In this document: positions 1 through 64,000 of the stretch, in pieces
Position numbering within the stretch: the stretch's first letter is position 1
Layout of the letters: the number at the start of each line of letters is the position of its first letter
DNA from: a bacterium
GTDB taxonomy: Bacteria > Hinthialibacterota > Hinthialibacteria > Hinthialibacterales > Hinthialibacteraceae
Assembly: GCA_963663405.2 (NCBI GenBank)
Contig: CAXXSM010000106.1
Location: 1-64,000, forward strand
Length of the DNA stretch: 64,000 nt
Reading direction: 5' to 3'
The notes under the pieces: generated by a model
What the model saw: the letters and a program-made list of their open reading frames with translations, nothing else
The model's database searches: none
Told to the model about the DNA's origin: nothing
Position numbers and translations under genes: made by a program

Positions 1-927
1 TCCTATTCGGAGGAATTACCTCCAATGCCAAAGGGATACGAATCCAAAGAGGCGTTGATGGCCGCGTACGCGTTCGGGAGAATTAAAGTAATTGACGTGA
101 ATGTTTCCACACCCGATGATGTGATCGAGATCAAGAATATTGAATACGGGAAAGTGGGAGACCGGTCTCTGCAATTAGATTTGTACCAACCGAAGGAGAT
201 GAAGAAACCTGCGCCTGGTTTGATCTTCATTCATGGAGGCGCCTGGAAAGGGGGCGATAGGAAAATCATGAAATATTACTGCGTCCGATTCGCCCAAAAG
301 GGATATGTGACGGCGACGATCTCCTATCGTTTCTCGCAAGAGGCGCCGTTTCCCGCAGCGGTTAGCGACACGAAATGCGCTGTGCGTTGGATGCGGGCCA
401 ATGCGGAACAATATATAATTGATCCAGATCAAATTGGAATTTCCGGCAATTCCGCAGGTGGGCATCTCTCTATGATGGCGGCGTATTCTTCTGACGTTCA
501 CGAACTCGAAGGCAAGGGAGGAAATCCAGAAATCAGCAGCCGCGTTCAAGCCGTTGTCGATTTTTACGGTCCGACGGATCTGACCATACCGTTCGCTATC
601 AAACAGAGCGCTACTCGTGATTTTTTCGGCGGGAAAACGTACGACGAAGCGCCGGCGCTTTACTCGCTCGCTTCGCCCATTACGCACGTAACAAAAGATG
701 ATCCTCCAACCTTAATCTTTCATGGAACCATCGATGAAGTTGTTCCCATTCAACAAGCGGAATTCCTCGTTAAGAAATTAACCGATGTGGGAGTTCCTGT
801 CGTCTATGAGAAATTTGATGGATGGCCACATACGATGGATTTGGCGAAAGCCGTGAACGATCGTTGTTGTTACCGCATGGATAAATTCTTCGCTGAACAT
901 CTTCCCCTCAATCCACGAGTTGATTGA
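1..927 (+). CDS. Alpha/beta-hydrolase (HSL-family esterase/lipase), probably 5'-partial
   Basis: HGGAW oxyanion motif, GNSAGG nucleophile elbow, HGTID and H (WPH) triad positions. Frame is open from base 1. Confidence 0.9.
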   Translation, partial: SYSEELPPMPKGYESKEALMAAYAFGRIKVIDVNVSTPDDVIEIKNIEYGKVGDRSLQLDLYQPKEMKKPAPGLIFIHGGAWKGGDRKIMKYYCVRFAQKGYVTATISYRFSQEAPFPAAVSDTKCAVRWMRANAEQYIIDPDQIGISGNSAGGHLSMMAAYSSDVHELEGKGGNPEISSRVQAVVDFYGPTDLTIPFAIKQSATRDFFGGKTYDEAPALYSLASPITHVTKDDPPTLIFHGTIDEVVPIQQAEFLVKKLTDVGVPVVYEKFDGWPHTMDLAKAVNDRCCYRMDKFFAEHLPLNPRVD

Positions 928-1013
928 TTGCGTATTCTCCATTATGATTGCGGGATTGAATCATCCGCATGTTTTATTGATTCGCGTAACCTAATAAAGA
1001 TAGGAGTCTCTTC

Positions 1014-2054
1014 ATGTGGTATTATTCTCTTACGTTTGTGTTCTTTTTCTCATTGATCATTCATCCAGCGTTCGGTTCTGGAGACAAAGCTCCAGAAAGC
1101 ATCATGAAAGAATCAAAGCAATTCCAAGAACAATTAAAAACATGTCCCTACAAGATTCTGTGTGAGACATACCAGAACAATAACTGGGAACTCTTTATTA
1201 TAAGTCTCGATGGTTCTGGACCGGTGAATCTGACCAATACTCCGGATACACATGAGATGTATCCGCATGTCTCTCCCGATGGAACAAAGGTTTGCTTCGT
1301 TTCGGATGAAACGCGGAATGGTTCAACCCTTCGTTGCGTCTATTACATGAATATAGATGGGACGGATCGTATCAAAATTACGGAACACGCCCGGCAGCCT
1401 TGCTGGAGCCCTGATGGGAAAACCATCGCCTTTTTAAAAAGCAAGTATCACAAATTTCAAATTAACGATTACGCGACAAAAGAACTCTGTTTCTACGATC
1501 TGGAGACGAAACAGATACGTGAGCATTCCAATAAAGAGATTCACCATTTGTATAACATCTGTTGGTCAAAAAACGGCAAATGGATCGTCGCCACTGTCCA
1601 TGCGGGGATGGGGCATTCTCATACCAACTTGGCGATTGAAGTGAACGGAAATAATGTATACGACTTGGAAATCGGCGGTTGCCGCCCCGATCTTAGCCCG
1701 GATGGTAAACAAATCGCCTGGGGGAAAACGGATAACATTATTTCCGTCGCGGATATCGATTTGGAGTCATCTGTCCCGAAAGTGTCGAATATACGTGACG
1801 TGGTTGTGGAAAGCAAGCATGTCTATCACGTCGATTGGTCACCCGATGGAAAGTATCTTAGCTACAGCCGGGGACCGGGTGGTCAGGTGCAGAAGAGTGG
1901 GCCCGGCACAAACCGGGGCATCTCGGAAATTGTCGGCGTGCGTGGAATCTGGACGCTTTGCGTAACTCCTGTGACCGGCGAACGGCTTTTTACAAAACTG
2001 ACGGTGGATGGAGAAACCTTCAAGGAATCAGATTGGTTTATTCCTGCCCAGTAA
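1014..2054 (+). CDS. Secreted TolB-like beta-propeller (PD40 repeats)
   Basis: Signal peptide; repeated PxxSPDG/WSPDG motifs. Confidence 0.85.
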   Translation: MWYYSLTFVFFFSLIIHPAFGSGDKAPESIMKESKQFQEQLKTCPYKILCETYQNNNWELFIISLDGSGPVNLTNTPDTHEMYPHVSPDGTKVCFVSDETRNGSTLRCVYYMNIDGTDRIKITEHARQPCWSPDGKTIAFLKSKYHKFQINDYATKELCFYDLETKQIREHSNKEIHHLYNICWSKNGKWIVATVHAGMGHSHTNLAIEVNGNNVYDLEIGGCRPDLSPDGKQIAWGKTDNIISVADIDLESSVPKVSNIRDVVVESKHVYHVDWSPDGKYLSYSRGPGGQVQKSGPGTNRGISEIVGVRGIWTLCVTPVTGERLFTKLTVDGETFKESDWFIPAQ

Positions 2055-2072
2055 CGGAGGTTCGGCGGACTG

Positions 2073-2969
2073 ATGAGACAACAATCAAGAATTAAAAAGA
2101 CAGCGGTCTTTTTCCTGATTTTCTTGCTTCTTCCCGTATTGTTATTATGTTGCGGCGGGGAATCGGTGGAGCAAACTACTGTCATGCCAAAAGTGGTTTC
2201 TATTAAAACACCAACGGGATATACCATGTCGCTGATACCGAGTGGCTCGTTTCTAATGGGGAGCGATCAACATGCGGAGGATGAATCTCCCATACATACC
2301 GTGACGGTCAACGCCTTTGCGATGGATGTGTATGAAGTGACACAAGAACGGTTTGAAAATTTGATGATGGAAGATCCATCCCACTTCAAGGACAAAAACC
2401 GGCCTGTTGAACAGGTGCGTTGGTCGGACGCGGCGGAATTTTGCAACGCTCGTTCTGTGGAGGAAGGTTTGGATCCATGCTATGACGAAGTGACTTATAA
2501 GTGTAATTTTGAGGCGAATGGATACCGCTTGCCCACGGAAGCGGAATGGGAGTACGCCTGCCGCTCGGGATCGGCGAGTGATTACTGCTTTGGTTCCCAG
2601 CCAAGCGCACTCGCTCAATACGCTTGGTTCAAACAAAGCGCGCAAAAGCAAACAAAAAAAGTGGGATTGAAAAAACCGAACGCATGGGGATTGTATGACA
2701 TGCATGGAAACGTGATGGAATGGTGTTATGACGTCTACGGCGAAGGTTTTTACACGGAAAGTCCGGAGAGCAATCCCAAGGGGCCTGCGGAAGGGAAGAA
2801 ACGAGTCTTGCGTGGGGGCGCATGGAACTCGAGCGCGGACGCCTGCCGCGCGTCTTTCCGCATGGCTGATGTTCCCGGTATTACCGACGCCTGTTTTGCG
2901 CAGGATACGTATGGTTTTCGCTGCGTGAGAAATCTTTCCACTGAAGAGCGCGCCTTACTCGATGGATAA
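2073..2969 (+). CDS. FGE-sulfatase (SUMF1/EgtB/PvdO-like) domain lipoprotein
   Basis: Hydrophobic N-terminus with Cys; FLMGS, RLPTEAEWEYACR, PNAWGLYDMHGNVMEW, RGGAW, GFRCVR motifs. Confidence 0.9.
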   Translation: MRQQSRIKKTAVFFLIFLLLPVLLLCCGGESVEQTTVMPKVVSIKTPTGYTMSLIPSGSFLMGSDQHAEDESPIHTVTVNAFAMDVYEVTQERFENLMMEDPSHFKDKNRPVEQVRWSDAAEFCNARSVEEGLDPCYDEVTYKCNFEANGYRLPTEAEWEYACRSGSASDYCFGSQPSALAQYAWFKQSAQKQTKKVGLKKPNAWGLYDMHGNVMEWCYDVYGEGFYTESPESNPKGPAEGKKRVLRGGAWNSSADACRASFRMADVPGITDACFAQDTYGFRCVRNLSTEERALLDG

Positions 2970-3012
2970 TTCATTCTTTCCAATGTAAGTTCTATTCACA
3001 AAGGAAATTTCT

Positions 3013-4389
3013 ATGCTATTTCATACTTGGCCTTTTTATGTCTTCTTTCTGATCTTCTATCCTATATATATTGCGACAAAACATACCCGTTTTTCTATTT
3101 GGTGGCTGCTGATCGCGTCGTATGTTTTCTATGCGTGGTGGAATCCACTTTTTCTACTCCTAATTGTCTATTCAACGCTTCTTGATTACGTTGTTGTCAA
3201 TCAAATGGAGAAAAGCCAGCGGAAGAAACTATGGCTTATGATCAGTGTTGTGAATAATCTTGGCCTATTGGGTTTCTTTAAATACGGAGTGTTTTTTACG
3301 GATAATGTAAATGTTCTTCTCCGCATGATTGGTTTGTCTTATCAGCTTCCCGCGCCGGATGTGCTGCTTCCAGTCGGGATTTCATTCTATACCTTTCAAT
3401 CGATGAGTTATACAATCGATTACTACCGGGGGAAAATCGAGCGGGAAGCGAGTTTTATCCGCTTCGCCGCGTTTGTGGCTCTTTTTCCTCAACTCGTCGC
3501 TGGGCCGATCGAGCGCGCGAAGAATCTTCTTCCTCAGCTGCATGGCGTACCCCGTGTTACACTGCAAGATGTGACAGACGGTATGTCATTATTCGTCTTG
3601 GGATTGTTTAAAAAAGTCGCTCTCGCAAACTATCTGGCGATGTTCTCCGATCAGATTTTTTCTATGCCCGATCAGTATCAATCCCCCGCGTTGATCCTCG
3701 GCACAATCGCTTTTGGGTGGCAAATCTATTTTGACTTTAGTGGGTATACGGATATGGCGCGGGGTGTCGCGCGTATGATGGGATTCAAATTGATGTTGAA
3801 TTTCAACAATCCTTACCTCGCGACGGGATTGGGGGATTTTTGGTCTCGATGGCATATCAGTTTATCCACCTGGTTCCGGGATTATGTGTATATTCCACTT
3901 GGCGGCAATCGGTCGGGAACTTTTGCAACATACCGCAATGTTTTTATCACGATGGTAGTTTCCGGTTTCTGGCATGGCGCCGCATGGACGTTTGTCGTGT
4001 GGGGCGCTCTGCATGCGATTGGAACGTTACTGACGCGTGAACTGGAGCGTAACCAGTGGTATAGAGAGAACTTGCCAAGATGGGTGAAGCAACTTTGGGT
4101 CTATATCTTTGTGAATCTAACCTGGATCTTTTTCCGGGCGGAATCCATGAGTGACGCGTGTCTAATGTTGGGCCGTATCTTTACCACGGGCTGGGCGGAT
4201 CCTATGTTCCCGATCGTGGCGCTTGTGCTGATTGTCAGTGTGTATGTATATCAATACCTGTTTGAATCCAAGTGGAAAACCGTACTGACATTAGCGCCTG
4301 TGAGGATCGCTCTTGTCCTGTTCATGATTGTATATTTAACCATGTTCGCCGGCACGGCGGATCAGCCTTTTATCTATTTCCAATTCTAA
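3013..4389 (+). CDS. MBOAT family O-acyltransferase (AlgI/DltB-like)
   Basis: LPVGISFYTF, LVAGPIER, YFDFSGYTDMA, FWSRWHISLSTWFRDY, SGFWHGA (catalytic His); C-terminal PFIYFQF. Confidence 0.95.
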   Translation: MLFHTWPFYVFFLIFYPIYIATKHTRFSIWWLLIASYVFYAWWNPLFLLLIVYSTLLDYVVVNQMEKSQRKKLWLMISVVNNLGLLGFFKYGVFFTDNVNVLLRMIGLSYQLPAPDVLLPVGISFYTFQSMSYTIDYYRGKIEREASFIRFAAFVALFPQLVAGPIERAKNLLPQLHGVPRVTLQDVTDGMSLFVLGLFKKVALANYLAMFSDQIFSMPDQYQSPALILGTIAFGWQIYFDFSGYTDMARGVARMMGFKLMLNFNNPYLATGLGDFWSRWHISLSTWFRDYVYIPLGGNRSGTFATYRNVFITMVVSGFWHGAAWTFVVWGALHAIGTLLTRELERNQWYRENLPRWVKQLWVYIFVNLTWIFFRAESMSDACLMLGRIFTTGWADPMFPIVALVLIVSVYVYQYLFESKWKTVLTLAPVRIALVLFMIVYLTMFAGTADQPFIYFQF

Positions 4390-4435
4390 CTTTGACCGAT
4401 CAAATCGCGCGTATGCGAATCAGAGATAATATATT

Positions 4436-5587
4436 ATGATAAAACAGTTTCTTGCCTCTTTTCAACAGAATACTGACTATGCGAAAGTTCCGGAAGTGCC
4501 GTATGGATCGCATCTGATCCGCCTATCCTGGATCGAGTGGATTATTGTTTTTGTGATTCTTGGTTTGCTTTTTCATTTCGCTCCATGGGGATGGAGTCAA
4601 ATCGAGCCGTTTCCAATGCAAGATGATTTTCGTATCCCTTATAAATTGAGCAATGATTATTGGTTGTTTTCCCGGTATTGCGAACAAATCAAGAAGAATC
4701 AGGATATTTTTGTGCTTGGGGATTCGGTTGTGTGGGGTGAGTATGTACATCCCGAAGAGACATTTTCCCATTATCTGAATGAGAACGAAGTGGATCATGT
4801 GTACAGAAACGTGGGTGTCAACGGCATCCATCCTATATCTATGTATGGCTTACTATGTTATTACGCCGGATCAATTCAAAATCAATCCGTCTTGTTGCAT
4901 TGCAATCCTTTATGGATGAGTTCTCCACAGAGAGACTTGCAAGTGGATAAAGAGATTCCATTTAATCATCCTGAATTGACCGCGCAGTTTTTTTCCCCAG
5001 TTCCTTGTTACCGCGCATCTTTTTCCGACCGCGCGGGGATTGTCGCGGAACGGAATGCGCCATTTTTACAATGGATGCATCATATCCGAATTGCTTACTT
5101 TGACAATTCGGATATGCCGTCGTGGACATTGGAGCACCCCTATGTCAATCCAGTGTCAACCATTCATTTTGATGGTTTCCAAAACAGCCGGGAACTCCGG
5201 CACGATCCTGTGCCTTGGACGGAAAAAGGAACAAAACAAGATTTTCCGTGGGTTTCGCTTGATTCCTCTCTTCAATGGAAATCCTTTCAAAAGGCAGTTA
5301 GAATATTGCAAGATCGGGGGAATTCCATCTTTGTTCTCGTCGGCCCATTTAACGAACACATGTTGGAGCCGGAGAGTTTGCGGCAATATCAGTCTATACG
5401 AGATAAGATTACAGCATGGTTGAAAGAAGAATCGATCCCCTCTTTTACTCCATCCGCTTTGCCTAGTCATTATTATGCGGACGCCAGTCATCCGTTAAAA
5501 GAAGGGTATTCCATGTTAGCTGGCGCGCTAATTGAAAATACTGGTTTTAAACAGTGGCGTAAAGGGATTTCAATCAATTCATTTTAG
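4436..5587 (+). CDS. Membrane-anchored SGNH-like acyltransferase (AlgJ/DltD-like partner of the MBOAT)
   Basis: N-terminal TM helix, LGDS block I and DASH (DxxH) block V; directly follows the MBOAT. Confidence 0.75.
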   Translation: MIKQFLASFQQNTDYAKVPEVPYGSHLIRLSWIEWIIVFVILGLLFHFAPWGWSQIEPFPMQDDFRIPYKLSNDYWLFSRYCEQIKKNQDIFVLGDSVVWGEYVHPEETFSHYLNENEVDHVYRNVGVNGIHPISMYGLLCYYAGSIQNQSVLLHCNPLWMSSPQRDLQVDKEIPFNHPELTAQFFSPVPCYRASFSDRAGIVAERNAPFLQWMHHIRIAYFDNSDMPSWTLEHPYVNPVSTIHFDGFQNSRELRHDPVPWTEKGTKQDFPWVSLDSSLQWKSFQKAVRILQDRGNSIFVLVGPFNEHMLEPESLRQYQSIRDKITAWLKEESIPSFTPSALPSHYYADASHPLKEGYSMLAGALIENTGFKQWRKGISINSF

Positions 5588-5615
5588 GTATTCGTGGACG
5601 CAAAAAGGAAATCAT

Positions 5616-6467
5616 ATGTATACAAAAAACTTATGTAAATACAGTATTGCGCTATTCATATGTGTATCGATTCCATCCGCCTATGCGTTGGATTTAAATT
5701 CACTGCAGGGAGAAATTGTTTTTTCGAGCGATCGGTCTGGTACGTGGCGCATATGGACAATACATGCGAATGGAGAGGAACTGGAGCAAATTACGGATGG
5801 GAGTGAAGAGGAGATCGACGTTGATCCAACTTACAGTCCAGACGGAAAATCTATTCTATTCAGTTCGACACGTGGTGGAACCATTGGTGTGTGGAGAATG
5901 AACGTTGATGGAATAGGCCAGGAACGAATCTGTAACGGGGATCAGGCGGAATGGTCGCCTTGTGGGGAAAAAATTGCTTTGCGCCGGGAAGGGAAAATAT
6001 ACATTCATAATTTACTGGACAAGTCAGAAAAACAAAAAACGCCGTATGATTGGATCAAGTGCTCTGGCCCCGCTTGGAGCCCTGATGGCAAAACCATTGC
6101 TTTCGCTTGCCAAGGAGAAACGGGAAATGCGCTCTATACGATTGATGTGGAGGGAGGAGCGCCTAAAAAAATATACGATAAAAAAGGCGCATGTGAACCC
6201 CACTGGGCGCCGGATGGATCGTTACTTGTTTATGAAACTGAAACGAATGTCTGTACCTTAAAACCTGATGGTACGAAGAATCGTATGATTACTTACTTTG
6301 GAGGTGTGCAGCGATATCCGCGATGGAGCCCCGATGGAAAGTATATCATTTATTGTCAGGGCGTTTCAGAAACAGGTCCCTGGGAGTTGTATATCATTCC
6401 ATCAAAAGGCGGCGCGCCGGTTCGACTGACAGAAGAAGGCTCGGATATGAATCCAGATTGGAAATGA
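5616..6467 (+). CDS. Secreted TolB-like beta-propeller
   Basis: ATG at 5616 after AAGGA; signal peptide; FSSDR, repeated PxWSPDG, terminal PDW. Confidence 0.85.
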   Translation: MYTKNLCKYSIALFICVSIPSAYALDLNSLQGEIVFSSDRSGTWRIWTIHANGEELEQITDGSEEEIDVDPTYSPDGKSILFSSTRGGTIGVWRMNVDGIGQERICNGDQAEWSPCGEKIALRREGKIYIHNLLDKSEKQKTPYDWIKCSGPAWSPDGKTIAFACQGETGNALYTIDVEGGAPKKIYDKKGACEPHWAPDGSLLVYETETNVCTLKPDGTKNRMITYFGGVQRYPRWSPDGKYIIYCQGVSETGPWELYIIPSKGGAPVRLTEEGSDMNPDWK

Positions 6468-6490
6468 TTCTTATACAAGGATAACAAGTC

Positions 6491-8140
6491 ATGTCATTTT
6501 TAAAATTTACCAAATATAGTTTTCATTTACTATTTTATATATTATCATGCCTTTGCCCGTTATGTAACGCCGCGCAAGATATAAACAAGTTTATTCAAGA
6601 CACGTGTCCTCCTTGTGTATATCTATTGGATACAGGCGTTCCATTTGCCGACAAAATACCTCCAAAATCCTTAATCGAGAAAAAGGAATGGTCTCTTATT
6701 CCGGAAGGAATAACGGATTATGCGTTTCAAGGAGACGCAGTAATTCTAAATGATAAGATCGCCGTTGTGCTGCGGAAACATTCCAATGAGGCCGATGTTT
6801 ATTCATTGACTAACGATGGAGCGGTTCAGCGCGCCAATCTGCTTCCAAGTGGCGTAGAGAACGAAATACCCATAAGTCTTTCGTCAATAAAAATTGTAGA
6901 AAACGAATTGAGCGCTGTACGATTGGATGCGGCGTATCAGACTAAAAATGATACAATGCAAATCGGAATCCGTATAACCACTGGATCCGTCACGATGGAA
7001 GTCTATTCTGGAGTGGGTACGAAAGCGATTCAACTGCAAACGAAATCGCAATATGCTGTCATCCCAGATTTTTTTGCGGATGACATGATTTTTTCAGAGG
7101 AATCCTTTCAAGAAGACACTATCGAATTGCCAACTGATAATTACTTTTTACACGCGGTGGAAGGAGGAAACGCATTGATCGCATGCGTTTGGGAATCGAA
7201 TCTTCAAAATGCGAGTCTCCTTTTGTCGAATGAAAATTCTAATAAAATTATATCAGGATCAAAAATTGAGTGTATTCTAGAAAAGAAGATTTGGATTTCC
7301 ATGTTAGAATATCCTGGAATATGGATATGCGGTCTTCCTAATGAAATCAAAAAGTGGACGCCGCCTTTTCCCGCCATGTGGCGTGCGAATCGTTTGATAT
7401 CTGATGGAGATACGCAATCCTGTCAACATAGTGAAATAAGTCTTGTAAATAACGATGATCATTATTTTATTTATCCGATCGATCGGGATCGTTCAACGCC
7501 ACTTTCGGTGTATTGTCCAATCGACATACTGAGAAACACATTGGGAGTGGGGCCCTGCCAATACATCCTGGACCGGGAGAATCTGGGTTCAGGCGCGCAT
7601 CCAACGCCGAATGATGTAACCGAATGGATAGTAAATTTGTTCCATCGTAAACGAGAGAAACGCTACAAAGAACAGATCGTAGAGCGGTTGAAAGAGATGA
7701 CACTGTTAATTGATGAAACGCAATCCCGTATACAACAATATTTGAATTACACGGAAAATGTTCGTGATTATCTTGATTCATTATCCTTCGATAATAATCG
7801 AGAAAACGAGTTAAAAAAATCATTGGATAACATAGTCGATACTATGAAAACGGTAATTGATCGAAATAATTCTAATGTTCCAGCATTGGAATCGATCAAT
7901 CGTATGGGAAACGAGATTGTATCGCTTATCGGTGAAAACAATGCGGAAGAAAAATGCAAGACAATTTGCGATAAGATCCGCGCAATCGGCGCGTCACAGA
8001 ATTACACAGTATCGAAATGCAGAATGGCTTCTCGATGGCTTTTAAAACGTGTAAAGATGTATGCTTCTAATAACACGGCGTGGAAGAATCATTTCGATTG
8101 GATTCGTACGAACACAAAAGCAATATTGAATGTAGATTAG
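6491..8140 (+). CDS. Secreted hypothetical protein (paralogue of 8169-10019)
   Basis: 549 aa ORF with signal peptide; shares NDK, PDFFADD, PFPAxWR and RxTLGVGPCxYILDxE with the next gene. Confidence 0.8.
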   Translation: MSFLKFTKYSFHLLFYILSCLCPLCNAAQDINKFIQDTCPPCVYLLDTGVPFADKIPPKSLIEKKEWSLIPEGITDYAFQGDAVILNDKIAVVLRKHSNEADVYSLTNDGAVQRANLLPSGVENEIPISLSSIKIVENELSAVRLDAAYQTKNDTMQIGIRITTGSVTMEVYSGVGTKAIQLQTKSQYAVIPDFFADDMIFSEESFQEDTIELPTDNYFLHAVEGGNALIACVWESNLQNASLLLSNENSNKIISGSKIECILEKKIWISMLEYPGIWICGLPNEIKKWTPPFPAMWRANRLISDGDTQSCQHSEISLVNNDDHYFIYPIDRDRSTPLSVYCPIDILRNTLGVGPCQYILDRENLGSGAHPTPNDVTEWIVNLFHRKREKRYKEQIVERLKEMTLLIDETQSRIQQYLNYTENVRDYLDSLSFDNNRENELKKSLDNIVDTMKTVIDRNNSNVPALESINRMGNEIVSLIGENNAEEKCKTICDKIRAIGASQNYTVSKCRMASRWLLKRVKMYASNNTAWKNHFDWIRTNTKAILNVD

Positions 8141-8168
8141 ATAAGAACATTTAGATAGGAGCGTTAGT

Positions 8169-10019
8169 ATGAAATCGATCAATATTATATTCATTTGTAG
8201 TATTACTATAATTGTTTTATGTATGGCGTCAGCGGTAAATTCGCAGGAAATGAATGTAGAACCTTTTACTCGTTTGTATGACACAATGCATAACTCAGTG
8301 GAAGCGTACACAAGCGACGCATTGATTAAACGGAATGGATGGATTGAAATTCCCGAAGATAAAACAGATCATTCGTTTGATGGGAATGTAGTATTTATGA
8401 ATGACAAACTGGCGCTCGCAATGCGATCCCAGTCAAAAGGAGTGGAACTCTATACTTGTTCCAAAAAAGGATATACACAAAGAGCGATCATTGCTCCTGC
8501 TATTGATGACTGCAAACTTATACAAGATTCAATATCCATAGAAGAAAACAATCAAAGCGTAATTCTTCTCACCGCCGCTTTTCAGACGAATGATAAAAAG
8601 AAGTATATTTTGAAATTTCAATTGAATATGGGGCAGGTCTTTGTCAATATAAAACCGGGAGATGACGTTGAGTCTCTACGAGTCTATGCGGACAGCCGGT
8701 TTGCGATTCTACCGGATTTTTTTGCGGATGATATTGTCATTGACGCAATGCAACTGCCTGCTGAGATCGTAGAACTACCGAGTGAACATTTTCTTATACA
8801 ACCCACCGCTAACCGTGACGCTATGCTTATCTCTGTATGCAACACAAGTGAACAAGATATGAAAGTATATCTTGCTGGTGGCGATGAAGAACGGCGGATT
8901 ACGTATTCGGACATATTCTTTGGGAAAGAAGGGGAAATATGGATCTCCGCAATTGATACACCTGGAATATGGCATTCAAGGATGATCGAAAAAGAAGATG
9001 AAGGGAAAGAAATCCCGCTGGATTGGGATATTCCATTCCCGGCCTTGTGGCGCGTTGATTGGCAATGCGCTAGTCAGTTGACTGACAGCTGGGAAATGTT
9101 AGTCCAACAGCCGGATGGCAGCTATCATAAATATGGATGGCTGGGGAATTCCGCCGATTTTGGGCAATCCGATTGGTTGCGAAAAACGAACCGGCAGCGT
9201 TGGACAACCGTACTCGGTTTGTTTTTATATCCGTGTTGGATCGATAAGAATGGAAAAGGATATGTGCAGCCATTGAAAGATAATATTGTACAATTTGCCG
9301 GCCCTGCGATTTTTTATCCACTCGATCGTGTAGCCAACACACCGCTCCAAGCCTATACATTTACAGATATTGTAAGAATGACGTTAGGAGTTGGACCCTG
9401 CAAGTATATTCTCGATTTAGAAGGACAGAAGAAATCCTATAAAGGGATCGCAACCTGTGCGGCGAGAACAAAATTAAACACAATTTATGAAGAAAAAAGA
9501 CAAAAACAAAGCCGAAAAGATGTTGAACAGGCTTTGAAGGATGTCTTGGCCTTTGTGAAGCATATACGAGGCCGAATCAATGAATACATTGAATTCGGGC
9601 ATGTAACGATTGATTATCTTCAAATACAAAAGCAAGAGCATCCTGAATGGGGTGAATTTATCGATGAGATGATTGAGTTGACAAAAGACATTGATAGAAA
9701 GGTTAAGGAGAGAAAAAACGAGATCAATACGCCTCAATACGCCGAAAACTTAGTCATGAAATTTCGTAATGAATTGATCGATTATGAAGAAAAAGACGCT
9801 CTAGAAAAATGCAAAAAAATTACTGCGGGATTGGTCAAAATTGGTGGCAATCAAGATGAATTGGTCGGTGAATGCCGAGTCGCTGTCAAGCGTTTGAGAC
9901 AACGAGCGGGACTGACTATGGCGGTGAATCCACAACTCGCTAACTTGGCAAAAGAAATTCGGCGGCGAACGCAGACGATTTTGCGAAATCCAACTAGTTA
10001 TGAAGCGCCCAGGCATTAA
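8169..10019 (+). CDS. Secreted hypothetical protein (paralogue of 6491-8140)
   Basis: 616 aa ORF, AGGAG RBS, signal peptide, same shared motifs, helical C-terminal part. Confidence 0.8.
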   Translation: MKSINIIFICSITIIVLCMASAVNSQEMNVEPFTRLYDTMHNSVEAYTSDALIKRNGWIEIPEDKTDHSFDGNVVFMNDKLALAMRSQSKGVELYTCSKKGYTQRAIIAPAIDDCKLIQDSISIEENNQSVILLTAAFQTNDKKKYILKFQLNMGQVFVNIKPGDDVESLRVYADSRFAILPDFFADDIVIDAMQLPAEIVELPSEHFLIQPTANRDAMLISVCNTSEQDMKVYLAGGDEERRITYSDIFFGKEGEIWISAIDTPGIWHSRMIEKEDEGKEIPLDWDIPFPALWRVDWQCASQLTDSWEMLVQQPDGSYHKYGWLGNSADFGQSDWLRKTNRQRWTTVLGLFLYPCWIDKNGKGYVQPLKDNIVQFAGPAIFYPLDRVANTPLQAYTFTDIVRMTLGVGPCKYILDLEGQKKSYKGIATCAARTKLNTIYEEKRQKQSRKDVEQALKDVLAFVKHIRGRINEYIEFGHVTIDYLQIQKQEHPEWGEFIDEMIELTKDIDRKVKERKNEINTPQYAENLVMKFRNELIDYEEKDALEKCKKITAGLVKIGGNQDELVGECRVAVKRLRQRAGLTMAVNPQLANLAKEIRRRTQTILRNPTSYEAPRH

Positions 10020-10048
10020 CTAAAACATCAATAAATAGGAACTTGATC

Positions 10049-10918
10049 ATGCGTAATTTTAGAATGTTTCGAGAAATATTCTTGCTGTTCATAATTCTAT
10101 GCATTGCAGGTTGTGGTGAAAATCAATCTGTTGAGAATCAGTCTGTTGGTGAAGTAACGATAAAGGAAATTACAACGCCATCAGGGATTCAAATGATTGT
10201 TATACCGGCAGGGGAATTTGTCATGGGATCTGATCATGGAGAGGATGATGAAAAACCGGCTCATAAGGTCATACTCACCTCTTTTCATATTGACCAATAC
10301 GAAGTGACACAGAAAGAGTACGAACGGTTGATGGGAAAAAATCCATCAAAAATAAAAAATCCAAATCATCCAGTCGAGCAAGTCCGCTGGTACGATGCGA
10401 TACAATATTGTAATCAGCGATCGATGCGTGACGGGTACGATCCATGCTATAATTTGGAAACAGCGCAGTGTCTTTTCGATGTGAATGGTTATCGATTGCC
10501 GACAGAGGCGGAATGGGAATACGCCTGCAGGGCGGGTACACATACTCTTTATTCTTATGGAAACGATCCGAATCAATTAGCTCAATACGCATGGTATAAA
10601 AACAACGCCAACAAAAAAACGAATCCAGTAGGAAAGAAGAAACCCAATCCCTGGGGGCTTTATGATATGTATGGTAATGTATGGGAATGGTGTAATGATT
10701 ATTACCATGAAACATACGCCAGTAATGATGTAGAAAATCCCAGCGGACCTGATGAAGGAGAAGAATGTGTTTTACGAGGAGGCGCGTGGAACTGTTCAGA
10801 AGAGTCCTGCAGATCATCCAGCCGCTTCAGTGAAACTCCTGGTTTTGCTGACGCCTGTTTCGGCGCCGATACGTATGGTTTTCGGTGCGTCAGAAGACCG
10901 GCCGCCGATGAACAATAA
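10049..10918 (+). CDS. FGE-sulfatase domain lipoprotein (paralogue of 2073-2969)
   Basis: Lipobox IAGC; RLPTEAEWEYACR, GLYDMYGNVWEW, GFRCVR. Confidence 0.9.
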   Translation: MRNFRMFREIFLLFIILCIAGCGENQSVENQSVGEVTIKEITTPSGIQMIVIPAGEFVMGSDHGEDDEKPAHKVILTSFHIDQYEVTQKEYERLMGKNPSKIKNPNHPVEQVRWYDAIQYCNQRSMRDGYDPCYNLETAQCLFDVNGYRLPTEAEWEYACRAGTHTLYSYGNDPNQLAQYAWYKNNANKKTNPVGKKKPNPWGLYDMYGNVWEWCNDYYHETYASNDVENPSGPDEGEECVLRGGAWNCSEESCRSSSRFSETPGFADACFGADTYGFRCVRRPAADEQ

Positions 10919-10944
10919 AAGGCACAGTACAGAAGGAGAAAATC

Positions 10945-12303
10945 ATGAGTGAAAAAACAAAAGATTTTCCTACGCAATCCAAACGAAGGATGTTTATTCG
11001 TAACACAGCCGGACTTGCTGGTTTATCTGCGCTCGGAATGCCAGCCTTCGCCTCGGATTCTACAAAAAAACTCGCTCTTTTAGGGGGGGCGCCGGTCCGC
11101 GACACCTCGTTTCCATCGTGGCCGGTTGTTAAAGAAGAGGACCATGAGACCTGGATGGATGTGCTGAAAAAGAAATCGTGGAGCCGGTATTACGGTGGCG
11201 AATATGTAAACCGATTTGAACAAGAATATGCGCAAGCATTGGGTGTAAAGAATTGTCTGGCGACGGCAAATGGTACCAATTCTTTGTTAGGCGCATTGAC
11301 CGCATTAGAAATCGGTCCAGGGGATGAAGTGCTAGTTCCTCCATATACATTTATCGCTACAATAAATGTTGTTTTAATGCGTTTTGCGCTGCCGATATTT
11401 GTAGATACCGATCCAGAAACATTTGAAATCGACGCGGATAAAATCGAAGAAAAAATCACGGATCGAACCCGTTGCATTCTCCCCGTTCATTTCGGTGGCA
11501 ATATGGCGAACATGGATAAAATACTCAAGATCGCCAAGAAGCATAATCTTTTCGTGATCGAGGACGCGTGCCAGGCGCATCTTGCCGAATGGAGAGGAAA
11601 GAAATCAGGCACATTGGGCGATTGTGGTTGCTTCAGTTTTCAACTCACAAAAAACCTGAGTTGTGGCGAAGGAGGCGCCATTGTCAGTGACAATACTGAA
11701 CTCATGGACCGGTTGGTCGCGTTTCACAATAACAGCAATGGACGGAAACGGGAACCAGGGCCAGTGTATAAAAAAATAGGCTCAAATATCCGTATGACGG
11801 AATTTCAAGGCGCTGTGTTAGTCCAAGGATTAAAACGATTGGAAGAACAAATGCGCATTCGCGAACAGAACGCCCACTATTTGACCGCGCAATTAAACGA
11901 GATCCCCGGCATCCAAGTGGCGAAAATGTATGAGGGATGCACGCGGCACGCCTATCATGTATATATGATACGGTATAACAAAGAACATTTCGCTGGGATT
12001 CCTCGTTCGAAGTTCCTGCAAGCGTTAAGCGCGGAAGGAATCGGCGGCAGCCGCGTTTATTCTCAATTGAATCTTGAGCCATTTATAGAAGACACATTAC
12101 GATCGAGAACGTATCAAGCCGTTTATTCCAAAGAACGTATCGATCGCTATTTCAAAGAAAATCACTGCCCTGAAAATGATAAGATTTGTCAAGAAACAGC
12201 GGTCGGTTTTTCTCAAAAATATCTGCTGGGAACAAAGAGTGATATGGATCAAATCGCCGAAGCGGTTCGAAAAGTCCAAAAAAACGCCGATCTTCTTGCA
12301 TAA
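10945..12303 (+). CDS. DegT/DnrJ/EryC1/StrS PLP-dependent aminotransferase with Tat signal
   Basis: KRRMF twin-arginine leader ending PAFA; GDEVLVPPYTF, IEDACQAH, SFQLTKNL (PLP Lys), GEGG. Confidence 0.9.
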   Translation: MSEKTKDFPTQSKRRMFIRNTAGLAGLSALGMPAFASDSTKKLALLGGAPVRDTSFPSWPVVKEEDHETWMDVLKKKSWSRYYGGEYVNRFEQEYAQALGVKNCLATANGTNSLLGALTALEIGPGDEVLVPPYTFIATINVVLMRFALPIFVDTDPETFEIDADKIEEKITDRTRCILPVHFGGNMANMDKILKIAKKHNLFVIEDACQAHLAEWRGKKSGTLGDCGCFSFQLTKNLSCGEGGAIVSDNTELMDRLVAFHNNSNGRKREPGPVYKKIGSNIRMTEFQGAVLVQGLKRLEEQMRIREQNAHYLTAQLNEIPGIQVAKMYEGCTRHAYHVYMIRYNKEHFAGIPRSKFLQALSAEGIGGSRVYSQLNLEPFIEDTLRSRTYQAVYSKERIDRYFKENHCPENDKICQETAVGFSQKYLLGTKSDMDQIAEAVRKVQKNADLLA

Positions 12304-12467
12304 TCTTCTGCCGTAGGTATTCCGTATCCCAGAGAAAGTACTTTTTTAGTATAAACGTTTCTGAAAATCCTGCAAAATATTTATCAATACATAATTATTG
12401 AATCTTAATTTTAGTACTATCGTACTATACTCAAAAATACACTGTTGTGTCAGTAAGGAGAGAGTCA

Positions 12468-13853
12468 ATGATTGAGTTTCCGGATGGATTTATCTGGGGA
12501 TCGGCCACATCGAGTTACCAGATTGAAGGCGCCTGGTTGGAGGGAGGGAAAGGCTTATCCGTCTGGGACGCGTTCGTCCATACTCCTGGAAAAATCTTAA
12601 ATGGTGAAACGGGGGATGTATCAAGCGATCACTATCATAGATTCAAAGAGGATGCCGCCCGGATGGGGGAGATGGGATTGAAAGCGTACCGGTTTTCTAT
12701 CTCATGGCCTCGTATCCAGCCTACGGGCCGGGGCGAGGCCAATCCAGAAGGCGTTCAATTCTATTCAAATCTGATTGACGCGCTGCTCGAAAACGGCGTG
12801 ACTCCCTGGGCTACGCTCCATCATTGGGATATGCCCATAACGCTGCAGATGGAACTTGATGGTTGGCTTAATCCTGCTATGGCGGATTATTTTAAAGAGT
12901 TCGCTGTAATTTGTTTCGATCGATTCGGAGACCGGGTTAAGCATTGGATTACCTTGAATGAACCGTGGGTCACCTCGATTCTTGGTTATGGGCAGGGCTA
13001 TTTCGCGCCGGGCCGCGTGTCCAACATAGAACCCTACCAAGCGGCGCATCAGATGCTGCGCGCTCACGGTTTAACGGTTGACGCCTACCGCCGATCCTTC
13101 CAAGACCGGCAAAAAGGAGTGATTGGTATCGCGAATAATTGTGATTGGAGAGAACCGAAAACAGATGCGGAAAAAGACCAACAAGCGGCCCAACGAGCGT
13201 TGGAATTTTTCCTGGGCTGGTTCGCCGATCCGATCCATTTGGGTGAATATCCATCCACAATGCAGGAACGAGTTGGGGAACGCTTGCCAGAATTCACGGA
13301 TGCAGACAAGGCTCTTATCCAAGGTTCGGCGGATTATTTTGGATTGAATCATTATACCACCCAATACGCTTCTCACGCCGATAAGGGAGGAATCCTGGAT
13401 GATGATGTACACAGCAACAGTGGTCTATTAGTGGACCAGGGTCTCATCCTATCCGCAGATGAATCATGGGAGAAAACGGATATGGGATGGAGCATAGTCC
13501 CTTGGGGGTGCCGGAAATTATTGGAATGGGTTGATGAACGATACGGTCATCCGGAGATCATATTAACTGAAAATGGGTGCGCGGCGAAAGATGAAATGGT
13601 CAATGGTGAAGTGAATGACCATGACCGGATCGATTTTCTGAAAGAATATATGACGGAGTGTCATCAAGCCATCTCCAATGGAGTGAAACTCAAGGGATAT
13701 TTCGTCTGGTCGTTTTTAGATAACTTTGAATGGGCCTTAGGATATTCAAAGCGTTTTGGACTGCATTATGTCGATTACCCAACTGGTAAAAGAATTCCTA
13801 AAGCGTCGTCTAAATGGTATAAGAATGTGATCCAAAAGAATGGCTTTGAATGA
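12468..13853 (+). CDS. Beta-glucosidase, glycoside hydrolase family 1
   Basis: FPDGFIWGSATSSYQIEG, TLNEP (acid/base), LTENG (nucleophile), DNFEW. AAGGAG RBS before ATG 12468. Confidence 0.96.
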   Translation: MIEFPDGFIWGSATSSYQIEGAWLEGGKGLSVWDAFVHTPGKILNGETGDVSSDHYHRFKEDAARMGEMGLKAYRFSISWPRIQPTGRGEANPEGVQFYSNLIDALLENGVTPWATLHHWDMPITLQMELDGWLNPAMADYFKEFAVICFDRFGDRVKHWITLNEPWVTSILGYGQGYFAPGRVSNIEPYQAAHQMLRAHGLTVDAYRRSFQDRQKGVIGIANNCDWREPKTDAEKDQQAAQRALEFFLGWFADPIHLGEYPSTMQERVGERLPEFTDADKALIQGSADYFGLNHYTTQYASHADKGGILDDDVHSNSGLLVDQGLILSADESWEKTDMGWSIVPWGCRKLLEWVDERYGHPEIILTENGCAAKDEMVNGEVNDHDRIDFLKEYMTECHQAISNGVKLKGYFVWSFLDNFEWALGYSKRFGLHYVDYPTGKRIPKASSKWYKNVIQKNGFE

Positions 13854-13907
13854 TATGTGAATTACCATTCCTAACACTAATTCAAATGTAAGCAAGAGGA
13901 TGTTTTA

Positions 13908-15335
13908 ATGATGAATCCATTCACACGCCGTCAGTTTATGGGAACACTGGGAACGGGGATGGCATTGTCTTCCTTGCCGCGTTTAGGCGCCGCAGGAGAG
14001 CAATCCCAAAAACCGAACGTACTGCTTATCCTCGTGGACGATCTGGGGAAAGAATGGATCGGTTGTTATGGCGCGGAAGGAATTGAAACGCCCAATATTG
14101 ACGCGCTTGCGAAAGATGGAATCCAGTTCCGTAACGCGTATTCCATGCCGCAATGCACCCCCACCCGCGTCACTCTCCTTACGGGGCGATATCCCTGGCG
14201 GACAGGATGGGTGAATCATTGGGATGTGCCCCGTTGGGGGGTGGGGTATTTTGATTGGAAACACAATCTGTGTGTCGCCCGTACGCTGCGGCAGGCCGGC
14301 TATAAAACAGCCGCCGCCGGAAAATGGCAGATCAATGATTTCCGTCTTGAACCACAGGTCATGGACAAACATGGTTTTGATGATTGGTGTCTATGGACAG
14401 GATATGAAACAGGCGTCCCCGCAAGCGCGGAACGCTATTGGGATCCATATGTCAATACACCGGAAGGCAGTCGAACGCTAACCGGCCGGTTTGGCGCGGA
14501 TGTTTTTACAAACCGCTTAATCGATTTCATGAAAACACACCGGCGCGATCCCATGTTTCTCTATTTTCCAATGGCTCTCACACATGGCCCTTTAACCCAT
14601 ACGCCGGATCATCCAAACGCGTCCGGAAAAATGGAGCGGTTCCGGGCGATGGTACAGTATACGGATGTCTGTGTGGGGCGTTTGGTAAATACGTTGGATA
14701 CGTTGGGGATTCGGGATCGTACAATCATTATATTCACAACCGATAATGGAACAGACCGTTCGATCGAGGGAAAAAGAAACGGTATGCGTGTCCAAGGCGG
14801 AAAAGCGAAGAAAACCGAAAATGGGATTTGCGCGCCGTTTATTGTGAATTGTCCAGGACTCGTTCCACAAGGATTGGTCTCGGATGAATTGACGGATTTT
14901 ACCGATTTAGCGCCTACCTTTGCCGAATTGGCGGGAACGAAGATGCCGGATGAAATTGAAATCGATGGCGTATCCATCGCGCCGTTTCTTTTAGGTAAAA
15001 CTAACGAAACCAAGCGGGATTGGATCTTGGCAATGGGACATGGCCCTGCGGTGAGAGATGAAGAAGGGATTCGGGGTGTACATCCGTACGCTTCACGAGT
15101 CATCCGGGATAAACGATTCAAAGTATGGGTGAATGAACAACGACGGATCGATCAACTTTTCGATTTAATTGAAGATCCACTTGAAAAAAACAATCTCATA
15201 TCCAGCGCCGATCCAAACCATAAGAAGGCAATACAAAAATTTCAAGCGGTTGTTGACACGATACCTACGAATGACGCGAGACCGAAATACGATCAACGGG
15301 CGCCTAATCCTTGGGATAAGAAACTGGATGTTTGA
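13908..15335 (+). CDS. Arylsulfatase-family sulfatase, Tat-exported
   Basis: TRRQF leader; PNVLLILVDDLG, CTPTR...LLTG formylglycine motif, GKW, TDNG. Confidence 0.93.
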   Translation: MMNPFTRRQFMGTLGTGMALSSLPRLGAAGEQSQKPNVLLILVDDLGKEWIGCYGAEGIETPNIDALAKDGIQFRNAYSMPQCTPTRVTLLTGRYPWRTGWVNHWDVPRWGVGYFDWKHNLCVARTLRQAGYKTAAAGKWQINDFRLEPQVMDKHGFDDWCLWTGYETGVPASAERYWDPYVNTPEGSRTLTGRFGADVFTNRLIDFMKTHRRDPMFLYFPMALTHGPLTHTPDHPNASGKMERFRAMVQYTDVCVGRLVNTLDTLGIRDRTIIIFTTDNGTDRSIEGKRNGMRVQGGKAKKTENGICAPFIVNCPGLVPQGLVSDELTDFTDLAPTFAELAGTKMPDEIEIDGVSIAPFLLGKTNETKRDWILAMGHGPAVRDEEGIRGVHPYASRVIRDKRFKVWVNEQRRIDQLFDLIEDPLEKNNLISSADPNHKKAIQKFQAVVDTIPTNDARPKYDQRAPNPWDKKLDV

Positions 15336-15376
15336 ACAAACGTAGAGAAATGAATTGATCTGGATTATCTCTATTC

Positions 15377-16567
15377 GGTAATGTCCCTTCATAGTTGACA
15401 ATAAATTATAGTGAGTATAATATTACCTTCAAGAAGAAAACTTTCTTGGAGGTGAGTTATGACAGCCTTGACGAATGTGTTTTGCCCAAACAAGGATTGT
15501 AAAGATTACGGATTGAGAAATCAAAATAACATCGGGACGCGTGGAATGTATGGGAAAGACAAAACAAGGACTCTTCTCTATTGTCGGACTTGCGGCCATC
15601 GCTTCGCGGAAACCAAGTGTACGGCTTTTTTTGGACTTCATCTCCCCGGTGAAACGATTCAACAGATTATTCACCATGCGGCGGAAGGAGTCAGCGTTCG
15701 CGGAACCGCTCGATTACTGAATCTTGATAAAGACACAGTGAACCGAGTCATCCTTCGCGCCGGTGAACACTGTGCTTTGGTTTTATCCAATTTACTCCAT
15801 TCCCTCCAGATGACCGAGGTCCAACTGGACGAACTCTGGACCTTTGTAAAAAAAAGAAAAGTGTTAGCGAAGAAGAATTGGAAAAGGAGTATGGGCGGAC
15901 ATGGATCTGGACGGCCATTGATAGCACAACCCGATTAATCATCACGTTTCTCATTGGAGATCGGACGCTGGAAGACGCACACAGTTTTTTAAAAGACTTG
16001 ATTTCACGAATGAACGAGAAACCCTTATTTGTGTCGGATGAACTCCCCCATTACGAGAATGGACTCGAAGAGATGTTTCACACGCTGATTCAGCCGGAAC
16101 CGACGGGGCAGCGAGGCCGCCCCAAAAATCCGGAGAAAATTGTCCATGAAGATTTGGATTACGCAACCGTTCATAAGACCCGAAAAAATGGGTGTATAGT
16201 GAACGTTGAAACCAAAGTGGTTTTTGGCTCGGAGAGCCGGATTGCCAATCGGTTGGAAAGTACACCAAGTAACACAGTAAATACATCTTTCGTTGAACGA
16301 TCGAACTTGAATTGGCGATTATGGGACGCCCATTTGAGACGGCAATCGACGACATTCGCCAAATCCATACGCTGGTTAAAAGCCAAATTTTCATTGGTGG
16401 TCGCTTGTTACAATTTCATCCGGCCCCATGAGACTTTGAGTCGGCAGAGCGATCGATCATTTACTCCTAAAACGCCAGCGATGGCTGCTGAATTGACCGA
16501 TCATCCATGGTCACTCGCTGAATTGTTATGGTTCCCATCAATATGTCAATAATTTGGGGACATCACC
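15377..16567 (+). mobile_element. Complete IS1-family insertion sequence (1191 bp)
   Basis: Imperfect terminal IRs GGTAATGTCCCTTCATAGTTGACA and reverse complement GGTGATGTCCCCAAATTATTGACA; 8-bp TSD CTCTATTC at 15369-15376 and 16568-16575. Confidence 0.93.
15459..16552 (+). CDS. IS1-family transposase, InsA (Zn-finger/HTH) fused to InsB (DDE) by -1 programmed frameshift
   Basis: CPNKDC...CRTC; DELWTFVKK followed by A8G slippery run at 15848-15856. The -1 frame gives ...GRTWIWTAID...VSDELPHY...NTSFVER. Confidence 0.9.
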
Positions 16568-16787
16568 CTCTATTCAGTCTCGTCAATATTGGTTTATCTG
16601 TGCTTGTTTAGATGCTGTATCTAAACCATTCGAACCGCTAAATCTACTAAACCTTCCCTTTAATAATAGCGTTTATTGATATGCTTATTACAAAACCAGT
16701 TTAGTGAGTTTACAACACTAATAAACGTGCAAGTATTGTTTTTATTCGATGTACCTGGATGTAAAGGGGAGAAAGGATTTTTCTATT

Positions 16788-18215
16788 ATGGAGCCGTTTT
16801 TGAAATGGTTAAAAAAAAGGAAATATCGAATTGGGGGGATCCTTCTTTTGATCGTATTACTCTGGCTGCCCTATCTCTGGGGGGGAATGGTCTATCGATC
16901 GGCGATTCAAAACGCGAAGGCCAAAGGCTTTATTTTTGATCTCAACCAGTTCGCGCCAGCGAGTATTTCAGATGATGAAAACGCGTCTCCCTTTTTGACT
17001 GGCGCAGGGATGATTCTATCGACGTTATTGGAAAGCGGAAATGTAAACGGCTCGATCGACAAACAATTGTCATCTAAGTTAGAGAGTTTTGCAAATGCGC
17101 CATCTCTACTACTTTCGGAGGACGAATTGGATGAATATAAAAACTGTCTCAATCTTTTTAGCGGGGTTATTAAACAAGTTAATGACGCGCTTGAATGCAA
17201 TCACGCGAATTTCTATAAGAACAATGAAACCATATCTATTCATAGTGACGTTCCAAATTATTTACACCGGAAAAGAATCGCTCAAATTTTGCGTTTGCAA
17301 TGCGCGGCCGCATTGAATGAGGGGGAGCCTGAACAAGCGTATCAACATGTGAAAAACATGATCCGTTTTAGCCGTTTGTGCATGGAAGAGAGCCCGTTTC
17401 TTATCGGCATTTTAATCGGCCTCTCTAATTTTCAACTTGCGTGTGAAACACTTCATCAACTGGAATGCCTTCATCCACCTGCAAAGGATGATCGGAATGC
17501 GATCATGGAGGAAATCGAAGCGTTACAACTCTATGAGCGAATTATCCAATGCCTGAATCTGGAAGGCATTCTTTCAAAAAATGCTTTTGATGATTTTCTC
17601 GCTGGCGCGCCGGGATTTTTCGGGGATTGGGAACGAAGGGAAAAAAGAAGTTACTTAGATGGCTATATTGAATCGATCACATTCGGTGAAATGGAGAATG
17701 TTATTGAATTGGAGGATTTCATATATCGATATCCAGGCCGTTTTTGGATCCGTGTGAATCAGGGAATGTTGATTAACTATTATTCCACAGCTGTGGAATT
17801 GTTACATCGGCCTTCCTGTGAAATTAAAGAGACATTACAAGATTATTATGAACAATCAGCCCAGTCAGAGCTCACAAAGTATATGAAACCGAACTTCATG
17901 GGGATCATGCTCAGAAGAGACCGGGCGGTTGTTGATATCGATTTTATCCGTCTTTCTTTCGCGTTGCAGAATTATAAAGAGGAGAATGGCGAGTATCCGG
18001 AAAGCCTTTCTGCATTGCAAAGCGAATTCAACGGAGATCTTCCGATTGATCCGTTCCGTGGGGAACCTTATCAGTATTCCCGCCTGGAAAACGGTTATCA
18101 GATATACAGCTGGGGAGGGAATTTTAAGGACGATGGCGGAACAAATCCCAAATCTGATTGGAAAGAAGAAGGCGATCTCGTTTGGACAATCATTGAAAAT
18201 CAAGCGCTGGAGTAA
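16788..18215 (+). CDS. Membrane-anchored hypothetical protein with C-terminal GspG/pseudopilin-like segment
   Basis: N-terminal TM; C-terminal ALQNYKEENGEYPESLSAL...LPIDPFRGEPYQY...IYSWGGNFKDDGG. Confidence 0.65.
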   Translation: MEPFLKWLKKRKYRIGGILLLIVLLWLPYLWGGMVYRSAIQNAKAKGFIFDLNQFAPASISDDENASPFLTGAGMILSTLLESGNVNGSIDKQLSSKLESFANAPSLLLSEDELDEYKNCLNLFSGVIKQVNDALECNHANFYKNNETISIHSDVPNYLHRKRIAQILRLQCAAALNEGEPEQAYQHVKNMIRFSRLCMEESPFLIGILIGLSNFQLACETLHQLECLHPPAKDDRNAIMEEIEALQLYERIIQCLNLEGILSKNAFDDFLAGAPGFFGDWERREKRSYLDGYIESITFGEMENVIELEDFIYRYPGRFWIRVNQGMLINYYSTAVELLHRPSCEIKETLQDYYEQSAQSELTKYMKPNFMGIMLRRDRAVVDIDFIRLSFALQNYKEENGEYPESLSALQSEFNGDLPIDPFRGEPYQYSRLENGYQIYSWGGNFKDDGGTNPKSDWKEEGDLVWTIIENQALE

Positions 18216-19705
18216 TAATAGGTGAAGGGAAGGGGATTAATCGTTTTCTGTTGCGGGGGGTCGCCAATTTCTTATAAAATGCCCGTAATTTCTCTTGATC
18301 GGGGGGACGTGTTACAAGGCTGCCAAGAATCCCCATTCCGAATCCCGCTGAGAGATAGTAAAGATACTCCCATTGCAATGGTGTATCGGGGTAAAACCGA
18401 TGGATTATAATATCCACCCCTAACGCCGCAATGGAACTCATCCATGCGCCAAACGCGTTCGTCCGGCGCCAACAGATTCCCAACCAGAACGCGATTCCCA
18501 CAATCGCGTTCGCCCGCCAGAATATCTCCAATCCTGTTTTCGCATCAGGGATTAGAGACGCGAATAAGAGGCCTAAAAAGATGATTAACACCGCCACGAT
18601 CCGGCCCATCATCAGATAATGTTTCTCACTCTGTTTTTTTTCGCAGGAATTTGGCGTAAATATGATTTGTAAACAGAGCCGATCCCGAAACCATGAACGC
18701 GTCGCAGGTTGACATTACAGCGGCGAGGATTGAAATCAGCATCAATCCACGAAAGCCCACCGGTAATAAGTCGGTTACAGCGTGACCGAATGCCCGTTCC
18801 GGTTCTCCTCCAAGGTCTTCCAACGAATACATCGCCACGCAGCCGATCCCAATGAAAGCCCATGCGACCGTGCAGAAGCGTTTAATGAAGTTCCCGAAAC
18901 ACTGACCGACCCGGCTGTCCATTTCCGTCTTTCCCGATCCGACGACCAGCATGTTGTGCGGTTGCACAACAATACCCACCAGACCATTGAAACTAACGAT
19001 GATAATCCAGAAGAGTGTTAATCCCTTGGTTCCCTCCGCCGCGACCAGGCTGAACATCTCTGGATCGAGTTTTTCATGAAGACTGTGCATACCGCCGACT
19101 TCATAGAGCATAAATGGGATCAGTAGAAATGAGAGAACGACGGTAAGAATCCCCTGGATCGCGTCCGTCAGCGCCGCCGCGAGAAGCCCACCAAGCACGC
19201 CATAGAAGACTAGCATCAACACGAGAAAGAACCATGTGTACTCCGCCTGGATCGCGCCTTTAGTCATTCCTTCGAATGTAATTCCCGTCGCTTGCAGCAT
19301 GATTCCCGTATCGATGATCAAAATCACAATACCGACACATGCGTAATACACACTGAATCCATTGGAAAAGCGCTCTTGAAAGAAATCCGCGCAGGTGACA
19401 CAGCGCAGACGCCGGATAATAGGAGCGATCATCCAATAAAAGGGTGTGCAGAACATCCACAACCACTGATACCAGATTCCCGAAAGACCCACTTGATACG
19501 TTTTTCCAGCGACGATGACCGCCTGGTCGGTGTGAGTGCCCGAACCGAAGTTGATCATCATTTGCAGGAATTTATTTAGGCTTCGACCCGCGAGAAAAAA
19601 ATCATTCTGGTCGTTTATCTTGCGTAGGCTCCACAAACCGATCCCAACGACTGCGAGCAAATACAACACGACAATGGCAATATCTATAGGATGTAAGGAT
19701 AACAC
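18190..19705 (-). CDS. Sodium:solute symporter family protein (frameshift in T run at ~18634-18641)
   Basis: DIAIVVLY...DFFLAGRSL, GGLLAAALTDAIQG, ILAAVMST; continues as GRIVAVL in the 18190-18612 frame. Confidence 0.88.
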
Positions 19706-19715
19706 GTTTCACCTC

Positions 19716-19973
19716 TCAAGAACCGATGCGGGAAATCAACCACGTTGCCAGTACGATTAAAAACGCGAACGCCAATGAGCCAAAAAAACCAATCAGATCG
19801 ACCTTGTATCGTGAGAAGAAGTTACGGAAATCCAAATGGAGGAGATCAACTAAGATCAAGCCTGTGTAGATTTGCACGTTGCTTTCTTCCGTATTTTTAG
19901 GCTTTTTTGTTGCGGATTGATCCACTGGATTTTCTTGGGAATGGACGCTGTTATCGTTCTGTTTTTTCATCAT
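19716..19973 (-). CDS. Small membrane protein, possible symporter accessory subunit
   Basis: GGGGAG RBS, C-terminal TM helix, ends 10 bp before the symporter start. Confidence 0.55.
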   Translation of the reverse strand: MMKKQNDNSVHSQENPVDQSATKKPKNTEESNVQIYTGLILVDLLHLDFRNFFSRYKVDLIGFFGSLAFAFLIVLATWLISRIGS

Positions 19974-20138
19974 CGTTTTCTCCCCAATAGATAATGATTT
20001 TCGACAGAATACCAAAATACATAGTAAAAGAAAGGGGCTGCGATCATAATTTAGAACATCTCTGTTTTTTGACCTCCCGCAATTTATAAGGGAAGAATAG
20101 AGTATAATTATTGTTTTCTACACTTTTCGAGGTACGTA

Positions 20139-21717
20139 ATGGTCAAATCCGATCAAATCCAGGAGAAATTCGTTTCACCCGAACCTATTGTGCGCTTGGT
20201 CAAATGGTTCCCCGATTCATATCGCAACACAATAGCCGTGGCCCGTACCTGTTATTCCTCGAAGGGAATCGTGTTGGATGAAAACGTCACCGATAAAGGG
20301 GACAAACTAGCCGAAAGCATCTATCGCGCGGGACATCATACAACGCTCCAGCACGCGCATTACCAATTCACTCTTGATCGCGTATCGAGGCATTGCATCT
20401 GGTCGTTTCTTCATAGCCATCCGTTTTATAATTCCGAGCAGGTCAGCCAGCGGTACGTTGAAGTGCAACCAGGGAATACCGCTATCCCCCCATTGCGCGG
20501 CCGGCGCGCTGAATTTGTATCAGAAGACGGTGGCGTTTCAGATGGAGCAGTATCGTTCTTTATGTGAGAAAATTCTACCTATTGTAAAAGCAGGCTATAC
20601 CGAACGTTATCCCCACCGTTCACTCCAAGAGAAGAAATATCAAACGGATTGCAGGAAAATCGCGCAGGAGATCGCCCGATATATTCTCCCAGTCGCCACC
20701 TTTTCCTATCTCTATCATACGATCAATGGCGTCACACTGCTTCGTTATTACCGCTTATGCAAACAGTTCGACGCTCCTCTGGAACAATCCATCGTCACCG
20801 GAAAGATGGTGGAGGAATTACTGCGGGTGGAGCCCAAATATAAAGTAATTCTCGAAGAACCATTGGAACTAGACGAGATTCCCGAATGTAGATTTTTCGA
20901 AACGCATTACGATTCAGGAACGAACGTCAGACGTTTCATTGAAGAATTTGATGGCGGTTTGGAGGGAGGATCATCGAAATTGGTAGGCTACAAAACCGCG
21001 AACGAACGGATTTTAGCGGATTCTGTCCGTGAGGTGTTGGGATTGCCGACGCGTCTCTCTATCCGGATACAGAAGCGATTGAATATGCGTTAAATCCGGA
21101 GAAAAATACGTTGCTGGCGGAAGCGTTGAACTTGACTATGGTTTCAAAACTCTCCCGCTAGCCTCCTTGCATCCATCTTATACATTTAAGAAAAAGATCA
21201 GCCACACGGGCGGATTCGCAAGACCAGCGTCACCGCATGACTCCCGCCTCCCGTCCTATCCTTATGGCGTATCTCACCGAAGAACCGGATTTCATCACCC
21301 CCACCGCGATCAAACAAGACGAAGCGATCCAGAAGGAATACGTAGGAGACCGATGGAAAGGGTATGGGATGCGATTCAACAATTGAAATCGATGGGAGTC
21401 AAAGATGAATACGCCAATTATTTATTACCCAAACGCGGTCAGCGTCCGTTTTTACGGAATCTTCCGATCTGCCTCAATCTGCGTCATAAACACGCCATGC
21501 GGCTCTGTTACAACGCGCAGGAAGAAATCTGGCGCGCCCTCCTTGGAAGAGGCGCAACAGATCGCAGCGGTGAATCCAACGATCGGTCGCTTTCTTTCTA
21601 CCTCCTTGCTCTATACGAAAACTGGCGAAACGCCACCCCGTCTGCTCCGAAGGGCCACGATTCTGCGGCAAAAAAGTATGGACGTACAAACTGGAAGAAA
21701 TGAATCGGATTATATGA
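20139..21717 (+). CDS. thyX: FAD-dependent thymidylate synthase-like protein, tandem ThyX domains (several frameshifts)
   Basis: ARTCYS, GHHTTLQH, VSR...SEQVSQRYV, EIARYILP; second domain DSQDQRHRM, YLLPNA, RLCYNAQEEI; ends CSEGPRFCG...NRII* at 21717. Confidence 0.78.
21658..21717 (+). repeat. Copy 1 of a 60-bp direct repeat (thyX 3' end)
   Basis: 43/60 identical to 24072-24131, with exact core AAAGTATGGACGTA. Confidence 0.75.
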
Positions 21718-21901
21718 ACTGGTTATAAGAAATTCAAAATTAAAGGCGTATCCACAGTCCCACATTCTTACGGATTAACATTTCTTGAACTTTCTTCAAT
21801 TAAACAGCGAATCCAATTGACGCTTTCATTATATTGCTTTATATTCAAATTTCATGTCTATGGGTAGTCTTTTAAACCTATTAAGTAAAGGAGAAAGTGA
21901 T

Positions 21902-22934
21902 ATGGTGATTCGATTTTCATCCCTCTATGTTTGGTTCTGTCTTTCCTTGGTGTTGATCCCCGTTGCGTCAAGTCAAAGTATCCTTGATTTTGATTATGAC
22001 GCCGATGGCCCCTGGAACGATGAGACGTTAACGAATGTCACTGTCCCCGAAGACGCCAAATGGATCTATCGTGTTGGATGGTATACCCTCATCAGCGGAA
22101 TATGGTGGATTTGAGGCGATCGAAGCGATTCCGATGGAATCGGGTTGGCCGAATCCATGGCCGGGGACGCGGGAATGGGATGGCCAGGATGATTCCAGTT
22201 TTAAATTCTGGGTCGCCCATGACGACGATTTTATCTACTTTTGCTGTCGACGTAAAAGATGATGTGCTTAGTCAGGATTCCGAATCGTTTTGGCAAGATG
22301 ACACCGTGGAACTGATTATCGACGCCGGCAATTTGATTCCACCAGACACGGTAGGTTTTGATGAAGGATTAAACGGCAAATCATATGATTGGGGTTTTCA
22401 TACATGGTTCACATATAACGAATTGCTGCGGGATTTTGATCCGAATACAGGAGAGAAAGTCGTTGACACAAATTTCATGGGTTCCGGCGAATGGACTTTC
22501 GGTCCTGGTGGTGATCTGGAATCCAAGGGTACACAATCCGAAACCGGTTGGATGCTGGAAATGAAAATCGCCAAGTGGCTTCTTGAAGGGAAAGACCTTT
22601 CCATACCCCTGGTATGATAAAGAAGGGGAGACATATGACGTGGATTTAAATGCAATGCCGATTTCCTTTGTCATTGGAATCGACGATGATGACGCGAAAC
22701 CAAACGATTATGGTGGATTTGAAGTGCAGACATGGTGGCCGGTTACAAAGCGCGTGAGTGGCTGGACGCTGGAACAAGCGTACTTTTACGCCTCCGATGA
22801 GATTGAGGAAGGCATACACATCACTGATTTCGGTGGTTTCGTTTCCCGGAACCAATTTTAAACGGTGGCTCTCTCGGTATACTTCGGCCTGTCGTCTGAG
22901 ATTACTATCGGTTCCTTCGTGGGAAGTTTATTAA
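21902..22934 (+). CDS. Secreted CBM9/DOMON-like sugar-binding domain protein (frameshifted)
   Basis: AAGGAG RBS, signal peptide; IVLDG...EY, FWVAHDDDFIYF-AVDVKDD, WQDDTVELIID, WMLEMKI, IGIDDDD; ends SVPSWEVY*. Confidence 0.65.
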
Positions 22935-23049
22935 TGGGAGCCAGATTATCTAGAACGGCCAAAAAGGAATTTATACACAAGCAACGTTAACGCTCCAATC
23001 TGCCCAATCGACGCGGGCGCCTAACCAATGAAGAAATCCCGGATCGAGT

Positions 23050-23241
23050 TTAAAATCCCCCGATATGGAATCCTTCCAGAAAAATGATGATAACAGTTAT
23101 AAAGTAAATGAATCCGTAGAAAACGAGAGTAAAAAATAAAAGCCTTTCCGCGCATGACAGATATATGTTTTTTTTTCTTCTAATTCCGCTTTTAAAAAGT
23201 TTTTTTGTGAATTTGTCAAGTTTCTCGGATTCTTTCTGCAT
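23050..23241 (-). CDS. Small basic membrane protein
   Basis: 63 aa ORF with basic N-terminus and C-terminal TM; no family recognised. Confidence 0.35.
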   Translation of the reverse strand: MQKESEKLDKFTKKLFKSGIRRKKNIYLSCAERLLFFTLVFYGFIYFITVIIIFLEGFHIGGF

Positions 23242-23319
23242 TATCTTGTTCTCATGAATCTACATTCCACAATTCGTATTTATTCCGATTGCCTGCCGTT
23301 TTCGTAACACAGAGAAGAA

Positions 23320-23568
23320 TCAGGTGGTGGAATTAAGTCTTTTTGGAGTTGGCGTAATGAACGGCATGATGATCTCTTTGTATTTATCCTCTTTTTCATC
23401 TACGGAAGCGATTACTTTCCCTTCGCGCTTCTCGTTGATCGCCCATTGAAGAAAAACTCAGGGGCGTTATTGACGAGTTTCTTTTTTCGTGCGAATCCCC
23501 GTCAATCTCATCATCTCTTCCAATTCATCGAGATATTCTTCTGATAATTCAAATTGAATTCTTTTCAT
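23320..23568 (-). CDS. Ribbon-helix-helix (CopG-like) DNA-binding protein (frameshifted; absent from ORF track)
   Basis: Manual reading: MKRIQFELSEEYLDELEEMMRLTGIRTKKE/LVNNA/...QWAINEKREGKVIASVDEKEDKYKEIIMPF. Confidence 0.6.
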
Positions 23569-24071
23569 GGTTCTTTCTTTTCCATAGTGCAATCCATCTC
23601 GATCAAACGAGCGCACCTATGGTTCTCCATCTTTTTTCATGGTCATCATATTCGGCGATGATAAATTGCTTTATTATTAAATCTTCATGTCCCTATTCTC
23701 TCGATATCAGAAAGATCTTTTAATGAGTAAGATCCTTCCTCTTTATTCTCATTTTTTCTCTTTGGAATCAAGAAATTTCTGGGCCATGATCTCGAAACTC
23801 CCATTAAAAAAACGTTAACTCATCAGTAGCAACCATTTTCATTTTACTTCTCCTTGTTTTTTCAAAAAACTCCGCGCTCCTCAAAAAACCATAACTTGAA
23901 TTCATAACATTGGAATAAAGTCATATTAATTATAATTACCATCATTGTAAGCTCATTAAATGAGTAAATCAAGAGTTTTTTTTTTTTGATATTTAATAAT
24001 CATGAAGTGATTCTTTTATGAGTATATTATAGTATCCATTCTTGATTTTATGATATATCCCGGTAGAAAAA

Positions 24072-24131
24072 CAATTCTGTAGGGAGAAAGTATGGACGTA
24101 TCAACTGGAAGGATTAAATCGATTGATCTAG
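24072..24131 (+). repeat. Copy 2 of thyX 3'-end repeat (orphan fragment QFCREKVWTYQLEGLNRLI*)
   Basis: Codon-for-codon alignment to the last 20 codons of thyX, including stop position. Confidence 0.75.
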
Positions 24132-24171
24132 AATAGATTCCAATTTTCATAAAAAAGGATAGATTTAAACC

Positions 24172-24670
24172 ATGAAAAAGTATCTCCCCACTTCCTTACC
24201 CTTAATCCTCATCTGCGCTTTGTTCTTTCTTATTTACGAACGAAGCACTCCGGATTCGCAGTCAAAAGCCATTTCGAAGAATCAACACCAAGTCATCTTA
24301 TCTAAAGACGCCCCCGCTCCGATTGGACCTTATTCACAGGCGATTCTTGTTGGAAACACTCTTTATCTCGCAGGGCAGATCGCGATCGATTCTTCAACGG
24401 GACAAATGGCCGCGGGGGGGATTCAGGATCAAAACCGTGCAAGTCATGAAAAAACCTTCAAGCCGTTTTAATGACGGCGGGATTCTCCTTCAAAGACGTA
24501 GGTTTTAACACAGGTTTTTCTCAGTGATTTGGATCATTACGGCGCGATGAATGAAATTTATAAAAACATATTTTGACGAAGCGCCTCCCGCCCGCGCTGT
24601 CGTTGAAGCTGCGCGGATTCCGAAAGACGCGCTGGTGGAAATCATGATGACAGCGGTGAAATGTGAGTGA
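24172..24670 (+). CDS. ridA: RidA/YjgF family protein with N-terminal signal/TM (frameshifted)
   Basis: APAPIGPYSQA...LYLAGQI, VFLSDL...MNEIY, PPARAVVE, LVEI; stop at 24668-24670. Confidence 0.8.
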
Positions 24671-24709
24671 TTTCCTTTTCATCACTATGATCGTAAGATA
24701 GTATTTCTA

Positions 24710-26273
24710 TCACGATTCTTTATCGATTGTATTCTCAACCGGCGCACGGCCATAGATTTCCGTCATTTTCTTCAAGCGTTGGCTGATGGAATCAGTCATA
24801 CTCGCCTTATCACACTGCCATTGCCAATTTCCATGCTCTCGGCCGGGAAGGTTCATTCTCGCTTCACCTCCTAGACCCAAAATATCCTGCATGGGAAAGA
24901 CAACCGTATCGGCCACAGAAGCCATCAAAGCGCGAATGAATTGCCAGTGGATATCTCTATCTTCAATTGAGAGATAATCCCGCGCATACGCTTTTTTCTC
25001 TCTCTACCTCTTCTTTTGTTCGTGTGCTGTCCTTATCACCCGCGCTTCGCCACCAACCGAGCAGTGTATCGTTGTCATGAGTTTCCGGTATACGCCGCTG
25101 TGTCGCGGGTATAATTATGCGGCAGATCACCACATTCCGCGTCCGCCCCGAATCCGAATTGAAGAATCACCATACCAGGAAGATTGTAGCGTTCCCGCAA
25201 GGCTTCTACCTTCGGCGTGATGACTCCTAAATTCTCGGCGATAACCGGTAGTTTACCAAGCGCGTTTTCTAATGCGTCAAATAATGCTCCGCCGGGTCCC
25301 TTTACCCACTGACCATTTACGGCGGTCGATTCGGATGCTGGAACTTCCCAATACGCCTCAAATCCCCGGAAATGATCGAGCCGGACGATATCCACTTGCG
25401 TAAGAATCTGCCGGAATCTATCGATCCACCATTGATAACCGCTCTTCGCGAACCGATCCCATCGGTAGATGGGATTTCCCCACAGCTGCCCGGTTTCGCT
25501 GAAATAATCCGGCGGCACACCTGCAACTACAGTAGGATCGCCTTTTTCATCCAAATAAAACATGCCGGGATTGGCCCACACATCGCAACTGTCATGCGCA
25601 ACGTAGATGGGAATATCGCCGATGATCTTGATTCCCCGTTCCTGACAATATTCCTTCACAGCGCGCCATTGTGTGAAAAAGAGATACTGCCAGAATTTGC
25701 GCGCTTCAATTTCATGACTTAACTTTTTCCTCCAACCGGAGACCGCGTCAGGAGAACGCAGGGCGATCTCTGGATCCCACTTTGTCCAGACCGCTCCCCC
25801 ATGCGCCTCTTTCAATGATACGAACAGAGCGAAATCATCTAACCACCATGCGTTCTCTTTACAAAACGCCTCCACGTTCTCATGTAATGTGGATGGGATA
25901 TTTTTCTTGAAAGTGTCAAACGCTTTTTGAAGCAACGGAAAATTTATATTCAATTACACGCCCATAATCTATCTTTGTTTCGGGCAATGAAGAAACATCT
26001 GGCAGGTCCGACGGCGCCAGCAATCCCTCTTCTACTAATTTCTGCAAATCGATTAAGAGGGGATTCCCGGCGAAGGCGGAGAAACTCTGATAGGGGGAAT
26101 CCCCATATCCTGTGGGCCCCAATGGTAAAACCTGCCATAACCGCTGCCTTGAATCGAAAAGGAAATCGATGAATCGGAACGCCGCTTGTCCCAATTCGCC
26201 GATTCCATATTGCCCCTGGCAACGATGTTGGATGTAAAAGAATCCCACTCGATCGAGGAAATTTCATAGCCAT
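24710..26273 (-). CDS. malQ: 4-alpha-glucanotransferase (amylomaltase, GH77), frameshifted
   Basis: RSSGILLHPTSLPG, WQVLPLGPTGYGDSPY, GVPPDYFSETGQLWGNP, RLDHFRG, AENLG, ARMNLPG...NWQW. Confidence 0.93.
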
Positions 26274-26356
26274 TGGCTCCTGTTTTCAATCTCAAAAGAA
26301 TATTTGAACATAATATCATACTGGTTTAAACTTTTCGTTGGAGTAGAAAATGTTTT

Positions 26357-28446
26357 TTATTTTTCCTGCGTCATGAAACGCCACTCCATATCGGTATACC
26401 CGCTTTTATAGGAACCATCAATATTTGATATGACGCCTGTTAATTGACCATTATCGTCACGGTACGCGGAGAGTTTTATCCAACAATATTCGCCCCGTTC
26501 ATAGTTAAACGTTTTCACCGTCATCGTCGTACAATACCGTCTGCGATGGTAAGGCGCCGTAATGCCGAATTTCCAACGCAATGGGACATCTCATCAATGC
26601 AATCGGCTCCACTTCTTTTAACAATGGAATAATGGCGCCTTCACGGACATATAGCGGGATACGATCCAATGAAGGTTGTACAGTAATCACTTCACCATTT
26701 CCTACATAATCGCCAGTGTAAAAATCATACCATTTTCCATGAGGTAGAATCACTGTTCTTGCTGTTTCTCCGACGAATAGTGGCGCGACTAAAAGACTTT
26801 TGCCAAACATGTATTGATCGGTTACATCTTCCCGGATGGCTTCGGCGTAAGGATTATCCACGTCATCCAATTTCTGGTTTTCGGAGCGTTCACTATCGGT
26901 ATAATCCGGTTCCAATACCATTGAACGGATTGGAGGTATACCTTCAAAATGGTAGTGAGCGAAGGCTGTGTAGATATAGGGCAGCAAACGTATGCGCAGA
27001 TTGATTGTATCCCGAACACGATCTTCGACTTCCGGAAACGACCAAGGTTTTGTATTGGAAAACCAGCCGTTCAATTGTACTAAATGTGAGAAACAAACGG
27101 ATTGCATCCGGCGCACCCATTCCTCGCCTGACTGCGCCGAACGAATTTCTGGCGTATACAACAATCCACAAAATCCGCTATTCACTACCGCCGTGATAAA
27201 ACCTCGATGATCGTAATGGTCTGTATAAATAGCGAAGGGATACGCGGAAGACGCCGCGTTGTTCGCTCGAATCAGTGAATAGGTTCGCTGGTTACGGCTG
27301 CGAAATACATCCATCATCATCTTTTGAATTTGTAATGCGTATGTCTGACGCATCTGTTCGCCGCTTGTCCCTGAAGGGAAAACAGCGTGATCAGGCCAAA
27401 GCCAGCGATCGTATCCGTCAACTTCATCGAACTTGTAACCGCTGACACCCATATTTAGGTGACATTCTTTGTGTTGTTTGGTAAAGATATCCCGCGCTTG
27501 GCTCATCATGAAATCGGGAACAAGACCCAACCAGACCATATGAGATCCGGTGTAGGGTTTTATCGCTTTGTAGAAACTCGCATTGGGTGAGATATATGGA
27601 TTCTCCCACAGATTGATTTGAATCCCTCGCTCTTTCATTTTGTTAAGAAAATCCTGAGGATTAGGAAAACGGGAAGGACTCCATTCAAAAGAGCATGGAT
27701 AGGATTTGCTATGCCAGCCTGGTTCCAGACCGATTACATCGAGAGGAAATCCACGGCGTTTGAATTCGTCCGCTTCCGCGATAACCTCTTTGTCACTTGC
27801 CAAGGAACGCATCCGATGCCAGAAACCCAAACCCCATTTTGGGGGGAGCACTCCACCACCACAATACAGATTGAATCGCCTAACAACATCTAACATACTA
27901 GGCGCGGCGAAAACAATGATCTCCATACCGTTCCCATAAACACTCGCTTCCACGCTATCGGAAAGAGGCTGCGCCTGCCAATTCCGGTCTGTATTCCGGT
28001 CACGGATCTTTGGCAGATTGGGAGAATCTTTTCGATTGCCGATACCGGCGTAAATATCGATATACCGGGGAGAATTGAACAAGACACCATATCCCGCTGA
28101 AGAAATATAAAAGGGAGTTGGAGCATGTAAGCGTTCGTTTCCACGGCTGTAGTGGTCCGTACGCAGGTGATACACTTTTCCCCGTCTATTCAAACCTTGA
28201 AACTGGAGTCCGAGACCATATAGTTTTTCATCCGGTTTAAGGGGAATCCGAACAATGGTTCGTCCTCCATAAACGAGGCCACAAACTGTGGATGGATCGA
28301 ATGGGAAATCAGAGGGAGCTATTGCCTTTAATGGGTCCATCTGGGGAGGCGCTCCTGCAAAATCAAGGTATGTCGTTTTCCTCATGGTCTCCTATAACCG
28401 CGGCCCAAACGCCAGGCGCCTGTTTTTCCCATTGGAGTTGTTTCAT
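26357..28446 (-). CDS. Glycoside hydrolase family 31 (alpha-glucosidase/xylosidase-like), frameshifted near both ends
   Basis: YGLGLQF, LPPKWGLGFW, GYKFDEVD, LLPYIYT, DQYMFGKSLLVAP, LPHGKWYDF, IPLYVREGAIIP, LYDDDG. Confidence 0.88.
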
Positions 28447-28768
28447 CCCTTCTAACGTAACATCAAACGCGGAAGCGAATTGGTTTATCATTAGTATGAG
28501 AAGAATTGAACAAATTTGATAAATCTGTAATCGGTGAATCATAATAATCCTTCATAAACTAGAATTGTTGTCGAACTATTTTAGGTTATCTTGGACATGT
28601 TTCGAAGTAATAGCGTATCATCATTCTTTAGATGAAGAGAATATTATTTTTGTTATAACTCTTGGTGGGAGTGTTTTGTTATATGGCACAGTGACCCAAA
28701 GGCTCCTGCTAGACGCGACTCAATATATGTGGAATCATTTGAGAAAACGTGTATGCTATACAAAAAAA

Positions 28769-31700
28769 ATGACAAAATCGATCTTAATTGAAAAGCATAA
28801 TTATAGTTTCTTCTGGCAATCTTTTTTATTGTTTTGCTTGCGCTTGATCTTCTGTTGGAACAATCATTCCTATGCGGATCCGAGTCCTTCCCAAATCCCT
28901 CTTTTTTCTTCCACTGTATCCACATCATCCAATCAATCGATCACAAATAAGGGAACGATCAATCGTTCCGGAACGGATGATTACGAACCAATCCAGGAGA
29001 GGCGGCGGCTTCCCGGAAAACTAGGTATTTTTAGCGCAACGGCCGATTGGGGAGCGCCAGAATTCCCACCTTTGCAAGAAGAGTTCAAAGCGCCAGGCCG
29101 AGTGGAGATTTCGGGACCAATTGAGAATCCAGTTTACGACTTGTATGGAAACGGAGACGAACTATGGATGACCAATGATGAAGCCTTTTATCTTTATACA
29201 GAGAAAACTGGATCGTGGAGCCTTTCCGGTAAACTCCAGTGGTGTTCCCCTGGCGGGGGGGATGTGTGGGCGAAAGTCGCTCTCATGATCCGCGATGAAG
29301 GGGAAGCGCCGGATTCAAAATATTATTCTCTTATGCTTTGTTCTGGTTTAAAAGAACCATACGGTGATTATATGAGTATACAAAAGCGGACTGAAAAAAG
29401 GCCGTTATACGGACTCTTTCGATAAAGAAAGGATCGTGAGAAATAGCAGTCTTTTCGTTCCATCTCCCAGCGATGGCGTCTACTTCCGTATCACGAGAAT
29501 CACGCCAGAAAATCTGTTTTATTCTGAGTTTTCGTTTGATGGAGTGAAATGGATCTTTCTACATTGGACACGGATTGAAATGAAAAAAACTGTGTCTTAT
29601 GGAGTCGTATTAAATAATTACGCAGATAATGAGCTTCTCGCCCATGCGCGGGTAACGGATATGGCGTTGGAACCGGCGCCTCCAATTGCCATGCGGCATT
29701 TCTCTGACCATCAATATACATCTGGGAATCCGGTTCAGGTTCAATTGACTTTGACCAATCCGCTGGAACAAATGGAGAATGTGACGATTACCGAAAGACC
29801 GCCCAATGGTTGGACCGTCAGCGCGATCCATCCTGAAGGAGTACAGACTGATGGGACAATCATTTGGAGCCGGAAAATTGAACCGGGAACAGCAGTCTTG
29901 ACATACGACGCCTATCCCCCGCTAGAGAGTTCAAGTGAAGTGGCAATGTTTCGAGGCGCTGTCAACTCCCAACAGATCATGGGTGAAATGGAACTCCCAC
30001 CATTGCTGACAAATAGTGGATTCCCTCCTGCTGGGCAATGGCGCTTTTGGACCGCGTCGGATAATCTATTCAATTCTTGTTGTTATCGAGTTTCAGTAAG
30101 TGAAAATGGCACAGTTTGGAGTACTCACTCAATTCAAGGAATCACAAGGCACTATCCCCTTGATAATGTCAGCCGGTTGGACGGTTATCATGTAAAAATC
30201 TTTGAAGAGGCCGCGCGAAATACTCCGATCTATGAAAACCGGTTTGGGCAAATCTGGTCTCTTACTTTGGGTGGGGGCAGCTATCTTGGTTTGCAGCGAT
30301 ACGAACCGGTTAGCGGTGAATGGACCAAATGGGAAATCGAGGAAATCAAGGCGACAAGAATACCGACAGGCGTTCCTGAGCGTGTTAATATTTCGCTTCT
30401 TTCACTGACTCCCGATCGTTTACTTTTCCTTCTTCCCGATCGTCTGATGGAATTTAACACGACGATTGAACAGGCAAGATCGATCAGGGGAGTAAAGGAT
30501 ACAAATTTGGGCAGCTTCAGGGATATGTGTATCGCCAGAGATGGTGGAATTTGGATTACAGGTTTAAACGGTCTTGCAAAACTACAAAGTGAACTAGGAT
30601 TGGAAGGTTCTCTCTCCGAATACACTGAATATCTTTTTTGAGAGGGATGATGGATTTCGCAATCTTTTATACCCCTATGAAGACGAAAAGGGAACTTTTT
30701 GGGGAGTTGTAAACGCGCTCGGAAATCCAAGAGAATGCTTGGTGTGTTTTGATAAAAAATGTTGGAAAATGCTCTATTCACTCCAAAATTATCCTATTGA
30801 TAAAAGATTGTTAAGATTGATAGGATATCCCAGTCAAAACGAGAGTTTTTGGATTGCAGGTATCTCCTCAATTTATCATATTGAAGGACTCCATGAGGAA
30901 TTTGTATCTAAGAATGTTATCATTCCCGATAGTGTTTGGGATGTCGCTATGGAGCCAAGTGGTGTTCTTTGGCTCGCTACCGCGCAAGGACTCGCGCGGC
31001 ATTCACCGGTTCCTTGGAGAATCCCCATAGGAATTCCTCGAATCAATCAAGTCTGCCATTCGATCATTGAAGACCAAAATGGACGTCTCTGGTTTGCTTG
31101 TGTGGATACACTCAATTGTTTTGAATCAGGGCAATGGAAAACCTATGTCCTGCCTCGCAGGCTGTTTGAATCCGACACCAATTCACTGTGTGTATTGCCG
31201 GATGGCCGAATCGCGATCCGGCCCACAACCGATTCATTATTTGTTTTCAATCCAGAGATTGAAAGCGTCGAGTATATCCAACGCCCTGCGAGTCATCATA
31301 TTGAACTAATCGCCCAACGTAAAAATGGAGGGATTTTACTCGATTCGTACGGCTCAGCTATCGCCCGGTTGGAATCCTACGATGGAGAACGCTTCGAAAC
31401 GGTTTTGGAGAGAGAAACAAAATGGGCGAGCGGTTATTCCCGGTATATGATTGAAGCGAAGGATGGGACGATTTGGATGGCTGGTGAAGATAAACATGGA
31501 TTGGCCCGAATTCAAAATGGACAATACCAATTACTCGGTCCAGAAGAGAATTATCCAGGTGGTGACGCGTTTTGTATTCTTGAAAAGGACGACGGAAAAA
31601 TCTGGATTGGTGGACGGGATTCAATCCTCGAATATCGTGACAATAAATATACTGTTGTTCGTTCTGGATTTGGGATTGTACAGTCGATGATCCAATCACG

Positions 31701-32997
31701 AAACGGCGATGTTTGGATCGCTTCCGAAACAGGACTTCATCGATTCCGCAACGGATCGTGGGTCACTCATACGGAGGAAGATGGGCTCCCCACCAGGATG
31801 GTGAATGAAGTGTTTGAAGATAGTCAAAGTAGAATTTGGATCGGGACCAGCCAGGGCATCCGACAGTATGACCCAAAGACAGATATGGATCCACCGATCG
31901 CTTTTCTTGATCCGAAGAATCCAGAAGAGATCTCTTCCAAAGGGGATGCGCAATTTTTCTTCTCCGGGATCGATAAATGGAAATTTACAGAAAGCCATCG
32001 CCTGTTGTATTCCTACCAGATCGATGAAGGTAATTGGACTCCTTATGTGAGTGGTACGGTCGCTTCGATCACAGGACTAACACCAGGAAATCATGTTCTT
32101 CACTATCGTGTAATGGATCGGAACTGGAATGAATCCGAACCTGTTTCATGTAACTTTCGAGTTGCACAGATTTGGTATAAAGAACGGAAGTTCCTGATTA
32201 TTATTTCTATCTCTACAGTGATAATTCTCGGTTTGCTTGGAATGCATCTCTATAATTATTTCCAATTAGAAAATCTCGTCAGAGTGCGCACGTCTTCTCT
32301 GTCCGCCGCCAACAAAGAACTTGTCACTCATCAAACACAATTACAAAACTTGACGTCCGAGCTCTCATTAATCGAAGAACGGGAGCGAAGAGGATTGGCT
32401 TCGGATTTGCATGATAGTGTGAGTCAATCCATATCACTATCGATTATGGAACTATCGGATATTGGGGAATCGAACTCGATGGATGATGTTAGAGAAAAAG
32501 CGGCGGGTATCAGTGACAGACTTGAACAATCACTTCATGCGACTCAAAATATGACATTCGAACTGTGTCCTCCTGAATTGTATCAAATTGGATTGGACGC
32601 GGCGATCCGGGAATTGGCCGCGCAACTGCGAAAGCAGAATGGAATCGATTATGTCATAAAGGATGATCGACATCCAACAGAACTGTCCGAAGATCTCCGG
32701 TATTTTTTATTCCGCGCGACTCGGGAGTTGTTAATCAATATTACGAAACACGCCAGCGCCAAACGAGTGTGGATCCAATTAAACTCGATTGATGATACGT
32801 TTACCATTCAAGTGCGGGATGATGGGATTGGTTTCAATCCGAAAACAATCCAACATGATTCAATGCGCCAAGGTGGATTTGGATTGTTCAGCCTTCGGGA
32901 ACGTTTGACGCAGCTGGGAGGTTCATTGACGATTGAATCAAAGTCAGGTGAAGGCTCGGAGATTACGATTACCATTCCATTAACAAGAGTGTCGTAA
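28769..32997 (+). CDS. Very large sensor histidine kinase: extracellular beta-sandwich domains + two-component regulator propeller + Y_Y_Y + TM + HisKA_3/HATPase (split by frameshifts at ~29.4 and ~30.64 kb)
   Basis: Three consecutive ORFs; EDxxGxxWxG propeller repeats, YSYQID..W (Y_Y_Y), EERERRGLASDLHDSVSQ, ELLINITKHA, DDGIGF, GFGLFSLRER. Confidence 0.85.
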
Positions 32998-33008
32998 GGA
33001 AATACAAC

Positions 33009-33665
33009 ATGAATATCCGGATTTTATTGGCGGATGACCACGAAGTGGTGCGGAAAGGCTTTCGATCCCTGTTGGAGAAACAAGCCGATTGTGAAGTGAT
33101 CGGGGAAGCGACAAATGGACTAGAAACGGTAATGATGGCGAAGGAATTGAATCCGGACGTTGTCGTGATGGATATTAGTATGCCGAAATTGAATGGAATT
33201 GAAGCGACACGCCAAATCAAAGCGCATAATTCTTCTATCAAAATCCTTGCTCTGTCCGTGCATTCGCGAGGATCGGTTGTAGGTCAGATTATACAGGCGG
33301 GCGCATCCGGCTATCTTCCGAAGAGCAGTTCTGTGAAAGAATTTTTGAAAGCCATCCATTCGATCATGCGTAATCGTACCTACATTAGCCCAAAAATCAT
33401 GGATTCTATGGTGGAATATCTTCAAGAAGAACCGGTTCCCAAAAAGATGTCATTGGACTTACTCACACCGCGAGAGCGAGAAGTGCTCGATTTGATCAAA
33501 AACGGAAAAACCACGAAAGAAATCAGCTCCATTCTTTACATCAGTGAAAAAACAGTCGAATCTCACCGCTATCAGATCATGCAGAAACTGGGAGTTCATA
33601 ATCTGGCGGAATTGATCAAATTCGCGATTCAGGAGGAGTTTGACATAGAAAACGGCGTTGATTAA
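33009..33665 (+). CDS. NarL/FixJ-family response regulator (REC + LuxR HTH)
   Basis: LLADDH, PDVVVMDISMP, GYLPK, LTPREREVL...ISEKTVESHR. Confidence 0.95.
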   Translation: MNIRILLADDHEVVRKGFRSLLEKQADCEVIGEATNGLETVMMAKELNPDVVVMDISMPKLNGIEATRQIKAHNSSIKILALSVHSRGSVVGQIIQAGASGYLPKSSSVKEFLKAIHSIMRNRTYISPKIMDSMVEYLQEEPVPKKMSLDLLTPREREVLDLIKNGKTTKEISSILYISEKTVESHRYQIMQKLGVHNLAELIKFAIQEEFDIENGVD

Positions 33666-33711
33666 AGCGCGTGAACTTTTTTTTGCATATTTCGATACAT
33701 TTACCAATGTA

Positions 33712-33990
33712 TCTTTTCAATTCCGTGACATAGAACCATCCTTTTCAGGGAATGTCCCTAGGGACATTCCCTGATCCTTCCAACGATTTTCTAAGGCTTT
33801 TCCCTTACTTGAAAATCAGTGATTTCCCTAATATTCAAAAGATTTCTTTTACATTATTGTATATCGATGTTTGATCGAGAAATGAAGCGCTATGAGAAAA
33901 ATGAAAATATTATTGGTTGACGATCATGCGCCGTTTCGCGAGGTCTTCCGAAAAATCCTTCAAACGAGCGTTTTGGTAGAAGAAATCCTC
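33712..33990 (+). repeat. Copy 1 of duplicated promoter + 5' part of REC gene
   Basis: Aligns with ~37172-37450 (GTGACATA, AACCATC, TTCCCTGATCCTT, TTCTAAGG, TTCCCTTACT, AAAATCAGTG, ATTATTGGTTGACGATCATG). Confidence 0.85.
33745..33831. promoter_or_regulatory. Putative NarL-family operator array
   Basis: Perfect 30-bp palindrome TCAGGGAATGTCCCTAGGGACATTCCCTGA (33745-33774), then TAAGG-N6-CCTTA and TCAGT-N6-CCTAA; lies just downstream of the regulator gene. Confidence 0.6.
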
Positions 33991-34305
33991 GAAGCCGAGA
34001 ACGGGGACACCGCTATTGTGATGACGAGAGATCATCAGCCGGATCTGATTTTCATGGATCTCGCGATGCCGAAGGATGGATTAAGCGCCACGAAAACGAT
34101 TCATCAAGGATGGCCTGATATCAAAATCGTGATTCTGACCGTTCACGCCAAGAAAAGTTTTGTAGAAAAAGCTATCGAATTTGGCGCGAGTGGCTATCTC
34201 ATTAAGAAAAGTGTAAAACAGGAATTGATTGAAGCGTTTAATTCAATCAAGAAAGGAGAACTGTACATCAGCCGAGAACTGAACAATTGGAAAGAAGAAG
34301 GGTAA
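33892..34305 (+). CDS. Stand-alone receiver-domain response regulator (NarL-like REC, no HTH)
   Basis: ILLVDDH, PDLIFMDLAMP, GASGYLIK; ends after YIS. Confidence 0.9.
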   Translation: MRKMKILLVDDHAPFREVFRKILQTSVLVEEILEAENGDTAIVMTRDHQPDLIFMDLAMPKDGLSATKTIHQGWPDIKIVILTVHAKKSFVEKAIEFGASGYLIKKSVKQELIEAFNSIKKGELYISRELNNWKEEG

Positions 34306-34556
34306 GAAGTTTACATGAAAAAGATGATGTATGTTTTCTTAATTCTTAAACATAATAGTTTTTAGGGGGGAATCTATTAGGAAGGGAGGTGGTAAATGAT
34401 CAAGCGAAACAATTCTTCAAGATGAAATGGGAAGCGTAAATAGGGTAATTAAAAAAGGCATAATCAAATTGATCCAAACGTTTAAATCTTGTTATCCATC
34501 ATCAATGATTAGGTAAATCACTGGTGAAAGACAAAAATCTTGTTAAGGAGAGTATC

Positions 34557-35480
34557 ATGAAAACATCAAAAACAATTCAAGCAATATACGGTCTATTTTT
34601 TCTTACACTTATTTTAACGGCGACTCATACGCAAGCGCAAGTCTATCCTACGTCTGATCCACGTCCGGACGCGTTGTATGGCGCGCCTCCTTCGCTTTTT
34701 GACACGTCAATGACAACCCTTATTCTATTTCGAAGCACGTATGAATCCCTACGGCAGTTGGTTCCTGAACCACTGGAAATACCAACGGATAATTTGGCTT
34801 GGGCTTATATGTTCGATCATCAGCTAACGGATTCATTTCGTTATTATGAGGGGGGAGTTACCATTCCAGTTACATTTCAAGATAAGAATGGCAATGTAAA
34901 AAGTGGATTATACGTTGCTTACATATATCTTGACACCCCGAATGTTATGGCGATTTCATGGGGACGGGAATTGTGGGGGTATCCGAAAAAAGACGCTTCC
35001 ATAACATATGATTATTCAACTCCTCTCGTATCCGCCACCATGAATCGTAAAGATGTGAATATCATGGAACTATCCGTGAATTTGGAGCAGATGATAGACG
35101 GGCCTATGTATTCTCTCTCGCCTGATGTTTATAACTTGAAATATATCCCTTCGATCAAAGAAGGCGCGCCGCCGGAAGTATTGCAACTTACAATATCACC
35201 TGTATTTAGTGAGACAGAATTTCCTCTATTCGAAGCCAATTTGACATTTTCTTCTTCCAGTCAGGATCATCTTGGCGATTACATTGTGATCGATGAAGTC
35301 ATTGGTGGAGTATTCTTCGAGTATCCAAATCTAGTGCTTGAAAACGGCGATATCCTTTTTAACTATCTAACAGAGGAGATACCCAATGAAGGATATCAAT
35401 TGGGACCTGATTTTAGATTGATGAAAAGTCAACAATCAGGTGTAGCAAACTGGCAAATGAATTACGAAAATAAAAATTAG
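34557..35480 (+). CDS. Secreted acetoacetate decarboxylase (ADC)-family protein
   Basis: Signal peptide ending AQA; LVPEPL, YYEGG, GRELWGYPKK (Schiff-base Lys motif), LKYIP. Confidence 0.8.
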   Translation: MKTSKTIQAIYGLFFLTLILTATHTQAQVYPTSDPRPDALYGAPPSLFDTSMTTLILFRSTYESLRQLVPEPLEIPTDNLAWAYMFDHQLTDSFRYYEGGVTIPVTFQDKNGNVKSGLYVAYIYLDTPNVMAISWGRELWGYPKKDASITYDYSTPLVSATMNRKDVNIMELSVNLEQMIDGPMYSLSPDVYNLKYIPSIKEGAPPEVLQLTISPVFSETEFPLFEANLTFSSSSQDHLGDYIVIDEVIGGVFFEYPNLVLENGDILFNYLTEEIPNEGYQLGPDFRLMKSQQSGVANWQMNYENKN

Positions 35481-35759
35481 TTGATTCTTTACTATTAAGC
35501 ATGGTTATAGCGGGGGAATTCTATGCCTTCTGCGTTGACTTAAGAACTTTCTCATTTTAATCATTGACTCTATCCGCGTCCTTATCCTAATTTAAGCTAA
35601 TCTCAATATCGTGTAAATAATCTGAGTTCTTCGATAAGTTTTATTTCGGATCAACTTAACCAATGATTCAACGATTTAAATCTTATGGCCTATTGATTAA
35701 ACTACTTTTTACTTAAAGGATTCATGTTCATACCATAGTAAAAAATAATGGAGAATCAA

Positions 35760-36761
35760 ATGATGAAGAACGCAACGCTGAATTGGCTACAAATTTTGTT
35801 TTTCACATTTTTCATCAGTTCCAATGCGTTTTCGCAAATCACAGCGGAACGGACAGTACCGGAACGTGGGTATTTCCCAGGCGTTTCTTTTCCAATAACA
35901 CTGACTATCAATACTGTTGGATCGTCCAAGGCGACTCTCATTGAAAAACCGCCGGCGGGATGGGGAATTTGCAGACTTTCCAAACGGGGTGATGTTATTG
36001 ATGGTGTAATAACGTGGGATCTGTCAACAAGAACTTATACAAATTATTCCATCACATACTTTGTTACGCCGCCGGAGACTGCGAACGGTGATGGAACGTT
36101 TTCAGGAACAATGAATGAACAAGAAATTTCCGGCATGACCACCGTGAAACAGGGAACGCCGGAACCTCTGGGAATATTCCAAAATCATGTGGATATTGGA
36201 TTTGTGGATTATAGCGAAGCGATTTATGACAGTGAATCAAAAGAGTATAAAATCACAGTCGGCGAATCCCCCAGAACATTCGATAATGGTCATTTCATCT
36301 ATCGCAAAATAGACGGAGATTTCTTGTTACAAGCGCATCTTCATGTAGAGAATGCTATTGAAGATTATGAAACCGTTGGACAATTGATGATTTGGGACAG
36401 CCTGGTCATAAACAACACTTATGCAGCCATGATTGAAAATAAACCCAATGGTGACTGCTATAGCGCTTGGGGCGAGATGACAGATTCAGGGGTTATTAGT
36501 CACGGTATTGGAGGCCCACGAGCATTGGCAAATAATTATGATGGAAGGTTGCGGATGGAGCGGAATGGCGATGTTCTCAGGACATACTACTTTGATACCC
36601 AGATCCAAGACTGGGGACTCGCGCTAGACGAACCCTTTTCTTTTAGTGATCCAGTTTATATTGGCTTTTTTGCGATGTCCTGGAATGGAGAAACGATATG
36701 CGCTTTTCAAAATGTGGAATTGACAACCCAATCATCGGTAAGCGAGTGGGAACTGTATTGA
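35760..36761 (+). CDS. Secreted two-domain beta-sandwich protein ending SSVSEWELY
   Basis: Signal peptide (AFS-Q); RTVP..EKPPAGW domain, then LGIFQNHVDIG..YRKIDGDF domain. Confidence 0.8.
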   Translation: MMKNATLNWLQILFFTFFISSNAFSQITAERTVPERGYFPGVSFPITLTINTVGSSKATLIEKPPAGWGICRLSKRGDVIDGVITWDLSTRTYTNYSITYFVTPPETANGDGTFSGTMNEQEISGMTTVKQGTPEPLGIFQNHVDIGFVDYSEAIYDSESKEYKITVGESPRTFDNGHFIYRKIDGDFLLQAHLHVENAIEDYETVGQLMIWDSLVINNTYAAMIENKPNGDCYSAWGEMTDSGVISHGIGGPRALANNYDGRLRMERNGDVLRTYYFDTQIQDWGLALDEPFSFSDPVYIGFFAMSWNGETICAFQNVELTTQSSVSEWELY

Positions 36762-37171
36762 ATCTTGAGAAATCAAAGATTAAATCCCGACTCACTTAAT
36801 GTACATTATGATCATTATTTAAGGTTGTTTTTTTTTAAAAGTGTATCAGGATAGGCACATGAATTGGTATGATTAAGATGATCATTTTGCAAAGCATGAT
36901 GAGATTTATTCGCCTCCCAAGACAGGCTGGAGTTTGAGGGGATCGAGAACCAATAGGACAATCCCATTCTTACTCTTTGTAGCCCGGCGTAAGCGCCGAT
37001 ACTTGCTTTTACTACCCACTCGTTTTTTTTATAAAATTATTGATATTTTATTAGTTACATACTCACTTACCTGTTGTACATTAAACACACACAGAATGTA
37101 AACGGCGATCGAAGCGTTTGATGGAAGACGCATAAACTATTATTACATATTGTGTTTCATATAGTGATATT

Positions 37172-37475
37172 TTCTTCAAATTCTGTGACATAAAACCATC
37201 TTTCTAAGGGAATCTACCTAGGGGTTTTCCCTGATCCTTTCAACGGTATTCTAAGGTCATTCCCTTACTCAAAAATCAGTGTTTTTCCTAATATTAAAAA
37301 GATATTTTTTGGACTATTGTACATCCAGGTCCGATCGAGAATGGAAGCGTCACGAGGAAAAAAAATATTATTGGTTGACGATCATGTGCCGGTTAGAGAA
37401 GCCTTCCGAAAATACTATAAAGTACTTTTGGGTGTAAGAAATCTTTTACGTTAAGAACAAAGACAATGCTGTTCA
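37172..37475 (+). repeat. Copy 2 of duplicated promoter with decayed REC-gene 5' fragment
   Basis: ATG replaced by ACG; KILLVDDHVPVREAFRK still readable, then frame lost. Confidence 0.8.
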
Positions 37476-37510
37476 AATAGAAATTTATAAAATAATAGGA
37501 GGAGATTAAT

Positions 37511-39878
37511 ATGTATCGTTCATGTTTTTCTTATCAGCTTTACTGTCTTTTAATCTGTACGCATTTGTTACTTTGCATCAATCGATCGATGGGGGAAGAA
37601 GTGTCTGCGGAAACATGCACATTCAGAGCACAATCGGTAGATCCTGATAATGTAATATGGTCCTATGATTTTTCCAATCCGGATCCCAGCGCGGATGGAA
37701 TCTTAATTACTTCACCTGGATTTCCATTAGGAATATTTTTTTCAAATCAGAATGTTCCCAGTGATCCCATCAATCTATTATCGGACGGCAAAACAGGAGC
37801 AATCACCGTCTCGAAGGGAGAAGGAGTATGCTTATTCTTCCCAGCGCAACCTGTTAATGAAGGAGGCGCGATTGTTCGTGTATCTATCCGGGCGAATGGT
37901 CCAGACGCAAATGTTTGCCTGGCGGCCATGGATACAAATCAACAGGATGGGCTTGGTGGAGTAGATGGATCGCTAGCAGGGCGTTTCCCCGCTAACACGG
38001 AAGCCTACCAAGATTGTTGGCGCCGGTTGGCTGTCTATATCGATTCGAACAAGAACGGGATTGTTCCCATTCTTCAAGTGGTCTCAGCCGGGAATGAATC
38101 TACAACCGTTTATATTGATAATTTTGAAGTGATCGCTCCAGGCCAGGATACAATCAATGAGATCAGTGATATTGGCCAATCGACTCTCGAACCGTCTTCG
38201 ATTTCTCTTTCTATCCCTTTATCCGATGTTCCCTGGGAATTCCGACGTCGCGCTATGCAGCTCTTGGTCGATATGAATTCCAGCGAAATGGCGTTGGGCT
38301 GGGATGAAAGCGTACAATTACATGATCAAGTAGTATCTTTTTTACCAACCCGGAATTGATGGAATCGCATATTATGAATTTTGTGTAGAACCAATTGGGA
38401 GCATTTTATTGTCGACTGGTCCCCACGATTATCCAATACCAGATTGGGATGGAAACAGCAGAATTCCGATGGGTAATTTGTTAATCGAGCAAGCGTTTGA
38501 AAACGGGGATATTGTAAAACGTTTATATAAATTGGACGCGTTTTGCTATGTGGCTGAAAATGAGAATGGTGAGATCGTTGGGCAAATTGGGGAACTGCCT
38601 CCAAAGATATCAGGCTTGAATTTGGAGTGGCTTGATTATCAAGATGTCGGAGTCGGCGAAACTAACATTTGGCCTGTGGAAATTACAGAAAACGACGAGA
38701 CGCTTCCGAGTGAGTATGTCCTGGAAGGAACAGAAACGCAATGGCCTCCCGTTTGGTGGTCCACTTGGGATTCATGGTACGATTTAAAGTCAAACTATCA
38801 AAACAGCTATCAGGTTTTATTAGAAAAACGGCGCCGTAACGCGGTGAAAGAATGGCGGATTGATGATTATGTCAAAGAAAGTGGAGAAGGATTAGTCGTT
38901 GACCAAGCTTTCAAGTTGTCTTTATTGTATCCAGATTCTTTTTACACCGTGGAAGGGGATGGCTCACAATACTGTGAATTCTCAATGATCAATAATGGTA
39001 AACAGACTTTGGCTTTGGTGATCGTTCCACAAAGTATCCCACCTCAAGAATCCAATTCATTTACTGTGAACATTAATCATTCAAATGGTGTGAATGAATC
39101 CTTTAAATTCTTCATTGTGGATGAAAATATAGTTGCAAATCAAGAACAGGAAGAAGAACTTCGTGTACAACAAAGCGCCCAAAAAACTTCTCTTCAATCA
39201 GTAAGTCCAAAAGGATATGGAAGTTGGAGTAACTGGACATATTATTGGGCGGGAACTCATGACGACCAACGCCTCTATGGGCAATTTAAAGTAAATGGAT
39301 GTTGGTCAGGATGTGGCGCGACGGCTTGGGCCATGCTTTTTTGCTGGGCGGATCATCAGGCATGGATCGGCAATTCCTATTGGGCTCCACGATGGGGACT
39401 CTATCTCGTGAATGGAGGAAAGTTTCCGAATGCGGATGCAGACGCTCCAAAATATCAGGATACGAGTGTCAATAAGATCATACTCGAGATTCGAGACTAT
39501 ATAGACACATTCTGTATTAGTGATAGTGGCGCTACTTGGCCTTGGAACATGAGCGACGCTTACAAATATTTTAATAATCGTACAGGGACAAAATTGTCTA
39601 CACATTTTAGCTACTTCGGTTTTTCTGATGACAGTTATCGAAATTACGCGATAAAGTCGATCCGTGATCGCAATACACCGGCTATTATTGGGATCGGCTG
39701 GCTGGAACACTATCCTCTCGCGTATGGATATAAATGGAGAAAACGTTATTACTATATCCTTGGTTATCAATTGTGGAGTTCCTATAACCGTGATTTTTAT
39801 GTAAATCAAGGGTGGTATGGAAGTGGAAATGGATGGGTCACAGCTGATACATGGTTCGCTGGAGAAATATATCCATAA
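37511..39878 (+). CDS. Secreted multidomain protein with C-terminal papain-fold (peptidase C10/streptopain-like) cysteine protease (frameshift ~38340)
   Basis: AGGAGG RBS, signal peptide; SGCGATAWAM, HYPLAYGY, FYVNQGWYG match the C10 Cys/His/NxGWxG layout. Confidence 0.7.
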
Positions 39879-39921
39879 TAGTTGTGATAAAATTGATATA
39901 CGAATAAGGAGATTAAAAAAA

Positions 39922-42900
39922 ATGAATATTAATCACCGCAATAATAAATTTTCAATACATATTATTATATGGATTTCATTAGTATTTCTTGTAACTATTT
40001 TCGTGAATTCATACGCCTTCACGATGGAAACCATTTCTGATAAAAATCAGAATGGTTCGTTTTCGTTTAATGATATAAATTCTACTCCGGAATTTATTAT
40101 AGGAGGAGGATCGTATAACGTAGAGGCAGGCTCAACATTCAATACGCCTATCCAAGTCACAAATCTTCCCAATACCAGTGCAATAAATTTTGAAGTTGAA
40201 TATGATCCCAAACCTGTTAACCTGGGAAAAAATAATTACGACTGATACCCTATTGGCGCCTTTGCAAATTGTCGCAGATCCACCGGTAAGTGGCTCTAGC
40301 AATAGACATTTGATAACGGCAAGTGGACTACTCACTTCTACGAGTGGAAGTGGAACACTTGTCTATATTACCTTTTCGATCAACAAAGACGCGCCTGATG
40401 GAGCATCCACACAACTCACTTTTCACAATTTAAAGAATGTATTAGCCGATGCGGAACCAACGCCAGTTGTTTTCCAGATTGAACGATCCACTCCATTGGA
40501 ACCAACAATTACACCAACTCCAGAGTCTACCAATACTCCTCCACCAACGGAGATTCACACACCAACTCCATTTCCTACTCTACCTTCGCCAACACAATCC
40601 GATTTAGGAATTTTTGATGGAAATGTTGATATAAACAATGGATTTTTAGGCGCATCGGGCAGCGCGTCTTTTGATGGTATGACATACACTGTCAATGGAA
40701 GTGGAAATGATGTCTGGGAAACAGCGGACGCCTGCCATTATCTTTATAAAGAAATGAGTGGTGACTTTGTCATAACAGCTGATGTAACGATAAGTGGAGG
40801 CGATCCTTTGCAAGAGTGGATTAAAGCGATGATGATGGCTAGACAGGATCTGACACCGGGATCGATATATATCTCCACGCGGGTACGAAGAGACGGTGAA
40901 TACAGTACGCAATGGAGGCAAGTCGCTGATTCAGAATCCGGATCCACGGATATAAGTTTGCGAGGCGCCGGACAAAATCCTGGCCGTTTGCGATTTGTCA
41001 AGCAAGGTAATCAATTTTCTACCATATACATCGATTCCAACGGGAAAGAAGTTATAGTGGACACAAACACGTTAGAACTCACCGATCCATACTATCTTGG
41101 ATTCGCCGTGACTTCCCATGAGACTGGAGCGCTCGCTACTGGAACCTTTAGCAATGTAGTACTGAAAGAACCGACTACAGAAGACAAAATCACTATTTTA
41201 CAAGAAAATTTTGAAGATGAAAAACTTGATTCCCGTATGTCAGTGATCACACTTGGTGAATATGAATCCAACAGCAATCCAGGTATTAAAAATATACAAA
41301 ACTTTGGCAGCCAGAAAGCCTTTGGATTTGGATTATCAACATGTGGCGCTGACTGCTGGGGTAAACATATCACAGCACTCAAAATAATATTTCCCACACC
41401 CGCAACCATTTCTGAGGTACATTTCAAGGAAATGGAATTGTATGGTAATTTCGGATCGAAAGGATTAATCTATATTGACGGAACCGAGTTGCCGAATAGC
41501 GAATTCGGCCGACTCCCCTATAATGATAATGTTTCTGACACTGAGTATCGTAATCATGAATTCATCATAAATAATACTGTGAGCGTAATTGAATTTAAAG
41601 TAGATGATATCACATTTGCCAGTGAAATCGTTATTGATGATCTGATGATCTATGGAGAAACGATACTTGATAATCTTGTTGACGTATCCCGTTCTTTTAC
41701 ACCTGCCGAATACACATCAGGAGATCCATGCAAAGTAAAACTGTCTATTTCAATTGAATCGGGAACGACTCTTGAAGGATTGACAATCGAAGAGATGATT
41801 CCAGCAGGGATCGAGCCAACACAAATTAGTCACGGTGGAAATTATATCTCCTCGGAAAGAATTATTCGTTGGTTTTTCCTTGATGATATGACGAACGCTA
41901 CAGTAGAATATACAGTAGTAACCTCTTTTGGATATGAGGGATCTTATACAATTAATGGAAATGCAAAATTTATCATTGATGGCGCGCATAAAGAAATATC
42001 TATTGGAGGTCAAAATGTACTTTTCCACGCTGATTCGACACATCCTATCGATACCAACAACGATTTTGTAATATCTACAGAAGAATTGCTTTCTGGCGCG
42101 TCAAGTTGGAAACAGGGCAATCCCTCCCCGAGTACAGATGAACTTCTTTCCGCTGCAATGATATGGAAAAACGGAGGAGAATACACCGTTGACCAGAATG
42201 GAAAATACGTTACCAGTGATTCCGTCTCCGGGAAGGTTCTCACTAGAGAGATTGTGCGTCCACTTCAATCCAGTGTCCAAGCGGTACGATCCTTGCCATC
42301 GATCTTTGCTTCAGGGACTGCATCCAAAGTAACGATTTCACTCTCCACTACTGGAGATGTGGACGCTTTGACGGTGGAGGAGACAGTGCCGCCAGGTTGG
42401 TTGGTGAGTGAGATAAGTACAGAAGGTAGTTACATCCCGTCTACTAATACAATTCGTTGGTTCCTTCTTTCTGGATTTAATACTGATCTATCGTATAGAA
42501 TCACTCCAAGTACCGCATTACAGACCGATTTCAATGGATCCTTGAAATGGATATCCGGGAGTTCACAAAATGATGCAATTATTCAGGGAGACACCACCGC
42601 TTCGTTTGACACTGATGGTACAATATATACTCCAACTCCAACACCAACTCAAACACCTACACAAGAATCGTATGTTTTTATCTATGACAATCCCGATGAT
42701 ATGACATATGATATCACAGGTGAAACAGACTTTGACACATTAGATAATCGCAATCTTACGATTCATTGCACTGGGGATCAAACTGGAGCGGTCGACTGGC
42801 ATTTTTACGTACGGCGTGGCTTTGGAGGTATGAAATACCTAGGTCGATCGGGGAATGGCGGAAATCCAACCTTTAATTGGTATGAAGGTACGAGTTCGGT

Positions 42901-43462
42901 TTTGGTCTCTGAATTTGCTAATGGACCTGATGTGAATTCGATTTATACGTTCAAGATCGTAAGAATTGATGATTCTCTGGGGCCAGACGATTTTTATAGG
43001 ATGATTGCGCCTGTAGGATTCAATGTGGAGGGGGGGAACGCTTTAGTCTTGTCACAACCAGCGATGCCCAATCTTGATCCAGGACAAGTCTGGATATGCG
43101 ACGATATCCTTGGTCTTAAGAACTTAGTTCCAATGGATGGAACTGGGAACGATGTGGATCCATCAAATTGGCGTGCGATCCAGATCGCTTGGAATTTCGA
43201 TGTGGATCCGTCTACGGTAAACGGCTATCAAGTTTACGTCAGCGTAGATGGAGCAAAGGAAGAATTTATGGGACTTACAATGAGTGGCGCCATTAATTAT
43301 TTCTGGTGGACACCGACAACCGAATTCACGACAATGTCAAATTACATTGACGGTCCACAAAGTGGACATAGTTACCAATTTACAATCTACTTAATGCCCC
43401 TAGAAGATGGTGTAATCCAAAGTATGACCAGTGGAACCTTGTTTTATTCAGTAGAAGATTAA
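39922..43462 (+). CDS. Large secreted modular protein: cohesin-like, Pro/Thr linkers, beta-sandwich domains, EF-hand/dockerin-like loop (frameshift ~40215)
   Basis: FEVEYDP..GSGTLVYITF (cohesin-like), PTPT linkers, LGIFDGNVDI domain, two RS..G...V.LS..EE..P.G domains, IDTNNDFVISTEEL. Confidence 0.75.
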
Positions 43463-43494
43463 TACAGAATCATGTAACCGAAAAGGAGATTCCA

Positions 43495-46400
43495 ATGATT
43501 AAATTATATATCCCTACCTTCATAGTAATTATTATACTAGTTAGTTTAGTAAACCATGCTTTGACAGAAGAGATGGAGACATCAATTTGGACATATGAAT
43601 TTTCAAATAGTGATCCGACATCAGATAATATTATTGTAACGGCGCCTGGAATTGAAATGGGTCAATTTCAATCCGGTATTTCAATCCCTAGCGATGGGGA
43701 AACATCTTTGACCGATGGAATAGGCGCACAGATTACCGTAACAAAAGATCAAGGCGTAATACTGTTCTTTCCAGCGCAAAATACAGATCCGTCAGGAGCG
43801 ATTGTGCGTCTATCCGTCTATGCGTCAGGTCCCGGCGCACAACTCGCATTAGCGGCAATGGATGCGGATCGAACGTTGGGATTACAGAGCATTGATGGTT
43901 CCATGGCCGCCAGAATCATATCAAACAGTGATAATCTTCAGAATAAATGGCATCAGTTATCCATTTTTCTTGATCCATATCAAAATGGCATAGTTCCAAT
44001 TGTTCAATTTTTATCTTCTGCGAATGATGATGTTTTTATATACATTGATAATCTTGAAATTATAAATCCTTCAAATAATGTAACAGATGAATTGTATGAT
44101 AAAGGGAATACGATATATAAAACCACGTCTATTCAAAAGCCTGGTGATATTACTTCTTCAAATTTTGATAGAGGACTTTCAGAAAATTGGAAATTAAATG
44201 AAGGTTCAACATTATATCAAAGTAAATATTCTGGCTTTATAAAAATGAATGGAACGTCTCAAGCAAATTGGGATGTGATATGCTCCGGTAATGTCAGACT
44301 TGATTTTCAATACGCATTTGATTCGGGCACAGCATCAGTCAAATTTAAAGAATCAATTACTTCGTTAGGAGTCACATCATACCTTTTACGTATTGAACCT
44401 AAAATGATTCAACTTTTTCATGAGAATGATGACAATTTCAGACTATTGAAATCCGCAGATATTAATTTAAGTACGAAGAATTGGCATGATATTAGTATTT
44501 GGATTGAAAATATACGTATTTTAGTCATCTTAAATGGTAAAATTATAATGGATGTAAAAGATGAAGATAGTGCCATTCAATCTGGTTCGATTTCATTTGA
44601 AACAAAGAACGCCGAGAACATATTAATAGATAATGTAACTCTCTATTCTATACCAGAGGATTATATTTCAAGATATTTTGATTCATTGCGTGATACAAAT
44701 ATGAACATATACGATAAATTGTATATTGAAGAACCATGGATTGTTGATATTGGTGAATTAATTAAAACATCTATAGTTCCTTTAAAAATCGTTACCCATA
44801 TTCGTAATGAAGTTAAATATCCAATTATTGATCCGGGTAACATTCCACCAAATTTTTCACATTCATGGATGGTGGATATAATGAATTTGAATTCATTTAA
44901 ATTGTATTTTTATCCTGATGAAATACAATTAGATTGGCAATCCGGGGATCGGTTAATCTTATTGGATGAGCGTAAAGATAACAGTTTAATTATAAATTCC
45001 TTAGAGGAATTAGAAAATTCTATTTTCACTGTAAGTAGTAATGATTTTAATATTCAAAAATCTATTTTAATTGATGAGAATGATGAGGTTCTTGAAACTG
45101 GACCATATGCGCGTTTTTATATGATATTAGAAACATCCGAAAAGAGAGTGGATAGAAGTCTAAAGATACGCGGATTATTGAATACGAATACAAATAAGGG
45201 ATATGAAGAAGCAATATTAGTTGGTGATGATTTGAATTATTTCGTGTCTTCATATCCTAATGATATTGATACAGAAGAAGACTTAACGAATTTGCAAACA
45301 TATGAATACTTTTTTGTAACATATGATCCTACAACTAATAAATACAAAAGAATTATACAGCCTTGGGATCCACAAAATGAACGACCTGCGCTTCCCGATA
45401 ATAATAAATTGAATGATACACCTCAATTCCCAAAATGCTTAAGTATTAACCCTCAACATGATGACGGTTGGTATCTATTAGGAAAAACCATTTACAATGA
45501 TCCAGAAGAGGAAGACGCGTCTTCTCTGATTTATAGCATTGCATATTATAACGAACAAACAAGTAAACTCAGAGTCTATTTATTCAATAGATCATATTAC
45601 CAGGATTTAAATCAAAATGGTATTTTAGTATACTTATCATTACTTGGACATACAGACGATGGGGAATCCTCTTCATTTGATAGTACATCCTCGAGTTCTA
45701 ATACAATACTTACAAATTTGAAAGGCGCATTTTTTAATTTCGATCCACGGCCAACCAATTGGAATCATGTCAAAATATATTTACCTTATTTTCCCTCTGG
45801 AAAATGGGTATTTGTAGAAGTCCCGGTTTTCTATCCAATGGCAAAAAATTATCCTATTGATTTGTCCAAATCAGAAAACATAAATATATTGAAATCTGAT
45901 CCTCTGTATGCGTCAAACATAACCGATACGACTTCATTTTATCAACCGATATATGAAAATAAATACATTGATAGCATAAAAGAAGCGAAGAGAAATGTTT
46001 TATTGCGCGTAATCGTTCAAGGATATAGAAAAACTGATATAAACGCTACATTTGAGGCTTGGGGGCAAGCAATTGACATGGCGGCTGGTGGAACCAGTCT
46101 ATTCAAAACTGCAACGGAAATCGCTCAAGACACCCTATCCTATTTTAAATCAGGAGCAAACGCCTGGGAGTATGCGCATAATTACGAAAAACGAAAAGAG
46201 GATTTTGGTGATACGATCGCTGGATTTATGTTTGACTGTACGAAACTGCCGAAAAGCATCTGGGGCGCAGGAATTTCTATCGTTGGTTTGGGTTTAAATA
46301 TATACGATAAGATTTTTGGATATTCAAACACTCCATTGGCATTAGAAATATCCCTTAATGGGAACATTCAGGGAAGTGGTGTAGAAAAACTTGGATATTT

Positions 46401-47857
46401 GGAACATCGGTATTACCTACCAGGACGTTTTTCAATCATTGACGCAATTTTCGGGGAAGGTTGGAAGTTTAATTCTTATGAACGAGAAAGAAATGAACGA
46501 TATTTTTCTTTTTATGATCGAACCATAGGTCATTTTGGATATCGTTACGATCCTTCTTCGATCCATATGAATGTATTGCGATATGATTATAAGGGGGATC
46601 CAGGAGTCATATCTATATTTGATTCAGGGATGTGGAAGGAAGAAATAACTGATATTTTAATACCTGCAAATGAAAATATTTCAGATAATATTACTACAGA
46701 TGAGTTACAAATAAACGCCATGCCGCCGAAAATAGAAAAATTATTACCTGTCATTTACAATCAATATACGGATATTATTCCTATGATACCAACAGAATAC
46801 AAAAAAGTGAATGCAATTCCTGCTGACTTAACAACCGCATACGAATCTTGGAAAAACGAAAAAGAATTAATTAATTATAATACAATCTATGACACAAAAG
46901 TATATGATAGTTTTTTAGAAATGTTACATATATATGGATTGTTTAAAAGCAAATGAAAGAAATCAAGATTTTTATGTTTTGGAAAAATTATGGATGGATT
47001 GGAAAACCGAGATACATAAAATGTGGCAAGAACAATATGGAGGAAATATGGTACAGACTTTACCAACATTAGATACAATTCATGAATATATTTCAATTAT
47101 ACATTATTTAGACAATAATCAATATTTATTCATACCTACTGTGGATTTGCCGGATAAAACATATAATAAAATGTGGTATCAATATAAATATATGAATGGT
47201 ATATCACGTCACTTAATTGAATACCCACCTTTTCGATCTTATCAATGGAAACATGAATGTTCATTTGAAAAACATATTGTTTCAAAAGAGATTGGAACTG
47301 TATTTAATGATTATCCTTTTTGGGATAATGCAACGAGTATCTACTTGAAAGTATTTGTGGATATAGCTGACGATAATCAAAAAAAATCACAATTAAAAGA
47401 AGTAATGGAATCGTTATATCCTCAAGATTATGATTCGATGTTTGAAAGAGAAGGAATATGGTTTGATGTGGAGCCAAAATATGTTCCACAAACGCTGGAA
47501 AATTGGGAAGAAGTAGATAATATCGATCTACATACATGGCAGCATTATAGATTTACGCAAGGGGCGGAATTTTGGGGACATTCATTCACATTAGATGATC
47601 TTCCAGATAATCCATTTCCAATCACAGATATCATATACTGCTGGGATGTCCCATATTACTATTATGGATTAACACGTCCTAAAATTAAAGGTAAGACTCC
47701 TGTATATTTTTATGTTACTACAATGAAATCTCCAATTACAATCAATGTCTCAAGAATCGTAATTGATGGCAAAAATATGAATTTAAGATTTACAGACAGA
47801 GCAATGAAAAGTAAAATATTGTGGGAACAAGAAGATGAATTAATATGGAAAAATTAA
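43495..47857 (+). CDS. Very large secreted protein, low GC (probably one gene frameshifted at ~46950)
   Basis: AAGGAG RBS, signal peptide; N-terminal ~180 aa similar to the 37511 protein; ConA-like segment (WHDISI..RILVILNG). The 1153 aa and 307 aa ORFs overlap. Confidence 0.65.
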
Positions 47858-48206
47858 TATTATATAAAGTAAATCAGAAGAAGACTTTGTATTTCTACCA
47901 GGATATACAAAAATACGCAATACTGAATAAAAATTGATCGAGATATATTTGAAATTAATACCTTAAGTTCATATTCTATAAGAATTTGATCGCAATTCGA
48001 GTTTATTAACCTTGTATGATAACACAAAAGCACTTAAGGTACTGAATCCATAATTCCACCACTATCTCCTTCTTTATCGAAGCGCCTATAGTTTTTCACC
48101 ACAGGAAACGTTTAACCTAATAGTCTTTTGTATCTCGATGTTTTAATGTTGAACACTGGGATTTGAGGAATTTTTGAGGATTACGTAAATATCGGAAAAT
48201 CAAGTA

Positions 48207-48279
48207 TGGAGCTGAGGAGGATCGAACTCCTGACCTTTTGACTGCCAGTCAAACGCTCTCCCAGCTGAGCTACAGCCCC
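48207..48279 (-). tRNA. tRNA-Ala(GGC)
   Basis: GGGGCTGTAGCTCAGCTGGGAGAGCG...TTTGA-CTGGCAG-TCAAA...GTTCGATCC...AGCTCCA cloverleaf with G3:U70. Confidence 0.96.
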
Positions 48280-48660
48280 ATTTGGTCAATAAAACGATAC
48301 CTCTCTTTCCTTTAAAATCAACCCTTTCTCAATGAAAATTTTCATCCTTGTTTGAAAAAACTTTGTGGAAGGAATCGTTATGATATTTTGAGGATTTTTT
48401 TTCTCTCCAGTCTAATAGACTTATTTTGAAGGCATGGGCGGTTCCTTCCGTTCATACTTTCTCTTATTTCCCTTGATATCGATAGCGCGGGTTGTATAAA
48501 TACGGTAAACCTGGGATAATAACGGCGTGCGCTCACGGCCAGTGTGAATCCGTAAACTTGAGGATCCGCGCAGGTGTTTTCATCATGTTGAAAACACGTT
48601 CATTATCGTGATTGTCACATCCTTTTCTCACAGCCATACTATTCTTTAAGGAGCAAACGG

Positions 48661-49476
48661 ATGCATATTGTCGTTTGTGTTAAAATGGTGCCGGATACGA
48701 CCTTGGTTCAGATCGATCCGGAGACCAATACGCTCATCCGGGAAGGGGTTCCTTTCATCACCAATCCCTTTGACATTCATGCGGTTGAAGAGGCGCTCCG
48801 GTTAAAAGACGAACATGGCGCGTACGTGACCGTGATTTCTATGGGGCCTCCCACGGCGGAAAAAGTACTGCGCCGCGCCCTCTCGGTCGGCGCTGACGCT
48901 GCATTGCTTTTAAGTGACCGCGCTTTCGGGGGCGCAGACACCTTGGCGACGAGTAAGGTTCTCGCTGAGGCGATTAAACGTTTGGATCAAGACAATCCTG
49001 TTTCATTAGTGTTCTGTGGTATGCAGACCATCGATGGGGATACGGCGCAGGTTGGCCCTGGTATCGCTTGCCGGTTGAATTTATCTCAGTTAACGCTTGT
49101 CGACCGGATCTTAGATATCAATGAATCGAAAAAAACGTTGAAGGTCCGCCGGAAACTGGAAAAATACCGTGAAATTGTGGAAGTTTCTCTTCCTGCCCTG
49201 ATTACAGTCGTCCGGGAAATTAACACACCCCGCTATCCAACAGTGCCAGGACGGTTGATCTCCGAGGCGGCCCAACTTCCCACTTGGTCCAATGCGAACT
49301 TAAAACTGCCTCCCAAGTCGATCGGCTTGCAGGGATCTCCGACCGCTGTCCGCCGTATTTTTGCGCCGGAACGTGAGAAAGGCGAGATCTTCGAGGGATT
49401 TGGCGAGGCGAAGCAGGAAGCCATCGATCTGATCGAAAAGAAGTTATATGAATGGGATGTGATAACGAAGGAATAA
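48661..49476 (+). CDS. etfB: Electron transfer flavoprotein beta subunit
   Basis: IVVCVKMVPDT, NPFD..AVEEAL, GGADTLATS, QTIDGDTAQVG, GLQGSPT. Confidence 0.96.
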   Translation: MHIVVCVKMVPDTTLVQIDPETNTLIREGVPFITNPFDIHAVEEALRLKDEHGAYVTVISMGPPTAEKVLRRALSVGADAALLLSDRAFGGADTLATSKVLAEAIKRLDQDNPVSLVFCGMQTIDGDTAQVGPGIACRLNLSQLTLVDRILDINESKKTLKVRRKLEKYREIVEVSLPALITVVREINTPRYPTVPGRLISEAAQLPTWSNANLKLPPKSIGLQGSPTAVRRIFAPEREKGEIFEGFGEAKQEAIDLIEKKLYEWDVITKE

Positions 49477-49503
49477 TTCACGGATCCTTCATGAGAGACT
49501 ATT

Positions 49504-50838
49504 ATGGCCGATAACAAACCAGATACACCAAAAAAACCAAAACGCCCATTAGGGAAAGTCCGGTATCTTGAAGGCAAATGTATCGCCTGTGGTGACGCCT
49601 GTCAGGCCGCTTGTCCGTTCGATGCGATTGAAATGAACGATCTTGGTGAGCCGATCATTGTCCTGGAAAAATGCACGGGATGCCGGAAATGTATAAAAGT
49701 CTGTCCCAGCCAAGCGATTGAGGTATTCTACACGCCGGATGAACAAAAAATACTCGACGAGTATTACCGGCCTGTGGATAAGAAAAAGATCGCGGCGACA
49801 AAGGGAATCTCGGAGTGGAAAGGCGTCTGGGTTTTTGTCGAACAGGTTGACGGCAAGGCGCATACTGTTTCGTGGGAACTTCTCGGTGTGGGCCGGAAAT
49901 TGGCGGCGGATCTCGGTGTAGAGTTAGCCGCGTTTATCCTTGGCTCGAAGGTGCAGCATTTAATCGAAGAAGCCTTTGGCTACGGCGCGGATAAAGTCTA
50001 TATCATCGATGATGCGATCTTGAAAGACTACCGCACACCCCCATACCTTCATGCCAGCGTTCAGCTCATTAAAAAATATAAACCCGAAATTGTCTTAATG
50101 GGAGCGACTGGATTAGGACGCGATTTGGCGGGCGCGGTCGCCACGAAATTGAGAACCGGTTTGACCGCCGATTGCACCGGTCTGACCATCAGCATGGATG
50201 ACCGTCTTCTCGAACAGACCCGGCCCGCGTTCGGAGGCAACATCATGGCCACGATTCTGAGCGAAACCGCCCGGCCTCAGATGGCGTCCGTCCGGCCCCA
50301 CGTTATGCCGAAACCCGAATTTCAGACCGGCAAAAAAGGGGAAATCGTTACCGATACGATTGAAATGCTCGAAGAAACAATCCTGACAAAGATCCTCGAG
50401 ATCATTCCTATCGAAATGGATCAAACCGTCGATCTTCCTTCGGCGCGGATCATTGTCAGTGGTGGCCGTGGGATGATGGCTCCGGAGAATTTCTATTTGG
50501 TGAAGGACTTGGCAAAAGTTTTAGGCGGAGCGGTTGGCTGCTCGCGTGGCGCGGTTGACGCCGGTTGGATGCCCCAAGTTCATCAAGTAGGGCAGACGGG
50601 TAAGACCGTGAAACCGAAACTCTATTTCGCCTGCGGTATTTCCGGGGCGATTCAACACCTTGTCGGGATGCAGACGTCGGATTATATCATCGCGGTGAAC
50701 AAAGATAAAAACGCCCCGATCTTCGATGTCGCTCATTTAGGTATTGTCGGTGATGTGTTCGAGATTCTGCCTCCCCTAATCGAACAACTGCGCGCGAACA
50801 ATCCCCAGTTAGGACAGGAATCGGCGAAAGCCGTCTAG
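49504..50838 (+). CDS. etfA: Electron transfer flavoprotein alpha subunit with N-terminal 2x[4Fe-4S] domain
   Basis: Two CxxCxxCxxxCP motifs; TGLTADCT, RPAFGG, VSGGRG, QVGQTGKTV, GISGAIQH. Confidence 0.96.
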   Translation: MADNKPDTPKKPKRPLGKVRYLEGKCIACGDACQAACPFDAIEMNDLGEPIIVLEKCTGCRKCIKVCPSQAIEVFYTPDEQKILDEYYRPVDKKKIAATKGISEWKGVWVFVEQVDGKAHTVSWELLGVGRKLAADLGVELAAFILGSKVQHLIEEAFGYGADKVYIIDDAILKDYRTPPYLHASVQLIKKYKPEIVLMGATGLGRDLAGAVATKLRTGLTADCTGLTISMDDRLLEQTRPAFGGNIMATILSETARPQMASVRPHVMPKPEFQTGKKGEIVTDTIEMLEETILTKILEIIPIEMDQTVDLPSARIIVSGGRGMMAPENFYLVKDLAKVLGGAVGCSRGAVDAGWMPQVHQVGQTGKTVKPKLYFACGISGAIQHLVGMQTSDYIIAVNKDKNAPIFDVAHLGIVGDVFEILPPLIEQLRANNPQLGQESAKAV

Positions 50839-50873
50839 CCGTATCCCATTACTAATTTTTATGGAGTCATAAA

Positions 50874-52877
50874 ATGACCTTGGGTAGAATCGTCTTTTTC
50901 ATTCTTTTCGCTATCTCAATCGCTCTATTTTTAGGCAATTTATACCGCCTTTTCGCGTTACTCTGTTTGGGCCGGTGGGAAAACCGTTTTGACCGCTTGG
51001 CGATCCGGTTGAAAAATATGCTGGTCTATGCGTTTGGGCAGTTGCGAGTGATCCGCACCAAATATGGCTTCAACCATTTCATCATTTTCTGGGGATTTAT
51101 CAGTATGTTGGCCCTCAATTCAGAATTCCTGATTGCGGGCTTGTTTCCAGATTTTTCGTTTGAGTTTCTTGGGTCGATCCCCTATGGGCTTTTGCTGTTC
51201 GTGACGGATATCATGTCTTTAATCGTGATCGTAGCCGTGGCTGTCGCCGTGATCCGGCGTTGCTTTTTCCGTCCCGCCCATATTGAATTCAACTTGGACG
51301 CGTTTGCGATTCTCTCGATGATCGCCATTCTGATGATCGCTTACTTCGGCTATCACGCGGGTGAAATACATCTGGAAGAGACAGACTACGCCGCCTGGAT
51401 GCCGATCTCGAGTCTCTTCGCAGGTGGCTTTGCTTCCTACACGGAAGAAGGGGCCAGTGCCCTGACCGCTTTCTATTGGTGGATTCACGCGGGTGTTCTT
51501 CTGGCCTTCTTAAATTATCTGCCCTATAGCAAACATCTTCATGTTATTACCGCGATCCCCAATTGCTTCTTCCGCCGTTTCGATTTCCCCCAAACCGTCC
51601 CTCCGGTCGAGTTTAAAATGGGGAACAACTTCGGAAATTCAAAGGTGACGCAGTTTACTTGGAAAGATTTACTGGACTTTATGTCCTGTACCGAATGTGG
51701 ACGCTGCGAAGCCGCATGCCCTGCTCATAACACCGGGAAACCGCTCAATCCAAAAGAGATCGTTCACATCGGAAAACTGAATTTGTTCTCAAATGGACGG
51801 CAGATTCTCTCCAAACGTCCCTGTGATACGTTAGCCGGTCCTCCAGAGGATATCGAATTGGATACACCTCTCATCGGTGAAGGTGAAAAGAGTGTGACCG
51901 TACAAGCCCTTTGGGATTGCACTACCTGCGGAGCCTGTATGCAGGAATGCCCCGTTTTCATCGAGCATGTGCCCAAAATCGTTGAAATGCGGCGCCATCT
52001 CGTCATGGAGAAATCTGAATTTCCCGAAGAACTATTAAGTTTCTTTGAAAACTCTGAACAGCGGTTCAATCCTTGGGGCATTGCGCCTACCGATCGCTCC
52101 AAATGGACGGCCGATCTTGATGTTAATATCATCGAAGAAGGCAAACCGGTGGAATACCTCTATTTTGTCGGTTGTTCAGGCGCGTTTGATTCCCGTACTC
52201 GCGAAGTGGTGACCGCGATCACGAAAATCTTCAATGCCGCTGGATTATCCTGGGGGATTTTAGGTACGGAAGAACGATGCTGTGGCGATTCTCTCCGGAG
52301 ACTGGGGAACGAATACGTCTTTGAGAATATCGCCCGTGATAATATCGAACGCTTCCGCCGGTTCGGCGTTACGAAAATTATCACGCACTGTCCGCATGGA
52401 TTCAGCACCCTGAAGAATGACTATTCCCAATTTGGAGCGGATTTCGAAGTAATCCATCACTCGCAGATGATCGACCGCCTAATTCAAGAAGGGAAAATAA
52501 AACTAACGAAGACGATTCAAGATTCAACGGTCATCCACGATTCCTGTTATTTGGGCCGATATAACGATATTTATGAAGAACCCCGGAACGTCGTCACCGC
52601 GGCTTTGGGTGGAGAAGCGCCAATTGAAATGAAACGATCCAGACAGAGCAGTTTCTGTTGTGGCGCTGGCGGGGGCGGTATGTGGGTGGAAGAATCCGGC
52701 GACAAGCGGATCTACGCGGAACGCACGAAAGAAGCGATCGCGACTAACGCCTCGACAATCGCCGTCGCCTGTCCTTTCTGCATGACCATGTTTGAAGATG
52801 GCGTCAAAGAAGAAAACAAAGAACAGGATGTGCGAGTCAAAGATATCGCCGAACTCGTCGCGGAAGCGATGGAGTAA
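50874..52877 (+). CDS. Membrane Fe-S oxidoreductase (FadF/HdrD-like, probable ETF:menaquinone oxidoreductase)
   Basis: N-terminal TMs with YSKHLH; CTECGRCEAACP, CTTCGACMQECP; two CCG domains; follows etfBA. Confidence 0.9.
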   Translation: MTLGRIVFFILFAISIALFLGNLYRLFALLCLGRWENRFDRLAIRLKNMLVYAFGQLRVIRTKYGFNHFIIFWGFISMLALNSEFLIAGLFPDFSFEFLGSIPYGLLLFVTDIMSLIVIVAVAVAVIRRCFFRPAHIEFNLDAFAILSMIAILMIAYFGYHAGEIHLEETDYAAWMPISSLFAGGFASYTEEGASALTAFYWWIHAGVLLAFLNYLPYSKHLHVITAIPNCFFRRFDFPQTVPPVEFKMGNNFGNSKVTQFTWKDLLDFMSCTECGRCEAACPAHNTGKPLNPKEIVHIGKLNLFSNGRQILSKRPCDTLAGPPEDIELDTPLIGEGEKSVTVQALWDCTTCGACMQECPVFIEHVPKIVEMRRHLVMEKSEFPEELLSFFENSEQRFNPWGIAPTDRSKWTADLDVNIIEEGKPVEYLYFVGCSGAFDSRTREVVTAITKIFNAAGLSWGILGTEERCCGDSLRRLGNEYVFENIARDNIERFRRFGVTKIITHCPHGFSTLKNDYSQFGADFEVIHHSQMIDRLIQEGKIKLTKTIQDSTVIHDSCYLGRYNDIYEEPRNVVTAALGGEAPIEMKRSRQSSFCCGAGGGGMWVEESGDKRIYAERTKEAIATNASTIAVACPFCMTMFEDGVKEENKEQDVRVKDIAELVAEAME

Positions 52878-52989
52878 TAATGGAGCGCGGGCGACCCGCT
52901 CGTAAAAAACAACGGATCAAATCAAAGATATTTGATACCGAAAACTTGATCTTTCTAAAAAACAAATTATAATTTTTCTTCTCTGCAAA

Positions 52990-53075
52990 GCCGGAGTGGC
53001 GGAATGGCAGACGCGCTAGGTTCAGGACCTAGTGTCCTCCGGGACGTGGGGGTTCAAGTCCCCCCTCCGGCACCA
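52990..53075 (+). tRNA. tRNA-Leu(CAG)
   Basis: GCCGGAGTGGCGGAATGGCAGACGCG, CTAGG-TTCAGGA-CCTAG, long variable arm, GGTTCAAGTCC, encoded CCA. Confidence 0.96.
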
Positions 53076-53293
53076 CTTGATTTTACTTCACTTACGATTC
53101 AATCTCCAATATCTAAATCAACTCTGTTTTACCCCCTTGGTTACATATTTGGTTACATTACTTTTTTCAATCTATCCATTGACGATAGTTCAAATAGTTT
53201 ACTATCGTTCACACAATTATCAATAAATTTTAAGCGATACGAAGATATGAACCGGTAATAATTTCCCGAAAAAAAGACCCTAGCACTATGTCG

Positions 53294-53395
53294 CGCCCTC
53301 TCCTGGGCTTCTGTTTTCCGGGGGTACCCCCCTCGCATCGAGGGACCCAGGCTTCATTAGTAATCCCACGAAATAAACCAGCCCAGGAGAGGGCG
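53294..53395. repeat. GC-rich 16-bp perfect inverted repeat enclosing internal hairpins
   Basis: CGCCCTCTCCTGGGCT (53294-53309) / AGCCCAGGAGAGGGCG (53380-53395). Confidence 0.8.
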
Positions 53396-53592
53396 TCAGG
53401 CTCTACGTTCTTTCAGTTCTTTTAGGGCTTGAGGTTAGTATCTCAAAAGGGCATAGTCGTCAGTTATTTTTCCTCTCTCAATTTTTCCTATTTCTGATTG
53501 TTTTCCACTATTTGCTAAAAAACTCTTTTCATTACTTGCGAATGACGTTAAAATTATTGTAATAGTAATCTTTTCAACAATAGGAGGGTTTT

Positions 53593-54759
53593 ATGTACCA
53601 ACGAAGTCATAAACAATTTTCCCGTCAGGCGTTCTTCCGTAAAACCGATCCTCACCTTCTTTGCCGGTTTTTTCATGAAAAATATAATGTCGATCCGGAT
53701 TTGAACGAGATTCCAGAAGAAAATCGTGAAGACCATTTCAACAAAATATTAGATACTCTGGACGAGAATCCCCGTACGGAAGCGATTGAGGATTTAAGCA
53801 CTATTAATGATATGACGCATGACCGGGCGCGCGCTCTATTGCAACAGGAGGCGATCTTGGATCAAATTGACGGTATCGAAGGACTCCCATCGCACGATAC
53901 CGCGATGACGATGTTTCTTGATTATCCAGAACTTTTTGACAAAGCCCTAGCAATATTTACAATCGAAGAATTGACTAATTGGCGTCAATACCAATCCAGG
54001 GAGAAAGCGCCTGTCCCAAGAATCGATCATTCTAAAATACATTTGATCGAGAAAGGCCTATCCGATTATTTCAAAAATTATGGAATGGGAGATCATTGTT
54101 ACGTTCAACATTACGGAGATTCGGAACGGCATGTATTTGAGTTTTCTTTTGAGAATTTCCCAAGAGCGGAAGACGAATTCGATAAAGGGATACTCATCCG
54201 CAAGGTACGGCGTCCTGTTGTCCATTCAGTAGCGATTCTTTATCCGGAGTATCGGACGATCCGGATTAAAGCAACCCGGATAAATTGGATTGAGGAAATC
54301 CGGAATCAAGTTGGATATTCCCTGTATCAAGACGCCGATTTCTTTGATGTTGAAGATGATAAAATCATTGATTTATCCTCCTTCAGAAAGAGACCTCAGT
54401 TTATCACCGATCCATTTGATGAAATCCAATTTGTCCACCTTGTCAGTTTGAAAATCCGATCACATTTTAATGGGGGGATAATTACTACGATTGACGCGCA
54501 GGATACGGATTCAATCTACGAAACCGTAATTGGTGAATTCGGTATTGATCTGAATAACTGTGAAATCATTGGAATTAAAATCCGATTCAAGTTTCCAGGG
54601 AAGGGAAACGCCGGTCAACGCACGATTGAAATGAATGTTCCGAATCGATGTAATCTGTGTGATACGCAGAATGATCGAATCATTGATAGATACCTTCGGA
54701 AATGGAAGATAATGGGCGGCAATGAATCTCTGGAAACTCCTGTTTCAATCGCTGGGTAA
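53593..54759 (+). CDS. Hypothetical protein (genomic-island type)
   Basis: 388 aa, AGGAGG RBS, C-terminal PNRCNL...YLRKW; no function assignable. Confidence 0.75.
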   Translation: MYQRSHKQFSRQAFFRKTDPHLLCRFFHEKYNVDPDLNEIPEENREDHFNKILDTLDENPRTEAIEDLSTINDMTHDRARALLQQEAILDQIDGIEGLPSHDTAMTMFLDYPELFDKALAIFTIEELTNWRQYQSREKAPVPRIDHSKIHLIEKGLSDYFKNYGMGDHCYVQHYGDSERHVFEFSFENFPRAEDEFDKGILIRKVRRPVVHSVAILYPEYRTIRIKATRINWIEEIRNQVGYSLYQDADFFDVEDDKIIDLSSFRKRPQFITDPFDEIQFVHLVSLKIRSHFNGGIITTIDAQDTDSIYETVIGEFGIDLNNCEIIGIKIRFKFPGKGNAGQRTIEMNVPNRCNLCDTQNDRIIDRYLRKWKIMGGNESLETPVSIAG

Positions 54760-55754
54760 ACGAACGAACATACGGATCGATTACTCTTCTATTCACACAA
54801 TTCCCTCCTCTCAAATGAGCGTAGCGGCTGAATTCGGTCTCTACACGAAAGAGAACGCTGACACAGTAATTATGCCCAAGTATTCGATGGAACCGATTCC
54901 GGTTATGTATGTGAATAGGAAGTACTATCTCGATTTAAGAACGGATGACGCGCCGCCCTTGGTTGAAATCCAAGAAGAGGAAACACATGAATACGTTTTC
55001 GACGTTCACAAGTTTATCCAAACTTTCCAAAGCGTAAACGGATTTCTTCCTTTCGATACAGAAAACGGATTTGAAAATCTCTTACCCGGAATTAATTTGA
55101 TCGGCTACAAGATGACGAGTAACAATTATCGTTTCGCTGTCTTGCTTGTAAATACTGACCGTTGTTTTCCCTCTCGCTCTTTCTCTTCAAGAAGCCTGTG
55201 GGAGTGTGGGGGATTCGGATGCTATTCTCGCTTTGACAACGACCGAAGCCAAACTCAATCGAGCGGAACGAAAAGAATTGCATGCAAGGGGTATAACGGT
55301 TTACACTTTATTCTCATATTTGAAAGATGATTTGACGCTTTCAGAGACGATTTTCCAAACCAAACATAAACAGAGAAAGTCAAAGCAGTTACAGATTCCT
55401 CCCGGTACGAAATGGAAGGATGTCTACATTACCTTTATTGATGAAGTCAGAGTTAGAATTGAAATTAAAAATATTCGTCAAGTGTTAAGTTATTCGGAAA
55501 TGGACTTTCAGAATAAGAATAACAGTAGACCATCAACTCTATGGGATGCATTTTCAGTACTTGCGGAGTATCAAGGTCATTTGGATTAAGGAAATCGAAT
55601 AGAAGGGGATGAACGAGAAAAGTATAAAAAACACATTCAGAGAATTAATAATAAACTCATTACTCTATTTCATATTCCTGAAAAACCAATTATTTATAAT
55701 CATTTCAAGAAGGCTTATGTATGTAAGTTTGGTCTGAGTAGCAATTCTGAATAA
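54722..55754 (+). pseudogene. Hypothetical protein with putative C-terminal winged-helix, broken by a frameshift (~55.2 kb) and an in-frame TAA (55587-55589)
   Basis: Overlapping ORFs 54722-55330 and 55206-55589; the same frame continues after the stop (KYKKHIQRINNKL..F.I...PIIY...Y..KF) to TAA 55752-55754. Confidence 0.55.
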
Positions 55755-55845
55755 TTTCAATTTGTTAGCTGCAACATGAAAGCAGTGTATTTTATTAATG
55801 TATTTTATTAAGATATAAAAAATGAATAACAAGTATGTTGTTTAT

Positions 55846-57236
55846 GCCTCGTCAAAAAAATCTATGGGTAAATTCCGGTTGAGGAAGTTTACCAAGGGTA
55901 TGATACAAGGCGATTTCCAGCGTTCGAAATGTTCGAAAGCCGTACGCCATTTTGGTAGTCACTTTCGCTTTGTTATTTAATCCTTCCACGACACCAGAAG
56001 AAAACTCTTTTTTCGCCCGAAACCAGTTCAAAATCAGTTCCCGATGACGCCGAAGCATCTTCGCAACCTTTTTCATTGGCTCGATCCGGGATCGCATGGT
56101 CTTGGTACACCATTGATCCAAAAAACGGCCCGCCCACGATGCCGACTTATAGTCCCAGAAAAAGTGGAACTCTTCTTTTAAAAGATAACTACGCACGGTC
56201 CGAAGGTTATACCGAACCACATTGGCAAGTTTTTCCACCTGCTTCTCGGTTAGATTCACCGAACGTTTGAGAAACCACCAACGGCTTCCTTTCAAGACCG
56301 GCTCCAATCCCTTGGCTTTCAATTCACGGGCTTCCCCGGCGCGGCGCCTCATCGATGGCTTTATTCATATGGGCCACGATGTGAAAACGATCCAAAATAT
56401 GGATGGCCCCTTTCGCTTTCTTCGCCACGACTTTGAGATACGCTTTCCCCATATCGCTGCAAATGAATTCCAACTTCGCGCTCCGCTCCTCACCCAACCA
56501 GCGGAAAAATCTCAAAAACGTCTTGGCCGTTCTCTTTTCCCCAATCCAAAGTAACCGCCTACATCCCTCATTGATTTGATACACCGCAGTCACGTAATTG
56601 TGCCCGCTTCCCCATTGCATTTCGTCCACTCCGATGGCGGTGATTCCTTCCAGGTTCCTATGCTCCCGTCCCCAATTGACGGCCCTCTCCACCGAGCAAA
56701 ATACTTTGTGCCAACTCGTTTGAAACGCCTCCGCCACTTGCGTCCAATTTAACCGCTTCGCCCAACCCGCCAGAAACCACTGATACGCGCTCGTTAATTC
56801 GTGCTTTCCTTCGGCCCAGGGAACTTGCTCAATTTTTACCCCGCAGTCTGGACACTCGACACGCCGCATTGTGTAGATTAAAAAAAACGCGATTCCCCAC
56901 AGCGGGACCATTTCAAAACGACGCTTGTCACGCGTGTCGTATCCGGGTCTTTTCTTTCCACAGCCGGAACAGATTGGACGATTTCCCTTCCGGGGGCGGA
57001 TTTCAACCTCCAACACGGTTTTCTTGTTCCATTCGCTAAAATAGACCGAATCGTACACAAATCCCTTGATTTTATGAACGCGATTGAGGATAGTCTTTAC
57101 TTGCATCCGGTGGCCTCCTGATTGATGGTTTGTCTTCGTCGACTCCATCTTCTTAGGATACGTTACCGGATGTCCTTTTCTATCTCTCCTTCTTCAGCAT
57201 TCCCTCTTGTTTACCCACTGATTTCTCTGAGGAACC
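55846..57236 (-). mobile_element. ISL3-family insertion sequence
   Basis: IRs GGTTCCTCAGAGAAATCAGTGGGTAAA / GCCTCGTCAAAAAAATCTATGGGTAAA (20/27 match); no matching TSD. Confidence 0.85.
55852..57106 (-). CDS. ISL3 transposase (frameshift ~56340)
   Basis: CSGC..RRVECPDC Zn finger, IGVDE, CSDM, LDRFH, SGVVEGLNNKAK...YGFR. Confidence 0.92.
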
Positions 57237-58143
57237 ATAGTTTGAAGAAGATTTCTATTTGCCAGCGTTCCTTGTAGATGGCCGCGATAGTACGGGCGGC
57301 GAATTCGTGGTGATTGGTCAACAAGTCGATCATCCGTTTATTTTCTTCATCCCAAACCCGTACCAATCGGAACGTCATGCCGGAGCAGACTTCTTGCGCA
57401 CGATTCGAGGTGAAACGGATCGTATAATCGCCCCGTAGATTCGAATCCCCTGGGACCACTCGGCGGCTGATCAACTGATACTTCAAATTCTCTTTGAGCC
57501 AGGTGACAAAATACACGCCCCGGTCGGTCCATTGCCGAAACAATTCGAAATCGACATAGGCGCGATCCATGGCCACGATCGAGCCCGCGGCCAGATGAAG
57601 CAATCGGGCGATTGTGATATCGTGTTGTTTTCCCTCACCAATGTAGGCGTAGGCGGGCAGATACCCGTCGTGATCCAGGAGCAGGTGAAGTTTGACCGCC
57701 CCCTTGGTGCGCCGAAACTTCGCCCAATCGAACAGAGACGCGCACAAGTCAATGACGGACAAATCCAGGCTGTCGAGTTTGTTCTTGAAGCGGAATTTAC
57801 GTTTCCCCTGAAATTCCAACTGCGCTTGGCGCAAAAGCGTGTAAAAGAGAGCCTGGAACATTTCCCAGGAACGATGTTGATTCGCATAGGCGAGAGTTGA
57901 GCGCTTGGGGGCGTTTTTGATACCGAGATGGGTTAATTTCCCTACACATGTGGCCAATCCCCCGCAGATTTCTCGCAAGGATTTCGCTTGGCCAAGTTGG
58001 CAAAACAACATGGCTACCAATTGCTCCCTGCATGAAAAATTCTTCGCATAGCAATTCCCGGAATACGTGTCCACGATGCGGGCGAATTCAAAACGAGGTA
58101 TAAAGGCTAGGATTTGCGAAAAAAGACTGGCACAATAAGTCAT
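57237..58143 (-). pseudogene. IS4-family transposase (DUF4372 + DDE), C-terminally truncated
   Basis: SLFSQIL, SLREI, RSTLAYAN, AVKLH, DRAY, YKERWQIEIFFK ending at the ISL3 junction; GGAGG RBS. Confidence 0.88.
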
Positions 58144-58250
58144 ATCGGACACCTCCAGCATGGATTGGATATTTCGCAACTATACAATACCATGCGGGTG
58201 TCCGATTCTCATAGATGGACAATCCCTCATTTTTTTATTGGACAAGAGTG
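57237..58250 (-). mobile_element. IS4-family element, truncated at its 3' end by ISL3
   Basis: Left end CACTCTTGTCCAATAAA (minus strand from 58250); right end missing. Confidence 0.8.
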
Positions 58251-58370
58251 AATAGAACAAGTTTCCTGGATGGTTAAATTAACAGGGACATCCACGGAAT
58301 CATTATCAGCACCAATTACCGGAATTGCGAATAAAACAGCAAATGCGAATAAAGCGATAAATTTCTTCAT
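58251..58370 (-). pseudogene. 5' fragment of a secreted pilin-like (Csu/spore-coat-U-like) gene interrupted by IS4
   Basis: Manual translation MKKFIALFAFAVLFAIPVIGA-DNDSVDVPVNLTIQETCSI, then the IS4 end; GGGAGA RBS. Confidence 0.55.
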
Positions 58371-58407
58371 GATCATTCTCCAAAAGTAAGTTTTAAGCTT
58401 AAAAACA

Positions 58408-58485
58408 AGTGGACGGTTTCACAACTTGCTCCCAATCGCCCTATTCGTGACCAGATTAAAGGGCGAAAGATCTTCGCATCTCACT
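58408..58485 (-). ncRNA. c-di-GMP-II-like riboswitch aptamer, gene-proximal copy
   Basis: AGUGAGA-UGC-GAA-GAU..P3..loop UGGUCACGA..GGAGCA..UUGUGA-AA-CCG-U-CCACU: P1, kink-turn and pseudoknot. Confidence 0.75.
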
Positions 58486-58490
58486 TTTGG

Positions 58491-58569
58491 AGTGGACGGG
58501 TTCACGACTTGTGCTCCCCTTTGCCCCATTCGTGACCAGTTAAAGGACAAAGGATCGACGCATCTCACT
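58491..58569 (-). ncRNA. c-di-GMP-II-like riboswitch aptamer, middle copy
   Basis: Same architecture; P3 CCUUUGUCC/GGGCAAAGG; pseudoknot UCACGA/UCGUGA; AC in place of AA. Confidence 0.7.
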
Positions 58570-58576
58570 CATGCCG

Positions 58577-58654
58577 AGTGGGCGGATTCACGATTTGCTC
58601 TCCCCCTGCCCCATTCTTGACCAATTAAAGAACAGGGGATCGACGCATCTCACT
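58577..58654 (-). ncRNA. c-di-GMP-II-like riboswitch aptamer, 5' copy
   Basis: Same architecture; P3 CCCCUGUUC/GGGCAGGGG; one pseudoknot mismatch; AU in place of AA. Confidence 0.65.
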
Positions 58655-58865
58655 CAAATTTCTTCTTGGCGGACATGAGTTTTGCGGCTATAATAGAATC
58701 AGCCTATGTGGTTCCTTGTGGCTGTCCGCCATAACGCCCACCAGGACCACGCCCGCAGTACCCTCGCCTGGAGAGAGGACCAGTCTCTCCGGGCGAACTT
58801 AATTTAAACCAGTCATTTCATACCTCCTTTCTTTTAGGATACAATCCAACACAATAGGCTGGAAT

Positions 58866-59854
58866 TTAATTGACTTGCGTCGTTATATTGATCTTTCCAC
58901 TATATTTTCCTGATCCCATACCTGTCGTAATCTTAGCGCTCCCCGCTAGATAAAAGGTATGAAATCCACAACCGAAATTCAAGAATAAATCCGGCGCGCC
59001 AGGAGACACATTCTCACTCGGCTTCGCGTCCGCAACTGTCTTCCCGCTTCTCAATCCCAAATTCGACCGTGGAATCGTCCCCCCCCCGAACCGGATAATT
59101 CCGTAATACTGCACGTCACAGTGATCCGGCCCGCATTGGTCAAGACAAACACCCGCGGATACGTCTTCGAAACATTGTATCCAATATCACAATTCCCAAA
59201 ATCCATCAAATCGGGACACACAAAAATCCACGCAAACTCCGGACAACAGAAGGAACATTCGATCGATCGCGCAAAAACAGGCTTCGTACTTTTCCCCGCA
59301 AGGGCGAAGAACGTAATCCGCCCGCTATACACTCCCGCCGGGTCGGTGATGCCCAACCGCGCGCCGATGCGGAACCGGTTCGCCTCGAACATCTTCCCAT
59401 CCGAGCAGGCTCCTTCCGCGATCAAGGTATCACCGGAGATCTCCAACGTCCCGCCGAACGATTTCGTCAAGTTCACCGGATCCCGCTGCGGTTTGATGAA
59501 CAACCGCCCCGAATTGGCCCCCCCCGACCCATGAAAATCCTCCACCGTACAAAAGAGCTGCCACGTAGGCGCATACGCCCCAACATCGATGATGATTTCC
59601 CTCTCGGAGATGAATTCGATCGAAGAAGGATAGTCAACCCCATCACCCGAACCGGTGTTAAATCCTCTACCCCCCCCCGATTCTTTCAATTCCACCGAAT
59701 CCGTGTTTAGCGAAAAGGTCAGATCAGCGGGAATAGGCTTCAGCGCCCCTCCATCCGGGAGAATTTCCTGCGCGGCCAGGCCGGTTGAGAAAAGAACCGC
59801 CGCGGCGAGGAAGAGCCCGGTGTATACAGCGTCCCGCATGATTGGGTACATCAT
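58866..59854 (-). CDS. Secreted two-domain fimbrial/Csu-like protein (frameshift in G9 tract at 59079-59087)
   Basis: Signal peptide (LAA-Q); two domains ending PAGVYSGRITF and SGKYSGKINITTQVN; MDFG motif at the start of domain 2. Confidence 0.55.
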
Positions 59855-61263
59855 ATCCCCTTTTCGAGTAAGAGCCGCGTATTATATTGTTTCGGCTAAG
59901 CTGCGCTGTTAGTTCGCTAATTTTTTAACAAGAAAAAATTATCCTATAAACGGCTAAAGACCAAAAAACAAAATTTTTTTCACTAGGAGGAACCAGCCGG
60001 GATTAGAGGAAAAAGGAGGAATATCGAGTACGAATTCCTAAGTTCATAATCCACAGACGCTTTCATTTCGGCCAACACTGCAATAAAAAATTACACCAAC
60101 TATAATATTAAAGCTTCAATTCAATAAATTAAATTCGATGTATACACTCTAACACTATTCTTTCAGATTTGTCAATACCAATTCACAAAAAAAATCAGAA
60201 AATTTTATCAATCTAACAAAATCTAAATATAGAAAATAAAAATCTTAAAGTTTACAAAAATAATAAAGTATATAGAATTTTAAAATAAACTATTATAGTA
60301 ATGACGCTGAACTACTATTTTTATCCAACTAAATAATACTCAAAAAATTCATTCTATAGTGGATAGAAACCAAAACGAACGACATTTATCAGTTAAACCT
60401 TAAATATAAAGAAAATATAAAAATTATAAAAAATCTTCTTTATTTATTACGTCGCGCTTACAGGTTGATTTGGTCAAATAATTTCAGGTTTTAGTGTTCT
60501 TCGGAGATGAGGCGCAGAGGTGAAACCTGTGTAACGTTTCTTAGCATGAAATGGTTTTAAAATCATAACTCGATTTATACTGTGTCAATCACTCTTATCA
60601 CATAATCTAAAATGAGTTGTACTACTATAGCACATTTTTAAATCGCTTAAAGGAGGTAAAGTAATTTTTTTTAATTTTTTTTCTGTCGAAAATTATAGTG
60701 CGTTACATTTTTTTAATGTGAATTGATCATGTTTTTCTGTCTTCATAGATATTTTTTGCGTAACGTAACGTTACACGTAAAGGGGGGGATATGATTTAAA
60801 AATTAACATAAAATCCTTGTTTGACTTGATTTATATTCACGCTTTGTATGCGCTTGTGTTCCTGGCGTCAATGCTGGAGTGATTACACAAATTCCACAGG
60901 AGGATGCAATCTCCATTTCTCGCATTTCTGGAGAATTCCAATCAGCGCAGTTGTTTTTTTATTGACGGTCACCTTGAAAACGGTTTTAAGGCGATAAAAC
61001 CGATCTTGCAGCGGATGTAATACGTCTCATCCCATTTGCGGTGATAGTGATCTGGGATTGATAGAACAGAGAAATATTAAGCAAATAAAATATGGTAAAT
61101 TAGGTGATTGATAATTTATGAGAATGAATTATGGAGAGTGTGTGACAGTTGTTGAATATGAGATAGAAATGCGCTAGATTGAATGAATCTGTTGACATTG
61201 GCTTTATTTTATTCTATCTTAAACAATACTATTTTTAAACAATTGAAATTTAGGAGCGCTGGC

Positions 61264-63300
61264 ATGTATCAAAAAAAATCTTTGTGTCTAGTCTTTTTCC
61301 TCTTCACTCCAGTCTATTTATGTTTGGCTGCTGAAAGAAACCATGATATTGATCTCAATGATTATTTCTCAATCTCATTTTTGACAGATTGTGATTCTTC
61401 TCCCGATGGAGAATATGCCGTATACCGAGAAGGGCGTTGGGACAAGGATAAGAATGAACGGAATTATGATTTATGGTGTATTGAAATTTCCTCACATAGG
61501 AAGCAACGTTTGACTTTTGATCCTGCCAATGACGATCATCCTGCTTGGAGTCCTAATAGCGAATATATTTATTTTACAAGCAGAAGAAAAATCGGAAGTG
61601 AAGATAAACCGCCGTATGATGGCAGCAATCAGATCTGGCGAATCAACCGGGATGGAAAAAATCTGGTTCCAATAACAAGAATTAAAGATGGCGTCGATTC
61701 CTTTCAAATCTCCGCCAATGGGAACTATCTCTATTATCAAGTATCAGCAGAAAAAGTCTCTGGAGAATGGGTGGAGTTACGCAATTCATACAAGGATCTT
61801 GAGTATGGTCATGGTGTGAATCCTTACTCACAAATATGGTGTTTGAATTTAGATGATTGGCGGGTGGAGAAAATTGTTGACGAGGATTTTGTAATAAAGG
61901 AATTTTCTCTCTCCCCCGATTGTAAGCATATCGCCATGATCACAACCCCAGACGATAACCTTATCACCTATGAGGGGAAATCAAGAATTGATCTTATTGA
62001 TATAGAAACTCGTAAAATTACAACTGTCACTCCTGCGGATTGGCGGAAGAACCATCCATCTCCATGTGGTTGGCTGTCATCGCTTTGCTGGTCAAATGAC
62101 AGTCAAGCGCTTGGATTTTCCATTTCTTTCGATGGGTATCCCGCAGAGATTTATGTAGCGGAATGGTTGAAAGAACTCCCCAATCTCTATCCATTAAAAC
62201 GGCCATCCTTTTTGACTGTGGATGGTGAGACATTGCGTTTTCGGGGGAAAAGCAGAGATCTATGTTTTATAGGCCAGGAAAAAGCCAGACAAAGAGTCTA
62301 TTGTTTTCCAAATGTTCGAAAAGGAAATCATGAAGAACTTTTGACAGTTACACCCGGTGATGTAGTCGTCGATAGTTACAGTTATTCTGAATCCTCAGAT
62401 CAGCTAGTGATGATCATGTGCGGCTTATCCTATCCACAAGATATTTTCATCAAAAATAACGCCAATGATGGGATCGAGAGACTCACTACGATAAATCCTC
62501 AAATCGAACGTTGGAAGATCCCACAAATATCCATTGTACAATGGACAGGGGCGAATGGATCGCCTGTTGAAGGGATTTTAGAATTACCTCAAGAGTATGA
62601 TGAACCGCTCCCCATGATTGTTGATCTACACGGGGGGCCCTGGTCCGCTTCATTGTATAGATTTCAATTTTGGATTTATGGACGTACCCTTTTGCCTTCA
62701 AAGGGTTATGCGGTTTTTTGTCCGAATTACCGGGGATCGATTGGGTATGGCGATCAATTTTTAGTCGATCTGATCGGTCATGAAAATGAGATTGAAGTAG
62801 AAGATATTCTAAAAGGTGTGGATGCGATGGTCGAACGTGGGATTGCCGATCCAACGCGGTTAGGAGTCACGGGTTGGAGTAATGGTGGTTTTCTCACAAA
62901 TTGTATTATCAGTAAAACCGATCGATTCAAAGCGGCGAGTTCCGGGGCGGGAGTCGTGGATCAAGTCATGCAATGGGGAGTGGAAGATACTCCTGGGCAT
63001 GTGTTAAATTATATGACCGGTTTCCCTTGGGATATTCCTGAAAAGTACCGTCGTGGATCTCCCTTGTATAATCTAAATAATGTAATTACACCCACACTTA
63101 TCCATGTAGGTGAAAATGACGCCCGCGTCCCTGCGATTCATGCAAAAACACTATACCGCGCCTTGCGTCATTATCTTGATATTGATACGGAGTTGATCAT
63201 CTATCCGGGAGAAGGACATGGTTTGGAGAAAATGGAAAATCGCAGAGCAAAAATGGAGTGGGATTTACAGTGGTTTGATAAGTATGTCATGAAAAACTGA
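61264..63300 (+). CDS. S9-family serine peptidase (dipeptidyl aminopeptidase/acylaminoacyl peptidase)
   Basis: AGGAG RBS, signal peptide, propeller, HGGP, PNYRGSIGYG, GWSNGG, GENDARV, YPGEGH. Confidence 0.94.
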   Translation: MYQKKSLCLVFFLFTPVYLCLAAERNHDIDLNDYFSISFLTDCDSSPDGEYAVYREGRWDKDKNERNYDLWCIEISSHRKQRLTFDPANDDHPAWSPNSEYIYFTSRRKIGSEDKPPYDGSNQIWRINRDGKNLVPITRIKDGVDSFQISANGNYLYYQVSAEKVSGEWVELRNSYKDLEYGHGVNPYSQIWCLNLDDWRVEKIVDEDFVIKEFSLSPDCKHIAMITTPDDNLITYEGKSRIDLIDIETRKITTVTPADWRKNHPSPCGWLSSLCWSNDSQALGFSISFDGYPAEIYVAEWLKELPNLYPLKRPSFLTVDGETLRFRGKSRDLCFIGQEKARQRVYCFPNVRKGNHEELLTVTPGDVVVDSYSYSESSDQLVMIMCGLSYPQDIFIKNNANDGIERLTTINPQIERWKIPQISIVQWTGANGSPVEGILELPQEYDEPLPMIVDLHGGPWSASLYRFQFWIYGRTLLPSKGYAVFCPNYRGSIGYGDQFLVDLIGHENEIEVEDILKGVDAMVERGIADPTRLGVTGWSNGGFLTNCIISKTDRFKAASSGAGVVDQVMQWGVEDTPGHVLNYMTGFPWDIPEKYRRGSPLYNLNNVITPTLIHVGENDARVPAIHAKTLYRALRHYLDIDTELIIYPGEGHGLEKMENRRAKMEWDLQWFDKYVMKN

Positions 63301-64000
63301 TGATCTTTGTATTTATATCAAGTGTCATGAGCGTCTTTCTATTATGGTATTTCACTTGTATTTCGACCATTTTTTATCATTTTCCTTTCTTTTAAACGAA
63401 GTTAGAATAAGTTCGAAATTTATGATGATTCAAGCAAGCTGTTTTTGAAATCCCAATGAATCGATACAGTAAAACAATATAATATTGTGATTCCACTTTT
63501 TTCTGTTTTGTTATTGTCTCGATTCATAAAAGGATTGAATTAAAACGTAAACCGCCGTAAAATCTCTGAAAAAATCAGTTATGATTTAAACGGACCGTGG
63601 TTTTATCCAAGGATGAGTACATATTTTTATTCTAAAACAATAAAATGACGTAAACTTTTTTTTCATTGTTCCGTTATACATGTAATAAGAGTAAAATCCA
63701 TTTCGAAATTATTAGGGAAAAGAATGATAACTTTCGCAAGATTCCGCTTGTTGCGCTTCTGCAAAAAATACGAATCCTATTCCCACCCTCCCTCTATTTA
63801 ATTCTTATGGGTCAGGGGGGCCCATTCCAATCCAAAATGTAATCCATTAAATCATTGATCCTCATATTCATTTGCAGAGTTTGATCTTAATTATGGTGTT
63901 TTAAATGAAAATGAGTTTCCGAGACTTACTCATTCGTGATTAATCCCGCGACTCATTTTCATTTGCAGGATGTGAGTTTGATCATGATCGTTTAAATGAT

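Follow-up and report, generated by a model that had tools for sequence, protein, structure and literature searches.

What could a bacterial mRNA leader do with three aptamers of one riboswitch class placed end to end in front of a single start codon? The question is raised by minus-strand positions 58655–58407 of the stretch of DNA analyzed here (the window, 64,000 nt), in which an earlier note, made from the letters alone, had seen three c-di-GMP-II-like aptamers with differing pocket bases and had proposed a cooperative or multi-input switch ahead of a pilin-like gene. Our analysis points, as the likely reading, to three aptamers of the c-di-GMP-II clan (Rfam CL00127) that are fused head to tail and would serve one translational platform as a c-di-GMP-driven ON switch; the array would have originated by local duplication, with the window's copy in decay and a twin copy on contig C38 as the working version.

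Three abutting aptamers in one leader

We found that the span proposed for the array, 58407–58655, is exact and that it holds three head-to-tail repeats. The repeats described by the earlier note are real, with units of 80–81 nt instead of 78–79 nt and spacers of 5 nt (A to B) and 3 nt (B to C) instead of 5–7 nt. A repeat search of the region returned three-copy families at 83–86 nt spacing, and the mean column identity of copies A, B and C in a MAFFT alignment is 83%. The features of the array and of the sequence just upstream are as follows.

58576–58655, minus strand: aptamer A (distal); P1 58655–58649 with 58581–58576, P2 58647–58645 with 58598–58596, P3 58638–58630 with 58611–58603, pseudoknot 58622–58616 with 58592–58584; pocket A58587, U58586, G58583 (type AUG)
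58490–58570, minus strand: aptamer B (middle); P1 58570–58564 with 58495–58490, P2 58562–58560 with 58514–58512, P3 58553–58545 with 58526–58518, pseudoknot 58537–58531 with 58506–58498; pocket A58501, C58500, G58497 (type ACG)
58407–58486, minus strand: aptamer C (gene-proximal); P1 58486–58480 with 58412–58407, P2 58478–58476 with 58429–58427, P3 58469–58461 with 58441–58433, pseudoknot 58452–58446 with 58423–58415; pocket A58418, A58417, G58414 (canonical type AAG)
58764–58796, no strand assigned: 13-bp hairpin between the upstream gene and aptamer A

Every copy contains the predicted P1, kink-turn, P3 and loop-to-3′-strand pseudoknot. P1 comprises 6 pairs and an extra A located one pair from the junction, its outer pair being A-U in C and G-C in the other two copies. 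P2 is UGC/GCA and, with a 3-nt bulge and GA/GA, forms the kink-turn; in aptamer A an additional A lies between P3 and the kink-turn GA. P3 has 9 positions, which are fully paired in A and B and interrupted by two U-U mismatches in C. The pseudoknot joins the loop GGUCAC(G) to a 3′ strand, (C)GUGA-NN-CC, and the two unpaired bases that follow it are AU in A, AC in B and AA in C, confirming that the canonical AA is confined to the gene-proximal copy. From the end of aptamer C to the likely ATG at 58370 the distance is 36 nt. The leader transcript may begin inside the array. The 13-bp hairpin farther upstream is followed by no U-run on the minus strand; an Rfam scan gave a chance match to mir-485 there.

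Similarity to c-di-GMP-II and covariation across paralogues

The best match to the c-di-GMP-II model (RF01786) covers its full length, positions 1–84. The copies score 39.9 (C), 31.7 (A) and 29.5 bits (B) against a gathering cut-off of 53.5, with E-values of 4.1e-7 (C) and 8.6e-5 (A) in a 701-nt scan and of 1.2e-6 (C), 2.5e-4 (A) and 1.05e-3 (B) against the whole 8.4-Mb genome. At gathering cut-offs, the Rfam scan of the window returned two tRNAs only and no c-di-GMP-II match, and no copy reached the gathering score of any model in clan CL00127. The covariance-model similarity on which the earlier note had staked its assignment is present, at scores below the cut-off. Its suggestion of the GAG and GCG variant models fared worse, as no window copy reaches either cut-off: copy C scores 32.1 bits with c-di-GMP-II-GAG (RF03169, cut-off 40), A and B have no RF03169 match at E ≤ 1, none of the copies matches c-di-GMP-II-GCG (RF03170, cut-off 47.9 bits) at E ≤ 1, and the first pocket base is A in all of them. 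Elsewhere in the genome, paralogues score as high as 52.8 and 51 bits with RF01786, and three exceed the RF03169 cut-off and one the RF03170 cut-off (C23 at 52.6 and 50.9 bits, the proximal C18 aptamer at 40.6 and C22 at 40.3).

We built a first covariance model from 3 copies, realigned all copies to it and rebuilt the model; a plain MAFFT alignment of 20 copies had misregistered P1 owing to the extra A and to a subfamily difference of 1 nt. The genome holds 22 paralogues, and aptamer A scores 81.2 bits with our model. Twenty of the 22 paralogues made up the covariation set. Standard pairs fill 94.1% of their pair cells, compared to 79.3 ± 1.1% in 500 shuffles (0/500 reach the observed value) and 43–51% when partners were slid by 1–3 columns, and 16/24 pairs have changes on both sides. 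The pseudoknot, which was absent from the model that made the alignment, covaries as well (pair 41–72: GC 12, AU 8; pair 43–70: CG 11, GC 8, GU 1). The RF01786 similarity and the covariation in 20 paralogues together bear out the c-di-GMP-II architecture.

One platform and a proposed mechanism

The elements that could connect the aptamers to translation lie in and just after the array.

58480–58492, minus strand: anti-Shine-Dalgarno (anti-SD) strand, 13 nt; the first 4 nt (CUCC) have 3 nt in common with the end of the B P1 3′ strand, and the last 7 nt are the C P1 5′ strand
58378–58390, minus strand: partner of the anti-SD strand, ending in the SD GGAG (58381–58378), 7 nt before the ATG at 58370
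58566–58580, minus strand: inter-aptamer hairpin, the A P1 3′ strand (CACUC) with the B P1 5′ strand (GAGUG) across the 5-nt spacer

The anti-SD strand and its partner form a 13-nt inverted repeat that is 92% complementary. In the predicted minimum free energy (MFE) folds the SD pairs with 58492–58480, in the C38 leader as well as in that of the window, and the spacing GGAG-7 nt-ATG is the same in the twin. The spacers between the copies (5 and 3 nt) contain no expression platform, as had been claimed; the layout is not the pseudo-cooperative one with a platform per aptamer, and the sole platform is the 13-bp helix that hides the SD. The fold of the whole leader is modestly better than that of shuffled sequences (z = −2.17, 3/100 shuffles as good). 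The A-B hairpin is present in the MFE fold of the whole leader and may form in the cell. An intrinsic terminator inside aptamer C (58477–58463) was considered and set aside, as its hairpin forms in competition with the aptamer instead of coming after it; it is the sole terminator-like site on this strand, and the count of such sites is no higher than in shuffles (2 found versus 1.3 expected).

We propose that, when ligand is absent, the 13-bp helix would pair the SD GGAG and its upstream flank with the last bases of B P1 and with the C P1 5′ strand, turning translation off. The ligand, most likely c-di-GMP, would stabilize the P1 helices; formation of C P1 would remove one half of the anti-SD strand, and formation of B P1 would remove the CUC that covers the SD. 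Both B and C would have to fold to free the ribosome-binding site, so the array would act as an ON switch. Because the anti-SD helix is made from the B P1 3′ end and the C P1 5′ strand, a translational ON switch is most likely, its direction being that predicted by the folds. Aptamer A would be joined to B only through the short hairpin between the A P1 3′ strand and the B P1 5′ strand, and its contribution is the least certain of the roles that these folds suggest for A, B and C.

We evaluated this mechanism with a crude equilibrium binding-polynomial model, which leaves out pseudoknot and kink-turn as well as kinetics and co-transcriptional folding. With every aptamer folded, the modeled probability that the SD is free increases from 5.8e-6 to 0.094 in the window leader and from 4.8e-4 to 0.27 in the C38 leader; in a substring holding C alone it stays between 1.3e-4 and 5.3e-4. 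Aptamer A adds almost nothing to the calculation (0.094 with A, B and C folded versus 0.098 with B and C). The Hill coefficients from the model (window copy 1.57, intact twin 0.97) amount to weak cooperativity, and the modeled coupling between A and C is zero or unfavorable (0 and +1.7 kcal/mol). Strong cooperativity is not produced by the binding polynomial, and the cooperative switch that the earlier note had envisaged is, by this crude measure, only weakly cooperative. A comparable arrangement is predicted for at least 5 single aptamers of the second subfamily, where the SD pairs with the P1 3′ strand CCUCC.

A decaying duplicate and its intact twin

The genes around the array are partly disrupted, and the relevant features are these.

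58866–59854, minus strand: upstream gene, encoding a secreted protein
58227–58376, minus strand: truncated first gene, an ORF with a signal-peptide-like N-terminus
57237–58255, minus strand: fragment of an IS4-like element
55844–57239, minus strand: ISL3-like element, with ORFs 55852–56352 and 56324–57148

The regulated gene keeps about 38 native codons (58370–58256) and then continues through insertion sequence to its stop. The IS4-like element that cuts it is 99.6% identical to C166:16307–17324 over 1019 nt; its transposase ORF (57211–58179) has what we take to be a DUF4372-like N-terminus. The ISL3-like element is inserted in the IS4-like element and has four other copies that are 96–99.5% identical (one each on C103 and C161, two on C122); beyond it, nothing is left of the IS4-like element or of the regulated operon. 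On the other side of the array, the upstream gene is 93–94% identical to a 328-aa gene located 5′ of the twin array (tblastn), and it is split into two frames at 59081–59084, giving ORFs of 267 and 82 aa.

The intact twin, a triple array on contig C38, lies 5′ of genes whose products are small secreted proteins and one large protein that is WxLIP/PapD-like; proteins of 134 aa and 569 aa are encoded there. Orthologous copies at the two loci are 93–98% identical, the copies within an array are 71–88% identical to each other, and their identity to the single aptamers of relatives is 60–72%. The array would have arisen by local duplication of a single aptamer and would then have been copied whole to a second locus. 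Compared to the twin, aptamer A of the window has an A rather than a C at loop base 58617, which breaks one pseudoknot pair, and aptamer B has a 2-nt insertion (CA, about 58510–58511) located 3′ of the P2 3′ strand that is absent in the twin; copy B scores 29.5 bits with RF01786 in the window versus 39.4 in the twin.

Because assembly depth is low (2–5), the insertion in B and the frameshift in the upstream gene may be assembly errors. One Logan contig spans 58222–59086 without differences, one contig from another study is without the 2-nt insertion, and contigs from other runs read C at 58617. The array as a whole was considered as an assembly artefact and rejected, as two diverged loci share the triple, part of which is also covered by contigs of two other studies. 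With its gene cut by an insertion element, its upstream gene frameshifted and damaging changes in A and B, the window copy is, to judge from sequence, a decaying duplicate; it probably no longer regulates anything. The C38 array would be the working version.

The genome contains 22 aptamers of this family in single, double and triple units, with three pocket types. On contig C18, a related two-aptamer leader precedes an operon with a secretin. The genes on C38 are probably parts of a secretin-dependent surface structure, a function suggested by operon context. The consistent 5′-UTR orientation expected of riboswitches holds: 15/16 loci in this genome are followed, 19–43 nt downstream, by the start of an ORF of 40 aa or more, and within 300 nt of 75/92 aptamers in other genomes lies an ORF that has an SD-like site. 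The placement, sense to the downstream gene, is that of c-di-GMP-II. The host also appears to be non-clostridial, as had been thought, since the nearest named relatives of one window protein are in Candidatus Omnitrophota MAGs (68% identity).

The regulated protein

The gene had been called pilin-like. What stands behind the array is a 5′ stub, cut by the IS4-like element that ends at 58255, and neither the stub nor its intact paralogue has a Pfam match that would support the name: the stub matched no family at E ≤ 0.1, and the 134-aa paralogue had a chance-level match only. A search for relatives among the proteins of near length in a collection of 5.8 billion returned the protein itself only. 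The single-sequence AlphaFold2 model (pLDDT 43.3) was unusable. The sole lead comes from a protein language model, in which an SCPU cluster appears at rank 26 with a resemblance of 0.91, and by these searches the gene was not placed among pilins, chaperone-usher proteins or SCPU-type proteins. In two further genomes of the phylum, single aptamers (loci L043 and L045) are followed by full-length relatives of the stub gene, of 164 and 147 aa. These weak leads and the operon context at paralogous loci hint at a surface-fiber role for the regulated protein.

Pocket bases and ligand

In the solved c-di-GMP-II structure 3Q3Z, A69 reads G-alpha, A70 intercalates and G73 reads G-beta; in solved structures the intercalating adenine stacks between two guanines and makes a ribose contact, without a base-specific one (PMC13715770). 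Aptamers A, B and C all keep both base-specific readers (the A equivalent to A69 and the G equivalent to G73) together with the A before P2 and the A after P2, and it is the stacking base that varies (A, C or U). The ACG-type pocket occurs in 18/87 aptamers from other phyla. The pockets were described as unusual and their bases do differ; the varying base, however, stacks without base-specific contact, and C at that position is common. Altered ligand specificity is therefore possible but not indicated. Affinity or specificity could be altered by the pyrimidine that A and B carry at the intercalating position and by the A-U, rather than A-G, juxtaposition at the pocket floor. The ligand of the array is most likely c-di-GMP, given the bases that its pockets retain. 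Since the genome has 9 GGDEF matches, c-di-GMP is plausibly made by the host, and the genome also has 6 c-di-GMP-I riboswitches above cut-off.

Alternative explanations

The three aptamers might bind the same ligand without any coupling, in which case the extra ones would be recent duplications with little or no regulatory role, A would be a passenger or a ligand sink, and only the aptamer or aptamers touching the anti-SD strand would matter. We regard this as unlikely, even though several observations suit it: A leaves the modeled probability of a free SD unchanged once B and C are folded, the modeled A–C coupling is 0 and +1.7 kcal/mol, the twin's Hill coefficient is 0.97, and relatives use one aptamer before homologous genes. 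Against it, the layout of three aptamers survived being copied to a second locus (93–98% identity per copy), P1 sequences are more alike between copies than P3 sequences, and unrelated lineages also have abutting aptamers whose P1 strands match. That the repeats are no riboswitch at all, and instead a protein-binding or other structured element that resembles c-di-GMP-II, is very improbable. All Rfam scores do fall under the gathering cut-off, but the RF01786 match is full-length (1–84) and its E-value goes as low as 4e-7, covariation extends to every helix and to the pseudoknot, the bases that contact the ligand are retained, the position just 5′ of start codons is consistent, and the same alignable family exceeds Rfam cut-offs at 18/18 tested loci in other phyla.

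A further explanation takes the pocket differences at face value, as a multi-input gate in which C (AAG) senses c-di-GMP, B (ACG) and A (AUG) sense another cyclic dinucleotide such as 3′,3′-cGAMP, and two or three signals are integrated. Pocket position 65 does differ between the copies (A, C, U), the Rfam variant models differ at the same three positions (the GCG consensus being G-C..G), and the scaffold can change ligand, as a c-di-GMP-II derivative with one base deleted binds 2′,3′- and 3′,3′-cGAMP (PMC13715770). We nevertheless consider such a gate improbable: the base-specific contacts come from the neighboring A and G, which all three copies keep; single riboswitches with an ACG-type pocket are common across many phyla (18/87); and a metagenome array with three ACG copies is unlike a mixed-input design. 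Moreover, because copy A is ACG in the twin and AUG in the window, position 65 drifts between recent duplicates. A related proposal, a three-site sensor with deliberately different pockets (AAG, ACG, AYG) in which A and B read a second cyclic dinucleotide or bind c-di-GMP much more weakly and their state passes by P1 strand exchange to the single ribosome-binding site, seems to us a long shot; if true, it would be a natural multi-threshold or multi-input RNA gate from one riboswitch class. We prefer one ligand, c-di-GMP, acting through B and C on one SD-hiding helix.

Comparison with known systems

The aptamers share with c-di-GMP-II (RF01786) the P1, the kink-turn P2, P3 and the pseudoknot, the A before and the A after P2, the readers of the two guanines and the location in 5′ UTRs of secreted or surface-protein genes. 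They differ from it in their scores (29.5–39.9 versus 53.5 bits), in the extra A in P1 and in the C or U that replaces the intercalating A in two of three copies. Moreover, the base opposite the pocket-floor A is U or C, not the consensus G, and the pseudoknot pair beside the pocket is U-A, not G-C, a variant that is widespread outside Firmicutes (at least 116 stretches). The GAG and GCG models (RF03169 and RF03170) belong to the same clan and have a GGUCGCC-type loop, and copy B shares with GCG the C at the middle pocket position. The GCG consensus, GGCGA-GC-CCG, has G first in the pocket, unlike the window copies (AA, AC, AU); the GAG model, judging from its name, differs at the same pocket positions.

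Triple arrangements of c-di-GMP-II riboswitches are not new as such. One survey (Sherlock et al. 2022) counts 59 doublets and 9 triplets, filed as having multiple expression platforms and as pseudo-cooperative, and located mostly in Paraclostridium 5′ of COG4932 (PMC9481103). As in those tandems, several aptamers of the same class here share one leader 5′ of surface-protein genes; unlike them, as the survey presents them, the present array abuts (5 and 3 nt), has one SD-sequestering platform and belongs to a candidate-phylum genome, and abutting cases may be among the published counts. A second source calls aptamers adjacent when fewer than 20 nt separate them, and it reports a tendency of c-di-GMP riboswitches toward complete tandem units over adjacent aptamers (PMC12452182). 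The gaps in the present array are within that adjacent-aptamer spacing, and its anti-SD strand, in the predicted folds, shares nucleotides with P1 strands of both B and C; dependence on more than one aptamer is what the model predicts.

Like the glycine riboswitch, the array feeds more than one aptamer, probably for the same ligand, into one platform, but the coupling proposed here would act through shared or competing P1 strands rather than through tertiary docking. A close parallel is a doublet in Geosporobacter ferrireducens IRF9 (L256), whose aptamers are 3 nt apart, with the same inter-aptamer P1 hairpin and an SD-covering helix formed with the last P1 3′ strand. That doublet has two aptamers, the canonical G-C pseudoknot pair and an AAG pocket, unlike the present array; its aptamers score 71.8 and 81.9 bits, both above the Rfam cut-off, and are preceded by a c-di-GMP-I-GGC aptamer.

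The literature consulted describes c-di-GMP-II tandems as separate complete switches, whereas this locus, its twin, the C18 doublet and Geosporobacter point to another design: a near-spacerless fusion of aptamers with P1 helices of matching sequence and one SD-sequestering helix that overlaps two of them. Such coupling, if real, would be a simple way of fixing the threshold at which the cell makes an all-or-none choice, in this case whether to build a secreted surface structure. Nature's main examples of signal processing by RNA alone are tandem riboswitches, and the 22 aptamers of this genome offer a useful natural panel.

Architecture and class of the array

A repeat search recovered three repeats on the minus strand of the window at 58655-58407, with a start-to-start spacing of 83-86 nt and a mean column identity of 83% in a MAFFT alignment. 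Their helix limits define a distal (A), a middle (B) and a gene-proximal (C) aptamer:

58655-58576, minus strand, aptamer A; spacer to B, 5 nt
58570-58490, minus strand, aptamer B; spacer to C, 3 nt
58486-58407, minus strand, aptamer C

Each copy contains a P1 of 6 pairs plus one extra A, a P2 of 3 pairs followed by a kink-turn (3-nt bulge plus tandem G-A pairs), a P3 of 9 positions and a pseudoknot of 7 pairs that links the P3 loop to the strand joining P2 and P1. An earlier note had proposed this anatomy at 58407-58655; the helix limits match its coordinates exactly, and every element was found in all three copies. The 5′ strands of P2, kink-turn and P3 in aptamer C (58461-58477, minus strand) can also pair into a 6-bp hairpin with a U-rich stretch behind it, which competes with the aptamer fold. 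This hairpin is shared with copy C of the twin, an intact triple array on contig C38 of the same genome, and is absent from A and B.

We found no match to the window array at the gathering cut-off in an Rfam scan, and by Rfam's own threshold A, B and C fall outside c-di-GMP-II (RF01786; cut-off 53.5 bits). A permissive scan matched C (39.9 bits, E 4.1e-7) and A (31.7 bits, E 8.6e-5) over the model's full length. A search of the whole 8.4-Mb genome scored B at 29.5 bits and returned 21 matches below the cut-off, of which the top two reach 52.8 and 51 bits. Three paralogues exceeded the cut-off of the GAG variant model (RF03169) and one that of the GCG variant model (RF03170).

Our own covariance model was built from three paralogues and rebuilt after 20 copies had been realigned to it; it detects 22 copies in the source genome. 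In the 20-copy alignment, which is fitted to P1-P3 and so biased toward these helices, standard pairs make up 94.1% of pair cells (79.3 +/- 1.1% in 500 column shuffles, 0/500 reaching the observed value; 43-51% with partners displaced by 1-3 columns), and 16 of 24 pairs change on both sides. Two pairs of the pseudoknot covary cleanly although the model did not include it. Covariation and the RF01786 matches together show that the fold is real and that the family is homologous to c-di-GMP-II. The identity proposed earlier is thereby upheld as full-length similarity, but not by score.

An aptamer match occurs in 6 of 35 genomes of the phylum, and only the source genome has more than one. It also carries 9 GGDEF matches and 6 c-di-GMP class I riboswitches above cut-off. 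The best named relatives of one window protein are from Candidatus Omnitrophota MAGs (68% identity).

The ligand pocket

We mapped the pocket onto the contacts of structure 3Q3Z as restated in a 2026 paper (PMC13715770): the sugar edge of A69 reads one guanine, and O6 of G73 and the ribose of A70 read the other, with an adenine after P2 as the ceiling and an A-G pair at the top of P1 as the floor. Positions A69, A70 and G73 correspond to A, N and G of the motif GYGA-A-N-CC-G. Both in the window and in the twin, copy C reads A, A, G and copy B reads A, C, G; copy A reads A, U, G in the window and A, C, G in the twin. Ceiling and floor adenines are kept in the array's copies, and the base opposite the floor A is U or C, not G. 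Since the A, the G and both adenines are all retained, the copies differ in the pocket only at the stacking base. The consensus of the GCG model at the three pocket places is G-C..G; variant names such as GCG evidently encode these positions.

A pattern scan of one genome per species found the U-A form of the pseudoknot in at least 116 stretches, in Chloroflexota, Actinomycetota, Gemmatimonadota, Halanaerobiales and others. The 80 loci kept hold 87 aptamers, a sample biased by a pattern that demanded A at the first position: 61 are AA..G, 18 AC..G, none AU..G and 7 of other types, and one does not fit the motif. All 18 loci tested passed an Rfam cut-off (9 c-di-GMP-II, 5 GCG, 4 GAG). The frequency of AC..G and these scores indicate that ACG is an ordinary natural variant, contrary to the earlier view of an unusual pocket; AUG is rare and here specific to the decaying window copy.

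Expression platform and modelled coupling

Neither a terminator nor a ribosome-binding site was found between the window copies, in line with the earlier note's view that no expression platform separates them. One terminator-like site lies on the minus strand, within aptamer C, and the region's total of 2 is no more than in shuffles.

The minimum free energy (MFE) fold of the whole leader contains a 5-bp hairpin between the P1 3′ strand of A and the P1 5′ strand of B, and a 13-bp helix pairing 58492-58480 with 58390-58378, whose strands the repeat search also recovered as an inverted repeat. The longer helix ends in GGAG, 7 nt before the ATG at 58370. Its upstream strand consists of CUCC (three terminal bases of B's P1 and one more), three A's and the P1 5′ strand of C; therefore, folding of C's P1 alone would leave about 7 pairs on the SD, and folding of B's P1 would take away the bases paired to GGAG. 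The same MFE fold is predicted for the twin leader.

We derived a binding polynomial from constrained partition functions (ViennaRNA), computed for the eight possible sets of folded aptamers, each with and without a free SD; it omits the pseudoknot, the kink-turn and kinetics.

Table. Binding-polynomial predictions (window; C38 twin)
P(SD free), unconstrained: 5.8e-6; 4.8e-4
P(SD free) with A, B and C folded: 0.094; 0.27
P(SD free) in a C-only substring with C folded: 1.3e-4; 5.3e-4
P(SD free) in a B+C substring with B and C folded: 0.029; 0.13
A-B coupling, kcal/mol: -2.9; -0.6
B-C coupling, kcal/mol: -4.75; -2.2
A-C coupling, kcal/mol: 0; +1.7
Hill coefficient of SD response: 1.57; 0.97

The model lends support to an ON switch dependent on both B and C, and none to a role for A. 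Its support for the cooperative switch envisaged earlier is weak (Hill coefficient 1.57 in the window, 0.97 in the twin).

Similar leaders elsewhere

Geosporobacter ferrireducens carries two canonical aptamers 3 nt apart (71.8 and 81.9 bits). Its MFE fold pairs the first P1 3′ strand with the second P1 5′ strand in an 8-bp hairpin, and the SD with the last P1 3′ strand in a 16-bp helix. This leader (strain IRF9, NZ_CP017269.1, positions 4418-4823 of extracted locus L256) also carries a c-di-GMP-I-GGC aptamer (65 bits) ahead of the two, so that three cyclic-dinucleotide aptamers of two classes precede one gene.

A strict pattern for two abutting aptamers yielded 8 U-A stretches in species genomes (second aptamer confirmed within 25 nt in 3), 5 canonical stretches (confirmed in 1) and 23 stretches in metagenome contigs (confirmed in 5). 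From these counts, abutting c-di-GMP-II aptamers recur, yet are rare; three at most 5 nt apart were found by this search only in the source genome. One metagenome contig (L263, 611-920) holds three aptamers, all ACG, spaced by 46 nt and 0 nt; its platform is of the terminator type, a hairpin and U-run overlapping the last P1 3′ strand, with no SD helix.

The source genome also holds a second aptamer subfamily without the G that reads the second guanine:

C130: 77648, 79525, 82839, 87884
C149: 52444; C6: 40665; C85: 5098; C27: 4914
C55: 4061, 5880, 7681; C18: 33780, 33865

Its pocket reads A-Y-CC-N-C-U, with the U pairing to the pocket-floor A. With its sequence CCUCC, the P1 3′ strand forms a perfect anti-SD; it pairs with the SD in the MFE folds of at least 5 single aptamers. 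This subfamily may be the more novel item of the genome.

Genes downstream of the arrays

Downstream of the C38 array lie genes for proteins of 134, 182 and 569 aa, followed by others, among them one for a secretin fragment (PF00263, E 8.5e-17). For the 134-aa protein, a homologue search returned no relatives and a Pfam search no family; its structure model is unusable, and there is a weak SCPU lead. The 569-aa protein has a weak, below-cut-off WxLIP_PGBD match (E 0.0023) and PapD-like chaperones among its language-model neighbours. On contig C18, the leader holds two aptamers separated by 3 nt. Behind it are encoded a secreted protein of 254 aa, a paralogue (546 aa; 20% identity, E 1.3e-15) of the 569-aa protein, and a full secretin (E 1.7e-38). 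Clear homologues of the window's truncated gene follow a single aptamer in two other genomes of the phylum. The earlier description of a pilin-like gene is therefore a reasonable guess at a secretin-dependent surface structure, not a finding; the gene itself has no Pfam family and is cut by an insertion sequence here.

Both loci (L130 on C18, 3010-9128; L129 on C38, 5630-15525) are instances of one operon type, made up of a secreted protein of 330 aa, the aptamer array, small secreted proteins, a WxLIP/PapD-like protein of 550-570 aa, the secretin and a small lipoprotein; the C38 secretin is apparently split into several ORFs. By eye, motifs indicate that the family's regulon in this genome consists almost entirely of secreted proteins, including leucine-rich-repeat (C149, C55, C27) and beta-propeller-repeat proteins (C6, C85).

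Decay of the window copy

After about 38 codons, the first gene downstream of the array runs into the end, at 58255, of an IS4-like element that shares 99.6% identity with a copy on C166. This element is broken into at 57237-57239 by an ISL3-like element with four other copies, forming nested insertions across 55844-58255. Neither the IS4 nor the operon continues past the ISL3-like element, a loss that suggests an adjacent deletion. Adjoining this cluster are a tRNA (52990-53072, plus strand) and several ORFs without obvious relatives (53593-55589, plus strand); this arrangement could be a tRNA-associated island.

The upstream gene retains 93-94% identity to the 328-aa twin gene, but is broken into two frames. 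Copies A, B and C are 93%, 98% and 98% identical to their twin counterparts; A has lost one pseudoknot pair by a C to A change at 58617, and B has a 2-nt insertion beside the pocket ceiling. For 58497-58758 there are contigs from runs of two other studies, each showing 7 differences. Both have C at 58617; one lacks the insertion, and the other ends short of its site. Depth is low at the window copy, and these small differences could be errors. The IS junction is spanned by one contig with zero differences. The window array is a relic, a decaying duplicate.

Comparison with known tandem arrays

The passages on tandems in Sherlock et al. 2022 (PMC9481103) count 59 doublets and 9 triplets of c-di-GMP-II, mostly in Paraclostridium, and class them as pseudo-cooperative with multiple expression platforms. 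According to the relevant part of PMC12452182, complete tandem units are commoner than adjacent aptamers for c-di-GMP riboswitches. In a partial literature search, covering texts outside supplementary tables, no account of abutting c-di-GMP-II aptamers served by a single platform turned up; we do not claim that none is in print. The riboswitch array is real, belongs to a known class and combines an uncommon fused layout with an ordinary pocket variant; in the window it survives only as a decaying duplicate. Unlike the tandems described in those passages of PMC9481103, with their multiple expression platforms, the window and C38 arrays consist of abutting aptamers that share one.
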